Assembly: GCA_964347045.1 (NCBI GenBank)
Contig: CAYFXC010000003.1
Coordinates: forward strand, 38,701 to 102,700
Source: an uncultured archaeon
GTDB lineage: Archaea; Asgardarchaeota; Hermodarchaeia; Hermodarchaeales; Hermodarchaeaceae
Direction of reading: 5' to 3'
Length of the DNA stretch: 64,000 bases
A program made the translations under genes and the position numbers. Position 1 is the stretch's first letter. The number at the start of each line of letters is the position of its first letter. Shown in pieces: positions 1-64,000 of this stretch. A model generated the notes under the pieces. It was not told where the DNA came from. It saw only the letters and a program-made list of their open reading frames with translations, and ran no database searches.

Positions 1-506
1 ATCAGCGTCGAATCGCCACCCGACCAGATCAAATGACTGACTTTATGGAAGACGCCTACGCTAATGCGAAAATTCCCTTTATTGCTACTGCTGTTCCCAT
101 TGCCGTTACTATAGATGAACGTGAAGCGGAAGAGGTTGACATCTGGCATGAACTCGACCAACTCGAAGGGCTTGGTCGTGATCAGAAACTGGAACTCTTT
201 GAAGAAATGAAGCGTATTCCCGCCAAGGATCGAATCTGGTTCTTGGAAGACTTGAAACGTCAAATGGCTGATGGCACGCGATTCGAGCGCGGACAAATCA
301 CACCGCCCGAAGGTCTCTTGGATAAGACAGCTGAAGAGCAGATTATTCAATCCCGTCTTGATGCCATTCCAGCGCTCAGCGAACGGGAGAAAAAAACTCT
401 GTTCAAACAGATTAGCAGCCTCCCATCTGAAGAACGCGAAGAAGTCTTCCAAACCCTCAAAGAACAATACGATATCAAAGAAGATGATGAAGAAGACAGC
501 TCCTAG
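1..506 (+). CDS. 3' end of giant single-pass surface protein, paralog 1 (5' truncated by window); cytoplasmic helical-repeat tail
   Basis: Frame is open from position 3 (QRRIATRPDQM...) and aligns with NRIATRPESM of the next gene; contains DQKLELFEEMKRIPAKDRIWFLEDLKRQMADG, shared with the two downstream giants. Confidence 0.9.
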   Translation, partial: QRRIATRPDQMTDFMEDAYANAKIPFIATAVPIAVTIDEREAEEVDIWHELDQLEGLGRDQKLELFEEMKRIPAKDRIWFLEDLKRQMADGTRFERGQITPPEGLLDKTAEEQIIQSRLDAIPALSEREKKTLFKQISSLPSEEREEVFQTLKEQYDIKEDDEEDSS

Positions 507-715
507 TCACTAGCCAAATGCAAAGACTCGAGGATCTTGGTTTCCCTTCCCTATTTCACATCGTATGTTGTCGATTTTTTCTTGTTTACTTAGTCGTTCT
601 TTCAACCGAGTATTTCAGGAAATGCATTTAAATTCGCGCGATGTGTGCTAAATGTAGTGCTACTCCAGCCATGGATATCGCTAGCATTAACCTTCAAGAT
701 GGTGGAGACCTCACC

Positions 716-3700
716 ATGAAAGCACGTTCCTTACAATTATTATTAGTTTGTTTATTGGTCATCCCCTTTGTCATGCATCCAATTTGGGGAACACCAACCC
801 CTGCTTTTACACAGGATTCAACACTTTTGGCGAATCCTGCAAACTCATCACAAATTCCGATCGCCCCATCGAGTCCTCCGATACCGAGTCCTGATTACAC
901 GGGTATAGGTGCAGCCCGTTCTGTCCATGAAATTGCAAACCGAACAGACAGCAATCAGGACATTTTCATGTATTATGATAGCACTACCCAGACCCCTTAT
1001 AATGACTCGGCTAGCGTTGACCTTCCTCCTGGCTGGACCGGCTACAAGCTCGACTATTCCATTTATGATATGTTTGAAAACCGGTGCTGGGTTATCAACC
1101 CCAGTTTCGATGGTAGTTCCAATAGTTGGACAAGTGGAGAGTTTGACGTAGTTGGCTATGATAACACCTTTAGCCAATCTTGGCAATCTGGTGTAACGGA
1201 CGTGAACGGTTTCGTTCGGGTACAAGAAAATGGTGTTTTATCAGGTGGCTTTTATCGCTATGACAATAACGATCGCACATGGTGGACACAAACATATTCA
1301 GTGAACCGAAGTGGCATCGCTTGGGCTGCTATTAAAATGGATTACTACGTAAACAGCGCCTGGGGTTCCAATGCACTCTTCAACGTCTATATCCGAATTA
1401 ACGGAACACAGGTTTGGGCTACCGGGTTCCAAGCAGTCGGAGATACCAATTGGCATAATACTGGATTTATCGAAATTGATACGGGTCTCTTCAATTTACC
1501 ATCCTCTGCTATTGAATTAGAAGTTGGAATTATATCCACCATGACAGTGGGATACAGTTCTAACGATTGGATGCAAGGTAACTTCGATAACATCGAGCTC
1601 TACCTCAATACCCGGGTTTATCCATCTGAAATTAACTTGAAAATGAATGGATTAGATGTCCAAGATGCGGCTTCTCGTGGAACTGGAACTGTCACCCAAG
1701 TGCCTTCGCCGGTATGGACAACATCCCCTGTTATGGCACAATTGAACTGGACTCCAACTCCAACACCTCCGAATCCAGATTTGGAAATTCGAGTTACGGC
1801 TATTTGTGATGTCAATCTTTACGCCAACAAAACAGCTCAAACCCTGTATTTGCAGAGCCCAACAGCCACTGGTGTACAATTTGACGCCCAAAGTGGGTCA
1901 GATACACAGTGGACTATGTACCATTTACTCGCTCTCCCTACCCAATACTGGAACGATGTGTATAATTTCACGATACCCACTGACTGGGATGTAACTTTTG
2001 TTTCAGAACCCCAACTTCCAACTGTAAATAAAGTGGGCCAATGTCAAGGCGGAAATCCTGGTGACGGTTACATCAGTATTCCGGCTACAACAATAACAAA
2101 CAGTCCTGATGGGTACTGGACGATACTAGCTGAGTCACATAACTATGTGGACTCAGTTGTGCTTCAGATACTCGATGGAACCTGGCAAACAACCTCCGCC
2201 GTTCGGACAGGAAATACTACTCGAGTTCGCGCTAGAATCCTAGATGGGTCCAATAATCCGCCAAGTGGTGTTACATCAACCCAAGCCAACGTATCCATCT
2301 ACAACCCGGATGGATCAACAATCTGGTACACTGAACTCGTAACCCCCGATGCTTCGGGTTGGGTTACCTCAACTCAGTTCACCATCGACGGCGCAACAAC
2401 GATTGGCGGACTCTACAATATTGTAGTCTTTTGGGATAATTCAACTGAAGCGGGAGAACTGGAAAACTCTTACAGCGTAACTCATGCGACCACCCTTGTT
2501 CCCCGTGAATCCACCATCTATGCCTTCTACGAGGATCAGCCACTCTATCCGAAAGTGCGATACAATGATACTGACAAAGATGTTTGGCTCTCACCACCTG
2601 CTACCGTGGAAGGTAATTGGACTACCGGTACAATTGCTTTCAACTGGATTGTCGGCACAGGTTATTATGAAGCTGAAATTAACGCTTTAGATGTCCCTGA
2701 TGTAGGCCGCTACACAATACGAATTGATGCTAACAAATCCTACTACGATGATGCATTTACATTCATCGTTATCGACATTTCTTCAGAAACTACTGTTTTC
2801 AGCCCGCAATCACCATCAGTCTCTATCTCTTGGTTAGAAAACGCTACAATTCAAGTTCAGTATAGGCGAAAAACTGATGGAGCAGGGATTAATGGCTGCA
2901 TTCCTTACGTGGATTTGCAAGCCAACTGGACTGCTGGATTTTATACTATCTGGGAAGATGGAAATGGCTGGTATTCCATTGAGCTTAACAGCACAGCTAA
3001 ACCCCTTGGCACATACGCCCTAAACATAACAATAAGTAAGGAACGGTTCCAACGCCAACAATTCTATATTATGGTCACCGTTCAAGCTCGGAATACCCAA
3101 TTTACCTACACACCACCCACAGCCGTACCTTACGAGGAGAATTCAACCATTGAAGTACTCTGTTTGGATCTTGATGCAGGGAGTGCTCCAATTCTTAACA
3201 CAACCGGGCAACTCCATTTTGAAGTTTGGAACGGAAGTATTCAATGGCCTTCTGGAATGGGCTACTTCTGGATACAAGATCTTGGTGGTGGAACCTACAA
3301 CATACTAGTGAATACGGCGTACCTACCCGGTGTGGGCAATTATAATTTTGAAATACGTCTACGATGGTATGGTGAACCCTATCACGCTAATCGTTCGCTT
3401 TCGTTAATTGTTTCTGTTAGAAAATATACAACCTCGATTAGTTATGATGCGGTTCAACCCATTCCGTGGGATGAAGACGCAAACATTACTATATACTATC
3501 ATATTGATGACACTTTGAGCACACTGCACAATGATGATCCCATTAGTGGTGCAACACTTAGCGTCACATTAAACGGAACTCCCTTAGTGTTTGGTGTTGA
3601 TTTCACTTACACTGAAATAGTTGCAGGGCAATACCTGATTACCATCTACAAATCTGAACTTGGTTTAATCACCAAATATGTACTCGGTGTCAGTGCAACT

Positions 3701-6700
3701 TATCCCTCTCAACCAAGTCCCGCCGATGACCTTTACATGGACGCATATCGATCTATAACCTTCACTGTGCGTCAGCTACGAACCCGTATCGATTATACAC
3801 CACCTGAGGCGACGCCTTTTGGCGATGATGTAATTATCATTGTTGATTACTTGGTTTTTGATGATGAAAGTTCTCATAATAATGAAGGTATCACTGATCC
3901 AGCAATTAATATCGTCGTTCAAGCTGTAGGACCCTGGACATTGAATCCGAGTGATTACACCTATACTTCATTAGGTAGCGGGTCTTACCGTATCACCATT
4001 TATGCATCAGCGCTCACATCAATTCAAACATACACAATCGCTGTTAACATTGAAGAGGTAACAACTGGTCACTATGCTCCTGCGACTCTCTCTTCAATTG
4101 ATTTCATAGTACGAACTGTATATACTTCACTGACCCCTGATGCTTTTGATCCTGCCCCTTGGGGTACAAATGTCACGATAGTAGTTCACTATTTTGTCTC
4201 AGATGCCAGTAGTTCACAAAATGGTAATCCAATAACCGGAGCCCCTATCTACGTCTCTGGTGTGGGATGGGTGCTTCCCAGCAGCCATTACACCATATCA
4301 GAACCGTCACCCGGAGCCTATTGGATTGTTATAAACACCTCTGCAGTTAGTGATTTGGGAATCTGGCAAGTCAATATCACCGTAAATTGGCCTCCTTCAC
4401 CTCCAACCTATCAAGAACGCTACCACATAGCAAATATCGATGTTACTTCACGGCTGTCTGGGTTATCACCTACCTATGTGCCCACGGTAGATTATGGTGC
4501 CGACTTTAACATTAGCCTCATCTACTATGACCTCTCAGGACATGGGAATATTGCAAATGACACTTATGGAGGTCATGTTCGAATCATTGTGTACAATGCC
4601 ACAGACGGAACTCCCCTCAATCCTATGTATTACTATATAACCGCCCTAGGTGACAACACATATAGAGTGACCATTGACACCAGTGCTTTTGGATCTGTGA
4701 ATGTCTTCCACGATTTCCGAATTAATGCTACATGGGATGCAGGCTTTATCCCATTCTATGGTAATGCTTCCACAACTGTCCGAGTATATGTTGTTGGCAC
4801 CAAAACTACGGTTCTTTATACACCACCTGAACCCCAACCTTATGGTGATAATCTAATCTTTATTATCCAATACAATATGACTGAAGCTCCATACACAGCA
4901 ATCGATAACACAACTGGAGACGTACACATCAATGCAATCTGCACGAGTCATCCAGCAATAACCCTTGTTTATAGTGTAGTAATGATTAACAATGGCTTCA
5001 ATGGCTATCGATTAATTATCGATACAAGCAACTTCCCCGAACTCGGGCAGTTCACCTTCCGCGTAAATGTCACCTGGCCGCCAAATGTCGCCCCCTACTA
5101 TCAATCTCATTCAATTTTGATGAGTGGATATCTACGGGCAATCCACACAACCCTTACTTATGATATTTTTGGTCCACTCTATTGGGGCGACACGCTCATT
5201 CTCTATGCAACCTACGTTGATGTTGACCATGATGTGGTTCTCTCTGATCCCACTAACACAACAGTAACCACATCGATAAGCTGGACCGGTTGGTCGGTCC
5301 TTCAAATCTTTCCCAATGGTACCTATCAAATCCAAGTACCAACAGAAAACGAACTGGTCGGATTAGCAAACTTCACTCTGGAGTTTGCCAGCAACTTCTA
5401 TGAAACTAGAACAACGATAGTCCAATTTACAATAAATCCACTGCCACTTTTCGTATCCATACTCTCCACATCCCCCTGGACTGCTGAATATGCCGATGAG
5501 GTTGTTGTGACTGTTCAAGTTATTGATATCTATGGTCGACGAATCAATGATTCCACTGTCACATATCATTGGGGTGGGTTCCCCTCCGCACCTATGACTT
5601 TCATTGGCAATGGTGTCTATAATGTCTCCTTTGCTGCTAATCAAGATGTTGGAACATGGTTAGTTTCAATCGAAGCGGTAAAAATTAATTGCCAAACCGG
5701 AATTGGTTCAGTAACACTATACATCCTCCCCACCGACACTATTCTTACACTATTGACTCCCACAATTGTTACAGTTGTAGGTTCCAGTTTCGAAATCTCC
5801 GCGAATTTCAGCACCGCTGATGGCAATCCAATCATTACTGCAACGGTGCTCTTCGTCTGGGCAGGTGGCAGTGGATCTCTCATCCATGTTGGGCAAGGCA
5901 TCTACAACGCGACCATTGATAGCCTCGGATTAGAACTAGGTCAATTTAGCCTCTATGTCACCGCAAGCACACCAAATGCAGTTGAACGCTTCGATATCGT
6001 GAACGTGTTTCTTGTGGTCATTCCTACCGATTTATCCCCCTCTGATTCAATTATCACTGAATACTGGGGTACTAACTTCACAATCAATGTCTACTTCAAT
6101 GATACCTTCCATAACGTTCCCATCACGGGCGCAAACGTGACCTATTTCTGGGGCACAATGATTGGTCAAATGCAGGAAACCGGTCCACCCGGCTGGTATT
6201 CTATTACCCTTCCAACGACCATTTTTGCCGCTGGGGCCACTTACGAGGTAGTGTGTGCGTCTGATGTGCCAACCTACGAATTTGGTATAAGTGTTATTAC
6301 TGTCCATATAATCGAACAAGAAACCGATTTAGCACTAACTGCTGCTGGAATCTATTTTGAACCTCTCGACATGTACACTGAATTGAACATCACGGGGTGG
6401 ACAGTCCCGCGAAGTGACACACTATTTCTCTACTTCAACTTCACTGATACCAACGGCGAACCAATCACCGATGCCCTCGGTTCTTATAATTGGCTTTATG
6501 GTAGTGGCGTACTAACCTACAATGCAGGATTATACTACGCCGAAATAAATGTCAACGAAACCTCACCTGGAACATACTTTATTGATATCACCTTAAGTCG
6601 TCAAAACTACCAAACAGCACAAATCCTCAATCTTCCAGTTACAGTCACATTAGTACGAACTGCAATCTTAGGTCTTGAAGATAGTTTGCAACTCAATACA

Positions 6701-7609
6701 GGAACCGCATACACCTTCTCTTGCACAGTATGGGATTTAGATCATAACATCCCCATTAACCACTCAACTGTTATTATCGTCATCCCAGGAATATCGCCTG
6801 ATTCAGGTTGGGAGCTCATCAACCTCGGAAATGGAACATACATCTTGCCTGGAGTCGCATTTCCGTTGGAAGATGCAATGGTTGCTCAAGTTACAGCCGA
6901 ATCCGGCTTAGTCTACGCCACAGCCACACATCAAATCAACATCCAAGTAACTATCCATCCTGTCATTGAAGCGACACTCCGACTTGGTCTCCTCGCGGCA
7001 ATCATCGGAATCATCATCCTCATCGCTTGGCTCGCTTACACTAGGGTCTTTGCAATACCTTGGCTTGTTCGTAAAATGCGAAGCATGTCTACAACCCTCG
7101 GAAAAGGTAAAACACCAAGCCTATCCAACCGAGACATCAATCGAATCGCTACTCGGCCCGAATCCATGGAAACCATTATCGAACCCGCCTATGGCGCTAT
7201 AGGTGTCACTGTAGCTGCAACTGTTCTTCCGGCCGCGATCACACTAGAAGAACGCGAAGCCGAAGACGAAATCATCTGGCGGGAACTTGAAAAACTTGAA
7301 GGCCTAGGCCATGACCAGAAACTAGAACTGTTCGAAGAAATGAAACGTATCCCCGCCAAGGACCGCGTCTGGTTCCTCGAAGACCTCAAAGCACAAATGG
7401 CTGATGGCGCGCGCTTTGGACGTGTACCTACTGAACCGTCTCCTGTTCCCGAAGGGGTTGATCCTCTCATTCATGCCCGTCTTCAAGCGCTGGACGCTCT
7501 GGGAACCGAAGAGAAGGAAGCAGTTGTCGAACAACTCCGTGGTCTCTCCAAGGAAGAACAGGAAGAAGTTATCAAAGCGCTCGAAGACACAACACGAAAA
7601 AATGAATAG
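716..7609 (+). CDS. Giant surface glycoprotein, paralog 2: signal peptide, many ~100-aa Ig-like beta repeats, one TM helix, conserved cytoplasmic tail
   Basis: ATG 716 follows GGTGGAG and gives a signal-peptide-like N-terminus (MKARSLQLLLVCLLVIPF); recurring pwg.n.ti.v.y.d / g.G.Y.i.i.t motifs; many N-x-S/T sequons; TM LGLLAAIIGIIILIAWLAY followed by basic residues. Confidence 0.9.
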   Translation: MKARSLQLLLVCLLVIPFVMHPIWGTPTPAFTQDSTLLANPANSSQIPIAPSSPPIPSPDYTGIGAARSVHEIANRTDSNQDIFMYYDSTTQTPYNDSASVDLPPGWTGYKLDYSIYDMFENRCWVINPSFDGSSNSWTSGEFDVVGYDNTFSQSWQSGVTDVNGFVRVQENGVLSGGFYRYDNNDRTWWTQTYSVNRSGIAWAAIKMDYYVNSAWGSNALFNVYIRINGTQVWATGFQAVGDTNWHNTGFIEIDTGLFNLPSSAIELEVGIISTMTVGYSSNDWMQGNFDNIELYLNTRVYPSEINLKMNGLDVQDAASRGTGTVTQVPSPVWTTSPVMAQLNWTPTPTPPNPDLEIRVTAICDVNLYANKTAQTLYLQSPTATGVQFDAQSGSDTQWTMYHLLALPTQYWNDVYNFTIPTDWDVTFVSEPQLPTVNKVGQCQGGNPGDGYISIPATTITNSPDGYWTILAESHNYVDSVVLQILDGTWQTTSAVRTGNTTRVRARILDGSNNPPSGVTSTQANVSIYNPDGSTIWYTELVTPDASGWVTSTQFTIDGATTIGGLYNIVVFWDNSTEAGELENSYSVTHATTLVPRESTIYAFYEDQPLYPKVRYNDTDKDVWLSPPATVEGNWTTGTIAFNWIVGTGYYEAEINALDVPDVGRYTIRIDANKSYYDDAFTFIVIDISSETTVFSPQSPSVSISWLENATIQVQYRRKTDGAGINGCIPYVDLQANWTAGFYTIWEDGNGWYSIELNSTAKPLGTYALNITISKERFQRQQFYIMVTVQARNTQFTYTPPTAVPYEENSTIEVLCLDLDAGSAPILNTTGQLHFEVWNGSIQWPSGMGYFWIQDLGGGTYNILVNTAYLPGVGNYNFEIRLRWYGEPYHANRSLSLIVSVRKYTTSISYDAVQPIPWDEDANITIYYHIDDTLSTLHNDDPISGATLSVTLNGTPLVFGVDFTYTEIVAGQYLITIYKSELGLITKYVLGVSATYPSQPSPADDLYMDAYRSITFTVRQLRTRIDYTPPEATPFGDDVIIIVDYLVFDDESSHNNEGITDPAINIVVQAVGPWTLNPSDYTYTSLGSGSYRITIYASALTSIQTYTIAVNIEEVTTGHYAPATLSSIDFIVRTVYTSLTPDAFDPAPWGTNVTIVVHYFVSDASSSQNGNPITGAPIYVSGVGWVLPSSHYTISEPSPGAYWIVINTSAVSDLGIWQVNITVNWPPSPPTYQERYHIANIDVTSRLSGLSPTYVPTVDYGADFNISLIYYDLSGHGNIANDTYGGHVRIIVYNATDGTPLNPMYYYITALGDNTYRVTIDTSAFGSVNVFHDFRINATWDAGFIPFYGNASTTVRVYVVGTKTTVLYTPPEPQPYGDNLIFIIQYNMTEAPYTAIDNTTGDVHINAICTSHPAITLVYSVVMINNGFNGYRLIIDTSNFPELGQFTFRVNVTWPPNVAPYYQSHSILMSGYLRAIHTTLTYDIFGPLYWGDTLILYATYVDVDHDVVLSDPTNTTVTTSISWTGWSVLQIFPNGTYQIQVPTENELVGLANFTLEFASNFYETRTTIVQFTINPLPLFVSILSTSPWTAEYADEVVVTVQVIDIYGRRINDSTVTYHWGGFPSAPMTFIGNGVYNVSFAANQDVGTWLVSIEAVKINCQTGIGSVTLYILPTDTILTLLTPTIVTVVGSSFEISANFSTADGNPIITATVLFVWAGGSGSLIHVGQGIYNATIDSLGLELGQFSLYVTASTPNAVERFDIVNVFLVVIPTDLSPSDSIITEYWGTNFTINVYFNDTFHNVPITGANVTYFWGTMIGQMQETGPPGWYSITLPTTIFAAGATYEVVCASDVPTYEFGISVITVHIIEQETDLALTAAGIYFEPLDMYTELNITGWTVPRSDTLFLYFNFTDTNGEPITDALGSYNWLYGSGVLTYNAGLYYAEINVNETSPGTYFIDITLSRQNYQTAQILNLPVTVTLVRTAILGLEDSLQLNTGTAYTFSCTVWDLDHNIPINHSTVIIVIPGISPDSGWELINLGNGTYILPGVAFPLEDAMVAQVTAESGLVYATATHQINIQVTIHPVIEATLRLGLLAAIIGIIILIAWLAYTRVFAIPWLVRKMRSMSTTLGKGKTPSLSNRDINRIATRPESMETIIEPAYGAIGVTVAATVLPAAITLEEREAEDEIIWRELEKLEGLGHDQKLELFEEMKRIPAKDRVWFLEDLKAQMADGARFGRVPTEPSPVPEGVDPLIHARLQALDALGTEEKEAVVEQLRGLSKEEQEEVIKALEDTTRKNE

Positions 7610-7780
7610 TCATATTCATCGGGGCACTGAACGTGTCCCATCGCATCTTTTATTGCGACAAGCAAGCATATTAGCTCAAAAAAACATCTCAGGAAAAACA
7701 AATAAAACCTCAATTTAATATTTTAGTAATGCGGGGTTATCAACCTTAGGCAGGGTAATTTGAAAAAGAGGTGTGCTTCA

Positions 7781-10700
7781 TTGGACAAAAAAATAAGTTT
7801 TTTGACTTTATTAGCCTTAATGGCCGTCATCATTTTTTCTTCTCCTCTAGAATTGAACTCATATCCCACTGTGATGGCTGCTTCACCTCCCAACTCTCCA
7901 TATGAAGGCTTAGGTGATTCCCTCGATGTTACTGAATTTGCTCGAAATGATAGCACCCTCTTCTCAAACGGAATAAACGGTACTGCATTTTCTTATCTTG
8001 GTAGCTGGTATCCCTCAGGTTATCGCGGCTATTACTTACACACCTCTGTTTCTAACCTTCGTCGAACCGAAGATCCGGTCCCAAATGGTGATTTTGACCA
8101 ATACGATGAACCCGGCAATAATTGGACTTTAACAGAATCTACAGGTGGACTAGTAAAATCAATAGATAACGTCACGGGCGGGAATCCCGGCTACTGTCTT
8201 GACACTGAACTCAAATACGGAAACGTCCCCAATACTGCCTACGCCTGGATTGACAATGATTTCACATATACTTCATCCATCACCCCAGATAGTCTCAAAT
8301 TATATTTCGACATTAGATTTTCTGAAGATGTCTCAAAAGCCGGATGGTTATATGTCAAAGTATCTGTTAGATATCAAGCTGCAGAAGTTGGAAGTTGGAC
8401 CAATACAACGGACCTTTATAGCCCAACTTCTTGGGATTCTCTTAGTTTTCCAACAGCTGCCGTCAATGGAACTGTAACCATTCGCATTACAATTGAAAAA
8501 CGGGGCGGAGGGAGTGCTAACACAAAGGGACATATCTACTTTGATAATTTCCGGTATGTCATTGGCACAGATAGTAAACCCAGTGAAGTTGAATTAATGG
8601 TCAATGGAAACCCTGTCTCCGATACTTTTGGAAATGCCGGAGAAGTTGATATTTATGCTGACCCAAGTTCCAAGGAACAAGCACAACTGGCAATATGCTG
8701 GGACTCCGACGAGTCGTTTCAATTCACCTCTCCCACTTATTCAGATATCAGCTTTGATTACGAGTACTCTATGCGAATAAAAAGTGAGAATCCAAGTGCT
8801 GCCTCCACAGATTTTTCAAATGTTGCAGACGAAGCCCCCACTTGGAATATCAACTACACAATTCCCAGTTCCCGACCTCCCAGTGGATACACAGGGTATA
8901 GCTATGGTTTGTATTTACGTTCAACATGGACTCTTGTTGAAGTTAGAAATAGTACCAATGACCTCGTTCCAACAACGCAATACAACTACAACGCAACTAG
9001 CCAATTCTTTAAATTAAACGAAGACATTGCTTCTGTTGGTGACCTGTTCCGAGTTATTGCTTCGAGTCTAAACTACATTTTAGACATTTTTCCCCAAAAA
9101 AGTAGTTCCGGCTTGGGTCCTTGGACCAATATCTCCTCAAGTGATTATTATGTAAAAGGTGATTGGATTCGAGTTCTTGCCACATTACGACCAATTGGGC
9201 CGTCGGATAATGTCGCAGACGTATCGATATTTTATCCAAACGGTACAATTTGGAATAGCGATTCCACACCAGGCATTGATTCAAGTAAAAACACTATCAC
9301 AAGCATAGCTTGGCAAATAAATCAGATGGATTCAGACAACGCAGGCAGTCAATGGCAGATTTCAGTCTCATTTGATAATGACACGCAATGCGGTATGCGT
9401 GCGCAATACTTCACCATTGTCATCGAAACAACTGCTGAAAAAATCGATCCGGATCCCGGAACCCGTGTTCTGTGGGGTCAAACTGTCTTTGTAAATGTAA
9501 CCTGGGCAAACAATGATACAGGTGACTACATTCTCGATGCCGCCGCACGAATTCGATACATTGATCGTAATCTCCAAACGCGATACGAGAATATGACTGC
9601 CAATGGACAAGGGGCATATTCGCTTGACTTTGGAACAAACCTGATGAGCCCCAGTCGCACTGCAAAATTCTACATCGAATTCTTCCACTACGGATATGTG
9701 AACATCACAGGAACACAACTCACCTATACAATCAATCTCGTAAATGATATCAGTTATACAATGGTGCGGCCTTCCCAGCAAACTGGACCCGATGAATATA
9801 CAGCAGAAACTACCAGCGATGAAGGCTATATCAGTCAAGTAAAATTCTACGATTTATTTGAACAAGCCTATGTTCGCAATGATACAGGCGCATGGAGCGG
9901 AAATGTACGAGTTAACTTCACTCGTTATCATTGGACGGAAACTTGGACCTATATCACAGAAGGAAGTTTTATCCCAAATGCCTCTGACCCGATAATCTTC
10001 GAAAAGATTGATTCCCAATATTCCGGAGTATCTCAAGTAAAGTATGAAGTTACCATGCGCATCGAAAACGCCGCTTGGGATTACCAACAGCAAAACTTCA
10101 CCATTATTATTCGCATTGTTCAAATCGCGACTGATTTGGATGCTGTTCGCACTGTAATCTCTTATCCGCCCACAGGCGATGGATGGACACAATATAATAA
10201 CAACACGGATACCTATGAGGTTCGTATTTTCTGGAACGAAAACTTCAATATCACCATTTTTTACCACTTTGCAGAGAATGACACCGGAATTACAGGTGCA
10301 ACTTCAAATCTCCTTTTTGGCTCTTTGAAAAGAACACTCACTGAACAAGCAAATGGATTCTACAATATCATACTCGACACTAAAGACGTGGGACTTGGAA
10401 TCACAGACATTCTGGTGAACGCAAGCTATCCCACCTATGCGTCCCAAACAATTCAAATAAGGCTAATTGTCGAAACCCGCGAAACAGAACTCACCAAGGA
10501 CTATTTGGGCGCTCTTGTTGACCTTCCATATGATGATGACTTTACTGTAATCTTCACGTACAATGATATTGTAACAGGAACCCCAACAGCGATTATTGAT
10601 GCAACCGCATCTATTGTGGGCTATCCAGCTGGCAAATATTCAGTGAACAACAATGGAGACGGGACGTATACTATTACATTCTGGGGGAACATTACTGAAA

Positions 10701-13700
10701 CTATCTATTATGTTACGATTACATTTAGTCGCACAAATTATACTACCCAATCTAATTACTTCGAAATAACAGTACGTCCGATTCATACCATCGGGTTCGG
10801 ACTTGCGGACTCTGTTTCTCTTCCTTGGGGTCAAAATGTAACTATCACTTTATCCTACAATGACACCGATCATAGTGATATTGCAATTTATGGTGCTGAC
10901 ATATCATTTGTTTCAACTGATGGATTCTTCAATTCTTCAAACGATATTCTGGGCTTCGACTATTGGCTTGTTATCAACCCAGACGGATCCTACACTTTGA
11001 TTCTGAATACAACAAGAGTCTCAGCAGGAATGCAGCCTTTCACACTCATAATTACCTTTAGTAAGACTCATTATGACAATTCTGAAGTGTATGTATCCTT
11101 CCAAGTCCGAGACAACCTCACAGTGCTTCAACGCCAGTCACTAATTCCGGGGACAAATGTACCCTGGGGCGACAATCTAACCATCATATTAACCTATTCT
11201 AATTTGGATGATAGCAACTCTCCGATTCCTGGAGCGATTATTGATTGTGATTGGGACGAGTTCTATTGGAGCTATTCCTACAATGCTACTTTGCAAGCCT
11301 ATGTTCTGGTAATCCGAACAATAAGTCGAACCGAAGGAAGCTATACAATCACAATAAATGCCGCGAAAAATCATTACCAAGAATTTACAATAATTGAGAA
11401 CTTCGTTATTCGAAAAATCCAAACTACCCTTGATGCGGATCCTGACTATATTCCAAATTGGCCATTAGGATTCAATGTAACAGTTCGTGTTGACTACTAT
11501 GACGCGGATCATGGGGGGCAAGTACCCTTTGCAGAAGTCGTGACTGATTGGAATGCAAGCTATTACTCGATTATTTTCTACGGAAATGGAACTTACGATT
11601 TAATCTTAAACACAAGCTGTCGGGGTGTGGGGAGTCATACAATTAACGTTACACTATGGCGCGATCATTATGCACAACGAACCGTTATAGTATCTTTAAC
11701 ACTGGTACCAATTCCGCTATTTGTTGAAATTCTATCCTCCTCGCCAGTGACAACTGAATATAATTCAACTAATTTTGTAGTAGTTACTGTTCGTGTAACA
11801 GATCTCTATGACCGCCTGATCAATGATTCCACAACAACATATCACTGGTTTGCAGGTAGCGGAACGATGACATTTATTGAAGCTGGTATATACAATGTCT
11901 CTTTCTCTGCTGCCGCTGATACTGGGTCATACGTGGTAACGGTTCAAGCCAACAAAACTGGTTATCAAATCGGTATTGGTTTCATTATACTTAACATTCT
12001 GCCCACCGATACCATCCTTAGCCCAATAACCTCAAGTCTTCAACTAGTAGTGGGTGAAAGCTTCGAAATTTCTATCTTATTTACAACCATATATGGGACG
12101 GGTATTGCAGATGCCAATATAACATATCTTTGGGCGCTAAACAGAACTGGCTCCCTAGCTTTTGTTGGTGGTAACACCTATAATGGCACGCTAGATAGTT
12201 CCGGATTAACAGCAGGACCCTACCTCGTCTATGTAACTGCAGGTGGTCCGAATGTCGTTGAACGTACAACAACTATCAGCGTTTTATTAGTTTTGATACC
12301 AACAGAACTCCAAGCCTTTCCAACGATCCAGGAAGTATATTATGGTGCAGATTTCATACTCCAAGTCTACTTCAATGACACCAATAACAATCTGCCCATA
12401 GATGGTGCAAATGTCTCCTGTATTTGGGGCACTCTAACCGGATATCTCCTACCAACAGGAACGCCAGGTTGGTACAACATTTCCCTATCGACGACAATTT
12501 ACCCCGTTGGAACTTACATGCTTACTCTTTCCGCGGATTTCGAGGGATATCAATTTGCCCTAGCATATGTTGACGTAATCATTCGCCCTCAACCGACAAC
12601 ATTAGACTTGGTATTAATCCAAACCTATTATGCACCACAAAATCTAGTAACAAATCAAACAGGAATTTCATGGCAGGTTCCTCGAGGTGAGCTTCTTATA
12701 TTGTACTTCAATTTCACGGATGCTTCAAACAATACTATTACTGGAGCAATTGGAACTTACAGCTGGACCTATGGTCTAGGGGTCCTTGAATTCACAAATG
12801 GGTTATATGTTGCCACCATAGACCTAACTCAGGCAACTCCTGGATATTACTCTCTTCTAATCACATTATCTCTTCAAAACTATGAAAGCGGTCAAAGCCC
12901 ATCCTATGACCTCAATGTAATTCCAATTCCCGCTGTAATTCAAGTTATTAACAATCCTGGAACCGTAGATACAGGAACTACATGGGACCTAGTAGTGTAC
13001 TATAATGATACCTATCACAATTTACCAATAATTGGTGGCAATCTCACAGTAACTATCCCTCAACTCAATTTCGAAAATATGGACATGCTTGACAATAGAA
13101 ATGGATATTATTCGTTTACTGTTCCTGCCCTCTTATTAGACAACAGACTCGAAATCGAAATAAACGCACCAGGTGGTTTACTATATGCTTCTGATACCGA
13201 ACAAATTATTGTCTATGTCAGACTGGGGCAAGTGGCTCAGGTTACTATAACACTTGGTCTTGTTGCCGCGGTGATTGGAATTGTCATGATTATATTGTGG
13301 TTAGCTTATACACGAGTCTTGGCAATTCCTTGGCTTGTCCGGAAGATGCGTAAAATGAGCCGAACCATTGACAAAGGAAAAACACCCAAACTTTCAAAGA
13401 GTGATGTTGGTCGGATTGGCTCTCGATCAGATTTGATGGCTCATATTGCCGAACCTGCCTATGAGACCATTAGAATACCAATTCCTGCAGCAGTCCTACC
13501 TGCGGTAATTGAACATGAAGAACGTTATGCAGAGGATGAAGCCATCTGGGCCGATTTAAAGAAATTGCCACAACTAGAATACGACCAAAAACTTGAATTA
13601 TTCCAAGAAATGAAACGCATCCCTGCGACCGAACGCGTATGGTTCCTCGAAGACCTAAAACAACAAATGGCTGATGGTACCCGATTTGCTCGGAAAGCCA

Positions 13701-14089
13701 AAGAGCCCACTCTTGCACCAGAGCTTGAAAAGGAAATAGAAGAACGATTGAAACAATTTCCCCAATTAAGTAAGGCGGAAAAAGACCGCATCACCAAACA
13801 ACTTCGTAATGTTCCCAAAGAGGAATGGGAGGAAGTATTCAACACTCTCGCAATTGCATCTAAACCAGAGGTTATTGAAGGTGATGAAGTTCTTCGTCCT
13901 GATGAATTACCAGCTATAACTGTAGAAGAACGGGAAAAATTACTTGAAGAATTGAAAGGGTTATCCGAGGAAGAACGGCGAAAAGTATTGCAAACATTTC
14001 GAGAGAAAAAAACCAAGGAAACTGCAGAAGGAGAGGTCGTTAAGGGTGAAAAAGAATTTGAAGTTGACGAATCAGACGACAAACAATAG
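7781..14089 (+). CDS. Giant surface glycoprotein, paralog 3, same architecture
   Basis: TTG 7781 after GAGGTG; signal peptide, Ig-like repeats, TM LGLVAAVIGIVMIILWLAY, tail DQKLELFQEMKRIPATERVWFLEDLKQQMADG plus two degenerate copies. Confidence 0.9.
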   Translation: MDKKISFLTLLALMAVIIFSSPLELNSYPTVMAASPPNSPYEGLGDSLDVTEFARNDSTLFSNGINGTAFSYLGSWYPSGYRGYYLHTSVSNLRRTEDPVPNGDFDQYDEPGNNWTLTESTGGLVKSIDNVTGGNPGYCLDTELKYGNVPNTAYAWIDNDFTYTSSITPDSLKLYFDIRFSEDVSKAGWLYVKVSVRYQAAEVGSWTNTTDLYSPTSWDSLSFPTAAVNGTVTIRITIEKRGGGSANTKGHIYFDNFRYVIGTDSKPSEVELMVNGNPVSDTFGNAGEVDIYADPSSKEQAQLAICWDSDESFQFTSPTYSDISFDYEYSMRIKSENPSAASTDFSNVADEAPTWNINYTIPSSRPPSGYTGYSYGLYLRSTWTLVEVRNSTNDLVPTTQYNYNATSQFFKLNEDIASVGDLFRVIASSLNYILDIFPQKSSSGLGPWTNISSSDYYVKGDWIRVLATLRPIGPSDNVADVSIFYPNGTIWNSDSTPGIDSSKNTITSIAWQINQMDSDNAGSQWQISVSFDNDTQCGMRAQYFTIVIETTAEKIDPDPGTRVLWGQTVFVNVTWANNDTGDYILDAAARIRYIDRNLQTRYENMTANGQGAYSLDFGTNLMSPSRTAKFYIEFFHYGYVNITGTQLTYTINLVNDISYTMVRPSQQTGPDEYTAETTSDEGYISQVKFYDLFEQAYVRNDTGAWSGNVRVNFTRYHWTETWTYITEGSFIPNASDPIIFEKIDSQYSGVSQVKYEVTMRIENAAWDYQQQNFTIIIRIVQIATDLDAVRTVISYPPTGDGWTQYNNNTDTYEVRIFWNENFNITIFYHFAENDTGITGATSNLLFGSLKRTLTEQANGFYNIILDTKDVGLGITDILVNASYPTYASQTIQIRLIVETRETELTKDYLGALVDLPYDDDFTVIFTYNDIVTGTPTAIIDATASIVGYPAGKYSVNNNGDGTYTITFWGNITETIYYVTITFSRTNYTTQSNYFEITVRPIHTIGFGLADSVSLPWGQNVTITLSYNDTDHSDIAIYGADISFVSTDGFFNSSNDILGFDYWLVINPDGSYTLILNTTRVSAGMQPFTLIITFSKTHYDNSEVYVSFQVRDNLTVLQRQSLIPGTNVPWGDNLTIILTYSNLDDSNSPIPGAIIDCDWDEFYWSYSYNATLQAYVLVIRTISRTEGSYTITINAAKNHYQEFTIIENFVIRKIQTTLDADPDYIPNWPLGFNVTVRVDYYDADHGGQVPFAEVVTDWNASYYSIIFYGNGTYDLILNTSCRGVGSHTINVTLWRDHYAQRTVIVSLTLVPIPLFVEILSSSPVTTEYNSTNFVVVTVRVTDLYDRLINDSTTTYHWFAGSGTMTFIEAGIYNVSFSAAADTGSYVVTVQANKTGYQIGIGFIILNILPTDTILSPITSSLQLVVGESFEISILFTTIYGTGIADANITYLWALNRTGSLAFVGGNTYNGTLDSSGLTAGPYLVYVTAGGPNVVERTTTISVLLVLIPTELQAFPTIQEVYYGADFILQVYFNDTNNNLPIDGANVSCIWGTLTGYLLPTGTPGWYNISLSTTIYPVGTYMLTLSADFEGYQFALAYVDVIIRPQPTTLDLVLIQTYYAPQNLVTNQTGISWQVPRGELLILYFNFTDASNNTITGAIGTYSWTYGLGVLEFTNGLYVATIDLTQATPGYYSLLITLSLQNYESGQSPSYDLNVIPIPAVIQVINNPGTVDTGTTWDLVVYYNDTYHNLPIIGGNLTVTIPQLNFENMDMLDNRNGYYSFTVPALLLDNRLEIEINAPGGLLYASDTEQIIVYVRLGQVAQVTITLGLVAAVIGIVMIILWLAYTRVLAIPWLVRKMRKMSRTIDKGKTPKLSKSDVGRIGSRSDLMAHIAEPAYETIRIPIPAAVLPAVIEHEERYAEDEAIWADLKKLPQLEYDQKLELFQEMKRIPATERVWFLEDLKQQMADGTRFARKAKEPTLAPELEKEIEERLKQFPQLSKAEKDRITKQLRNVPKEEWEEVFNTLAIASKPEVIEGDEVLRPDELPAITVEEREKLLEELKGLSEEERRKVLQTFREKKTKETAEGEVVKGEKEFEVDESDDKQ

Positions 14090-14192
14090 GGTACTCAAAA
14101 CCATATGATAAAACTATGATAACACTGTCGCAAAAGGGGATGGAATCGGTTGTTCACCACATTTTGTCTTTCCCCTAATGGAGAAGAGAAAT

Positions 14193-14987
14193 TTATGGTG
14201 ACCCTGTGAATATTGTTTTGAGAAGTGTAAACATTCCGAGGATGATGATGGTGCTTCCGATGAGGTGAGTCATGCGGTGACTGGGTGTGCGTTTGACGAA
14301 GTAGCTCGCGAGGGGGGTGCCGATGAATGAACCGAGTACGAGGGGTAGGGCTAGGTTGAAGAAGAGGGGGTCGAGGATGAGGTGTCCGAAAGTGATGTAG
14401 AGAATGACAGCGGTGAGACTGGTGAAGGTTTCGGAGACCATGGAGGTGCCGATGGCTTGTTTGCCGTTTCGACCATGCAACATTTGTCCGCCTGCCACAA
14501 TAGGTGTGTAGCCTCCAGCGCTGATTCCTTTGTTGATAGCTGCGAGTAGACCGATGGCGAAGATCCGTCCTGTGGTGATGCGCCAATGAATGTCAGTTAG
14601 TACCATTATGCCAATGAGAGTTAAAGCGATTCCAATATATATTTGGAGGAAATCCAAGTGCACGATGAAGAAACTGAGAAAAATGGTTACAGCTATAATC
14701 GCCCCGATAATTCCTGCTAGAGAAAGGTTGAATGCGATTTTGGTGTCATCGGATGTTTTGGTGAAGGTAACATTCCCATGAAGGTGATAATAGATAGCAG
14801 TAATAATAGCAGCGATGATTTGGGAAAGCAAAATGGCGGGGATGGCTTCTAAAATTGGAAAGTTGAGCAGAATGAGAAGTGGTGTGAGAAGTGTGCCATA
14901 ACCGATGCCGATGGAGGCATCGAGGAATGCAGCGATAAGGCTGAGAAGGAACAGAATGATTGGAATAAGAAGCCAGTATATTATTAT
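14193..14987 (-). CDS. TSUP (TauE/SafE) family transporter with no canonical start for its N-terminal part
   Basis: Frame stays open 52 codons upstream of the tracked TTG (IIIYWLLIPIILFLLSLIAAFLDASIGIGYGTLLTPLL), supplying the first TSUP repeat motif; second repeat NKGISAGGYTP. Confidence 0.8.
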   Translation of the reverse strand: MIIYWLLIPIILFLLSLIAAFLDASIGIGYGTLLTPLLILLNFPILEAIPAILLSQIIAAIITAIYYHLHGNVTFTKTSDDTKIAFNLSLAGIIGAIIAVTIFLSFFIVHLDFLQIYIGIALTLIGIMVLTDIHWRITTGRIFAIGLLAAINKGISAGGYTPIVAGGQMLHGRNGKQAIGTSMVSETFTSLTAVILYITFGHLILDPLFFNLALPLVLGSFIGTPLASYFVKRTPSHRMTHLIGSTIIILGMFTLLKTIFTGSP

Positions 14988-15704
14988 TCACCATTGATGG
15001 TGTTTCGGTAAAGAAAAGCGGGCTGTTTTATTTGTTTTTAGTTTTTTGGAGGATTGAACACAGCTGTTTTTTCAGGACATTCTAAGATATAATGATTTTC
15101 ATTGGAAGTATGCTCTCAAAGGGTGTGTTATCAATAGAAATAAGACCACACTTGCATAGATGTTGTTGCATACAATCCCCTAACCCAGCAGAGAATAGGA
15201 CTCACAGTAAAGCCTCGAACCCGAAACGAAACTAAAGAAGAGAATACAGTGAATCTGAATAGTGAGAAAGATAAAGCAAAGATAATCGAGGCGCGATAAG
15301 CATTCGCCTGTGAGCCTTGGATTTGTGTATATGTGGAAACTGCCGAATATGGCGATTTTTTCCTCACTAGTTTGCACTATTATGAAAAAGTGTGTATCCC
15401 ATCGAGGCAATAACCACAAACTGGAAGATGCGCTCTAGTCACAGTAAGGAGTATGATAATGATGACGATGTCATGCATTTGCGTATCAAATTTAGATAAT
15501 TAAGATGGTTTGAGAAGGAGGAATAGTAAATTAAACAAGACTGATATGCATTTGGTAGAGAAGCGCTTGATGCGTACTATAAAATCTCCAATGATTTGCG
15601 ATGTTTGGATGATAAATGCCGTTCCTCTGGAGGACCGTAAATACTATTAGGTGGGGCTTCCTGCGTATGTTACCTAAGACTAGCTGCTTTTTGGTGGTTT
15701 ACAC

Positions 15705-16472
15705 ATGACGAAACCTAATGACGGTGAATTGATGTTAAATCTCATTAAGGAACGTCACGCTATACGCGACTTTATCACCGACCAACCGGTGAGTGATGAA
15801 CTCCTCTTCAAGATTATCGAAGCTGGAGGATACGCTCCCAGCGCTGAAAACCAACAACCTTGGCGTGTTATTATCGTCCGAGACAAAGCTATACAGCGTC
15901 GCATTGGAGAAATTGCTGTATTACGGACCATTGAATTATTTGGACGAATCACTCCTCGCCAAGAAATCGAACGACGCCTTCATTATGTAGAAGCGTTACC
16001 AAGCCGGGAGCGAACCATTGATTGGCTCATCACTGGTAGGAGATTTGAGTACATCAAGGGTGAACCAGAAACTGATGGCGCACCTATTCTCCTTGTATTG
16101 GTCGTTGAATCAACACATGTTGGTAATTCACAACCCACACTACGTGGAACGGGTGGTGTCTATGGATGGAGTAGCTTGCGCCATTCTATTATTGCCGGAA
16201 GTATGTTTATGCAAAACTGCTGGCTTGCAGCGTCTGCCCTGGGTTTAGGGGCTTGTGTGTCCAGTGTACAACTAGATCACTATGATGATATCCGTGAGAT
16301 TTCCGAATTACTCAATATTCCACAACCCCATTGGACACCCATCATGTGCCTTGCCATTGGCTATCCCAAATTGCCCCGAACTCGTGGGCCCCCACGTCAG
16401 CGACCTGAAGAAATCACTTTTGTTGACACATGGGGTAAGAACTGGCAACCCCAAAAGAAGACTGGAAAGTAA
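15705..16472 (+). CDS. Nitroreductase family flavoprotein
   Basis: ERHAIRDF, APSAENQQPW, QNCWLAASALGLG and IGYP motifs. Confidence 0.9.
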   Translation: MTKPNDGELMLNLIKERHAIRDFITDQPVSDELLFKIIEAGGYAPSAENQQPWRVIIVRDKAIQRRIGEIAVLRTIELFGRITPRQEIERRLHYVEALPSRERTIDWLITGRRFEYIKGEPETDGAPILLVLVVESTHVGNSQPTLRGTGGVYGWSSLRHSIIAGSMFMQNCWLAASALGLGACVSSVQLDHYDDIREISELLNIPQPHWTPIMCLAIGYPKLPRTRGPPRQRPEEITFVDTWGKNWQPQKKTGK

Positions 16473-16489
16473 TCGAGGCGAGTTAACCG

Positions 16490-17032
16490 ATGGATCAATT
16501 CAAAACATTACAGGAATTCATTGTCGAATGGATGGATGCGCTTTGGTGGAGCATGCGTGACCGTATTGGAGCTCTCTCCATGATTGAAACCTTACAAAAC
16601 TCTTGGCAAACTGCGGGGCGAAAAGTAGGAGAAATTGGTAAAGCCGAAGGTCTAAACATCATCAAAACGGTTGAAGCCGCCCATTCCATTTTTGGACGCA
16701 CAGTCACAGTTCAAAACAACACCGTTCTGGTCACCACCTGTCCAATCTGGGATAAGATTCTGGCAGGTCAACTTGAATATGGGCTCCGTTGTGAGGAATT
16801 CATATGTGCCCCATACCTTACTGGCATAAAAGATGTCTTTGGAGCGAAGGAAGCCATTGTTGAAACCAATCTCCGGTTGGCACATGTAACTCGCGCCCGA
16901 TTAGAATACAAGCTCAAAAAACTAAAAACAGCGAATACCACGGATCCCAAAAACCAAGCGCAGATTTCAGAACTTAAAAAACAACTCAGCCAACAACCTG
17001 CAACACCTGCTTGCATTTTCCATGTAAAATAA
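16490..17032 (+). CDS. Hypothetical protein with V4R-like Cys pattern
   Basis: TCP...C....C...terminal CIF pattern; 17 nt after the nitroreductase gene. Confidence 0.6.
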   Translation: MDQFKTLQEFIVEWMDALWWSMRDRIGALSMIETLQNSWQTAGRKVGEIGKAEGLNIIKTVEAAHSIFGRTVTVQNNTVLVTTCPIWDKILAGQLEYGLRCEEFICAPYLTGIKDVFGAKEAIVETNLRLAHVTRARLEYKLKKLKTANTTDPKNQAQISELKKQLSQQPATPACIFHVK

Positions 17033-17357
17033 CTGCTTTATCAACCCAACAATTCCAAGTCTGGCACTATTGATTTTACTAGCACAAGCCGCTCTATTTC
17101 GCTAGGATTGACTTTCAAATAGATAAACTTAATTTCACGGTAAGCAAACGTTTCAAAAACTACTTCCTAGTTTCTTGGACATGATAGTGCCTAAAATCAC
17201 CTTACGGTTTTCTGCTTCTCCTGATTCCCCTTCATTATCTGTAATCTTTTTTGAATCTCAATAGATCCTGAAAATGATTGCACATCCAGTTGCGAATGGT
17301 TCTTAAGCAAAACCCCCCAATGGCGACCTACTAATCAACTGCGATACTAACCACTCG

Positions 17358-18749
17358 GTGTCACGAATGGCTTCGAAAGCCGCTAAAAAGCAAATTGAAC
17401 CAGTCTTTTCCCCAATGTCTATTGTTCTAATCGGGGCAAGTGATAAACTCCGTTCCTTCGGATTCCAAGTTGCTCGTTCACTCATCCGCAATTTCGATGG
17501 GCCAGTTCACTACGTCAATCCCACCGAAGCAAGTGTCCTCGGATCACCAACCTTTGCCACTATCAGTGAAGTTCCCGAAGGCTCCCATCTCTGGGTCATA
17601 ACCATACCCACAAAAGATTTTGCAAAAACAATTCGACTGATAGGAAAACGCCAACCCGTGGGAATCATCCTACTTTTTGAACTTCCACAGACCCATTTCG
17701 ATGTTGCCCGTAAAGCAATATCCAAAGTGCCTTGTCCTGTTATAGGTCCAAGAAGCGCCGGATTTTACAATTCGTCAACTGCCTTCGACCTGATACCGCT
17801 TCCACCTGAAGTACTTCCACGACCTCGAAAAGGATTCGCAGGGATAATCACCGATAATCGTGATGTTGCTTATGGGTTGCTTGAACAGGTAACCAAATAT
17901 CGGTGCGGGGTATCCCTTTTTGTTGATCTTGGCGAATCTCTTGGAACTACTGAAACCGATGTGCTTGCTTTTCTAGCCAAAGATAGTGAAACTCGTGTCA
18001 TTCTTCTTGGCGCAGGTCAAATATCGAACTCCTTGAAATTTCGAACTGCCATCCGAAATGCCCATCGGGTAAAGAAACCTGTGATTGTTTCACTTTGGCC
18101 ACAAGATCTCACTCGTCAACTTGGGCTACACCGCCGAACTGGAAAAACAATTACTCCCTTAACAATCGACCTAGCAAAACAACACAACTTGATGATCACA
18201 TCATCTTGGGGGCGTGCGGTGGACCTTGCACTCCTTTGTCAAACCCAACCTCTCCCCGAAGGCTTAGGAGTTGTAGCGATTTCTAATTTTGGTGCATATT
18301 GCGTCTATGCCGCGAGTGCCCTCCATGATTCATCATTGCAATTAGCCAAACTCCAACCCAACACCCTTACAGCTCTCAAGGAAAATCTCCCTCCCTACTG
18401 CCGCAACGACAATCCCATTGGCTTGTATGCCAACGCAGACGAAGAACGATTAGACACCACGCTTCGCATTGTCCTTGCTGATCCCAACACTCACAGCGTC
18501 CTTATTGCCCTCCTTCCCAATTCACCCAACATTGACCCTGATTATCTCTATGTCATGCTCGGACAACGCCTCAAAGCTCTCAAAATCCCCAAAACTATCA
18601 TTGGTGTCATTCCGGCTACAGAGCGCGACAATCTCCTCATAGGAAGTCTCGAGCGCCTTAATATCCCCATCTTTTCAAACTCCCACCGAGCGGTTACAAC
18701 CCTAGAAAACGCATATTTACTCAACACCCTTCTCAAATCCAAAAAATAG
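17358..18749 (+). CDS. Divergent NDP-forming acyl-CoA synthetase alpha-like protein, probably non-catalytic
   Basis: Collinear with 19066-20475 (IGAS, VNP, VIGP, DLG, NP motifs), but the SHTG phospho-His motif reads RRTG. Confidence 0.75.
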   Translation: MSRMASKAAKKQIEPVFSPMSIVLIGASDKLRSFGFQVARSLIRNFDGPVHYVNPTEASVLGSPTFATISEVPEGSHLWVITIPTKDFAKTIRLIGKRQPVGIILLFELPQTHFDVARKAISKVPCPVIGPRSAGFYNSSTAFDLIPLPPEVLPRPRKGFAGIITDNRDVAYGLLEQVTKYRCGVSLFVDLGESLGTTETDVLAFLAKDSETRVILLGAGQISNSLKFRTAIRNAHRVKKPVIVSLWPQDLTRQLGLHRRTGKTITPLTIDLAKQHNLMITSSWGRAVDLALLCQTQPLPEGLGVVAISNFGAYCVYAASALHDSSLQLAKLQPNTLTALKENLPPYCRNDNPIGLYANADEERLDTTLRIVLADPNTHSVLIALLPNSPNIDPDYLYVMLGQRLKALKIPKTIIGVIPATERDNLLIGSLERLNIPIFSNSHRAVTTLENAYLLNTLLKSKK

Positions 18750-18761
18750 GAGTGGGTACCA

Positions 18762-19019
18762 ATTTACAAAGCATATGTCTTAATCAAAGTAGCCCCCCAC
18801 CAAGAAGATAACATCCTTCGCGAACTCAGCAAATTTGCCGCCATATCCGAAGCACACAAACTATTCGGGTTATACGATGTTATTGTTGAAATCGAACGAA
18901 AGGGAATGCGCGATATTATGGAAACGGTTTCGAAAATTCGTGCTATTAAAGGTGTACTCGATACGATAACTAACCTTGTAGCAGATTTCGAAATGGATGT
19001 CCATGGCGCTCCGCTCTAA
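18762..19019 (+). CDS. Stand-alone Lrp/AsnC ligand-binding (RAM) domain protein, missing from the ORF track
   Basis: IYKAYVLIKVAPHQEDNILRELSKFAAISEAHKLFGLYDVIVEIE...KIRAIKGVLDTITNLV; homologous to 33981-34211; ATT at 18762 lies 7 nt after GGAGTG. Confidence 0.85.
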   Translation: MYKAYVLIKVAPHQEDNILRELSKFAAISEAHKLFGLYDVIVEIERKGMRDIMETVSKIRAIKGVLDTITNLVADFEMDVHGAPL

Positions 19020-19065
19020 GAGACAAACGGCGTATATCGAAACGAAGGTTCATCGAGGGGCTTAC

Positions 19066-20475
19066 ATGAAATCAGACTTGGAACCGTTTTTCAATCCAAA
19101 AACGGTTGCCGTCGTCGGAGCTTCTGCACGAAAAGCGAGTGTAGGCGGGGTGATTTTTCGTAATTTCCTCAAACCCGCCTTCAAGGGCGTAGTCTATCCC
19201 ATTAACCCTCGTGCAACCGAAGTACTCGGCATTCCGAGTTATGAGCGGGTATCATCCGTTCCTGAACCTGTTGATCTCACCGTTATAGCTGTTCCCGCGG
19301 GAATTGTACCAAAAATTATGGAAGATTGTGAAGAAAAGGGGGTTAAAGCCGTCATCATTATTAGCGGCGGCTTCAAAGAAATCGGAACTGAAGGTGCCTA
19401 CCTCGAAGAGCAAGTCATCCAAATCGCCAAACGAAGCGGGATTCGAGTAATTGGTCCCAATTGTATTGGTATATATGATACCAATACCGGAGTTGACACC
19501 ACATTTCTTCCAGCATCTCGGATGGGAAGACCAGGAAAAGGATACATAAGCTTCATCAGTCAAAGTGGTGCATTTGCGGCAGCTGTTTTAGATATTAACG
19601 CACAATCCGGACTCGGAGTAAGCCGCGTCATCAGCTTTGGCAATAAGGCAGATGTCAACGAAATTGATCTCATTAAGTTTCTTGGCACCGACAGGGAAAC
19701 TCGAGTCATTATCGAATACCTAGAAGGACTTTCACCGAGTACAGGAAGTTCATACATCCAAACTGCAAAAATTGTAACAAGTCAAAAACCGATCATCGTT
19801 GTGAAAGCTGGACGTTCAAAACGAGGTTCCGTGGCTGCAGCTAGTCACACGGGCGCATTAGCTGGTGATGCCCGGCTCTATGATTTTGCATTCCACCAAG
19901 CAGGAATTCTCTCAGCTCAGGACTTCGAAGATGGATTTGAAATGGCAAAAACTTTAGCAACACAGCCTCCTGCAAAAGGTAATCGCGTGCTTGTTGTCAC
20001 AGATGCCGGAGGAGCAGGAGTCATGACTGTCGATGCCTGCGAAGCCCTAGGATTAACCGTTCCTGAACCCCCTGAAAAAGAAATGCAAATTCTTCGTGAA
20101 GCTTTTCCAAGCTATTGCAGCGTCAATAATCCCATTGATCTCACCGGTGACACCGATGCCGAACGCTATCAAATCGCTTTTGACACACTTCTTGGAACAG
20201 CTCATTATGATGGGGCCATTGCCATCGTAATGATGCAAATTCCTTTGTTAGATCTTGATATCGTCGATCGATTAGTTGCAATTGTCCGAAAATATGACAA
20301 ACCATTAGTTGCTCTAACGGCTGGAGGACGATTCACAATGAAAGGTGCTCAGCTCCTCGAAGAAGCAGGAATTCCCACCTTACCAACTCCAGCCAGAGCA
20401 GCAAAAGCCATTTGGGCGCTGGTGGAATACGGGCAACATCTGAGGAAAATCCATTCGCAAAAGAAATCAAAGTAA
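19066..20475 (+). CDS. acdA: Acetate/acyl-CoA synthetase (ADP-forming), alpha subunit
   Basis: VVGAS, IGPNCIG, SQSGA, FGNKAD, KAGRS..G..AAASHTGALAG, NNPIDLTGD. Confidence 0.9.
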   Translation: MKSDLEPFFNPKTVAVVGASARKASVGGVIFRNFLKPAFKGVVYPINPRATEVLGIPSYERVSSVPEPVDLTVIAVPAGIVPKIMEDCEEKGVKAVIIISGGFKEIGTEGAYLEEQVIQIAKRSGIRVIGPNCIGIYDTNTGVDTTFLPASRMGRPGKGYISFISQSGAFAAAVLDINAQSGLGVSRVISFGNKADVNEIDLIKFLGTDRETRVIIEYLEGLSPSTGSSYIQTAKIVTSQKPIIVVKAGRSKRGSVAAASHTGALAGDARLYDFAFHQAGILSAQDFEDGFEMAKTLATQPPAKGNRVLVVTDAGGAGVMTVDACEALGLTVPEPPEKEMQILREAFPSYCSVNNPIDLTGDTDAERYQIAFDTLLGTAHYDGAIAIVMMQIPLLDLDIVDRLVAIVRKYDKPLVALTAGGRFTMKGAQLLEEAGIPTLPTPARAAKAIWALVEYGQHLRKIHSQKKSK

Positions 20476-20575
20476 TTTTTTTTCCTTCATAAGATTGGAC
20501 AACGGTACTGTTTATAATTACATAAGTTTACCATTGCTTTATTCAACTTTCCTCGTGTAGGCGAGGTGTACACTT

Positions 20576-21736
20576 TTGATCAATGTAAGTATTGTTGGTG
20601 CTGGACAAACAAAGTTCGGACGGCACAACGATTACAATTTACGTGAACTCTTCGCTTTAGCAGCCTATGAGGCCATCGAAGACGCTGGTATTACACCCAA
20701 AGATGTTGAAGCGGCATTCATAGGTAACCTATCTGCAGATCAATTTAATCGACAATCACACATTGCTCCAATGATGGCCGATGCTGCAGGAATGACGGGA
20801 ATTACTGCTACTAAATGTGAAGCTGCTTGCGCCTCGTCAGCTACGGCGTTACGAGCCGCAATTCTTGCCATCGAATCTGGGCAACATGATGTGGTCATGG
20901 CTGCGGGCGTCGAGAAGATGACTGACCTCCCGACTCCGGGGGTCATTGAGATATTAGCAATGGCGGCTGACCAGCCCTTTGAGGCAGAACCTGGAATTAC
21001 GTTTCCGGGAATTTTTGCCCTCTTGGCAGTTGCTCATATGGCGAAATATGGTACAACTAAAGAGCAAATGGCAGCGGTTGCTGTCAAGAATCATGCCAAC
21101 GCGATGCACAATCCCTTAGCGCAATATCAAAAAGAAATCACTATTGATACGGTGTTATCAGCACGTCTGGTCGCTTGGCCATTGGGTCTCTTTGATTGTT
21201 CTCCCATCACTGATGGAGCTGCTGCAGTGATTCTTACACGAAATAAATTGGCGAGAAAATTCACTGACACTCCTGTGAAAATCAAGGCCTCTGCGCAGGC
21301 AAACGATACAATGGATATGTGTGATCGCGCTGACCTTACAACTCTCTATTCCGCAAGAATAGCCGCGCAAAGAGCATATAAACAAGCGAAGATAGGTCCA
21401 CAAGATATCGACTTTGCAGAAGTTCACGACTGCTTCACTATAGCCGAAATCATTGCCACCGAAGACCTTGGCTTCTTCACACCAGGAATGGGTGGGCAAG
21501 CTGTCGAAGAGGAATATACCGCAATAGATGGCGAGTTCGCAATCAATACCAGTGGTGGACTCAAAGCCAAAGGACACCCAGTCGGTGCCACTGGGGTAGC
21601 TCAAATTATTGAATTGTACCATCAACTACGAAACGAAGCTGGTAAACGACAAGTCGATTCGCCCAACTATGGACTTGCCCATAACGTCGGAGGGTCAGGA
21701 GCCACAGCCGTAGTCCATATTTGTGAACGATGGTGA
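20576..21736 (+). CDS. Archaeal thiolase (acetyl-CoA C-acetyltransferase family)
   Basis: EAACASS catalytic Cys, EVHDCF, KGHPVGATG, HNVGG. Confidence 0.93.
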   Translation: MINVSIVGAGQTKFGRHNDYNLRELFALAAYEAIEDAGITPKDVEAAFIGNLSADQFNRQSHIAPMMADAAGMTGITATKCEAACASSATALRAAILAIESGQHDVVMAAGVEKMTDLPTPGVIEILAMAADQPFEAEPGITFPGIFALLAVAHMAKYGTTKEQMAAVAVKNHANAMHNPLAQYQKEITIDTVLSARLVAWPLGLFDCSPITDGAAAVILTRNKLARKFTDTPVKIKASAQANDTMDMCDRADLTTLYSARIAAQRAYKQAKIGPQDIDFAEVHDCFTIAEIIATEDLGFFTPGMGGQAVEEEYTAIDGEFAINTSGGLKAKGHPVGATGVAQIIELYHQLRNEAGKRQVDSPNYGLAHNVGGSGATAVVHICERW

Positions 21737-21741
21737 TCAAG

Positions 21742-22134
21742 ATGAGCGATGAAACAACAATCAAAAAATACTTTGAATTAATTAATGAGCAAAAACTGTG
21801 TGCGGTACATTGTGCAAGCTGTGATTCCCTTCATCTACCACCAAGGCTTTTTTGTCCAAATTGTAACCGCAAGACCACTGATTGGACTCAATTAAGCGGG
21901 GAAGGTACTATCCGTTCATTCACTGTCATTCACATTGCTGGAACGAAATATGATAGAGACGTCCCGTACATCGTGACAATTGTTGCTTTGAAGGAGGGAC
22001 CTTCTGTATGTGCTCGGTTGATTGGTCTTGATCCGCTCAAACCAGAGGATATCCATGTCGGTGATCCAGTTGTTGCTGACTTCGAAGAAATTCCAGAAAA
22101 GAAGACAATGCGCCTAATCTTTCGTCCTGCATAG
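21742..22134 (+). CDS. DUF35 Zn-ribbon/OB-fold thiolase partner
   Basis: CxxC...PPR..CPxC followed by G.I.SFTV; directly downstream of the thiolase. Confidence 0.9.
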   Translation: MSDETTIKKYFELINEQKLCAVHCASCDSLHLPPRLFCPNCNRKTTDWTQLSGEGTIRSFTVIHIAGTKYDRDVPYIVTIVALKEGPSVCARLIGLDPLKPEDIHVGDPVVADFEEIPEKKTMRLIFRPA

Positions 22135-22160
22135 CGTTCCAACGTTCACCAAGTTCTTGA

Positions 22161-23489
22161 TTACTTCTTGAGTCCAAGATATCGAATTGTTGAAATTGCA
22201 AAGACTTTGGTGACTTTGAGTAAATCGTCAATGGGCACATATTCGTCAGCTATATGAGCAAAGGTCATATTTCCTGGACCATAGGCCACTGTTGATTCGA
22301 TTCCTGCTTTTCGAAGTAGGCGACCGTCTGTGGCGAATGGTAATAAGAAGTGGACTGATGGCCCAGCTATCTCGTTTGAAGCATTAAATACCGTAGTCAC
22401 GAACTTGTTGTGTTCAAAGTTGCGAATTGAGTTACCTGTAAAGGACTCAATGATTTCTATTTTACAGATTTCCGACATACCTAGCTGCTCAGCATGAGCC
22501 TGAATGAAGTCAATCATCTCATGAGGTTGTTGACCGGGTAAAATTCGAAAATCAATTTGTGTCTCACAGCGATCTGGTACAACGTTTGCGGCGACTCCTC
22601 CTGTTATTGTTCCAATGTTCATGGTGGTCGTTGTGAGTCCTTCTATTCCCGCTGAAATCGGATTGGGTTCATCTCCTTGGTGGATAAACGAGTTCATTAG
22701 TTGCGGGTCAATATTAAGGCTGGCAGCGAGTTGGTTTATAATAGCCTCGCGAGTAATAGGTGGAGGTATCGTTGGAGGCTTATCATCTAGAAGAGCTTGA
22801 AGCAGTTTTAGCATCATCGAGATGGCATTCTTTCCTGCCCCTGGAATACTGCCATGTGCCTTCTCCCCCTTTGTGGTTACTTTCACCCAAATTGGTCCCT
22901 TCTCACCGATGTTCACTGCGAATCCAAGTTGTCCAATACCTGACGGTTCAGCAACTATTGCTGCATCTGCGTTAATTTTCTCCCAGATATTGTCAATGCA
23001 CCACATTGTTCCCAGCTTGCCTTGCCGTTCCTCATCTCCCACAGCATTGAGGATGAGTGTACCCATCAAGGGGACTTCAAGATCATACAAGGCGCTGATT
23101 GCTATTGCCTGGCAAGCGATCCCTCCTTTCATATCTACTGCACCCCGCCCATAGATTCGATCATCACGAATTCTTGCCGCAAAGGGATCCACCGTCCAAT
23201 CCTCTCCAGGTGGTACAACGTCCACATGACCATTGAACAGAATCCGTTTCCCCTTATTCACTTCCCATGTCGCTACTAGATTCTCGATATTTGGGTGCGA
23301 TTCAAAATACTCGGTTTGGATTCCGCGCGTTGCCAGTGTTTTACCCACACAATACGCAACTTCTGCTTCGCCTCTTGTTTTCCGGTCCCAACTGGGTATC
23401 TTAATCAGATCCTGGCATAATTTCACTAGTTCATCTCGAAGCTTATCTATGTGGTTAAGCACTTTTTCTTCCCATTCATTTACCGTCAT
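22161..23489 (-). CDS. M20 family metallo-hydrolase (ArgE/DapE-like)
   Basis: NGHVDVVP, GRGAVDMKG, DEE, EPS, AHGS, AHIADE; ATG 23489 preferred as start. Confidence 0.9.
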   Translation of the reverse strand: MTVNEWEEKVLNHIDKLRDELVKLCQDLIKIPSWDRKTRGEAEVAYCVGKTLATRGIQTEYFESHPNIENLVATWEVNKGKRILFNGHVDVVPPGEDWTVDPFAARIRDDRIYGRGAVDMKGGIACQAIAISALYDLEVPLMGTLILNAVGDEERQGKLGTMWCIDNIWEKINADAAIVAEPSGIGQLGFAVNIGEKGPIWVKVTTKGEKAHGSIPGAGKNAISMMLKLLQALLDDKPPTIPPPITREAIINQLAASLNIDPQLMNSFIHQGDEPNPISAGIEGLTTTTMNIGTITGGVAANVVPDRCETQIDFRILPGQQPHEMIDFIQAHAEQLGMSEICKIEIIESFTGNSIRNFEHNKFVTTVFNASNEIAGPSVHFLLPFATDGRLLRKAGIESTVAYGPGNMTFAHIADEYVPIDDLLKVTKVFAISTIRYLGLKK

Positions 23490-23610
23490 AGCCTTTACAA
23501 AGCGACCATATCCAGATAGGTAATGAAAAACCTTGAGGGTGTTCGACGCTTCAACCAAACATCTTATACTGGTCAAGGTTCCTCATTCTCTTAACAGGAG
23601 ATTTCTCTCT

Positions 23611-24594
23611 ATGGATCAGGGAGTAAATGTCGAAGAACGATTATGCGGCATCTCAGAGAAGGCCCAATTTGCCATGCTCTTAGACATACTTACACCCAAA
23701 CCTGGAAACGTTCATCGCTACAGGGATCATCCTGATACTCGGTTTATCCATTTTGCTGCCAGCATCACCCGATTGGGACACCCTTTACTCCAAACAGCCC
23801 AGTGGGGGTACCAATTCAGTATTAAAAATCATGAATCATCAAGAATTGGGGAACTAATTAAACTCGCTGTTCAAGCTTCAATGGAACCCCATGGAAAAAA
23901 CACGCTACTTGGAACCATTCTCCTTTTTGTTCCTCTCGCGGCTGCAGCGGGTCATGAAATTACCCGACCCCGCCAATCGAAAATGACGCTTCACCAAAGT
24001 GTAGCCCGCATTCTAAATAATACAGGTGTCGAAGATGCCATAGAACTGGTTCGGGCATTACAGATAGCTAGTCCTGGAGGCGCTATTCCTAAATCAGCTG
24101 AATGGACCGATAAGCCCCAAGCCTTTGATTTTCAATCACCGCATACAATTGAATTAATTCGACGAGAAAAGTATACCCTTTGTGATTTACAGGCGTTAGC
24201 CGCTGATTACGATTCCATTGCGCTAGAATATACAACAAATTTCGCATATACCTTTGACAAGCTTTATCCAGAAGTGGCAAAGGCTCTAAACCGCCATTCA
24301 CGTACCGAGGACGCTGTTCTTGCATCTTATTTATGGGCCTTGGGTGACCGACCAGACTCATTCATTCAGCGAAAGAATGGTTCTCAAATTGCGAAAGATG
24401 TAATGCAACGGGCTCAGAAAGTCTATACCCGCATTATGAAAATGCCAGAGACCGGATGGTTAAAACAGATAACACCCTTCGATGACTACTTACGTTCAGA
24501 AGCTTCCCAGCTAAATCCAGGAACCACTGCAGATCTACTCTCAGCAGCACTTTTTCTTGCATTACTTCTTGGTAATATAAAGTCCATACTCTGA
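23611..24594 (+). CDS. citG: CitG-like triphosphoribosyl-dephospho-CoA synthase family protein (archaeal type)
   Basis: PKPGNVHR, NTLLG.ILL..PL, D..I.RK, LNPGTTADL. Confidence 0.85.
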   Translation: MDQGVNVEERLCGISEKAQFAMLLDILTPKPGNVHRYRDHPDTRFIHFAASITRLGHPLLQTAQWGYQFSIKNHESSRIGELIKLAVQASMEPHGKNTLLGTILLFVPLAAAAGHEITRPRQSKMTLHQSVARILNNTGVEDAIELVRALQIASPGGAIPKSAEWTDKPQAFDFQSPHTIELIRREKYTLCDLQALAADYDSIALEYTTNFAYTFDKLYPEVAKALNRHSRTEDAVLASYLWALGDRPDSFIQRKNGSQIAKDVMQRAQKVYTRIMKMPETGWLKQITPFDDYLRSEASQLNPGTTADLLSAALFLALLLGNIKSIL

Positions 24595-24603
24595 TGAATT
24601 CGA

Positions 24604-26094
24604 TTACGGTTCCCACTTGAAAGGATGCTTGGCATACTCTTTATCACTGAGCAATTCATCGATGCTTGGTCGTCCTTCAATGGCTCGGCGTATAGCGTGA
24701 CGCATCGCTTTGTAGTTGTTGATGAGAATCCGTTTTCGGTCAACGGCCGTGGGGTGAACAAACACCGTTGCCACAATTACCAGTGTTTCTACAGCTGATT
24801 TGGGTATGAATCCTTCTTCAACTGAATCCATTACAGCTTTAGCGCATCCTGTTTGAGCTGGGCCTCCAAAAAGACTTGCTTGGTGCATGCTTCGATTAGC
24901 AACAGTAGGAACAAGCAAGGTTTCGGGTTTCACCATTAAATTAGGTTCTAAAATCGCAAGAAGGGGTTCCATTCGTTCTTTTGGTGCCGCTTTAGCCTGA
25001 GCAAACGCGTATCCAACCGGGCCATCCTTGCGGCCAATCATTAGATCAATATGGGCCACCTCAGCTCCAGTCCCTGCTAGTCCTTCACCAACCTTAAGAG
25101 AGAAGTCTTTCACTTGGTCTGGAGTAAATCCAAATGCACCAAATCGCGCTTCTAAGGGCTGTTTCGGTTCGACTTCAATAGTTACCTCTTTGGGTTTGAT
25201 TTTTCCCAGTTTTTCCAGTTCTATGCGAATTTCTTCACGGTTTTCATAAGAAAGAACACCACCGAATGTCAATGGGAGCCGTGGTTTTCCAACGGGAACT
25301 CCCATCATTTTCAATCCGGCTTTTGCACCTGCTGCGCCCGAAGCGACAATTAGGCGAGTAAGTTTCTGCAACTTCAGCTGTAAAGCTCTGGCATCGGCGA
25401 AGTTGTTACTTTGAACTTTTTTGAGCATATCGACCCAAATGTCGCCAATGAGTTGTGCGCTTGCAAGAATAGCTCCAGAACATCCTGATGCGAGTGCAGG
25501 AAATACCACTTCATCATGTCCTACTAAAACGTTGATTTTCGAGCCTACTTTTTCTAAGATTGCTAGGATGAGCTTAAGTTGTCCGCTTGAATCTTTAATG
25601 CCCACGATATTATCAAGGTCTGCCAAGTCCTCAACGATTTGCCATGGCATATCTAGTCCAGTACATTGGGGGATGTTGTAGAGGAGAATGGGTAATCCAA
25701 CATCATTGACGAGGCGGTAATGCTCATATAAACCTCGAAGCGTTGGACGCAAATAATACGGGGTGACAACAAGACAGGCGTCTGCCCCCGCTTTTTGCGC
25801 AGACTCAACGAGGTCAATGGTTGTTTTGGTGTTACTTGCGCCTGCCCCTGCGATTACTGGGACTTTACCTGCCGCTTCATCAACAGCGAGTTCGATGAGC
25901 AGTTTATGTTCTGCAATTGTCAAGCTTGTGAATTCACCAGTTGTGCCTGCTGGGACTAGACCAGTGACCCCAAGGTCATCGATACAATGGCGAATGAGCC
26001 GACGGAAGACCGTTTTATCTACTTGGGATCCGTCCTTTGTAAACGGCGTAACGAGTGCAGGATTTATGCCACCTGGTTTAAACCCCATTTCCAA
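24604..26094 (-). CDS. Fusion of a DapA/NAL-family class I aldolase and a formaldehyde-activating enzyme (Fae) domain
   Basis: N-terminal GTTGE, TPYY, YNIP, GIKDSSG; C-terminal VGEGL...EVAHIDLMIG..DGPVG.AF, PNLMVKP, GPAQ...AKAV.DSVEEG.IP, VFVHP, NNYKA, HPF. Confidence 0.9.
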   Translation of the reverse strand: MEMGFKPGGINPALVTPFTKDGSQVDKTVFRRLIRHCIDDLGVTGLVPAGTTGEFTSLTIAEHKLLIELAVDEAAGKVPVIAGAGASNTKTTIDLVESAQKAGADACLVVTPYYLRPTLRGLYEHYRLVNDVGLPILLYNIPQCTGLDMPWQIVEDLADLDNIVGIKDSSGQLKLILAILEKVGSKINVLVGHDEVVFPALASGCSGAILASAQLIGDIWVDMLKKVQSNNFADARALQLKLQKLTRLIVASGAAGAKAGLKMMGVPVGKPRLPLTFGGVLSYENREEIRIELEKLGKIKPKEVTIEVEPKQPLEARFGAFGFTPDQVKDFSLKVGEGLAGTGAEVAHIDLMIGRKDGPVGYAFAQAKAAPKERMEPLLAILEPNLMVKPETLLVPTVANRSMHQASLFGGPAQTGCAKAVMDSVEEGFIPKSAVETLVIVATVFVHPTAVDRKRILINNYKAMRHAIRRAIEGRPSIDELLSDKEYAKHPFKWEP

Positions 26095-26111
26095 ACTCTC
26101 CTCTAGATTTG

Positions 26112-27059
26112 TTAGGGCTGAGGGATGGCTAGGTCTTTGGCTCCAATTTTGGACAGTTTCGCTTCTGGATAATTATCTTGAATAATGTTCCGTACAATTT
26201 CAGCCCATTTGACCTTTTCACGGGCTAGAAAGCTAAGTCCCTCAATAGAAGACCAGGGTGTATATAATGCCATACTTGGTCCCGGCTCAAACTTATAGTA
26301 AACTGGTTGGACGCACCGCGTGATTTCTGGAGCTTCATAGAAACGATTGAAGCCACCGAAACTTGGCATCAACATTATGTGGATGTCGATGGGGAAATCT
26401 GTTGCTTGGCGAATAGCAGCTAGCTGTGGTATCGTCATGTCAGCAACAGGATTGAAACTTCCTGCACCTAGTTCTTGAAGTAATTTGCCTCCCGCCGGTG
26501 ATGCATGACCTGCAAATATACTGACCTTGAATGTGATATCCTTAGGGATTTCCCCAATTTCCTTGAGTTTGTTTAGAGCCCATAGAAGTCCTTCATCAAT
26601 GACTAAAAACCCTCGAAAACCTAACTCAATACCGCGTTTGATATCTGTGATTACTTCCACTAGTTTATCGGCACCTCGAAATCGCATTCCTGAGAGTATA
26701 CCATCTGGGGTTGCGACTTGACGACCTATGTCCCAGCTTGTTCGGGGACCGGGAGTTAAGATAACTTCCATTTTTGCGTCATGGGCTAGTTGAGCAAATT
26801 TCCTAAGTTCTTTGTCATCGAGCAGGGTCGCTCCCATAACTACACTAATAAGGCGGTGGACGGCGACATCTCGCTTCTCCGACTCCTCTATCAGTGCTTC
26901 TAAGACCTCAGGGCGTTCTACACCAGAGATTTCAATACGATAGCCGGCTCCATCTGGAAACCGCTTCTCGCTTGTTGGTAAATCAAAAGCATCTTGTCCA
27001 GGTAACCCAATTTTCTCAAGGGCTTTCCGGACCTTTTCATAAGATTTCAGGCTCACCAT
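26112..27059 (-). CDS. Conserved TIM-barrel protein, U32-peptidase-like
   Basis: Clean 315-aa ORF 17 nt upstream of the aldolase-Fae gene; GFRGFLVIDEGLLW and LGAGSFNP segments resemble the U32-like family. Confidence 0.6.
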   Translation of the reverse strand: MVSLKSYEKVRKALEKIGLPGQDAFDLPTSEKRFPDGAGYRIEISGVERPEVLEALIEESEKRDVAVHRLISVVMGATLLDDKELRKFAQLAHDAKMEVILTPGPRTSWDIGRQVATPDGILSGMRFRGADKLVEVITDIKRGIELGFRGFLVIDEGLLWALNKLKEIGEIPKDITFKVSIFAGHASPAGGKLLQELGAGSFNPVADMTIPQLAAIRQATDFPIDIHIMLMPSFGGFNRFYEAPEITRCVQPVYYKFEPGPSMALYTPWSSIEGLSFLAREKVKWAEIVRNIIQDNYPEAKLSKIGAKDLAIPQP

Positions 27060-27163
27060 GAAGGTTCCCTCGGATAGGTGGGTTTTGTTTGTTGCTGTTT
27101 AAAAAAGGTTGCACATGTTGCGTTATGGGAGGTTTTTTCAAGTGCTGGTGAGAAAGCATACCC

Positions 27164-27253
27164 GGCTCCATCTTCATGGCTATCTTAAACCCACCGAGGC
27201 CTCCGTACTGGAGTTGCGAGGAAAGTGGGTTCAGTCTAGATGGAGCCACACCT
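27164..27253 (+). ncRNA. Putative archaeal H/ACA pseudouridylation guide RNA targeting LSU rRNA helix 69
   Basis: Perfect 10-bp lower stem (27164-27173/27238-27247) followed immediately by ACA; upper stem ACCCAC/GTGGGT; K-turn-like CCGA/GCGAGGA; pocket strand TGGCTATCTTAA is complementary to the conserved rRNA sequence UUAAGGUAGCCA; TATA TTTAAAAA at 27098-27105. Confidence 0.75.
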
Positions 27254-27270
27254 TCCCCCTTTAGCTGACT

Positions 27271-28425
27271 TTGTCTGAGTTGAGACTCTTGGAGATTGAT
27301 GATCTGATCACATCAGCATTGCTCATCGACAAAGACATCCTTCTTCGAAATATCCAAACAATGGCGGAAAAATCCCGCGGCAACGATATTCCCCTTCGTC
27401 CTCATGTTAAAACTCACCAATGCCTTGAAATCGCCAACCTCCAAACCGGGTATGGCGCAAAAGGGCTAACTGTTTCTACCATTGGAGAAACATCAGTTTT
27501 CGTTATCCATGGATTCTCCGATGTAACTTTAGCCTATCCCATTATACCGGACAAATTCCCCTCACTAGTGAAATTAACTCAAAAAGCACATGTGAATGTA
27601 TTAGTTGACAGTCCAACTATCATCACGATGCTGGATGCATGTTGCATCGGGGCTGATATACACCTGAATGTATTAGTCAAAATCGATTACGGCCATCATC
27701 GATGTAGTGTTGAACCTTCAAAGACGGAAGCACTCACTATGGCTGGGCAAATAGCTTCTGCTTCTCATCTAGCCTTTGGAGGAATTTTAACTCACGCTGG
27801 ACACGCATACACAGCTAAGTCTAAGGATGAAATTAGGAATATTGCTGACACCGAACAAAATGTGATAATCGAATTTTCTGAAAAACTTCAAAGCAATGGA
27901 CTAACACTTGAAACAGTATCTATTGGGTCAACACCTACTGCCATGGCAGCACCAAAATTCAAAAAGGAGATAACTGAGATTCGTCCCGGAAACTATGTCT
28001 TTGACAATAGTCAAATCTCATTAGACTCTTGTCATCATACTGACTGTGCACTTTCTGTACTAACCAATGTGGTAGGTGTTCAGGACTCACATATGGTTGT
28101 AGATGCAGGTGCTACAACGTTATCTAAAGACACTGGCACGACCCAAACGCTGTCAAGCTGGGGTTATGGGGTAGTTCTACATCCCAATGAAACAACCAGT
28201 TCTGCTGATGTAAAGATTGTTAATCTATCACACGAATATGGCAAGATCGCGTTCACAAAACCTTCTCCCCCTCGTCCCTTTTCGCCCGGAGATCACCTAA
28301 GAATAATTCCAAATCATTCCTGTCACCCTACTAACCTATATGATCAATACAATGTCGTTGATGACAACCGAGTCATTGCCACCTGGCCCATCTACCGCAC
28401 TCGTCTTAGCTCTAAACTAGTTTAA
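27271..28425 (+). CDS. PLP fold-type III enzyme, D-threonine aldolase/D-serine dehydratase (DSD1) family
   Basis: RPHVKTH, THAGHAY, SIGSTPT, EIRPGNYVF, VDAG, IIPNHSC. Confidence 0.85.
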   Translation: MSELRLLEIDDLITSALLIDKDILLRNIQTMAEKSRGNDIPLRPHVKTHQCLEIANLQTGYGAKGLTVSTIGETSVFVIHGFSDVTLAYPIIPDKFPSLVKLTQKAHVNVLVDSPTIITMLDACCIGADIHLNVLVKIDYGHHRCSVEPSKTEALTMAGQIASASHLAFGGILTHAGHAYTAKSKDEIRNIADTEQNVIIEFSEKLQSNGLTLETVSIGSTPTAMAAPKFKKEITEIRPGNYVFDNSQISLDSCHHTDCALSVLTNVVGVQDSHMVVDAGATTLSKDTGTTQTLSSWGYGVVLHPNETTSSADVKIVNLSHEYGKIAFTKPSPPRPFSPGDHLRIIPNHSCHPTNLYDQYNVVDDNRVIATWPIYRTRLSSKLV

Positions 28426-28451
28426 AGCCAATCAACGGAAGCGTTAAAGAA

Positions 28452-29393
28452 ATGAATCAGACGTATACCATTCCACCTGATTTCCAGAAACGTTTCCAAA
28501 CGCTCCTTGGCCGTGAATTTCCAAAATTTATTGAGAATATTTCTCAGCCTCTTGTAAACTTTGTCCGCATCAATACTCTCAAAATCGACCTTAAATCAGG
28601 AATTGATCAGCTAAAACGCCTTGGAATAGCTGTCTCTCCTCTTCCCTGGTATCCTGCTGGCTTTCGAGTTTCTGGCGCTCATGACCTACTCCCCTTCACA
28701 AAAGAATACTCCTTTGGGTGGTATTACATCCAAGAAGGAGGAAGTATGCTCCCTCCTGTCGTTTTAAACCCCCAACCACAACATGTAGTCCTCGATTTAT
28801 GCGCCGCACCCGGTTCCAAAACAACTCAAATGGCACAAATGATGAACAACGAAGGAGCTATTGTAGCAAATGATCGATCATTTCGCCGGCTCACAAGTTT
28901 TGGGCACAACATCCAAGTTTGCGGTGTCATTAACACCATTACGTTATGTCAAGATGGCCGCCGTCTCTCAACCCGACTTCCCCTTCACTTTGATCGGATT
29001 TTAGTTGATGCACCGTGTACTGCTTCAGGACTTCTTCGCAGCAAGCTTCCAACCTTTGAGTTTCCAGATCTCCAACGTATCCTTGGTATTCAAACAGTGC
29101 AGAAAGGGCTTCTTACATCAGCCTTTCGTCTGCTTAAACCTGGAGGATTACTTGTCTATTCAACGTGCAGTCTACACCCTGAAGAAAACGAAGCGGTTAT
29201 CGATCATCTTCTTCGCAGCGTACCTACTGCAGTAATCGAACCTCCAAGACTCGTTGGTCTTCAAAGTCATCCTGGTATTATTCAATGGAATGATGCTCAT
29301 TACCAAAATGTCATCAAAAAGTGTCTGCGAGTTTATCCTCATGATAATGATACGGATGGCTTCTTTATCGCTCTTATTAGGAAGAAACCCTAA
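28452..29393 (+). CDS. NOL1/NOP2/Sun family RNA m5C methyltransferase
   Basis: DLCAAPGSKT, DAPCT, YSTCS, EENEAV, DGFF. Confidence 0.93.
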   Translation: MNQTYTIPPDFQKRFQTLLGREFPKFIENISQPLVNFVRINTLKIDLKSGIDQLKRLGIAVSPLPWYPAGFRVSGAHDLLPFTKEYSFGWYYIQEGGSMLPPVVLNPQPQHVVLDLCAAPGSKTTQMAQMMNNEGAIVANDRSFRRLTSFGHNIQVCGVINTITLCQDGRRLSTRLPLHFDRILVDAPCTASGLLRSKLPTFEFPDLQRILGIQTVQKGLLTSAFRLLKPGGLLVYSTCSLHPEENEAVIDHLLRSVPTAVIEPPRLVGLQSHPGIIQWNDAHYQNVIKKCLRVYPHDNDTDGFFIALIRKKP

Positions 29394-29854
29394 TGTCCCA
29401 AACCAAATCATTAACAGTTGACCTCGAAAGGGAAGCGCATGTATGGCACCTTCTCTTTACTCAGTTTGGAATTCCCAAACTTGTTGGTTACAGGCTTTTA
29501 AAATCTGGACGAAAACGCATTCGACTTATCAGTACCGCTGCCTTCAACCTTCTATCCGAACTACCATATACTGGATCAACTGGACTTTATATTGGCGAAT
29601 ACTCACCGAACGCTTTTCGGTTGTCAATGGACGGAGCCCATCTTCTTGGCCCTCATGCTGTGAAGCAAAGAGTCGAGTTAAATGATGAGCAAGCAGAAGC
29701 TTGGCTTCAAGGGGAATCGATTAATTATGAAGACAAACAAAGAGGATATGTAATCGTTGTCCACAATAACACCATCCTAGGCTGTGGAAGCCTCTCTCAG
29801 GGTACACTCCGTAGCTTTATACCCAAGATTCGACGACCTAAACACAAACGCTAA
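29393..29854 (+). CDS. PUA-like partner of the m5C methyltransferase (NIP7/RsmF C-terminal-like)
   Basis: GLYIG...FRLSMDGA.LLG, WLQGE, GYVIV....LGCG, FIPK.RR; overlaps the upstream stop by one base. Confidence 0.75.
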   Translation: MSQTKSLTVDLEREAHVWHLLFTQFGIPKLVGYRLLKSGRKRIRLISTAAFNLLSELPYTGSTGLYIGEYSPNAFRLSMDGAHLLGPHAVKQRVELNDEQAEAWLQGESINYEDKQRGYVIVVHNNTILGCGSLSQGTLRSFIPKIRRPKHKR

Positions 29855-29873
29855 CATCCTGGTGGAGAACAAA

Positions 29874-31247
29874 GTGTCTGTGACCATTACCATTTATGGA
29901 GGCGCAGGAGAAATCGGCGCCAATAAGATCCTAATCGAAGATCAAGGGCATGATGTGAAGTTCTTTCTTGATTTTGGAAAATCCTTTGAAACAATGCGCG
30001 AGTTCTATGATTTTCCTGTTTCCCCTCGTTCCCTTGAAGAATTAATACAAGTTGGTGCAACTCCCGACATTCCCAATTTATATTATCAGCCTTCCGAAAA
30101 CGATTACCCCTCCACCGACATCGATGCGGTAATTTTATCCCATGCACATACGGATCACAGTGGATATCTTCCTCTACTTAATCGGAGCATTCCTATCTAC
30201 ATGGGCGAATGTACACGTATCATCTTTGAAGCCCGATTAGAAGGAGCACGAAAAGCTTTCGACACTGATATCGAAGGACAAACAATATCGACTTTTCAAA
30301 CTGGAGCGCGTATTAAGATTGGAGACGTGGAAGTTCAACCAGTACATGTGGACCACAGTATTCCTGCAGCCTATGGGTTTATCATCCATTGTTCCGAAGC
30401 TACCCTTGTATACACAGGTGACTTTAGACGTCATGGAACGCTTCCTCAACTAACTGAGAATTTTGTACAAGCTATTCAGACTACAGGACCTCCAGATGTT
30501 GTTCTTAGTGAGGGTACAAATATGGCCAAGGCTGAACTAGCGACTGAACAGGAAGTCCTCCAAAAAGCGTCTACAATCATTGGTGGGTGTAAAGGTCTAA
30601 CAATCGCAGATTTCTCTGAACCCGATTTTGATCGCTTTCGAACCATGCAATCCGCCGCTGAAGCAAACGATCGTGAACTGGTGGTTGAGCCGCGAAGATT
30701 CTGGATACTTCACGCGATTAATCAATGCCGAGGCCTCAAAAAACCAAGCATTGCACGAAAAACGGCAATCCGCTGGTTTGATGGTGAGAAAAAACGGGTA
30801 TCTAAATACGAAAAATTGCTCCAAGAGGCTGATCCTCCCATTAAAGACTTTACTGATCGCGGTGTCACAGCGAAGGCGCTTCATAAACATCCTACACGGT
30901 ATGTATTCTGCAGCAGCTTTGGTAGCATTAGTACCATCCAGAAAATCAAACCACCTGAATCTGGTATATATCTTCTCAGTGCTTCAGAGCCCTTTAATGA
31001 AGAAAGTGAAATTAGTTTTGATAAGCTTCTCAATTGGCTCGCTTTATCTGGACTTGCAATGTATTCTGCCCATTGCTCAGGACATATTCATCCACTGCAA
31101 CTCTGTCAGACACTTGAAGAAATGCAACCCAAACAAGTGGTGCCCATTCATACCGAATCGCCTCAACTCTTTCAGAAGTTCATGAAATCCACCGGAATTC
31201 CTATTCAAATTCCTAAAAAGGCTATTCCCTTGAAATTCTCTTCCTGA
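29874..31247 (+). CDS. MBL-fold/beta-CASP ribonuclease (RNase J-like)
   Basis: GGAGEIGAN, HAHTDH, DHSIP, YTGDFR, SEGTN, HCSGH, PIHTE. Confidence 0.88.
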   Translation: MSVTITIYGGAGEIGANKILIEDQGHDVKFFLDFGKSFETMREFYDFPVSPRSLEELIQVGATPDIPNLYYQPSENDYPSTDIDAVILSHAHTDHSGYLPLLNRSIPIYMGECTRIIFEARLEGARKAFDTDIEGQTISTFQTGARIKIGDVEVQPVHVDHSIPAAYGFIIHCSEATLVYTGDFRRHGTLPQLTENFVQAIQTTGPPDVVLSEGTNMAKAELATEQEVLQKASTIIGGCKGLTIADFSEPDFDRFRTMQSAAEANDRELVVEPRRFWILHAINQCRGLKKPSIARKTAIRWFDGEKKRVSKYEKLLQEADPPIKDFTDRGVTAKALHKHPTRYVFCSSFGSISTIQKIKPPESGIYLLSASEPFNEESEISFDKLLNWLALSGLAMYSAHCSGHIHPLQLCQTLEEMQPKQVVPIHTESPQLFQKFMKSTGIPIQIPKKAIPLKFSS

Positions 31248-31318
31248 AACCAATTTTGAACAGATTTCTCTTATACCCGAAATAGATTTTAGCAGGTTCA
31301 CAGGAACCGTGCTTTATT

Positions 31319-32599
31319 ATGTCCTTTCTAAGAGGCGTTCTTAGCGGAGATCCTGCAAAATCAGCTGCGAAACATGAGAAACGGGCTAGAATGCATCAAG
31401 CCGAAGGTAATGAATCAAAAGCTGCCGATGAATGGGCTGCCGCAGGACGCGATTACATAAAGATTCCCGATTATCAACATGCTTATGACGCCTTTTTACA
31501 AGCAGCACAATTTTATCTTGCTGTTAAGGATGATAAGCGAGAGAATGCAATTCTTTTTGATGCCGTGGATGCGGCTATTACAAACCAAGATTTCACAGCA
31601 GCATCAGGGGCTTTAAACCAGGTAACCCGCATAGGTACTAGAAAAAATGATGATGCACTACTGATTCGAGCTTACTCTCTCCAAACCATTCTGTTATTTG
31701 CTGCTAATGATTTAGCGAAATCGAAGCAGACTCATCGTGAGGCAGAAAAAATCGAGAAACGCTTAGGTCAGAAAAAAATTAAAACAGCTCTTTTTCCCAT
31801 TGCATCCCTCCTCGTTAACCGTTTTATTGAAGGAGAGGTTGTTCCTAAGGATATTCAACTCCCCGCCCGTGTTGACGAGTCAGAAACAGTAAATCAATTA
31901 ATTACAGATCTCCTCTCACTCTATCAAGATACACAATCTGCAACTCTAAAATTAAAACTGGACAAAGAAGAAGTCAAAATCAAAGAGCGCGTCTCTGGAC
32001 GCGTTACAATCTCCTTTTCAGCCCCGGCACAAATTATTGACACTCAGATTTCACTTCCCTCAAATATTGCACTGCTGGAAACATTGACCATTCCCCTTGG
32101 ATCAAAGAAGAAATTCAAGATTCCATTCTCACTGGAACCCCGGTTACCAGGCACCTTTGATGTCGGGCCACTGACAATCCTTTTTCAAATAGATCATCAG
32201 CAATTTCAATTTAGATCCAATCTATCCCAATTGAAAATCACTGCTGCCAAACCTCGAATTAACCTGGTCGCAAAACCGGTCATTTCTCCTCATTCTCAAG
32301 AGGAATTCGAGCTTTCTCTACGTGTTGAAAACACCAGCCATGGCGATGCCTCTGATTTAGCTATCAATATAAGCCTACCACCTACTCTTCTTCTCAAAAC
32401 TGGGACACTAGAAAAACGTATACTCGCTCTTCCTGCCCAACAGCATGTCCAATTCCCCCTATTCCTTATTGCTACCAAAGCAGGCACTCATGAAGGCGTA
32501 ATGACGTGTATATTCCAAGGTCCAAGTGGACGAAGCCAAAAAATAGAGAATAAGTTTTCAGTAGAAATTTTACCCCGGGTCCGAAAGGAAAAAGATTAA
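31319..32599 (+). CDS. Soluble protein with an alpha-SNAP/TPR-like N-terminal solenoid and two C-terminal Ig-like domains
   Basis: Helical N-half (AADEWAAAG..Y....AYDAFLQAAQFY); beta C-half (PRLPGTFDVGPLTI, LRVENTSHGDA); no signal peptide or TM helix. Confidence 0.65.
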   Translation: MSFLRGVLSGDPAKSAAKHEKRARMHQAEGNESKAADEWAAAGRDYIKIPDYQHAYDAFLQAAQFYLAVKDDKRENAILFDAVDAAITNQDFTAASGALNQVTRIGTRKNDDALLIRAYSLQTILLFAANDLAKSKQTHREAEKIEKRLGQKKIKTALFPIASLLVNRFIEGEVVPKDIQLPARVDESETVNQLITDLLSLYQDTQSATLKLKLDKEEVKIKERVSGRVTISFSAPAQIIDTQISLPSNIALLETLTIPLGSKKKFKIPFSLEPRLPGTFDVGPLTILFQIDHQQFQFRSNLSQLKITAAKPRINLVAKPVISPHSQEEFELSLRVENTSHGDASDLAINISLPPTLLLKTGTLEKRILALPAQQHVQFPLFLIATKAGTHEGVMTCIFQGPSGRSQKIENKFSVEILPRVRKEKD

Positions 32600-32644
32600 T
32601 GAACTGCCTTAGCCGCTGTCAACTATGAATAGGGGTTAACAACT

Positions 32645-33943
32645 ATGCGAGCACTTCTTCTAGCAGGCGGTGAAGGCAAACGCATGTGGCCACTTGTTGA
32701 TACATGCCCTAAACCACTAATCGATATCGGTGGTAAACCAGTCATAGAGTGGATAATTAAAGATATGCGTGCAGCAGGAATTCGTGACATCGTCGTATCC
32801 CTCGGATATCGCGGGGAGCAGATTCGCGATTTTCTAGGACAGGGTCACAAATTCGGTGTAAAAATTGAATATGTAGTTCAGAAAGAACCTCGAAGTGTCA
32901 CAGATTCTATTCTTGTCGCGAGAGAAGAATTACAGGGTGAAGATGCATTTTTCATCGTCAACGCGGATATCCTGGGCGAACCTACAATGTTTCGGCGTGC
33001 CCAACGACATTTCAAAGATCTTGGTGCCGAAGTTGTCATCAGCCTCACTTTAACAAACAATCCTCAGTTCTATGGAATTGCAGAAATTAACGAACGTGCT
33101 CGAATCAAACGTTTGGTCGAAAAGCCTCAACCTTCTGAAATCCAAAGTCGCTATGCAGTCGCGGGGATTTACGTGGTTCAGTCTAATATATTCAATTTGC
33201 TCGAAAATACAAAGGATTTGACCACCACCTTTCAACAGCTTATTGATAAGAGGAAAGAGGTCTATGGTTCCGTTTGGGAACGAGATTGGGTGGAAATATC
33301 TTACCCCTGGGATCTCATTCGTGCCAATCGGTTCGTTCTCGATAAAGTGTTAACAGGTAAAGGGTCTTTTATCGCCTCATCTGCTGATGTACAACAGCCC
33401 AGTAGAATCGAAGGTTCCGTTCACATCTCTGAAGGCGTTGTAATTCGTCCCCATTCAACAATACGAGGACCCACCTATATTGGTCCTAACACCTACATTG
33501 GAAATAATGTACTAGTTCGAGAATACACCGCTTTAGGCTCCAATGTCTTAGTGGGGTTTGGTGTTGAAATCAAAGAAAGTCTCATCTTTGATGAAACCAA
33601 AATTGGCCGCTTATGTTTTGTGGGTGACAGTGTAGTGGGACGTAACGTGGATATTGGGGCAGGCGCACAGCTTGTTAATCGTCCGGTTGCTGGAGAATCA
33701 ATTTCATCTGTCATAAAAGGTAAATCAGAAGTTGTACCTCGAGTGAAATACGGCGCGGTGATTGGAGATAATGCCATCCTGAGTCCCAATGTTTCCATAT
33801 ATCCTGGAGTGAAGGTTGGAACTAATTCTATTGTGCTACCTGGCACCATTCTTTCAGGGGATATTCCTGCTGACACAGAAGCAAAAACTACTCACAAAGT
33901 TGCATTTCGTGCTTTAGGTCAAAGAAAAGAGAAAAAGACTTAA
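32645..33943 (+). CDS. GlmU-like sugar-phosphate nucleotidyltransferase with left-handed beta-helix
   Basis: LAGGEGKRMWPL...PKPL, VEKP, C-terminal hexapeptide repeats. Confidence 0.9.
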   Translation: MRALLLAGGEGKRMWPLVDTCPKPLIDIGGKPVIEWIIKDMRAAGIRDIVVSLGYRGEQIRDFLGQGHKFGVKIEYVVQKEPRSVTDSILVAREELQGEDAFFIVNADILGEPTMFRRAQRHFKDLGAEVVISLTLTNNPQFYGIAEINERARIKRLVEKPQPSEIQSRYAVAGIYVVQSNIFNLLENTKDLTTTFQQLIDKRKEVYGSVWERDWVEISYPWDLIRANRFVLDKVLTGKGSFIASSADVQQPSRIEGSVHISEGVVIRPHSTIRGPTYIGPNTYIGNNVLVREYTALGSNVLVGFGVEIKESLIFDETKIGRLCFVGDSVVGRNVDIGAGAQLVNRPVAGESISSVIKGKSEVVPRVKYGAVIGDNAILSPNVSIYPGVKVGTNSIVLPGTILSGDIPADTEAKTTHKVAFRALGQRKEKKT

Positions 33944-33980
33944 AGGCTTTTAGGATGTCCGTCCCAAACGGTGATTCGGA

Positions 33981-34211
33981 GTGGCTGTAGTTCTTGCCTA
34001 TGTCCTTATCTTAGCAAAATCCGGACGCGAATTTGATATAATCGAGAGCCTAAAAGAATTCAAGCAAGTCAAAGAGGCACGAACCACGTTAGGTTCATGG
34101 GACATCATTGCCGCTGTGGAATCTGATTCCATGGAAGATCTCTATGTGCTTGTAGAACGAATACGAGCCCTTAGAAACGTCGAACGTACATCTACCCTCA
34201 TTACGAGATAA
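33981..34211 (+). CDS. Stand-alone Lrp/AsnC ligand-binding (RAM) domain protein
   Basis: AYVLI....G, G.WDIIA.VE, IRAL.NV.RTSTLI. Confidence 0.88.
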   Translation: MAVVLAYVLILAKSGREFDIIESLKEFKQVKEARTTLGSWDIIAAVESDSMEDLYVLVERIRALRNVERTSTLITR

Positions 34212-34334
34212 TTAAGCCGCCTCCCGTTCTTTATTTCCAACCAGCCCATTTTTATCATCACATTCCTCAGGAACTAATTAACAAAAGAGTGCCTTTTTGG
34301 GGCTTCTTCCTTCCCCCTGACGAGGTAGAATTTC

Positions 34335-35375
34335 ATGACTGATGCATTTCCACCTTCAACAGAAGAATTCGATACAATTGAGGAACGGGCGGGAGATGCG
34401 AAATTCTTCCTAACTCTTGGAAGTGGAACCTTCTTAATCTTAGGCGCTCTCCTACTTCTACCTCATCTCGCCAATTATTTTGGTTTAATTCTCCTTCCTC
34501 CAAATGTAGCCCTTGCTTCGCTCATGGCTGGATTAGGTTATCTCCTTCCCGGATTTGTTCTATTCGCCTGGGGTTTAGGAAAAATCTTTCGTGGAAAGGA
34601 TCTGACTTTTCAGCAAGTTTGGCAAGCCCGAGTGCAAATTGGGGATGTCAAGCGAACCCTTCGCTTCCTCGTCTTTGTTACATTCTTTATCATCCTGCTT
34701 GTAGTTCCCGTGCTCATCGGGCTGTCTATCCTTGACATTATGAATGCCATCATTATGTGGGCACTTACTGTCTTTGGACCATTAGGAATTTATGTCGGAG
34801 TTTTCATTATTAGTATCTTTGGTAATTTCACTGTCATTTTTCCCGTTCCTTACTTGTTTATTATTCTCTTAATTGCCCTCCAACCAGGATTCACACTGTT
34901 AGATGCTCTGCTGCTTGGCATAGTGGCTGGCGCCGGAGCAGCTATTGGAGAAACAGTTGCCTGGCTACTCGGGCGTAGTCAGAGCGGATCCTTGGAAGAA
35001 TCACCTACTGGGCAAAAGATTTTAAAAATCCGTGGACAAATCGAACGCGGCTATGGGGGGCTATTGATCTTCATCTATGCTGCAACACCACTACCTGATG
35101 ACATCCTCCTCATCGCTCTTGGGGCAACGAAATATCCGCTATGGAAAGCTCTCGTTTTTTGTTTCTTCGGAAAAGTTGCACTTGCATTATTAATTACTTT
35201 GGGAGCGCAGTTACCCTTTCTACAACCCATTTTGTTCCAAATTTTTGGAGGAGGTTCAGATCCTCTCATGGATACCCTCTATCTCATTCTCGGTATCGCT
35301 TTGATTGGTCTATTCTTTTTACCATGGGGAACCCTGCTAAGGAAGATTCGTGGCACATCAGAGGAGACGAAATAA
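34335..35375 (+). CDS. VTT/DedA superfamily membrane protein with extra N-terminal TM helices
   Basis: GNFTVIFPVPY, GAAIGETVAWLLGR, AATPLPDD motifs. Confidence 0.85.
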   Translation: MTDAFPPSTEEFDTIEERAGDAKFFLTLGSGTFLILGALLLLPHLANYFGLILLPPNVALASLMAGLGYLLPGFVLFAWGLGKIFRGKDLTFQQVWQARVQIGDVKRTLRFLVFVTFFIILLVVPVLIGLSILDIMNAIIMWALTVFGPLGIYVGVFIISIFGNFTVIFPVPYLFIILLIALQPGFTLLDALLLGIVAGAGAAIGETVAWLLGRSQSGSLEESPTGQKILKIRGQIERGYGGLLIFIYAATPLPDDILLIALGATKYPLWKALVFCFFGKVALALLITLGAQLPFLQPILFQIFGGGSDPLMDTLYLILGIALIGLFFLPWGTLLRKIRGTSEETK

Positions 35376-36023
35376 ATAGATTCGCTCTAATAAGCCAAAA
35401 ATACGGCCCTTAGCAATGATCTGAATTTTGAAGCCGACATTTTTTGTAAGTGAAATTATCCGTGGCAATAAAGCAGCGGAACTTAGCAGCATCTGGATTT
35501 CACCGTTTTTGGCTAGCACTTGTCGTGCATTGCTAAGAAACTGATCAAATAGCTCGTACTTAGAACCAGCACACCATCCTTTTGCCATCCAGCTTTGAGC
35601 ATCAAACCGGAAATAAGGGGGGTTGAATAAGATGATATCAAATGTTTCGTCCTTTACTGGAGAGAATAAATCACCTAAAAGGACTCTAACTCGGCTCTCA
35701 ATTCCATTTAGTCGCAAAGTAGCTTGGGCACATTGAACCGCTAAGGGACTGATATCCGTTGCTGTCACAGGTTGTGTTATCTGTGCCGCCGCGGCTGCGA
35801 TGGCTCCTGACCCAGTGCCAATTTCAAGCACCCGTCTTCTAGGTTTTAATTTCATGTGTCGAATAAAAAAGGAGGTTGTTTGACCCAAAATCGGGTTGAA
35901 CACTTGGGGGCAAATCTGTACGCGAAGTCCGTTAATCATTGTTACTTTTTCATAATGTACTCGACGATGGAAGAGTTCCAATAACCATGCGATTAGCCTT
36001 GGATATTGTGATTGGGCTAACAT
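35358..36023 (-). CDS. HemK/PrmC-like class I SAM methyltransferase
   Basis: LEIGTGSG, DISP, GDLF, FNPPY. Confidence 0.88.
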   Translation of the reverse strand: MLAQSQYPRLIAWLLELFHRRVHYEKVTMINGLRVQICPQVFNPILGQTTSFFIRHMKLKPRRRVLEIGTGSGAIAAAAAQITQPVTATDISPLAVQCAQATLRLNGIESRVRVLLGDLFSPVKDETFDIILFNPPYFRFDAQSWMAKGWCAGSKYELFDQFLSNARQVLAKNGEIQMLLSSAALLPRIISLTKNVGFKIQIIAKGRIFGLLERIYLFRLL

Positions 36024-36152
36024 GATTAGATATCCTTCTTTTGTTTCATTCACAAGAGCATAATTGTTTAGTTTTCCCCTAAAACAACTAGGAGCTGATA
36101 TGCTACCCCACAAGGTTTTAAACTATTCAATCTAAGGTGACACTGATGCAGA

Positions 36153-36617
36153 ATGGCGCTCGGCGGATTTGACTTCTTAGCAGCTGAAAAAGACACCTCT
36201 AAGAAAATTGAGGAACTTGCGCAAGTTCTTGAAAGGGTGGCAACCATTTTTCTCAACGGCGTTGGCTCACTTGAAAAACAAATAGATGATTTGCGAAATC
36301 GGTTATCTATAATTGAAACACAAGTTGATACAGTTCTTCGTATGGGTGGACCCAAAGGAGCACCAACAGTTACCGCCGCCACCAGTGTAGGAGAACCGCC
36401 TAAAGCCGGACCAACTCCTAGTCCTGGAATGCCGCCTTCACAAGCTAGTCCCGGTTCTTCTCCAGGTCTGGCAGCACCTCCTCAAGCGCCAACATCACCG
36501 ATGGGTGCTGCGGCCTCCGGCGGGCTAGGAATTCGTGCTCAAATGCAAGGTGAACTTCAATCATTTCTTGCTCGACGCCGTGCGGCGCTTGAATCCATGA
36601 TGGAAAATGAAGAATAG
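36153..36617 (+). CDS. Small protein: coiled coil, proline-rich linker, basic C-terminal helix
   Basis: Heptad segment FLNGVGSLEKQIDDLRNRLSIIETQV; Pro-rich centre; MQGELQSFLARRRAA; GGTGA RBS. Confidence 0.8.
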   Translation: MALGGFDFLAAEKDTSKKIEELAQVLERVATIFLNGVGSLEKQIDDLRNRLSIIETQVDTVLRMGGPKGAPTVTAATSVGEPPKAGPTPSPGMPPSQASPGSSPGLAAPPQAPTSPMGAAASGGLGIRAQMQGELQSFLARRRAALESMMENEE

Positions 36618-36629
36618 CAGCGTCTTGCC

Positions 36630-37250
36630 CTATTCATTTTTAAAGAATTGGCTTAAATCCTGTTGACCTTTCTGTGGTTCGGAATTTAATTTTTCACGAG
36701 TATTAAGCAGGCGTTTTAGTTTTTGCATATCTGCTTCCATCTCTGGGGTTAGATTTTGATTATACAATCCTGCCGCAGGGTGATACATTACAAAATAGGT
36801 GCGTCCTCCGCGTTTGAAGGTTTTTCCATGCATGGTTCCCATTCTTACAGTTGTTTCAAGAATGGTTTCTGTTGGAACTCGACCGACCAACGCAATAACT
36901 CGAGGTTTTATAAAATCTAATTGGCGTAAAAGGAATGGAAAACAGGCTTTTCGTTCATCAGCGAATGGTTGTCGATTTTCTGGAGGACGACACTTTACGA
37001 TGTTTGTGATGAAAACCATCGCTCTCGGGATTCCGGCTTCTTCTAGCAATTTGGTAAGTAATTTTCCTGCCGCTCCAACAAACGGCTCACCTTGAAGATC
37101 CTCTTGTCTTCCTGGTGCCTCGCCGATTATAACTAATTGGGCTTCTTGAGGCCCAACTCCCGGCACTGCTTGTGTCCGGGATTTCGAAAGTATACATTTA
37201 CGACATTCTAATATCTCGTGTCGTAGAAGGATCCATTGGTCTGAACTCAT
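36630..37250 (-). CDS. udg: Family 4 uracil-DNA glycosylase (Fe-S)
   Basis: CxxC, GEAPG..ED..G.PFVG, KCRPPENR, YHPAA. Confidence 0.93.
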   Translation of the reverse strand: MSSDQWILLRHEILECRKCILSKSRTQAVPGVGPQEAQLVIIGEAPGRQEDLQGEPFVGAAGKLLTKLLEEAGIPRAMVFITNIVKCRPPENRQPFADERKACFPFLLRQLDFIKPRVIALVGRVPTETILETTVRMGTMHGKTFKRGGRTYFVMYHPAAGLYNQNLTPEMEADMQKLKRLLNTREKLNSEPQKGQQDLSQFFKNE

Positions 37251-37307
37251 CGTCTCACCACTTACCAAGCATCAACAGGGTGGAGAGGGTACATCTTCCT
37301 CTTAATG

Positions 37308-38156
37308 CTATTCGGTTGGGGTTGTTGCACGAACTCGTCGTCGCTTGCGGAATGCATAGAAGAGAACTAAGCCTAGAAAAATCCCTGCAGGTAAAATGAT
37401 GGTTACAATCTTGTTAACCAATGATGTATCAACAGGAATGGTAATGACTTGACTACTGATGAATTCGTCAAAATAATACATTGAAACGTTTGCAGGGAAC
37501 ATACCGAAATCATATACGTGAGTAACATTAGGCATTAGTGGAATTGCTACTGTATTCGATCCAGGTAGAATTTCGACTTCTTGTGAAGAGTTTACAAATT
37601 TTGATCCAAATACTTCAATACGAACTGATTTTATCTCGTTGACGCGATTTTCAATTGAGACCAAAAGGAGTCCTATTTGGTTCTGTGAAAAGACGCTTCC
37701 AGGCACAACATTTGTGATGCTTGCAACAGGAATCACAGTGATCGGGTATTGCTCGTATAAGAACGAGAAATCACCAACACTAATCTCAAAGGTAGCAATG
37801 TGAACTCCCAAAGTAGCGGTCTCATTTACTTTGTACTCAACGACGACAGTCATTGACTCTTCAGGTCCGATTGTGAAGTTCACAAGTTCTATGAGTGGAT
37901 TAATTGGGCTTTGGCTTCGGATTTCGCCTATTTGGTCAGAAAACCGTGCCCACCCATCAAGTGAGATATTTAACAAGTTATGGACGGTTGCTTGTACTTG
38001 CCCACTTGATGCTTGAGGTATTTCATAGGGGACTTGAACATCGGTGATTTGGATATTCGGTTGAGCCGCAACCGGTGTGTAGGCGGGTAAACCCAGAATT
38101 GAGGCGATGAACAACGTTGCAATCAAAAGGGTACAAATGCGAAGTGAGAGTTTCAC
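37308..38156 (-). CDS. Secreted beta-rich protein with C-terminal membrane anchor
   Basis: Signal peptide, N-glycosylation sequons, C-terminal TM helix followed by RKRRR. Confidence 0.75.
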   Translation of the reverse strand: MKLSLRICTLLIATLFIASILGLPAYTPVAAQPNIQITDVQVPYEIPQASSGQVQATVHNLLNISLDGWARFSDQIGEIRSQSPINPLIELVNFTIGPEESMTVVVEYKVNETATLGVHIATFEISVGDFSFLYEQYPITVIPVASITNVVPGSVFSQNQIGLLLVSIENRVNEIKSVRIEVFGSKFVNSSQEVEILPGSNTVAIPLMPNVTHVYDFGMFPANVSMYYFDEFISSQVITIPVDTSLVNKIVTIILPAGIFLGLVLFYAFRKRRRVRATTPTE

Positions 38157-38305
38157 TAGTTAGCCACCTTGTTGTTTACTGGTCTTGGGGTTCAGAGCCA
38201 ATGTCTAATGTGTCTTTTAAAGTCTTTCTGCCTAGGACGGAACGAAAATCTTCTCCCTCCTTAGACATGCTCGAAGGCAGTTCTCCAAGTAACTAATTCG
38301 GCATG

Positions 38306-38349
38306 TTTAAATAAAGCAGTATTACTGCTTTGCCGGACTATATATAGTC
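38306..38349 (+). promoter_or_regulatory. padR-cdc48 promoter with two palindromic operator candidates
   Basis: TATA TTTAAATA 38306-38313; AAAGCAGTA-T-TACTGCTTT 38313-38331; perfect palindrome GACTATATATAGTC 38336-38349. Confidence 0.7.
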
Positions 38350-38375
38350 ACACGATATATTCGGAGTAGAGTTGA

Positions 38376-38798
38376 ATGACTGAAGCACCTACCGACAAAA
38401 CAAATGATAAGATTCGAGAATGGTCTCGTGAAATCAATCGTGGCATTCTTGAGTTCTGGGTACTCACCTTATTGCGGCAAGAAAGCCTTTATGGAGCGCG
38501 TATCAGCGCTCTTATCGATGACATGTCGGCAGGGCACATTCAAATGGAACCCGGAACCATCTATCCCTTACTCAATCGTCTTGCAGAAAAAGGGTGGATT
38601 GTTGGCAACACCAAAATCCACAGTGAAGGTCGAGGGCCCTTGCGTCGGTACTATCGGTTAACCAAAGATGGTGATCAATTACTCCAAGCAATGATCGACC
38701 ATTACTTTGATACATGTGAAGCCCTCTTCCAATTAATGGCATCTGAGTTCCAGTCTGTCCGTAAACGCTTATCTTCAATAACGGAGGAAATTGATTAA
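38376..38798 (+). CDS. PadR family transcriptional regulator
   Basis: RGILE..VL.LL, YG..I, GTIYPLLNRL..KGWI, RRYYRLT..G. Confidence 0.92.
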   Translation: MTEAPTDKTNDKIREWSREINRGILEFWVLTLLRQESLYGARISALIDDMSAGHIQMEPGTIYPLLNRLAEKGWIVGNTKIHSEGRGPLRRYYRLTKDGDQLLQAMIDHYFDTCEALFQLMASEFQSVRKRLSSITEEID

Positions 38799-41051
38799 AT
38801 GTCAGCAAAAATTCAACTTCGTGTAGTCTCTCTTCCAAGCGATGAAGCTGGACGTGGAATTGTCCGTGTTGACCCCAAGGTCATGGAACGCCTTGGCGTG
38901 ACGTCGGGGGACATAGTTGAGATTACAGGAAAAAAGAATACTGGTGCTCGCGTTTGGCGTGGTCAATCCATTCATGCGGGTTCAGGAAAAATCTTCATGG
39001 ATGGTCTGGTCCGAAGCAACGCTGGTACTGGGATTGGAGAATTTGTCGAAGTCAAACGAATTGATCCATCACCTGCTAAAGGAGTCGAACTTGCACCTGC
39101 ACAACGAGGTGTTCGAATTGTCGCGGAAGGCGATGCCGTAAAACCGAGCTTAAATCAACGACCAGTTGCTCAAGGTGATATTGTTAGTACTGCGGGATCA
39201 GGCACCATTCGGAGTGGCGATTATTCAGTTTTCGAAGCTATGATGCGTGGTGCAGGAGCACCCTTTGCCCTTGGAGAAATCAAGTTCGTGGTTACTAAAA
39301 CCACTCCTAAAGGCATTGTTAAGATTACCGAAGATACGGTTATTCAGATTCAACCCGAAGCCGTCGATATTACTGTAAAAGCTCCCATTGTCACCTACGA
39401 AGATATTGGAGGGCTTGATGAGGCTATTGACCGCGTTCGCGAGATGATTGAACTTCCTTTGAAACACCCGGTGCTCTTTGATCGATTGGGAATTGATCCA
39501 CCAAAAGGAGTCCTACTATTCGGACCACCTGGTACGGGTAAAACTCTTCTAGCACGTGCTGTAGCCAATGAATCTGATGCAACATTCATTTCCATTAATG
39601 GTCCTGAAATTATGAGTAAATTTTATGGCGAATCTGAAAAACGCCTACGGGAACTATTTGATAAAGCATCTGAACGTGCTCCTAGCATCATCTTCATTGA
39701 TGAAATCGACAGCATTGCTCCTAAACGTGAAGAAGTACAAGGGGAAGTAGAACGTCGTGTTGTAGCCCAGCTCCTTGCACTCATGGATGGTCTTCAAGCC
39801 CGAGGCCGAGTCATCGTCATTGCGGCCACTAACCGCCAAGATGCATTAGATCCAGCGTTACGTCGCCCCGGTCGCTTTGACCGCGAAATTGAAATCCCAG
39901 TACCAACACGCACGGGACGCAAGGAAATTCTTCTTATCCACACACGTGGTATGCCCTTAGCTAAAGATGTGAATCTAGATACACTTGCTGATTCCACACA
40001 TGGAATGGTAGGCGCTGATTTGGCTGCAATTGCCCGTGAAGCGGCAATGAATACGTTGCGCCGGATTCTTCCACGAATCAATTTGGATGAGGATCAACCT
40101 CTTCCATCAGATATTATTGAAAGTCTTGAAGTCACAGGTGAAGATTTTGACGAATCATTACGACGTGCAGAACCTTCTGCTCTTCGCGAAGTGTATCTAG
40201 AAATCCCCAAAGTATCATGGGAGGACGTGGGAGGACTAAAAGAAGTAGAAGATGAATTACGCGAAGCTGTTGAGTGGCCTCTAAAATACCCTGCTAAATT
40301 TGAAAAAGTCGGGGTTCAACCACCTAAAGGAATTCTTCTCGTTGGACCACCTGGTGGTGGAAAGACATTACTAGCAAAGGCTGTTGCCACCGAAAGTGAA
40401 GCCAACTTCATTGCCATCCGAGGACCTGAGATTTTCAGCAAATGGGTGGGAGAATCTGAGAAAGGAATTCGGAAAATCTTTCGCAAAGCACGACAAGTTG
40501 CGCCTAGTATAATCTTCTTTGACGAGCTTGATAGCCTTGCTCCCGCAAGAGGTCAATGGCAAGGAAGCCACGTCTATGAATCCGTTCTTAATCAACTCCT
40601 TGCAGAGATGGATGGAATGGAAGAGCTCAAAAACGTCGTTGTAATTGGTGCCACCAATCGACCTGAAATCATTGATAAGGCACTCCTCCGCCCTGGACGC
40701 TTTGACCGAATCATCATGGTCCCAGCACCAGACATGGAAGCTCGGATAGAAATTCTCAAGGTTCATACACGAAAAATGCCCATCGATGACGATGTAGACC
40801 TTATAAAAATCGCTAAGGAAACCGAAGGCTACTCTGGTGCTGATATCGCAAACCTTATCCGTGAAGCTGGCATGTACGCAATTCGAAACGAAGAAAAACT
40901 GACTACTGTCAATGCCAAGCACTTTGAAGCAGCTAGGGCTAAAATCAAACCCAGCATCACTCCTGAAATGCTCAAAGCCTACAAAGATTACATCGACGTG
41001 ATGTCCACAAAACGTGATGCTATCGACACCACGCCTGGTCCTTATACCTAA
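38799..41051 (+). CDS. cdc48: CDC48/VCP AAA+ ATPase
   Basis: N domain, two AAA modules ([16 protein letters not shown]; RPGRFDR twice), C-terminal PYT resembling HbYX. Confidence 0.96.
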
Positions 41052-41062
41052 AAACTTAAACA

Positions 41063-41098
41063 TCCGGCTCTCCCTGAGCCGGAAATCCCTTTCTTTTC
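41063..41098 (+). terminator. Hairpin plus pyrimidine tract after cdc48
   Basis: TCCGGCTC-tccct-GAGCCGGA followed by CCCTTTCTTTTC. Confidence 0.6.
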
Positions 41099-41211
41099 AT
41101 CAAAATGGCGCTTGCCAGCCCTATAAAAGGTTTATAAGGGCAATGGCTACGTTATAAACAGTCTTTAAAAAGTTTATAAAGCACACTCCGCCGGTCTGGG
41201 AGGTATTCATC

Positions 41212-41763
41212 TTGCCAAAGAGACCTAAATACAAAATAGAAAATGTAGTTGCAAGCGTCGAAGTCGACGCAAAAATTGATCTCAATCTTCTTGCCCGTAA
41301 ACAGCGGGATGCTGAATATAACCCCGAACAGTTTCCTGGGTTGATGCTCCGTGTGAAAAATCCAAAGGCTACTATTCTCGTCTTTAATAGCGGACGGATG
41401 GTCATCACAGGATTACGACGAGAGAGCGAAGCAGAGAAGGCCGTCGAAAACGTGATTGCCAAGATACGGAAAGCAGGGATCACAGTCTCCGGTAAACCCA
41501 AAATTACTATCCAAAATATCGTCGCTTCAGGTGATTTACACAGCCGCGTGGATCTCGATATGGCACAGATGGCCCTAGAACGCTGTTTGTATGAACCCGA
41601 AGTCTTCCCGGGGCTTATCTACAGAATGAAGACTCCTAAAGCCGTTTTCCTAATCTTTAGTAGTGGAAGGATTGTTTGCGCTGGTACAAACAAAGAGACA
41701 ATCACCCGCAAAGCAATCTATCTTTTAGCAGATCACATGCGTGATCTTGGGCTAATCGAATAA
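41212..41763 (+). CDS. tbp: TATA-box binding protein
   Basis: Two TBP repeats: IENVVAS...YNPEQFPGL...FNSGRMVITG and IQNIVAS...YEPEVFPGL...FSSGRIVCAG. Confidence 0.97.
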   Translation: MPKRPKYKIENVVASVEVDAKIDLNLLARKQRDAEYNPEQFPGLMLRVKNPKATILVFNSGRMVITGLRRESEAEKAVENVIAKIRKAGITVSGKPKITIQNIVASGDLHSRVDLDMAQMALERCLYEPEVFPGLIYRMKTPKAVFLIFSSGRIVCAGTNKETITRKAIYLLADHMRDLGLIE

Positions 41764-41796
41764 ATTGGAAGCCACTTTTTGGATCAAAAATATGGG

Positions 41797-42855
41797 TCAT
41801 TCGTAAAGCTGACCAAGGGACTGTACACATTCTACTACTAATTGAACCGTTGATTCCAAATCTGAAAACTGAATCATCGAGTTCGTCGTATGGAAATAAC
41901 GTGTCGGCACAAGCAAAGCCGTTGTTTTACTGCCGGCTTTTGCTATTTCAACGGCTGCGGCATCAGTGCCAAAATGAACGGGCGCACGTAATGCGACCTC
42001 CTGCAATGGTATTCGATGCTTCTCAGCGATTTTAGCAATCCATGTATTCATCGTCTGAGAGGTCACATGATATTGATCCGCTTTCAACAAGGTGGGTCCT
42101 TGACCCAGCTTAACAGGAATCAGACCCGGTTTAATGTCAGGATGATCCTCTGTTGGTGACACATCAAAGGCGATTCCAAAGTCTGGTTCAACCCTGAATG
42201 CCACAGATTTCGCTCCACGAGTTCCCAGTTCTTCTTGAACCGAAGCTACACCCACTACTTGCATTGCCAACTTCTCATTTTGGATTCGGCGAAAGGTTTC
42301 TATCATGGCCACCAGCCCTACCCGATTATCAAAACAGTTACCGAGAAATCGACCATTTGCGAGTTCAATAAAATGTTTCTCTGCTGTAACATACTGCCCA
42401 ATTTCAAATCCCATTGATTGCGCGTCATCAAAACTGTCTGCCCCACAATCAATGAACATTTGATCAAATTCCGGTCGATAACCCTGTTGTAATTCTTTCA
42501 TCGGAATAATGTGTGGGGCGACCAGGCCCACAACACCAGGTTTTTTCCCTTGATTTCCATGGACGATTACCCGTTGCCCAAGAATGTTCCATCGGTGACC
42601 GACAAGTCGAGTAAACCGAAGGTATCCGTTATTGTCAATGTGAGTCAAAAGGAGTGCCCAATCTTCATCTTGATGGGCAATCAGCATCAATGATTTTGCT
42701 TCCCTTCCATGTCGATTTACAATCACATTACCAAGGGCATCAACACGAAGTTCATCAACATAGGGTTCTAACTCTCGAGTGACAATCTGCCGAACTTCAT
42801 TTTCACGACCTGGAGGCGCATCAGCAAGAACTAACTCATGTAACAAATCACGCAT
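41797..42855 (-). CDS. M42 (TET-type) aminopeptidase
   Basis: D.LGN, AHQDE, FDNRVG, VQEELG.RGA, GTDA, TRYFH. Confidence 0.92.
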   Translation of the reverse strand: MRDLLHELVLADAPPGRENEVRQIVTRELEPYVDELRVDALGNVIVNRHGREAKSLMLIAHQDEDWALLLTHIDNNGYLRFTRLVGHRWNILGQRVIVHGNQGKKPGVVGLVAPHIIPMKELQQGYRPEFDQMFIDCGADSFDDAQSMGFEIGQYVTAEKHFIELANGRFLGNCFDNRVGLVAMIETFRRIQNEKLAMQVVGVASVQEELGTRGAKSVAFRVEPDFGIAFDVSPTEDHPDIKPGLIPVKLGQGPTLLKADQYHVTSQTMNTWIAKIAEKHRIPLQEVALRAPVHFGTDAAAVEIAKAGSKTTALLVPTRYFHTTNSMIQFSDLESTVQLVVECVQSLGQLYE

Positions 42856-42858
42856 TTC

Positions 42859-43557
42859 TTATCTATCCTTACGATTGAGAATTTCAATTAACCGCGGAGG
42901 AAAATCAGTAATGATCCCATCAACACCGAAATCAATGAACTGATGCATCTCCTCAGGTTCATTTATCACCCACGGATTAACCTTCAACCCCATTCGATGA
43001 GCTATACGAACAAACTGAGCATCAACCAAATGCAACTGAGGATTAATCGCAGAGCAACCCAATCCTTTTGCAACATCGACTGGGTTCTGCAAATCATACT
43101 CATACAAAAGGGCTGTAGCAATTTCATCGTTTAGGTTTCGGATCTTTTTCAATACCGGCTGAATAAAAGAAGAAATCATTATTCGATGAAGCAAATCATA
43201 TTCTTGGATGAGATGTAGAAGTTGTGATTCGATATCGACTATTTTCACATCCAGATTGATTCTTAACTCATCGTATGATCTTACCAACTCAAAGAATTCA
43301 ACCAAGGTAGGAATTCTTTCTGTGTCACTAACTTTCAAACCTTTTAGCTCATCCCAGGTGTGCTCTGCTACCTTACCGACTCCGTTGGAAAGACGTTCCA
43401 ATGAAAAATCATGAATGAGAGCGAGTACCCCATCACTTGAACTACGGACATCACATTCAATACAATCTACTCCCCAAGAAATGGCGGTTTGAAATCCTGT
43501 GAGGGTGTTTTCAAACGGGCCCGTTCCGACTCCTCGATGGGTAATCACCTGAACCAT
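42859..43557 (-). CDS. Glycerophosphodiester phosphodiesterase
   Basis: HRG, ENTL, ECDV, HD, GVDGIITDFP. Confidence 0.93.
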   Translation of the reverse strand: MVQVITHRGVGTGPFENTLTGFQTAISWGVDCIECDVRSSSDGVLALIHDFSLERLSNGVGKVAEHTWDELKGLKVSDTERIPTLVEFFELVRSYDELRINLDVKIVDIESQLLHLIQEYDLLHRIMISSFIQPVLKKIRNLNDEIATALLYEYDLQNPVDVAKGLGCSAINPQLHLVDAQFVRIAHRMGLKVNPWVINEPEEMHQFIDFGVDGIITDFPPRLIEILNRKDR

Positions 43558-43771
43558 AGGATTACCTCGCGAATAATACGCGCGTTTATTATTTCAAATG
43601 ACTATCAGTTTTAACGCTTATGTGATATTGCTGATATGCAAGATTAAAGGTGCTCCCATTTCAAAGGCCGTCAAATTCAATATAGATTTTTTAGAATATC
43701 GCTGAATGAATATTATTTCGACTGAAAAGTCAAAACTAACGTAATTTCGAATGAAATGGTTGAAAAAACAA

Positions 43772-44167
43772 CTACTCTTCAGTTTTTTCCGCCTGCTCTG
43801 GCTCCTCTGATACTACGAATAAATGCTCATCATTCAAGGTGAAAGCGGCTAATTCAAACTTACCTGTCATGGTTATTGCTTTCTTTGGGCAAACCGCCTC
43901 ACAGGTTCCACACCAAATACAGCGGTCGAAGCGAAATTGGGGCTTCTTTTTGGTTTTAGTCTTCGTGGCTTCAACCATTTCGATGGCTGTTGCAGGGCAG
44001 TCGCGGCTGCAGAGTCCGCAGCCGGTGCATTTTTCGATATCGTGTTCGATTTTACCGCGGAGGCGTTCGGGGCGAACGGCTTCTTGAAAAGGATAGCGAA
44101 TCGTGGCAGTTTTTCGTCTGAGGACGGTGCCAAGAATTTCGCCTTCCATTGCTCCAGGTCGTGGCAT
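43772..44167 (-). CDS. NuoI/HycF-like 2x[4Fe-4S] subunit of a group 4 hydrogenase
   Basis: TIRYP, CTGCGLCSRDCP, CIWCGTCEAVCP. Confidence 0.92.
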   Translation of the reverse strand: MPRPGAMEGEILGTVLRRKTATIRYPFQEAVRPERLRGKIEHDIEKCTGCGLCSRDCPATAIEMVEATKTKTKKKPQFRFDRCIWCGTCEAVCPKKAITMTGKFELAAFTLNDEHLFVVSEEPEQAEKTEE

Positions 44168-44179
44168 TTTTTTACACTC

Positions 44180-45334
44180 CTAAGGTAAGATGGCGACAAT
44201 CCAGTCCATGATGAATGGCCAGGCTAAAAGGATGCCGACCATGAGGAGGCTGAAGGGAATAACCCATTTCCAGCTATCACGGGCGATTTGGTCAATTCGC
44301 CATCGAGAGAAGAGGGCTTTCATATTGGATAGGATCAAGACAATGGCGGTGGTTTTGACGATGAACCAGAAAGCGTAGTAAATGGCTGCAATTGCAGGAT
44401 TGAGTAATAAGGGCATATTGGTGATAATCCAAGCCATATAATGTCCAGAGTTGATGGTGATCCCATGCACGAAACCACCATTGGCAATGAAGATGAAGAA
44501 GATTTCTGGTCCAAGAGGGCCTCCCAGGAAAACGGCTGTACCCAATGCGGAGGCGAGGAGAACTTCAAAGTTATTGGAGAGTCGGAAGAAGGCAAGTTTC
44601 TTCCCGGAGAATTCGGTTTCCCAACCGCCAACAATTTCAGTTTCAGCAATGGGTGCATCAAAGGGTATGCGTTCGGCTTCTGCTTGTGCAGCGATCAGGA
44701 AGACAATGAAGAGTCCAATGAATGCTGGGTTAAAGATTAGGGGTAACCCAAGGTTTGCTTGGTATACGACGACGCCTGTAAGGCTCAAACTCCCTGCTAC
44801 CATTCCCGCCGCAAACAGTGCGAGGAGTAACGGAATTTCATATGCGAGCATCTGGACGATGCCACGTACTGCTCCAGTAAAGCCAAACCGGTTTGACGAT
44901 GACCAGCCGGCGATAAACAGCATTATGGTGAACATAGTGCTGAAGAAGCCGATCATAAGTAAATCGCCTTCAAAATACATGATGCCCGTTACTGTAAAGA
45001 ATGGCGTCTGAGAAATCGCTATCGGAACTAGCATAAGCACGGAGATGGGAATTGCCAAAGCTAGAATGGGGGTCAGCGTAAAGCCGATTTTATCTGCGGC
45101 TACTGGGGTTACATCCTCTTTAGCCATCAACTTGACAAAATCTGCGAAGGGTTGAAGGATGCCTCGCCAGCCTGTATGTAATGGACCGATGCGGTGGTGT
45201 TGGTCGGCATAGAATTTGCGGTCAATCCATTCAATATAGAAGGCATATCCTGTTAGGAACAGGAACCCAGGAAAGATTATAATCATCAGTAGTGTGACGA
45301 TTGCATTCAATGGTGGGGGTAATAGCACCTGCAC
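44180..45334 (-). CDS. NuoH/HycD-like membrane subunit
   Basis: RIGP, QPFADFVKL..KE, YEIP, ERIPFD.P.AETEIVGG, RIDQ. Confidence 0.92.
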   Translation of the reverse strand: MQVLLPPPLNAIVTLLMIIIFPGFLFLTGYAFYIEWIDRKFYADQHHRIGPLHTGWRGILQPFADFVKLMAKEDVTPVAADKIGFTLTPILALAIPISVLMLVPIAISQTPFFTVTGIMYFEGDLLMIGFFSTMFTIMLFIAGWSSSNRFGFTGAVRGIVQMLAYEIPLLLALFAAGMVAGSLSLTGVVVYQANLGLPLIFNPAFIGLFIVFLIAAQAEAERIPFDAPIAETEIVGGWETEFSGKKLAFFRLSNNFEVLLASALGTAVFLGGPLGPEIFFIFIANGGFVHGITINSGHYMAWIITNMPLLLNPAIAAIYYAFWFIVKTTAIVLILSNMKALFSRWRIDQIARDSWKWVIPFSLLMVGILLAWPFIMDWIVAILP

Positions 45335-45552
45335 ATTGCGCACTCTCCAGTGGGTCATCAATATGATTCGCTTCTGCTAAAAAAGCCTTTTACTACCACA
45401 AGATTTTGCAGACACACAAGTTATACGATACTTATAACCAAGAAAATTATAGAATAGTTCAAGCTGTGGTGAAACAATTGCTCGACTTTCTCCAAGCTGG
45501 GCAATGAATGGGTATCCTCTTTGAAAAGCGATAATGGGACGTCGAATAAGAA

Positions 45553-46086
45553 ATGAGTGGTGTTCAAAATTCTCGACTTGAAACGCTTCTCCTCATGGGC
45601 AGTAAAGCCTTCAAAGCTCAGACTTTACCTGTTGAAATTATCACTCGTCTCAACGCGGCCCTGGATCGAAATATGAGAATCATTGTTGGTGAAGCGCCTG
45701 GTGCAAATCATGTCTTCCAAGACTATTTGGCATCACAAAACTACCGCAACGTACTCGTTGGTCATGCACGAAGCATTCGCTACAATGCAGGAAACTGGGA
45801 GACTAAACAATATGGCGACAATGTTCGTGAACGGGAAAAAGGAATGATTTCCGAATGCGATGAAGCCATCATCATCTGGGTCAACAACAGCAGCGTCATC
45901 GCCACCAACCTCGAACGCCTTAAAGAACTCGGCATACCCACCTTTCTCTACGAATATTCTCAATCAACACAAAAAGCCCAAGCAGGTATGCTCGATCCCT
46001 CTCGTACCTATGACCCTAACTACCGCCGGTACAAATACTTCAAACGAAAAAATGCAAGCAACTACGATATGCCCCTAAACGGTTAA
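45553..46086 (+). CDS. SLOG superfamily-like nucleotide-binding protein
   Basis: GS.., IIVGEAPGA....QDYL, RE..M...CD.AIIIW...S..T pattern. Confidence 0.6.
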   Translation: MSGVQNSRLETLLLMGSKAFKAQTLPVEIITRLNAALDRNMRIIVGEAPGANHVFQDYLASQNYRNVLVGHARSIRYNAGNWETKQYGDNVREREKGMISECDEAIIIWVNNSSVIATNLERLKELGIPTFLYEYSQSTQKAQAGMLDPSRTYDPNYRRYKYFKRKNASNYDMPLNG

Positions 46087-46253
46087 TACTGATTTAACTT
46101 TCGAGTATTTTCATGGCTTCGTTTGGTCAAAAACGTCTTTTCATGGTAATGTGAAAGTGTGTTGTTCCATCCCAACCAAAAGTTACTCTTTTTACCGTAA
46201 ATACAGTAAAATTTATATTTAATGGAGTAATTTCGCAAAATGGTGAAAGCCAA

Positions 46254-46952
46254 GTGAAACGTTGGCCTCGAGTAAAAACTGTTGCTATCGCCGCCTTGAT
46301 ATCATTGGCAATTTTTTCTATAACGATTCTCAATTACCCTGAACCGTTGGTCCGTCGATTATCTTGGCTGACTCATCCAGGTGCCTATGCTATCTATACA
46401 CGAGGACGGACCTACGAATTGACCAATGGGTCAATCCGTATGGACGTCATTGACGGCACACCAATTACCACATCTATCCAAGTTTCAACATGGAACGGTT
46501 CACATTGGTGCACTCCAACCATTTTCCATGATCTCCCCATCCATCATTCTACCTCTTTTTGGGTAGCCAATGATCTTCTTGTCGGTGGTAGGCTCAACAA
46601 CCTTATCATTAATCACACTTCGGAAATCCTTGAAATATGGCACGATTATGATGAAGCTGACGAAGGCAACTCCGGACAATACGTTGTAAGTGTCAAATCC
46701 GTCACCCCAGGCCTCAGCCTCTTCGTTGGACGCTTTGCCGTCGAATGCGGATTAGTTACCGGCTGGTACTACCCCGAATTCTACCGCCTATACGAAACCA
46801 ACCTATTCCTCGGCATCTACACCCTCTTTATAGGCTACCCCATCTTCGGAATACTCGTCTTAGCCCCTGTCATCCTCATGATTACCTCAATCCTTCTCAT
46901 CTACGAAGGCTTACGCTACCTCCAACACTTACCACGCAAATCCTTGAAATAA
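46254..46952 (+). CDS. Hypothetical membrane protein
   Basis: N-terminal and C-terminal hydrophobic helices around a soluble domain. Confidence 0.65.
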   Translation: MKRWPRVKTVAIAALISLAIFSITILNYPEPLVRRLSWLTHPGAYAIYTRGRTYELTNGSIRMDVIDGTPITTSIQVSTWNGSHWCTPTIFHDLPIHHSTSFWVANDLLVGGRLNNLIINHTSEILEIWHDYDEADEGNSGQYVVSVKSVTPGLSLFVGRFAVECGLVTGWYYPEFYRLYETNLFLGIYTLFIGYPIFGILVLAPVILMITSILLIYEGLRYLQHLPRKSLK

Positions 46953-47059
46953 AACTGAATTAAATGAACCATCGATGCTAACTCATCAAAAGAAAATCTA
47001 ATTTTGTAATCACTTGAAAGCGTAGAATCCAAAAACCCTGGAAACCTATAACTTACAGA

Positions 47060-48103
47060 ATGAAATGTCCACTCAAGGATCAAGGACTTGAACGCGGAGC
47101 CTGTCAAACCAGAACCTGTGATGGTCAGTCACAGCCTGCCTGTCAGGTAACCCTTCGAAAAAACAAAAACGGAATGTTCGAACGACTTATACGATCTATG
47201 CATCTCAGTCGACCGGAAGACTACTTTTCCGTATACCAGAGTGGATGCAATCACACGTGTTTGAAATGTCATTCGGCGGAGTTCAGTAAAACAGCAAATG
47301 GCGAATGGATTTCCACACATGAATTAGCCCTCATTTCAAAAGACTATCGTCAAGAAGTAACTGTTTGGGAACCTCGAGAACGGGCAACCATGTGGCACGC
47401 AGGAACCCTTTGTAAGCATTGTGGATCCTGTCGACTCACCGGTCTTCACTCACCCCAATGCCCACAGACACTAGACCCAACGCAAATTACCCGATCTGTC
47501 CAAGGCTATGGTCCTGCACGCAATATCATCGCCTTTACTGGGGGCGACTTAGGTTGTCACCCTGAGTATTACGCTGAAGCAGCCCACGCCATCAAAACCG
47601 CTGCAGGAAACAATATGTGGGTGCTCTTCGAAACTAATGGGTATGCCTTAACACAACCGAATCTACAAATTCTCAAGGACGGTGGTGTCGATGCCTTCTG
47701 GCTCGACATCAAAGCCCACAATCCCAAGATATACAAAAAACTCTGCGGCACCTCCAATAAAACAGTCTTAGACTCCATATCGTTGAGCCATGATGCAGGG
47801 TTTGTGCTTGAAATCCTCACCCTCTACATCCCCGGATGGGTGGAAACCGACCAACACACCGCCATTGCCCAACTCATCGCTGAAACTGACCCCACCATTC
47901 CTACAACACTCCTCGCCTTCTTTCCAACCTACCACCTTTCCCACGAAAAACCTCCTTCTCTTCAAGAAATAGTCCAAAGTGCCCAAGCCATGCAACAACA
48001 AGGCCTAACCAACCTACGTCTAGGCAACATCGGCGTTTTTGTCAAAACCCAGTACGACTACGAATTTCTCACCACAAACTTGACAGACATATCCATCGGG
48101 TGA
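47060..48103 (+). CDS. Radical SAM protein (PFL-activating-enzyme-like)
   Basis: GCNHTCLKCH, FTGGD, ETNG, WLDIKA; extra Cys clusters. Confidence 0.88.
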   Translation: MKCPLKDQGLERGACQTRTCDGQSQPACQVTLRKNKNGMFERLIRSMHLSRPEDYFSVYQSGCNHTCLKCHSAEFSKTANGEWISTHELALISKDYRQEVTVWEPRERATMWHAGTLCKHCGSCRLTGLHSPQCPQTLDPTQITRSVQGYGPARNIIAFTGGDLGCHPEYYAEAAHAIKTAAGNNMWVLFETNGYALTQPNLQILKDGGVDAFWLDIKAHNPKIYKKLCGTSNKTVLDSISLSHDAGFVLEILTLYIPGWVETDQHTAIAQLIAETDPTIPTTLLAFFPTYHLSHEKPPSLQEIVQSAQAMQQQGLTNLRLGNIGVFVKTQYDYEFLTTNLTDISIG

Positions 48104-48169
48104 AACAAAAAATCTAATCATAGCTATCGGCATACTCGATGTTCACGACCCGATAAGGCCACCAAGCTA

Positions 48170-48279
48170 CTACCGACCCCAAGCTTTTCCTCTTTCAACT
48201 CTTCACGATTCTGCTCCTGAATCCACGTCCATGGCTTCTTCTCCTCCAATCCATAAAAATACCCAAAGATAATTCCGTT
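48170..48279 (-). pseudogene. Decayed duplicate of the hydrogenase large-subunit 3' tail
   Basis: Translates NGIIFGYFYGLEEKKPWTWIQEQNREE-(1-nt deletion)-ERGKAWGR-stop versus DRIILSYPDGKQEEKPWAWFQEKSREERNRIKAWRR-stop at 53857-53967; 19/36 identical by hand. Confidence 0.85.
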
Positions 48280-48397
48280 CAAACTGAACACGTAGCCTAA
48301 TTAGCCATCACCATAAACACCCCCATTTTTCTGCCATAACATTTAACAACTGATGCTAATCTGAAACATCATCATCACAGATTATTAGGGTAAGTCC

Positions 48398-49669
48398 ATG
48401 GTTCACCAAATCTTCAGACGGAATCTCGATAAATGCTGGAATTGTGGGTTTTGTACTGAAACGGTAGATTGTCCGAGTCCCCAAGTATGTATTGGATGCC
48501 AAGCATGCTACTTGGCATGCTATAGAGAAGCTATCGAACCAATTGAACAAACATTGGACAATGAAATTACAATTATGCTGGATGAAAAGCCTGTTACTGT
48601 ACCAAGCCAAGTCACTATTAAAACGGCTCTTGAAACGCTGGGCATCCGATTTTCCCGGTTTCCTGATTCACACGACCTATTTACCCCTTGCCAGACTGGT
48701 GGGTGTTATTCCTGTTTAGTTTCCGTTGATGGTGAAATTCTTCCCTGCTGTCACACACCAGTAAAATCGGGTCAACACATTCGAACAAAGATAGCCGACG
48801 ATTTCGTACCCCGCAGAATTGTTGGATGGTATAGCCCTCACCCAGTTGGCGGGGTTGGAACTCCGTGGAGTGCGAAAAATCTTGGCAGAACCCGGCACTC
48901 ATACATTGAAGTAGCTTGTTTCAGCGCAGGGTGCAACCTTAGATGTAAAACTTGTCAGAACTTTGATACAACCTATAATAGTCGTGCACCAGCCGTCACG
49001 CCCAATGAAGCTGCCGAAATCCTAACGAAACTTCGTCAGAAATCCCATGTCAACCGTCTTGCTATTTCGGGTGGTGAACCGACCCTCAACCGAAAGTGGC
49101 TGATCGAGTTTTTCAAGGAACTCAATCATCTCAACCCAGACCCGAAAGCCCGGTTGCATTTGGACACTAATGCCTCAATTCTGACTCCCGATTACATTGA
49201 TGAACTAATATTGGCAGGTATAACTGACATTGGACCTGATCTGAAAGCCGTTCAGGTTGCTACTTACCAAACAATCACAAATATTTCCGACCCTAATCTA
49301 GCCCAAAAATATCTGGATACATCTTGGGCCGCTGTCAAACATCTGGCCAATCATTATTATCCAAATCAAATCTTCATGGGTGTTGGATTACCTTACAACG
49401 CGGCATTCTTTCCCTCTCAACAACAGAAAGAAACCGAACTTCACCAATGGGGAACCCGACTACATGCCATTGATGATCGAATCCAAGTTTGCATTCTCGA
49501 TTACCGTCCAACCTTCCGACGCCGAGATATCCACCGTCCAACAATTGAAGAAATACGAGCTGTCAAGAAGTTACTCGAAGGAGTAGGACTCCAAACAGTC
49601 ATCGCCCAAACACAACTCGGTCACCTACCTCCCAAACAACCAGCGCCTGATCGTACACTGCCTCGATAG
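48398..49669 (+). CDS. Radical SAM protein with N-terminal 4Fe-4S and 2Fe-2S-like domains
   Basis: CWNCGFC, CIGCQACYLAC, CQTGGCYSC, GCNLRCKTC, SGGEP, DTN. Confidence 0.88.
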   Translation: MVHQIFRRNLDKCWNCGFCTETVDCPSPQVCIGCQACYLACYREAIEPIEQTLDNEITIMLDEKPVTVPSQVTIKTALETLGIRFSRFPDSHDLFTPCQTGGCYSCLVSVDGEILPCCHTPVKSGQHIRTKIADDFVPRRIVGWYSPHPVGGVGTPWSAKNLGRTRHSYIEVACFSAGCNLRCKTCQNFDTTYNSRAPAVTPNEAAEILTKLRQKSHVNRLAISGGEPTLNRKWLIEFFKELNHLNPDPKARLHLDTNASILTPDYIDELILAGITDIGPDLKAVQVATYQTITNISDPNLAQKYLDTSWAAVKHLANHYYPNQIFMGVGLPYNAAFFPSQQQKETELHQWGTRLHAIDDRIQVCILDYRPTFRRRDIHRPTIEEIRAVKKLLEGVGLQTVIAQTQLGHLPPKQPAPDRTLPR

Positions 49670-49782
49670 GGGCGTTCGAACTCACTGATGCATTCTAGCG
49701 AGATGAATGAAATCAGAGGCGCAGATAGACCTCTACCTTTCCAACCATTTAATTAGCTTTTTAGATAAAAGCGAAAAAAGAA

Positions 49783-50184
49783 CTACTCCTCTTTATCAAA
49801 ATTGAGGGAGACCGAATTAATACAATAGCGTAACCCCGTCTTTTCTCTCGGGCCATCATCAAACACATGTCCAAGATGCCCCCCACAATTCTTACATAGG
49901 ACTTCTATTCGTCGCATACCATGCGAAAGATCGAGTTTCTCTTCAATTTTGTCTTTATCCAAGGCCTCATAGAAGCTCGGCCAACCACAACGCGAATCAA
50001 ATTTGGCTTCCGATGAAAAGAGTTCCACACCACACCCCGCACACTTGTAAGTACCCTTCTCTTTATAGTTCCAATACACACCACTAAAAGGTCGTTCTGT
50101 GCCCTTCTCGCGCAATACCCGATACTCTTCTTTTGATAATTTCCTCTTCCACTCTTCTTCGGATAACTCTCTTGCCTTCTTCAT
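49783..50184 (-). CDS. msrB: Peptide methionine-R-sulfoxide reductase
   Basis: GTERPF, CxxC twice, GWPSF, HLGHVFDDGP, RYCINS. Confidence 0.96.
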   Translation of the reverse strand: MKKARELSEEEWKRKLSKEEYRVLREKGTERPFSGVYWNYKEKGTYKCAGCGVELFSSEAKFDSRCGWPSFYEALDKDKIEEKLDLSHGMRRIEVLCKNCGGHLGHVFDDGPREKTGLRYCINSVSLNFDKEE

Positions 50185-50201
50185 TTCAATCTATTATCTA
50201 G

Positions 50202-50591
50202 CAGCGACAAATCACTAATTGCCTTTCGCAATTACTAGCACCAACTGACTCGGAATCCTTCCTCAGCTGGTATGATTCAAGGAGATCCGAACTTGATGAG
50301 TGGTTCTTCGAAAGCCTAGAAAGAATGAAACTAGAAGTAAGCGAATCTGGCTACGGCAATGTGAAACTATCACGACCCTTCGATATTGAATATATACGGC
50401 GATTCTTCCAAGACATGGACGTCTATACAGAAGCCAACCTGGCCAGCATCATCGTGAAAAAGAATAGCAATATCTTCATCTATGCAGAACCAAACGACAG
50501 CCAAAGAATCGCCTTCGGCCCAGTCATGGACTATGAGCTCCTCGTCTTAGTCTTCAAATACATACGACAGGTCATGACCCGCAACGCATAA
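50202..50591 (+). pseudogene. Probable 5'-truncated gene fragment
   Basis: Frame is open and protein-like for ~40 codons upstream of ATG 50325 (ESFLSWYDSRRSELDEWFFESLER) with no start codon, ending beside the msrB start. Confidence 0.5.
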
Positions 50592-50649
50592 AGCCCAAGA
50601 AGATCTAATCCTTCTCTAAGTTCACTTTCAGACATTGGTCAAAGTTCCT

Positions 50650-51606
50650 CTAGGAGAGTTTGGTTTGACGTAGTTTTGTTGAAGGTGTTTCACTCAGTTC
50701 CTCTTCATTCATGAGATTGCTGATAGAAAGGTTGATGTCATCTACCGCGGTGCGATTGAAGGTGACTAGGCCGGCTTCCCAGGATTGTCCTCCGGTTGAT
50801 GTTGGGATGAAATTCATTGATGTGATGAGTGCGATACGTCGATCGATAAGGATAATTTTTGCATGAACCCTGTCATTCTTAATCAAATTTACTCCTGCCT
50901 TCTGGAGCCGGTTATGGCATTTCATTTTTGCAGTCTTATAAACCTCGACTCGGTCAAGTTCTGGTGGACGAGTGATAAGAGTCACGTTTTTACCCTTCTG
51001 GGCTGAAAAACGGATTGTATCACTGAGATCACAATCTTGGACAAAAGGATTTACAACAATAACTTCTGTTTTCGCTAAGTCAATGAGATTTTTAGATAGC
51101 TGATCCAGCTTCGACCCTGTCAGGTAAAAATGCTCTGCGTTCATATCGAATTGAAGTTTTAAAAGATGAATCCACTTCTTGATCCAAGCAATGAGCTCGT
51201 CTTGTTGTTCCTCCTTGAAAATGCCTTGAACAGGTTTCTCAATTTCTTCTTGCGGTTCTTCTTCTAATGGTTGAGTATGTATCTTCAAGAATTGTTGATA
51301 TTCCCTATTAAGCTCAGCGCGAAGTGTGTAGGTCTCATTGGGTTGCTTTGTAATCTCTTTGGCATCAGACAGCTCTTGCAGGACATCATTAAGGGTTTGA
51401 CGTGAGAGGCCTGTAATATCGCGAATTGTTCCCCAGGGAAGCGGACCATATTCCGCAAGAACTCTAATCACCCATCCCTTCCACGTGCCCCAATAGGTTG
51501 GTTTTTCTCCCTCGTGGCTTTTTCCCAGTATGTTTCGCCAGTCCGCAATGATTTTTTCTTTAATCTTCTTCGCGCCTTCAACAATTTGCTTACGTGGACC
51601 CACCAT
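50650..51606 (-). CDS. Winged-helix plus single PLD/HKD nuclease-like domain protein
   Basis: HTH WGTIRDITGLSRQTLNDVLQEL; VHAKIILID....ITSMN...EAG. Confidence 0.8.
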   Translation of the reverse strand: MVGPRKQIVEGAKKIKEKIIADWRNILGKSHEGEKPTYWGTWKGWVIRVLAEYGPLPWGTIRDITGLSRQTLNDVLQELSDAKEITKQPNETYTLRAELNREYQQFLKIHTQPLEEEPQEEIEKPVQGIFKEEQQDELIAWIKKWIHLLKLQFDMNAEHFYLTGSKLDQLSKNLIDLAKTEVIVVNPFVQDCDLSDTIRFSAQKGKNVTLITRPPELDRVEVYKTAKMKCHNRLQKAGVNLIKNDRVHAKIILIDRRIALITSMNFIPTSTGGQSWEAGLVTFNRTAVDDINLSISNLMNEEELSETPSTKLRQTKLS

Positions 51607-51822
51607 ATTCCACACACCTCACATCTAGTACTTTTCTCAACGAAAATACTATAAGAAACTGCTTACAGCCACTTCACACTCTACTGGTAGTTGAAAAATC
51701 ATTAGCTCCTCTCCTTTTTTCGATAAAAGTGTGTTAATGCTCCTCTAATTCTGGAAAACCAGCCGTAACGCATATAAAATAGTCAAAATACGCGCACCAC
51801 TCGCACTCCTCTCATCCGAATT

Positions 51823-51841
51823 TGGCGTCTTAAATACGCCA
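51823..51841 (+). promoter_or_regulatory. Inverted repeat enclosing the TATA box of the HTH-LAGLIDADG gene
   Basis: TGGCGTCTT-A-AATACGCCA, 8/9 matching arms, 18 nt before ATG 51860. Confidence 0.55.
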
Positions 51842-51859
51842 CTAAGAGGTCACCAGTGG

Positions 51860-53830
51860 ATGACCGATTCCCAAAATCAACCTCAACATGCTCCGCATCC
51901 CCCAACTTCTTTTCTTCCCCGTTCTACACACAGCCCCGAAGCTCAACACCTTCTCAATATCTATGGATTCACCGCTTGGAATACTCTCGAACGCGACCTC
52001 AACCGCCACCCCTATCTTAGACACCGCACTACCTTCCCCCTAGCCTACACACACGCCCTCTGGCACCGTATCCTCACTGCTGCTCGTAATGACGGACACC
52101 TCACCGACACCACCTACAAATCCCTCGAAACTATCACCGGCATCCCCGCTGGACGACTCCGCGACTGGCGTCTCGGCGAAAAAGAACCCCACCTCGAACG
52201 CACTCTCCAAATCCACGAAACCGCCCGACAATACTGGGAACACACCCTCCCCCAAGAAGCCAAACAACACCTCATTGATCCCTCCCTTGTCTACACCACC
52301 TTCCACCCCCTCCTTGACCACACCGAAACACATACTCTCGAAGCCCCTACCACCGGCATCAAAACCCTCTATCACCACAACAAAAACCAACGCCTCATAA
52401 TCGCCGAACTCAAACCCTACCACAAAACCGGACCCCAACAACTCCGCACCATCGCCCACGCAATCATTGAACATCGATCTGAACTCGAACACAAACTCAC
52501 CAAACGGCTAAATCTCCCCAACACCCACGAAGAACTCCGGATCGCCGTCGACCACGGCACCCTCTACCTCTGGCGCAAAACCACCCACCCCGACCACTGG
52601 CTCAACACCTATAGAAACGAACTCCTCTACCTTACACCCAAAATCAAAGAAGACCTCATCAACAAGGCACGACGCCACCTCAACGTCAATACCCAACAAC
52701 TCGGACAACTCCTCGCCCAACTCACCGACCACAAAGGTGAACGAAGCCACACTCCACGAGCCGCACCCTACGAACTCACACACTTCAGTCCCAGTCTCCA
52801 CGGCAACACCCTCCACCTTCTCCTCGACGCAGCCGACCAAACGGTCGATGCAATCAAACCGTATATTACCCAAATCGGACGCATCGCCAACCACGAAAAA
52901 GGTGGAGGTATCCAAAATCCACGTTTCCCCCAAGGCAGAGAACTCGACATATTACGCGCACGTCTTCTTGCTATCGGACTCAGCGATTGTCATATCCACA
53001 AAGACACTCGTGTAATGTCTTATCATGAAAACGATCTAAATCGCATTAGGTATGTGACTAGTTTATTCCGAAGACTAGGGGATTGTACTTACAAACTTGA
53101 ATTCCTCCGGGGAAATCGCACCCGTCTAACCATAACTGCTCCTGTGGGACGGCTTCTCGAATATTGGGGCGTCCCACGCGGCGATAAGCATCTTTACCCT
53201 AATGCTAGATTACCCGAAGTGGTTCGTTTGGGGAAACCCAAAGTGAAGCAAGCCTACCTCGCTGAAGTAATCCCCGAAGATGGATTTTTTGTCAATCGCG
53301 CAGGTGCTTACAAATTTGGGATTAAACGAGCCCAAATTCTCGACGCCGGTTTAAAATCAAAAATTTATGGCTATCCTACAAAAATTACTCCGAAACATAC
53401 AGGTTTGATTAAAAAATATGGAGTAAAGCGAAAACAAGCAATACGGGACAATAGACCACGAAACGAAATAACATTGACAAAAGGGAGGTTAAAAGAATTA
53501 ATCAGAAAAGGAGAAACGCAAAAAGATCAACACATAGCTCAACAATTGGAAGTAATAATCAAGACAAATCCTTCTCAGTTACTTAAAGACGAAAAGGAGC
53601 TGGCAGAAAGCTTAGGGATCAAGATGCAAATGATTTTCAAAGAACTTAAACTCCAAGAATCTGGGCGAGTCTCTACCCTCTGGGAAATCTATACCAAATC
53701 CTCAACAGACACTCTTCAATGGGCAACCCTTGCAGAACCAAGCTCTGGAGAAAAACAGAGTGCAGTGAGAGATTGGATTATCAAATACCAAGGAAAGAAT
53801 TCTATAGATTCTACTAAGGCGGAGCTATAG
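51860..53830 (+). CDS. Free-standing HTH plus two-motif LAGLIDADG endonuclease-like protein
   Basis: HTH YKSLETITGIPAGRLRDWR; motif 1 LLAIGLSDCHI (~52964); WGVPRGDK...RLPEVV linker; motif 2 AYLAEVIPEDGFF (~53252). Confidence 0.72.
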   Translation: MTDSQNQPQHAPHPPTSFLPRSTHSPEAQHLLNIYGFTAWNTLERDLNRHPYLRHRTTFPLAYTHALWHRILTAARNDGHLTDTTYKSLETITGIPAGRLRDWRLGEKEPHLERTLQIHETARQYWEHTLPQEAKQHLIDPSLVYTTFHPLLDHTETHTLEAPTTGIKTLYHHNKNQRLIIAELKPYHKTGPQQLRTIAHAIIEHRSELEHKLTKRLNLPNTHEELRIAVDHGTLYLWRKTTHPDHWLNTYRNELLYLTPKIKEDLINKARRHLNVNTQQLGQLLAQLTDHKGERSHTPRAAPYELTHFSPSLHGNTLHLLLDAADQTVDAIKPYITQIGRIANHEKGGGIQNPRFPQGRELDILRARLLAIGLSDCHIHKDTRVMSYHENDLNRIRYVTSLFRRLGDCTYKLEFLRGNRTRLTITAPVGRLLEYWGVPRGDKHLYPNARLPEVVRLGKPKVKQAYLAEVIPEDGFFVNRAGAYKFGIKRAQILDAGLKSKIYGYPTKITPKHTGLIKKYGVKRKQAIRDNRPRNEITLTKGRLKELIRKGETQKDQHIAQQLEVIIKTNPSQLLKDEKELAESLGIKMQMIFKELKLQESGRVSTLWEIYTKSSTDTLQWATLAEPSSGEKQSAVRDWIIKYQGKNSIDSTKAEL

Positions 53831-53856
53831 AAAATGCTGAGAGGCAATCAAGGCAA

Positions 53857-55062
53857 TTAACGGCGCCAAGCTTTGATTCGGTTCCGTTCTTCTCGACTCT
53901 TCTCTTGGAACCATGCCCAGGGCTTCTCTTCTTGCTTCCCATCGGGGTATGAAAGTATAATTCGGTCAGTGCAGGAGAAGCAGGGGTCTATCGAAGCCAG
54001 GGCGATGGGGATGTCGGCGATTTTGCCGCCTTTGAGCATTTCGATGACGCTGGGGATGTTGGCGTAGGTGGGGGCGCGGGCTTTGTGGCGTTCGGGTTTG
54101 TCGGTGCCGTTGCTGACGACGTAGTGGAGGACTTCGCCGCGGGGGGCTTCGAAGGTGCTGAGGGCGTGGCCGGGTGGGATGCGGCGGGGGGTGCGGGTGC
54201 TGATGTCGCCTGTGGGGAGGGTGGTGAGCCAGTGGGTGACGGTGGTGCAGGCGTCGAGGGTTTCGAGCATGCGGACGACGACGCGGCCGGCGACGTCGCA
54301 CATGTCGGAGGTGCGGACTTCCCAGGTGGTGCCGAGGGTTTCTTGGTAGGGGGTGCGGGGTTGGGTGGCGCGGACGTCCCAGTCGATGTTGGAGGCGCGG
54401 GCGGTGGGTCCGGTGGCGCAGAGGGCTTTGCCGACGTCGGTTTTGAGGATGCCGACGCCGATGGCGCGGTCGAGGATCGTTTGTTCGGCTAACACGAGTT
54501 TGATGTAGTGGTTGACGCGGTCTTTGATTTTTTCCAGGCGGTCTACCATGCTGGGGATTTGGCTTTTCTCGATGTCGTGGCGGACGCCGCCGATGATGTT
54601 GTTGGCGTAGTTGACGCGGTTCCCACAGATTTCTTCGATCATGTCCATGCTTAATTCGCGGTCCCGCCAGGAATAATGGAACAGGGTATCCCAGCCGATT
54701 TCGTGGCCGGCTATGCCGAGCCAGAGGATGTGGCTGTGGATGCGGTTGAGCTCGTTCATGATGGCACGAATGTACAAACCCCGTTTGGGAACATCCAAGT
54801 CCAGAATCTCTTCGACGGCTTGAACATATGTTGTGGTGTGGGCTTGAGAGCAAATCCCGCAAATGCGTTCGGCGAGGTAAATGTTTTGGCTAAAACTTCG
54901 ACTTTCAAAGGCTTTTTCGATGCCGCGATGGACATAGCCGATTCGCGCTTCGACGTCGACAACAATTTCTCCGTCGACGGTGATGGTGAAGTTTTCCGGC
55001 TCCTTGAGTGCGGGGTGTTGGGGACCGATGGGGATGGTCATCGTTGTGGGTGGTTTAGCCAT
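53857..55062 (-). CDS. Group 4 [NiFe]-hydrogenase large subunit (HycE/EchE/MbhL-like)
   Basis: GPQHP, HRGIEK, L1 ERICGICS.AH, EAPRGE, L2 DPCFSCTDR plus 34-aa C-terminal extension. Confidence 0.94.
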   Translation of the reverse strand: MAKPPTTMTIPIGPQHPALKEPENFTITVDGEIVVDVEARIGYVHRGIEKAFESRSFSQNIYLAERICGICSQAHTTTYVQAVEEILDLDVPKRGLYIRAIMNELNRIHSHILWLGIAGHEIGWDTLFHYSWRDRELSMDMIEEICGNRVNYANNIIGGVRHDIEKSQIPSMVDRLEKIKDRVNHYIKLVLAEQTILDRAIGVGILKTDVGKALCATGPTARASNIDWDVRATQPRTPYQETLGTTWEVRTSDMCDVAGRVVVRMLETLDACTTVTHWLTTLPTGDISTRTPRRIPPGHALSTFEAPRGEVLHYVVSNGTDKPERHKARAPTYANIPSVIEMLKGGKIADIPIALASIDPCFSCTDRIILSYPDGKQEEKPWAWFQEKSREERNRIKAWRR

Positions 55063-55113
55063 AGTGGGTCAACTACCTGAAAGCTTTCAGTGTAGTCACT
55101 TCATGCCTTTTTC

Positions 55114-56355
55114 TTCCTTAAGAAATTAACCGTCAAACAAAGTTATACCCGGCTTTATATACCACGGCTGGGCTTTGAAGACCATCAACGAGGCCGAAAT
55201 GATTCCAAACTTTGAGGTTAGATTGCTCTGTAAGAGTGGTTGGATGGGTGTCCCACATTTCTTTGAATCGAGAAAAAGCATGGTATTCAAAATGCAAAAG
55301 ATTAGTTGTTTGGTTTTTTAGATAGGCGTGTGTAGCCGTAGATAATGACTAAGGTGATGCTGTAGATGGAGTACAGTATAATGATAGCAAGAAAGTACCA
55401 TTGTAACTGAATGAGACCTAAGATTTCTACGAATAGGGCAAGTGAGAAGTTGAACGAAGCGTGGAAAATAATGGCGCCCAATACGCTGCCATTGGTGTTA
55501 TTTACAATCCATGTGATAATGATGGATATGAACACAATTAATATGATGAAACCTAGAAAATTAAGGAAATCAAATTGTCCCTCCTCAAGTCCAAGTAGCA
55601 GATAAATGGGTAAATGCCAGAATCCCCAGAATACCCCAAGAATGAGGCTTGACCCTAAGGCGTTAAACCGTGATTGCAGGCGTGGTAATGCGAATCCCCG
55701 CCAACCCAGTTCTTCTCCAGTAGCACCAATCACCACACTACCAATTAACCAAAACAAACCAATAATCCCGTCAAAGGGCATATGAGGTCCAGGGATTGGA
55801 TTGCCAAGACCTATGTATAGCCCTATGGTAAGAAGAGCAATCGCGAAAGGAGAAAAAGCTGCAAGATACCAACCAATTCCGATTCTCCATATCCCCATTT
55901 TTCCTACTAATTTCCTGATTCCGTTCCATTCTTTCAGAATTAATAATATCACGATGAATGCGGCAATGCTTGGAGCCCAGGGAGGAAGAAGTTGGAGCAC
56001 AGGAAGTGGTATTACTACCGCAATACCACTTGCCCCAATAAAAAGTACAAAAGTTAGAACAAAGAACCACAAGAGAACAGATCCACTCGAGGATATCCGT
56101 GTTTCAGTGGCGGTCGTTTCAAGTGTCATAATATTTCAAGGCAAAACAATTGAAAGTTATTCAAATACCTTCATAAACCGGCTAGTTCAGAATTTTCTAT
56201 GACAAATCTAACCTTCTTTACAAGTTTTATTACTGTAACCTAGGTGTTGGTCTGAAAAATTTCGAAACGATCTATTGTCTGGCTTTTTGGTACCAAGGTA
56301 ATTTGGATTTGGCCAATGGTTTCCCTAAGAAATTAACTGTCAGACTATGATATAC
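55114..56355. repeat. 35-bp imperfect direct repeats (55114-55148, 56321-56355) flanking the CPBP gene
   Basis: ttcc.taagaaattaac.gtca.ac.a.g.tatac, 29/35 identical. Confidence 0.75.
55302..56129 (-). CDS. CPBP (type II CAAX/Abi) intramembrane metalloprotease
   Basis: EELGWRG, WGFWHLP, HASFN motifs. Confidence 0.92.
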   Translation of the reverse strand: MTLETTATETRISSSGSVLLWFFVLTFVLFIGASGIAVVIPLPVLQLLPPWAPSIAAFIVILLILKEWNGIRKLVGKMGIWRIGIGWYLAAFSPFAIALLTIGLYIGLGNPIPGPHMPFDGIIGLFWLIGSVVIGATGEELGWRGFALPRLQSRFNALGSSLILGVFWGFWHLPIYLLLGLEEGQFDFLNFLGFIILIVFISIIITWIVNNTNGSVLGAIIFHASFNFSLALFVEILGLIQLQWYFLAIIILYSIYSITLVIIYGYTRLSKKPNN

Positions 56356-56450
56356 TTGATTATTTTTAGGGCGCATTCTGGTCATGAAACCCCTAGAACC
56401 CTTTCTCGTCTTTCTAAAATTTAGATAACGAGTATTTTACTAGTTCATAG

Positions 56451-56486
56451 AAAAAAGATTGACAGGTGCCCCCAAGAGGGGACACC
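56451..56486 (-). terminator. Hairpin plus T tract downstream of the small membrane gene
   Basis: GGTGTCCCC-tctt-GGGGGCACC then TGTCAATCTTTTTT on the minus strand. Confidence 0.55.
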
Positions 56487-56507
56487 AATGAAGGAAGTTC
56501 CCTTAAT

Positions 56508-56876
56508 CTACCTAAAAGCGTCTCTGACGAAGAAAAGATAGATGACGATGATGAGCGGGATGGCCACGACGATCAATTGTGAGAAGTCAAGAAAACCAGA
56601 ATTATAGAAACCATAGATGCCAATGATTAGGGCAATAATGTTGTAGAACATTGTGATCATCCAGGCCCACCCTTTCAGACCCCAGAGTCCCCAGAAGAGA
56701 ATAAGACCAATGATTCCCCAGATAATCATGAATGCACCGATTGCCATTAAGATTATCCCAATAATTGGGATGGCTAAGCCAGCCATCAGTGAGAGAGCAC
56801 CAATCGCAAGCATTGCAATTGCGCCAAGTAGTTGTAGAATGGCGATGATAGTTACGCCCGTTGGACGTTCAGCCAT
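56508..56876 (-). CDS. Small 4-TM membrane protein (RPTGVTI...GLW.LK.WAW...V+..F type)
   Basis: Four hydrophobic helices; GGTGA RBS before ATG 56876. Confidence 0.8.
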   Translation of the reverse strand: MAERPTGVTIIAILQLLGAIAMLAIGALSLMAGLAIPIIGIILMAIGAFMIIWGIIGLILFWGLWGLKGWAWMITMFYNIIALIIGIYGFYNSGFLDFSQLIVVAIPLIIVIYLFFVRDAFR

Positions 56877-57253
56877 TTTTTTCACCAATTTAGTTTTGGA
56901 CTATGAATTACCTTACAACAGAAGCTACTTCTGTTATAGAAGTAATTATCCCTCGGTCCTACTATTCTCCTTATAAATTAGGCAGGTCCGTCAAAGGATT
57001 CAAAGAAAAGCTTCTTTTTTTCTTAAACACAAGAGTTTTTCTCACAAATATTTCTCAACGTAGTATTCTGAACACCAACCAATTTGAATTCAACAAGTAA
57101 TACTTGATGCGGATTCAAATGGGGTCCAGAAATCTGAGAAAGACATTTGAGCGATACCTCATTTAATGCGTCTCCCCAGAAGCTTTTGTTAACTCTCAAG
57201 CGTCTTAAATAGGAGATAATCCTAACAGTCTCTAGTCGTGGAGAGTACGAAAT

Positions 57254-59650
57254 ATGCCTGAATTAACACCAAACCAACTTCGCGCCAGATGTAAATCAAA
57301 GGACTTTGAATGCAAAACGAGTGCTGAGCTATCTCTCCTAGAAGGGGTCGTGGGTCAACCACGGGCTCTAAACGCGCTAAAATTTGGTTTAGAGATTCCC
57401 GATAAAGGTTTTAACATTTATGTGGCTGGAAGCCCAGGCACAGGTCGACACACGGCGACGAAACGGTACCTTGAAGAACTTAAGGCTCAACTGCGTGAAG
57501 TCCCTTCAGATTGGTGTTATGTGACCAATTATAAGAATCAGTTCAGACCGAAAGCCTTGGAGTTTCCTGCCGGAATGGGGAAGGTGTTTGTTGCGAAGAT
57601 TGATCAATTTATCGAGGCGGCGCGAACATCGATTCAACGAATGTTGGAAAGCGAAGAATACGCTCAGCAGCGTGAAGAACTTACTCGTTCGTTTGAAACT
57701 CAACGAGATGAATTAACTGAAGAGATGCGTGGAAAAGCTCAAGATGCTGGCTTTATGTTGCAAGGAACACAGACGGGATTGCTGATGGTGCCAGTAATTC
57801 AAGGAAAACCGATTGGACCTGATATGATTCCTAAGTTGAAGCCCGAAGTTCGGAAGGAAATTGAAGCTAAACGGAACGCCCTTGAAACTGAGCTTCGTTC
57901 GGCTTTTCGAAAATTACGCCAGCTCGAACGAGATTTATTTGAACAGCTTCGTCAAATGGAAGAAAAGGCTGTGCGCTTTACACTTGAACCATTAATCAAC
58001 GAAATTGAAGAAGAATTCACTGGCAATGAAAAATCCGTGAGCTGGATTAACGAATTAGCTGATGATATGATTGAAAATTTGAATCAATTCATTGGGCGAC
58101 AACCTCAAGGGATGCCTCCTGAGCTTCTGATGCGCATGCCCTCACCTGAAGATTTTGCCAATCGCTATAAAGTCAATCTAATTGTGGATAACTCAGAAAT
58201 AGAAGGTGCTCCGGTAGTTACTGTAACTAATGCTGCGTATAATCGTCTCTTTGGGTTAATTGAAAAAGAGCCCCGATTTGGTGCGTTGGTAACAGATACT
58301 ACTATGATTCGTGGAGGTTATTTACATCAGGCAAATGGTGGTTATATTGTAATTCCGGTTCGTGAACTTCTAATGGCACCTGCATCATATCAGGCATTGA
58401 AACGGGCTTTACAAAATGATCAGATTGTCATTGAGGAAGCCTCAGAAGCAATGGGGTTTCTTACTGTGAAAACATTACATCCTGAGCCAATACCACTGAA
58501 AATAAAGGTAGTTTTGATTGGTGAGCCACTGTGGTATCAGCAATTGTATCAGTTAGATCCTGATTTTCGTGAATTGTTCAAAGTTAAAGCAGATTTTGAT
58601 ACATCCATGGAACGCAATGAACAAACTGTCAAAATCTATGGAGACTTTGTTTGTACACTCACTGAAAAAGAAAATCTTTTGTCGCTTGATGCTGAAGCGA
58701 TTGCGGAAGTAGTCGATTTCAGTTCAAGACTAGCGGATGATCAAAATAAACTGTCAACCCGTTTTGATATTGTCGCAGACATTATCCGCGAAGCAAACTT
58801 CTATGCAAAGAAATCTGGGAAAAATACAATTGGTTTATCGTATATCAAAAAGACCGTGGATGAACGGTTCTTCCGCTCGAGTTTGTATGCTGAGAAAGTT
58901 CGTGAATATATCAAGAAAGGTGTCATTTTAATAGACACAAAGGGTGAAAAAGTCGGGCAAATCAATGGCTTGTCCGTGCTTTCTCTAGGAGATTTTAGTT
59001 TTGGGCAACCTTCGCGTATCACTGCTACAGTCGCACCGGGGCGGGGACAAGTCATAGATATTGAACGTGAAGCACAACTCAGTGGACCAATCCAAATTAA
59101 AGGGGTGCAAATCCTCACAGGATTTCTTCATGAAGTATTTGGCCAAGACAAACCCTTGAGCCTTTTAGCTCGTATTACCTTCGAACAAAGTTATGGTGGA
59201 GTTGATGGTGACAGTGCAAGTAGCACTGAGTTATATGCCATGCTCTCGGCGTTATCCGATGTTCCGATTCAACAACGATTTGCTGTCACGGGTTCAGTCA
59301 ACCAACATGGACACGTCCAAGCAATCGGTGGAGTAAATCAGAAAATTGAGGGCTATTTTGCTGTTTGTAAGGAAATGGGCTTAACTGGTGACCAAGGAGT
59401 GTTGGTTCCTGAATCAAACGTACAAAATCTCATGTTGAAAGATGAAGTGATTGAGGCTGTACAAGCTGCTAAGTTTCACATCTACTCGGTGAGAACCATC
59501 GAGGAAGGAATTGAATTGCTCACAGGTGTTCCTGCGGGTAAAACGCAAGCAGATGGAGCCTATCCTGAGAATTCGATATTCGGGCGTGTCGATAAACGGT
59601 TACAGGAAATGGCCAATATCATGCGAGAACATAATCGTCCCGCTAACTAA
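57254..59650 (+). CDS. lonC: LonC-type Lon-like protease
   Basis: GQPRA, degenerate Walker A GSPGTGR, coiled-coil insertion, ANGG, GDSAS Ser and NQKIEG Lys dyad. Confidence 0.9.
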   Translation: MPELTPNQLRARCKSKDFECKTSAELSLLEGVVGQPRALNALKFGLEIPDKGFNIYVAGSPGTGRHTATKRYLEELKAQLREVPSDWCYVTNYKNQFRPKALEFPAGMGKVFVAKIDQFIEAARTSIQRMLESEEYAQQREELTRSFETQRDELTEEMRGKAQDAGFMLQGTQTGLLMVPVIQGKPIGPDMIPKLKPEVRKEIEAKRNALETELRSAFRKLRQLERDLFEQLRQMEEKAVRFTLEPLINEIEEEFTGNEKSVSWINELADDMIENLNQFIGRQPQGMPPELLMRMPSPEDFANRYKVNLIVDNSEIEGAPVVTVTNAAYNRLFGLIEKEPRFGALVTDTTMIRGGYLHQANGGYIVIPVRELLMAPASYQALKRALQNDQIVIEEASEAMGFLTVKTLHPEPIPLKIKVVLIGEPLWYQQLYQLDPDFRELFKVKADFDTSMERNEQTVKIYGDFVCTLTEKENLLSLDAEAIAEVVDFSSRLADDQNKLSTRFDIVADIIREANFYAKKSGKNTIGLSYIKKTVDERFFRSSLYAEKVREYIKKGVILIDTKGEKVGQINGLSVLSLGDFSFGQPSRITATVAPGRGQVIDIEREAQLSGPIQIKGVQILTGFLHEVFGQDKPLSLLARITFEQSYGGVDGDSASSTELYAMLSALSDVPIQQRFAVTGSVNQHGHVQAIGGVNQKIEGYFAVCKEMGLTGDQGVLVPESNVQNLMLKDEVIEAVQAAKFHIYSVRTIEEGIELLTGVPAGKTQADGAYPENSIFGRVDKRLQEMANIMREHNRPAN

Positions 59651-59709
59651 TCGTCGTATCGCAATTCACTTTTAAGCAACATCCACACAAGCCCTTTTAG
59701 GGAAGCCGG

Positions 59710-62583
59710 ATGTCTTCCAGCGGAGAGACTCAACTTGCACCAAAGACCATTCTCAACCCACACAGTCAGTCAGTCTCCAAAATAGCTCAACAACTGAACA
59801 CCGATTTAAATCATGGACTTATGAGTGGTGAAGCACAAAGACGTTTAGAGTTCTTTGGACCAAATCAGCTCCCCAAGATTCGAGGTTCCTTTTGGCGTGT
59901 ATACCTCGCTCCAATTCTTAATGGTTTAATCCTCATCTATTTGGTTGTAATTGTTATCTTATCTGCCATTGTCATCTTCTTTAACACACCAGGAACCTCC
60001 AATGTAATAATCTGGATCATTATCATCGCCTTTAACGCATTCTTAGCCATTATTCAACAATTTCGGGCGCAGAAGAAATTGGAAGCGCTCCATTCGTTGA
60101 CGACTGATACAACAATGGTTATACGAGAAGGAATAAAGAGTGAAATTCCTGCGCACACGGTTGTTCCTGGCGATATAGTCGTATTAGCACAAGGTGACCG
60201 AATACCTGCAGATGGACGGCTTTTAGAAGCAAATCAACTCACCTCTGTGGAAGCCTCACTAACTGGTGAAAGTGCCCCTGTCACAAAAATTGTTTCACAT
60301 TCCCCCTTAGAATTAGAAACACCACTACATGAACGCTATAATATGGTTTATAGTGGGACATATGTAGCTACAGGTTCAGGTAACTTTGTTGTAACGGGAA
60401 CGGGGGAAGCAACTGAAATTGGGGAAATAAGTCAAGGTTTGGAAACATTAAACACCGGGGATATTCCACTTCGCCGGAAAGTCAACCGCCTAGCAATTTA
60501 CCTTGGAGCCGCTGCCATTTTTCTAGCTGTGTTAGGTTTTGCTTCATACCTAGTCTTCCCCCGACCTATTGATGGTGTCATTCTTACTCCACCTGAAGTT
60601 GCTGTTGAAGCAATAATTAACGCGATGACAGTGATGCCGATTAATATCCCTCTCCTTACCACTATTGTCTTACTCACAGGGGTATTAGCCATGGCCGGTG
60701 TCGGTGTCATTGTTAGTGATCTTTCTGCCGTTGAGAGTTTGGGTCGGGTTAGCATAATCTGTACAGATAAAACCGGTACCCTCACCCGCAGCGAGATGAT
60801 GGTAAGCCTGATCTGGGATTCCTCTCATCTTTTTCAAGTTACCGGCGAAGGCTTTGAACCCAAAGGGGAGATTTTACTTGTTAGTGATCCTAACTCCAAC
60901 CCAAATGTTGTATCCGCGTCATCAATTGAAATTGAAGATTATAACCAACTGGCATTATTAATTCGGGCTGGAGTGCTCAATAATGATGCCCAAATCGTGC
61001 AAGAAGAAGCAACGGAAGGTGGAACATTACAATGGCGGGCTATAGGTGATCCAACTGAGGCGGCTCTCCTCGTCTTACTCAATAAGAGCGGCATTGACGA
61101 AAGTTCCTTACGGGCCGCATACACCTTCAAACAAGATTATCCCTTCGATTCTCGGCTCAAACGAATGACACGGATATTTTCTCATCCAGAAGGTGGATAC
61201 ATTGCCTTCATTAAAGGAGCGACTGATATTTTGCTTTCGCGATGTAAACAAATAGGCGATGATCGGAAAGCTCAGCGGCTCACTAAGAAACAAGCCAAAG
61301 AAATTGAGCGTTATGCCAATAAATTTGCCGCTGGGGGTTATCGCGTTCTTTCCTTTGCCATCCGACGATTTAATCAGTTGCCTAAAGGTCGAGGACAAGC
61401 CCTCAGAAAGAATATCGAGAAGAATCTGACATTTGTGGGGTTTGTATGTATTGTAGATCCACCTCGTGAAGGGGTTCGTGAAGCAGTCGTTGAGGTGTCC
61501 AATGCAGGCGTTAAAACTGTCATGATCACTGGTGATGCTGCAGCGACCGCGGAAACTATTGGCCGACAACTAGCAATCGTTGGAAAAGATGATCTTGTTA
61601 TCGAAGGCAAAGATGCTACTAATGTATCTGATGAAAAATTCGATCGAGTAAGCGTTTTTGCACGAGTTGATCCAGAAGATAAGCAAATTATTGTTGAACG
61701 CTACAAGAAAGCAAAACGTGCTGTCGCTGTTACTGGCGATGGCGTTAACGACGCGCTCGCTTTAAGCATGAGTGATGTTGGAATTGCCATGGGAATCACT
61801 GGTACAGATGTGGCAAAAGAAGCATCAGACATGATCATCGCTGATGATAGCTATAATTCAATCGTGGACGGCGTTCGTCAGGGTCGAGGGCTCTTCAGCA
61901 AGATTCGGGTGATGATCTTTTTCTATATTTGTATTAATGTTGGTGAATCTATTCTTTTCTTTGGAACATTTCTCCTAGGAATCCCCTTCCTTACACCAAC
62001 TCAACACATCTTTTTGACTATCTCTAGCCACACATGGCCTGGTCTTGCTTTAGTGTTTGATCGTACGGCAAAATATATCATGGAGGAAAAGCCCCGTGAC
62101 ACTGAATCCATTATCACAAAACGAATTGGATATTATCTGCTCCTAAATGCGCTACTCATTTTCATTGGTGCAGCAAGTGCATTCTATTTCACCTTTAGTT
62201 CCTTGCTTCTCGGAAGCACCTTTCTTGAGCCATATAGTCCAGAGGCTTTTTACAAAAGCCTTACAATGACTATAGCTGTTCTCCTCTTTGCAGAATCCCT
62301 GATGATTTTAAGCATTCGCCGAATTAACCAATCCTTATGGCGTTCAATTCGCTTTGAAAGCTTTTGGCTTATTTATATCCTGATCGGACTTGTCTTTCTC
62401 ATGTTTGCGGGGTTGATGTATATCCCCGAAGTCAATATCTTCCTAGCATCTCTGGGTATCGATTTTCAATTCATACCATTAGCTCCCATCGACTGGCTTG
62501 TTACGTTCCTTCTTGCATCGCCAGCAATCTTCGGTATGGAAGCTGTAAAATGGGTTTGCCGTAAACGAGGTATCATTTTCTAA
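59710..62583 (+). CDS. P-type ATPase on a P2A scaffold with atypical transport site
   Basis: TGES, DKTGT, KGA, DPPR, TGD, GDGVND; TM4 reads PINIP rather than PEGLP. Confidence 0.92.
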   Translation: MSSSGETQLAPKTILNPHSQSVSKIAQQLNTDLNHGLMSGEAQRRLEFFGPNQLPKIRGSFWRVYLAPILNGLILIYLVVIVILSAIVIFFNTPGTSNVIIWIIIIAFNAFLAIIQQFRAQKKLEALHSLTTDTTMVIREGIKSEIPAHTVVPGDIVVLAQGDRIPADGRLLEANQLTSVEASLTGESAPVTKIVSHSPLELETPLHERYNMVYSGTYVATGSGNFVVTGTGEATEIGEISQGLETLNTGDIPLRRKVNRLAIYLGAAAIFLAVLGFASYLVFPRPIDGVILTPPEVAVEAIINAMTVMPINIPLLTTIVLLTGVLAMAGVGVIVSDLSAVESLGRVSIICTDKTGTLTRSEMMVSLIWDSSHLFQVTGEGFEPKGEILLVSDPNSNPNVVSASSIEIEDYNQLALLIRAGVLNNDAQIVQEEATEGGTLQWRAIGDPTEAALLVLLNKSGIDESSLRAAYTFKQDYPFDSRLKRMTRIFSHPEGGYIAFIKGATDILLSRCKQIGDDRKAQRLTKKQAKEIERYANKFAAGGYRVLSFAIRRFNQLPKGRGQALRKNIEKNLTFVGFVCIVDPPREGVREAVVEVSNAGVKTVMITGDAAATAETIGRQLAIVGKDDLVIEGKDATNVSDEKFDRVSVFARVDPEDKQIIVERYKKAKRAVAVTGDGVNDALALSMSDVGIAMGITGTDVAKEASDMIIADDSYNSIVDGVRQGRGLFSKIRVMIFFYICINVGESILFFGTFLLGIPFLTPTQHIFLTISSHTWPGLALVFDRTAKYIMEEKPRDTESIITKRIGYYLLLNALLIFIGAASAFYFTFSSLLLGSTFLEPYSPEAFYKSLTMTIAVLLFAESLMILSIRRINQSLWRSIRFESFWLIYILIGLVFLMFAGLMYIPEVNIFLASLGIDFQFIPLAPIDWLVTFLLASPAIFGMEAVKWVCRKRGIIF

Positions 62584-62658
62584 GAATTGATACCCTTAAC
62601 ACAAACTTTTTTTTCTCTCATACTTGTACACCAAGAACAATTTCAAGGTGAACATATT

Positions 62659-63771
62659 ATGGTTGATGAGCGCATTTCTCGGCTAGCTCAACTTACTGTT
62701 GAATATTCTCTCGACGTCAAAAAGGGTGATTTGGTTGGTGTCAGTGCACCCGCATTCGCTGAGCCTCTGGTCGTTGAATTAACCAGAGAAATCATGAAAG
62801 CTGGAGGGCATCCTTTTACTCGTATTTATCTTCCGCGTTCTCAAGAAATCTTCTACAGATATGCCCAAGACCACCAACTCGACTATCTTAACCCACTCCT
62901 TCTTGACATGGTTGATAAGCTTGACAACTACATCGTCATCTTCTCATCTGATAACCGGAAAGCCATGACTAATGTGGATCCAGCTAAACAAGCTCGTGTT
63001 GCCAAAGCGCAAACTGAACTCAATAAAAGATTCACAGCTCGACTTAAACAGGGTTGGTATGCTCTAATCCCTTATCCTTCAGCAAGCCTCGCGCAAGAAG
63101 GCAACATGGGAACTGAAGAATACGAAGATTTTGTTTATAGTGCTTGTCTAGTTGACAAACCCAACCCTGTCAAACTCTGGAAACAAATTAGTAACAAACA
63201 AGCGAAAATTACGGCGTATCTGAATTCAAAAAATATCCTCCGTGTTATAGGCGACGATATCGACTTGACAGCGAAAATCACTGGCCGAAACTGGGTCAAT
63301 GCAGACGGACACATGAATATGCCTGATGGCGAGATTTTTACAACGCCTCTTGAAGACAGTGTTGAGGGAACGATTCGCTTTTCCTATCCTGGTATCTTTA
63401 TGGGTAAGGAAGTTGAAGATATCTCATTAACTTTTAAGAAAGGCGTGGTAGCAAAAGCTACTGCTGAAAAAGGGCAAGATCTCCTTAATCATATTCTTGG
63501 GATTGACGAAGGTGCAAAGCGATTAGGAGAGTTCGCGATCGGAACGAATCCTGGTATAACGAAATTTACAAAAAACATATTGTTTGACGAGAAACTAACG
63601 GGAACCATTCACTGTGCTCTCGGAAACGCATTCGAAGAAAGTGGAGGGAAAAACGAATCAGCGATACACTGGGATATTCTCGCGGATATGTCTAAGGGAG
63701 GAAAAATCTTCGCAGATGATGAACTATTCTATAAGAATGGCAAGTTTTTGATGAAAGTAATTGATCAATGA
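62659..63771 (+). CDS. M29 (AmpS/AmpT) aminopeptidase
   Basis: NMPDGEIFT, LGEFAIG, ILFDEK..GTIH.ALG, SAIHWD. Confidence 0.93.
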   Translation: MVDERISRLAQLTVEYSLDVKKGDLVGVSAPAFAEPLVVELTREIMKAGGHPFTRIYLPRSQEIFYRYAQDHQLDYLNPLLLDMVDKLDNYIVIFSSDNRKAMTNVDPAKQARVAKAQTELNKRFTARLKQGWYALIPYPSASLAQEGNMGTEEYEDFVYSACLVDKPNPVKLWKQISNKQAKITAYLNSKNILRVIGDDIDLTAKITGRNWVNADGHMNMPDGEIFTTPLEDSVEGTIRFSYPGIFMGKEVEDISLTFKKGVVAKATAEKGQDLLNHILGIDEGAKRLGEFAIGTNPGITKFTKNILFDEKLTGTIHCALGNAFEESGGKNESAIHWDILADMSKGGKIFADDELFYKNGKFLMKVIDQ

Positions 63772-63784
63772 TATCCCCTGGCTC

Positions 63785-64000
63785 TCACTTTGTCGGCACA
63801 GACTCCATCTTGAAAATAACTTTGCAGCCTTTCAATGTGGCGTGGACTTGGTTAGCCACTTCAACCATGTCCTGTACAGAACCATTTTCATCCCACTCGA
63901 TAACGAAATCATAGTTGCCAGCGACAGGTTGAAATCCCATACGCATTAATCGTTCTGCAACTTCGCTAGGAGCAGCCCCCTCGCTACTCACATAGATTGT
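63785..64000 (-). CDS. Small conserved archaeal hypothetical protein (5' end outside window)
   Basis: Frame open to the window edge (TIYVSSEGAAPSEV...GF....GNYDF...W...HATLKG). Confidence 0.7.
   Translation of the reverse strand, partial: TIYVSSEGAAPSEVAERLMRMGFQPVAGNYDFVIEWDENGSVQDMVEVANQVHATLKGCKVIFKMESVPTK

Follow-up and report, generated by a model that had tools for sequence, protein, structure and literature searches.

The 64,000-nucleotide stretch of Asgard archaeal DNA analysed here (the window) contains a P-type ATPase gene (59710..62583; all coordinates are on the forward strand) belonging to a family that databases label 'Ca2+-transporting ATPase'. Transmembrane helix 4 (TM4) of the encoded pump has an isoleucine directly after the proline, at the position of E309 of SERCA, and the initial annotation regarded the protein as a SERCA-like pump with a rewired ion site that might carry a new class of substrate, possibly lipid. 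The question is whether such a protein is a Ca2+ pump, a relative of the lipid flippases, or a transporter of something else.

Catalytic motifs and predicted fold

The open reading frame is complete (957 aa), and the product contained all five P-type ATPase domains of Pfam (Cation_ATPase_N, E1-E2_ATPase, Cation_ATPase, Hydrolase, and Cation_ATPase_C). The superfamily profile (HAD-IC, TIGR01494) scored 248 bits against a cut-off of 62, and every P-type motif that the initial annotation had considered intact could be located. The A-domain dephosphorylation motif TGES (60262..60273; aa 185–188) has invariant G186 and E187 in the clade alignment, with T185 and S188 at least 90% conserved, and in the phosphorylation motif DKTGT (60766..60780; aa 353–357) D353, K354, G356, and T357 are invariant. 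The N- and P-domain motifs (61213..61752), i.e. KGA (502–504), DPPR (583–586), TGD (607–609), and GDGVND (676–681), likewise occupy invariant columns. As had been annotated, the A-domain has TGES instead of the P4 motif DGET; judged by its residues, it is a P2/P3-type motif and not the Asp-containing P4 one. The intact reading frame and the conservation of all motifs ruled out a pseudogene or degenerate copy, and we consider it probable that the gene is functional and encodes a pump of P2 architecture that forms a distinct subfamily.

The best known sequence relatives were P2A pumps, with LMCA1 of Listeria first (E 3.5e-117), followed by SPCA1 and SERCA (down to 1e-86). The AlphaFold2 (AF2) model (pLDDT 87.1, pTM 0.81) showed the 10 TM helices of the P2 architecture, with the TM4 helix broken at residues 309–312. 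Foldseek returned SPCA1/SERCA at the top, at about 1e-60. In the VIA fold search, PfATP4 (9n10) ranked highest (Z 35.0, rmsd 3.7 over 743 residues), a rank that may reflect a shared conformational state, and SPCA1 (32.4), SERCA2 (31.4), and LMCA1 (30.9) followed. Structure prediction had been suggested as a check on flippase identity; the search with the model put the P2 pumps (Z 30–35) first and the P4 (Z 25–28) and P5A/P5B (Z 21.7–27.6) pumps lower. As modelled, the fold is nearest to that of the P2 pumps. Taken by sequence and fold together, the top matches are the P2A pumps LMCA1 (6zhf/9euq), human SPCA1 (8iwt/7yag), and SERCA1a/2, with which the protein shares the 10-TM architecture, the N-terminal domain, TGES, DKTGT, GDGVND, the TM5 N..E pair, and the P-x-x-x-P break of TM4.

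Residues of the transport site

The unwound segment of TM4 reads M-T-V-M-P-I-N-I-P (60625..60651; aa 306–314) and ends in PINIP, which lies at 60637..60651 (aa 310–314), exactly where it had been placed. Alignments set Ile311 at the E309 position of SERCA, Asn312 at that of G310, and Thr307 at that of A305. TM5 contains N-V-G-E (61936..61947; aa 743–746), whose Asn and Glu correspond to N768 and E771 in the alignment to the canonical paralogue. TM6 reads QHIFLTISSHTWP (62002..62040; aa 765–777), with the local stretch T-I-S-S-H, in which Thr770 takes the N796 position, Ser773 that of T799, and His774 that of D800. In TM8, Glu862 (62293..62295) stands at the E908 position, which is occupied by Arg in LMCA1 ('lilaRtlq') and by Gln in the genome's own canonical paralogue.

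The register of these assignments was obtained from two alignments. HMMER placed 'mpinipll' on 'ipealssi' and 'fltisshtwpgla' on 'finlvndslpaia' of LMCA1, and the alignment to the genome's own PEGLPA/NLVTDGLPA paralogue gave the same register. Since the two agree, the replacements E309→I, G310→N, N796→T, T799→S, and D800→H are real, three of which (E309I, N796T, D800H) had already been named in the initial annotation. The canonical ligands of Ca2+ site II are thus lost in a protein with intact catalytic machinery, while the counterparts of N768, E771, and E908 are kept, as had been noted for NVGE and the TM8 glutamate. The pump retains both site-I acids, whereas LMCA1 has Ala in place of E771 and Arg in place of E908.

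The initial annotation had proposed that orthologues be examined for PINIP, with PEGL in them indicating a degenerate copy here. The sequence PINIPLLTT was identical in all of the best 120 homologues (120/120), down to 47% identity, and the TM4 substitution is therefore far beyond chance. In a census of 169 distinct relatives, P310 was found in 169/169, N312 in 166/169, and P314 in 164/169. The E309 position was always hydrophobic and in no case acidic (I158, F4, V3, W2, L1, M1). In TM5, Asn743 was present in 165/169 and Glu746 in 169/169 relatives; in TM6, His774 was present in 168/169, the T799 position held T95/S37, and the N796 position was variable and mostly hydrophobic (V86, T30, F15, and others); in TM8, Glu862 was present in 167/169. 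Five polar residues, Asn312, Asn743, Glu746, His774, and Glu862, were thus near-invariant. Such a pattern, in which one position accepts I, F, V, W, L, or M beside a near-invariant Asn/Asn/Glu/His/Glu set, is what characterises an ion site, and since the orthologues keep PINIP and not PEGL, the transport site has been selected and rewired. That part of the earlier proposal stands: judging by its residues, the pump probably deals with its substrate differently from SERCA.

Distribution and phylogeny

The product of the window gene is a member of an Asgard clade with the pattern P-hydrophobic-N-x-P and a TM6 His. The wider clade comprised approximately 40 clusters at 50% identity, all with P-[ILVFWM]-N-x-[PV], N..E, and the TM6 His, and the next-best matches outside it changed abruptly to PEGLP/NLVTD. 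Matches at clade level (E<=1e-150) were obtained in 300/400 genomes of the window's phylum (Asgard), 73/90 high-quality genomes, and 64/85 genera. One relative is labelled 'Korarchaeota', but the label is doubtful, as this sequence nests among Asgard sequences in the tree; in the phylum of a Korarchaeia-titled genome, 0/43 genomes gave a clade-level match. In the tree, the 33 clade rows were monophyletic (SH-aLRT 98), as were the 27 canonical rows (96), which places the clade beside the canonical PEGL/NLVTD pumps and not among them. The tree was built from P2A-type and clade sequences without named P2B, P2C, P2D, P3A, P4, and P5 references, and 'sister to P2A' applies to the sampled sequences only. 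The clade thus appears to be a large sister branch of the calcium pumps that is essentially restricted to Asgard.

A search of genome contigs started from the clade alignment, which used universal patterns (C[TS]DKTGT and TGDG[VI]ND), gave, among the matches listed, canonical P2A loci at 30–36% identity. Besides the clade pump, the genome of the window encodes a canonical pump with PEGLPA/NLVTDGLPA, one with PEGLI, and three of the P1B type, so that the clade pump is an additional, differently specified one. The ESM Atlas search with the pump returned generic P-type ATPase clusters only. In the literature, neither 'PINIPLL' nor 'MPINIP' was found in a relevant sense, and searches for Asgard P-type ATPases or P4-ATPases gave generic mentions only.

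Comparison with the named subfamilies

All NCBIfam equivalog profiles scored the pump far below their cut-offs. Of the P2A profiles, the PMR1 type (TIGR01522) gave 423 bits against 798 and SERCA (TIGR01116) 407 against 703; on these two profiles clade members reached 378–521 bits and canonical pumps 658–778. The PMCA equivalog gave 376 against 507. At the P2A motif positions, PINIP was found instead of PEGL with E309, and TISSH instead of the TM6 N-x-x-(T)-D. Thus, unlike the P2A pumps, the clade protein has Ile or another hydrophobic residue for E309, Asn for G310, and His for D800, has lost N796, and branches separately in the tree.

The P2D profile (TIGR01523; 400 bits against 645) was the second-best one for several clade members. 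P2D Na+ pumps have Ala at the E309 position (PMC10779151), and the pump resembles fungal ENA and PfATP4 in being a P2 pump without an acid there. ENA nevertheless keeps the TM6 Asp (D860 in NcENA1), where the pump has His. In CtpE, the P6 pump of Mycobacterium tuberculosis, PEGL is retained and the TM6 Asp is replaced by Ile (Palmgren 2023, PMC10654040). Both it and the clade pump represent prokaryotic P2-like lineages marked by loss of the TM6 Asp, but the latter has PINIP in place of PEGL and His, not Ile, at the Asp position. On comparison, a site made of two Glu, one His, two Asn, and a hydrophobic plug matched no characterised pump of the P2A, P2D, P3A, P4, P5, and P6 types.

Gene neighbourhood

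The pump gene is preceded by a Lon-like AAA+ protease gene (57254..59650; Pfam LonC_helical, AAA_32, LonB LID, and Lon_C) and followed by an M29 aminopeptidase gene (62587..63771; Peptidase_M29, 1.7e-84), which starts 3 nt past the pump stop codon. The order Lon, pump, (glycosyltransferase), M29 was found in 5/5 loci of the window's own family (f1) and in 0/16 loci of other families; the linkage of Lon and M29 to the pump is specific to this lineage. In family f31 the pump had a subtilase, a 650-aa protein, and ketopantoate hydroxymethyltransferase as neighbours, and in family f20 a tandem pump pair was flanked by a GNAT protein and a soluble Zn-ribbon protein without a Pfam match, the N-terminus of which looks TFIIB-like to us. 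Maps of these loci revealed no conserved partner or membrane subunit beside the pump, and no conserved neighbour related to metal, pH, or ions. Since the adjacent genes change from one lineage to another and none of them accompanies the pump throughout the phylum, the neighbourhood was rejected as a clue to the substrate.

Proposed mechanism

Because all catalytic motifs are conserved, an ordinary E1/E2 phosphoenzyme cycle would be expected. In the mechanism that we propose, the large hydrophobic side chain that replaces E309 would shut SERCA site II, which has also lost the N796 and D800 ligands. The site-I carboxylates Glu746 (E771) and Glu862 (E908) and Asn743 are kept, and are joined by the new His774 (D800 position) and the new Asn312 (G310 position). 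In each cycle, one small cation would enter this single Asn/Asn/Glu/His/Glu pocket from the cytoplasmic side, become occluded, and leave to the outside. A P2 cation pump that has no acid in the place of E309 is known in NcENA1, with I341-P342-A343-S344 (PMC10779151).

With one Ca2+ site plugged and the other rebuilt around a histidine, the protein is most likely an exporter of some small cation that is not Ca2+. We infer the nature of the ion, the transport direction, and the stoichiometry from these residues, and regard a single-site exporter of a small cation as the probable reading. Our tentative candidate for the ion is one divalent cation softer than Ca2+ (Mn2+, Fe2+, Zn2+, Co2+, or Ni2+), a choice guided purely by coordination chemistry: two carboxylates and an imidazole would suit such an ion. 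The three P1B heavy-metal pumps of the genome weaken the need for another metal exporter. H+, carried by a His/Glu relay, and a monovalent cation are less likely candidates, about equally so. His774 may also serve as an internal counter-charge instead of coordinating the ion.

Alternative substrates

The suggestion that the protein is a lipid flippase analogue or an intermediate toward the eukaryotic P4 ATPases takes the TM4 Ile as a hydrophobic gate like that of PISL. The gate role of Ile364 in ATP8A2 is established according to Vestergaard 2014, as cited in PMC10654040, and besides this precedent the Ile at the E309 position, the loss of the acidic site-II ligands, and the Asgard-specific clade, which would fit a pre-eukaryotic origin, speak for it. 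The pump shares with ATP8A1, Drs2, Dnf1, and Neo1 the Ile right after the TM4 Pro and the general P-type fold. However, the supposed gate residue is not fixed in the clade while the five polar residues are near-invariant, and an Ile behind the TM4 Pro does not by itself mark a P4 pump; non-acidic E309 positions also occur in cation pumps of the P2D and P5B types, the latter having PPALP in TM4 (PMC10654040). The rest of the motif differs as well (P-I-N-I-P, not P-I-S-L), and the pump has TGES and the conserved charged and polar set of an ion site. The P4 profile (TIGR01652) gave 84 bits against a cut-off of 431, with the best stretch in the cytoplasmic part (residues 470–631), and the clade members (84–123 bits) scored no higher than ordinary PEGL pumps (91–110 bits). 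Nor was a membrane partner conserved alongside the pump. Together with the P2 fold and the fold ranking, these results make the lipid reading and the P4 intermediate highly improbable. The profile of the flippase subunit CDC50/LEM3 (PF03381) had no match in the pump's own genome (89% complete), but the control likewise had no match in any genome. Just as improbable is a bulkier, non-metal substrate of the P5 kind, i.e. a polyamine or other organic cation, a peptide, or a helix, to which the absence of an acid at the E309 position of P5B pumps and the proteases encoded beside the pump gene in families f1 (Lon-like and M29) and f31 (subtilase) might point. These neighbours are lineage-bound, PP(E/D/A)LP is absent (M-P-I-N-I-P has a single Pro before Ile), and the 10-TM AF2 model lacks the extra N-terminal helices. 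The P5 profile (TIGR01657) gave 204 bits against 618, clade members (204–241 bits) scoring below ordinary PEGL P2A pumps (236–276 bits), and the P5 pumps ranked low by fold. Since neither the P4 nor the P5 profile scores higher on it, the clade is no closer to P4/P5 than any Ca2+ pump is. We also give very little weight to the idea of a new subfamily, invented in Asgard independently of eukaryotic P4/P5, that would move a substrate class new for P2-architecture pumps, which might be an organic cation, or else the head-group of a lipid or a peptide, handled in a neutral cavity lined by His and Asn.

The remaining alternatives keep a small cation. One is a Ca2+ (or Ca2+/Mn2+) pump with only a site-I-like pocket, the reverse of LMCA1 and SPCA, in which the single site is site II; the retained SERCA site-I ligands N768, E771, T799 (as Thr/Ser), and E908, the Ca2+ pumps as nearest solved relatives, and the database label agree with it. 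An imidazole nitrogen is, however, a poor Ca2+ ligand, and D800, a ligand of both SERCA Ca2+ sites, is His in 168/169 relatives. As the genome has a separate canonical PEGLP/NLVTD pump and the Ca2+-ATPase equivalogs score at about half of their cut-offs, Ca2+ transport is quite unlikely. A proton pump using P3A-like logic, with a His/Glu relay in place of the TM6 Asp acceptor, is unlikely too, if somewhat less so. His and Glu are good proton carriers, and the plant and fungal H+-ATPases have a hydrophobic residue at the E309 position. The pump resembles AHA2 (5ksd) and Pma1 in its single-site logic, and 5ksd tied with LMCA1 in the VIA search (Z 30.9). The TM6 Asp is the proton acceptor of P3A pumps (PMC10654040), and the conserved His sits at exactly this position; yet the defining Asp is thereby absent, and two conserved carboxylates plus two Asn exceed what a one-proton site needs. 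With the P3A profile (TIGR01647), the pump gave 292 bits against 615.5 and the clade 292–364, whereas canonical P2A pumps gave 437–460, so that the clade shows no special P3A affinity.

Significance

On present evidence, the pump has no bearing on the origin of the eukaryotic lipid flippases. P-type ATPase subfamilies are defined by the chemistry of the transport site, and the clade described here, which has many members and shows strict conservation, occurs in most Asgard genomes and is assigned to no subfamily; a recent review expects more prokaryotic P-type ATPase families to be characterised (Palmgren 2023, PMC10654040). The ion of this pump, once identified, would add a new specificity class. 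Arguments for Ca2+ signalling in Asgard have drawn on the annotation 'Ca2+-transporting ATPase' (PMC7997004), and identification of the ion would also correct this blanket annotation.

The pump gene and the register of its membrane motifs

The open frame of 957 codons at window 59710–62583 (+) encodes a pump with the full P-type ATPase domain set (Cation_ATPase_N, E1-E2_ATPase, Cation_ATPase, Hydrolase and Cation_ATPase_C in Pfam), and all of its catalytic motifs were found: TGES (aa 185), DKTGT (aa 353), KGA (aa 502), DPPR (aa 583), TGD (aa 607) and GDGVND (aa 676). The membrane motifs lie exactly where the initial annotation had placed them, with PINIP at aa 310–314 (nt 60637–60651), NVGE at aa 743–746, QHIFLTISSHTWP at aa 765–777 and the TM8 Glu at aa 862.

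When aligned with HMMER, the pump matched Listeria LMCA1 end to end (E 3.5e-117), with 'mpinipll' on 'ipealssi', 'icinvgesi' on 'fagnlgaii', 'fltisshtwpgla' on 'finlvndslpaia', and Glu862 opposite the Arg of 'lilaRtlq'. The canonical P2A paralogue of the same genome (AIPEGLPAV / SCNAGE / INLVTDGLPALA) gave an identical register. SERCA N768, E771 and E908 are kept as Asn743, Glu746 and Glu862; A305, E309, G310, N796, T799 and D800 correspond to Thr307, Ile311, Asn312, Thr770, Ser773 and His774, respectively. The E309I, N796T and D800H substitutions proposed earlier are thus borne out by both alignments.

Conservation of the rebuilt site

PINIPLLTT was present in 120/120 best homologues, at identities from 87% down to 47%, and the named sources among them were all Asgard (Promethearchaeota, Thor-, Hod-, Hermod- or Lokiarchaeota). 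As orthologs keep PINIP and not PEGL, a decayed copy is ruled out, and the PINIP state is a selected one. Among 1.84 billion cluster representatives searched, the wider clade made up approximately 40 clusters at 50% identity, sharing TM4 P-[ILVFWM]-N-x-[PV], TM5 N..E and the TM6 His, after which the next-best matches changed sharply to PEGLP / N..E / NLVTD.

A residue census of 169 distinct clade members showed that the E309 position is never acidic (I158, F4, V3, W2, L1, M1) and that the N796 position is variable, chiefly hydrophobic. The polar quintet Asn/Asn/Glu/His/Glu was nearly invariant (N166 at the G310 position, N165 at N768, E169 at E771, H168 at D800 and E167 at E908). Because six residues alternate at the E309 position, the hydrophobic 'plug' is the least constrained of these residues. 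Such a quintet is the pattern that would be expected where an ion is coordinated; a lipid groove would not be expected to show it.

Placement and range of the clade

A tree was computed from 65 rows by maximum likelihood (LG+G4, quick search), with the P1B pumps of the own genome as root. In it, the 33 clade rows were monophyletic (SH-aLRT 98), as were the 27 canonical PEGL rows (SH-aLRT 96), which include the two PEGL pumps of the own genome. Since both groups are monophyletic, the clade stands beside the canonical pumps that were sampled, as their sister, and is not a derived twig within them. The placement of two deep PW[NS]FP sequences, also with His and N..E, was unresolved. NCBIfam profile scores agreed with this placement: canonical and clade pumps scored 700–778 and 423–521 bits, respectively, with the PMR1-type Ca2+ profile (cut-off 798), 437–460 and 292–364 with P3A (cut-off 615), 236–276 and 204–241 with P5 (cut-off 618), and 91–110 and 84–123 with P4 (cut-off 431). 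By these scores, the clade has diverged from P2A without nearing any other described subfamily.

Clade-level matches were found in 300/400 genomes of the phylum, in 73/90 high-quality genomes and in 64/85 genera; the deep members that carry names are Promethearchaeota or Helarchaeota. The label 'Candidatus Korarchaeota archaeon' is attached to one clade relative, P0126 (NCBI NIQ05978.1 and three others). The taxonomic label or the binning is doubtful, as the tree puts this sequence within Asgard ones and a clade-level match was found in 0/43 genomes from the phylum to which a Korarchaeia-titled genome belongs.

Structural comparison

An AlphaFold2 model built from an 87-sequence alignment was confident (pLDDT 87.1, pTM 0.81) and showed ten TM helices, with TM4 broken at residues 309–312. 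The top Foldseek ranks were SPCA1 (E2P), SERCA (E2), LMCA1 and Na,K-ATPase, and no P4 or P5 entries were among the best 50 matches. In a VIA search of all against representatives, PfATP4 (Z 35.0, rmsd 3.7 over 743 residues) was followed by SPCA1 (32.4), SERCA2 (31.4), LMCA1 and AHA2 (30.9 each) and MgtA (29.3); P4 flippases (24.8–28.1), P5B (25.2–27.6) and P5A (21.7) ranked lower. These ranks, although partly shaped by conformational state, give no support to a P4- or P5-like membrane domain in the model.

Genomic context

The pump gene lies 60 nt downstream of a Lon-like AAA+ protease gene (LonC_helical, AAA_32, LonB LID, Lon_C; window 57254–59650, +) and 3 nt upstream of an M29 aminopeptidase gene (window 62587–63771, +). 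When 20 loci from other genomes were compared, this operon-like order was found only in the window's own family (5/5 loci, window counted), and no conserved partner subunit or substrate-related gene was found near the pump in these loci or the window. Just upstream of the Lon gene are a NiFe-hydrogenase large-subunit/NuoD-like protein (Complex1_49kDa + NiFeSe_Hases; window 53857–55062, −) and an Rce1-like CAAX-type intramembrane protease (window 55302–56129, −).

The surroundings of the pump are markedly dissimilar in other families. In family f31, its neighbours are a subtilase, a 650-aa protein and ketopantoate hydroxymethyltransferase. The ~650-aa protein, directly downstream of the pump (L127:4983-6935 (−); counterparts in L125, L126 and L128), weakly matches E3 UFM1-protein ligase 1 (PF09743, E 1.1e-5, 25.7 bits vs cut-off 23.2) and could be a eukaryote-like signature protein. 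Tandem clade pumps occur in many Asgard genomes, including many of one family, f20 (L131–L140, e.g. L132:6995-12855), and also at G397:C86:1217-7489; each pair has one PINIP and one PINLP pump, with the TM6 His in both. Most tandem loci have an adjoining ~280-aa Zn-ribbon protein, which we read as soluble with a TFIIB-like N-terminus and which has no Pfam match, and a GNAT acetyltransferase downstream; f20 loci also carry DUF362 and a luciferase-like oxidoreductase.

Besides the clade member, the own genome, which is 89% complete at 2.58 Mb, encodes five P-type ATPases: three P1B (CPC, CPC, CPH), one PEGLP/NLVTD and one PEGLI. The PEGLI paralogue (G000:C32, L005) is a second non-standard P2 pump, in which TM6 reads NLVTDGMLDIA and has lost the usual Pro after Asp; in the tree, PEGLS and PSGLP sequences fall in its group.

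Candidate substrates and relation to known subfamilies

The sole flippase-like trait of the pump is Ile at the E309 position, which is not diagnostic of flippases, because P2D, P5B and plant H+-ATPases also lack an acid there. Plant H+-ATPases have a hydrophobic residue at this position. P2D Na+ pumps have Ala (NcENA1 P342-A343-S344; PMC10779151), and P5B pumps have PPALP in TM4 (PMC10654040). The rewired site of the initial annotation stands, whereas lipid transport and P4 ancestry find no support in the profile scores, the polar quintet or the fold ranks; a bulky or lipid substrate is highly improbable.

SERCA site I consists of N768, E771, T799, D800 and E908, and site II of E309, N796 and D800 with TM4 carbonyls (PMC10779151). 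In the clade, the site-II side chains have given way to a hydrophobic plug and non-ligands, and the site-I carboxylates are retained and joined by His and Asn. LMCA1 is the reverse: E309 and D800 are retained there, and Ala and Arg stand in for E771 and E908. Two carboxylates balance the charge of a single divalent ion, while imidazole as a ligand speaks against Ca2+ and for Mn2+, Fe2+, Co2+, Ni2+ or Zn2+. On these grounds the pump may export one ion of a divalent metal other than Ca2+, which is the likeliest of the candidates though short of even odds; the direction is assumed from P2 pump behaviour. H+ is a rather unlikely alternative, and a monovalent cation equally so. Single-site Ca2+ transport would make use of the kept site-I residues and is, given the imidazole, less probable still.

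In a survey of Asgard transporters, each of the five proteomes had orthologues given simply as 'putative Ca2+ ATPase' (PMC7997004). The prokaryotic P6 lineage (CtpE) lacks the TM6 Asp like the clade and, unlike it, retains PEGL, and further prokaryotic P-type ATPase families are likely to be characterised (PMC10654040). We found no description of the clade's motif set in the literature. The clade is an undescribed subfamily of P-type ATPases and, because the own genome also holds PEGLP/NLVTD and PEGLI pumps, its member here is a further pump beside them and not the sole Ca2+-type pump of the cell.
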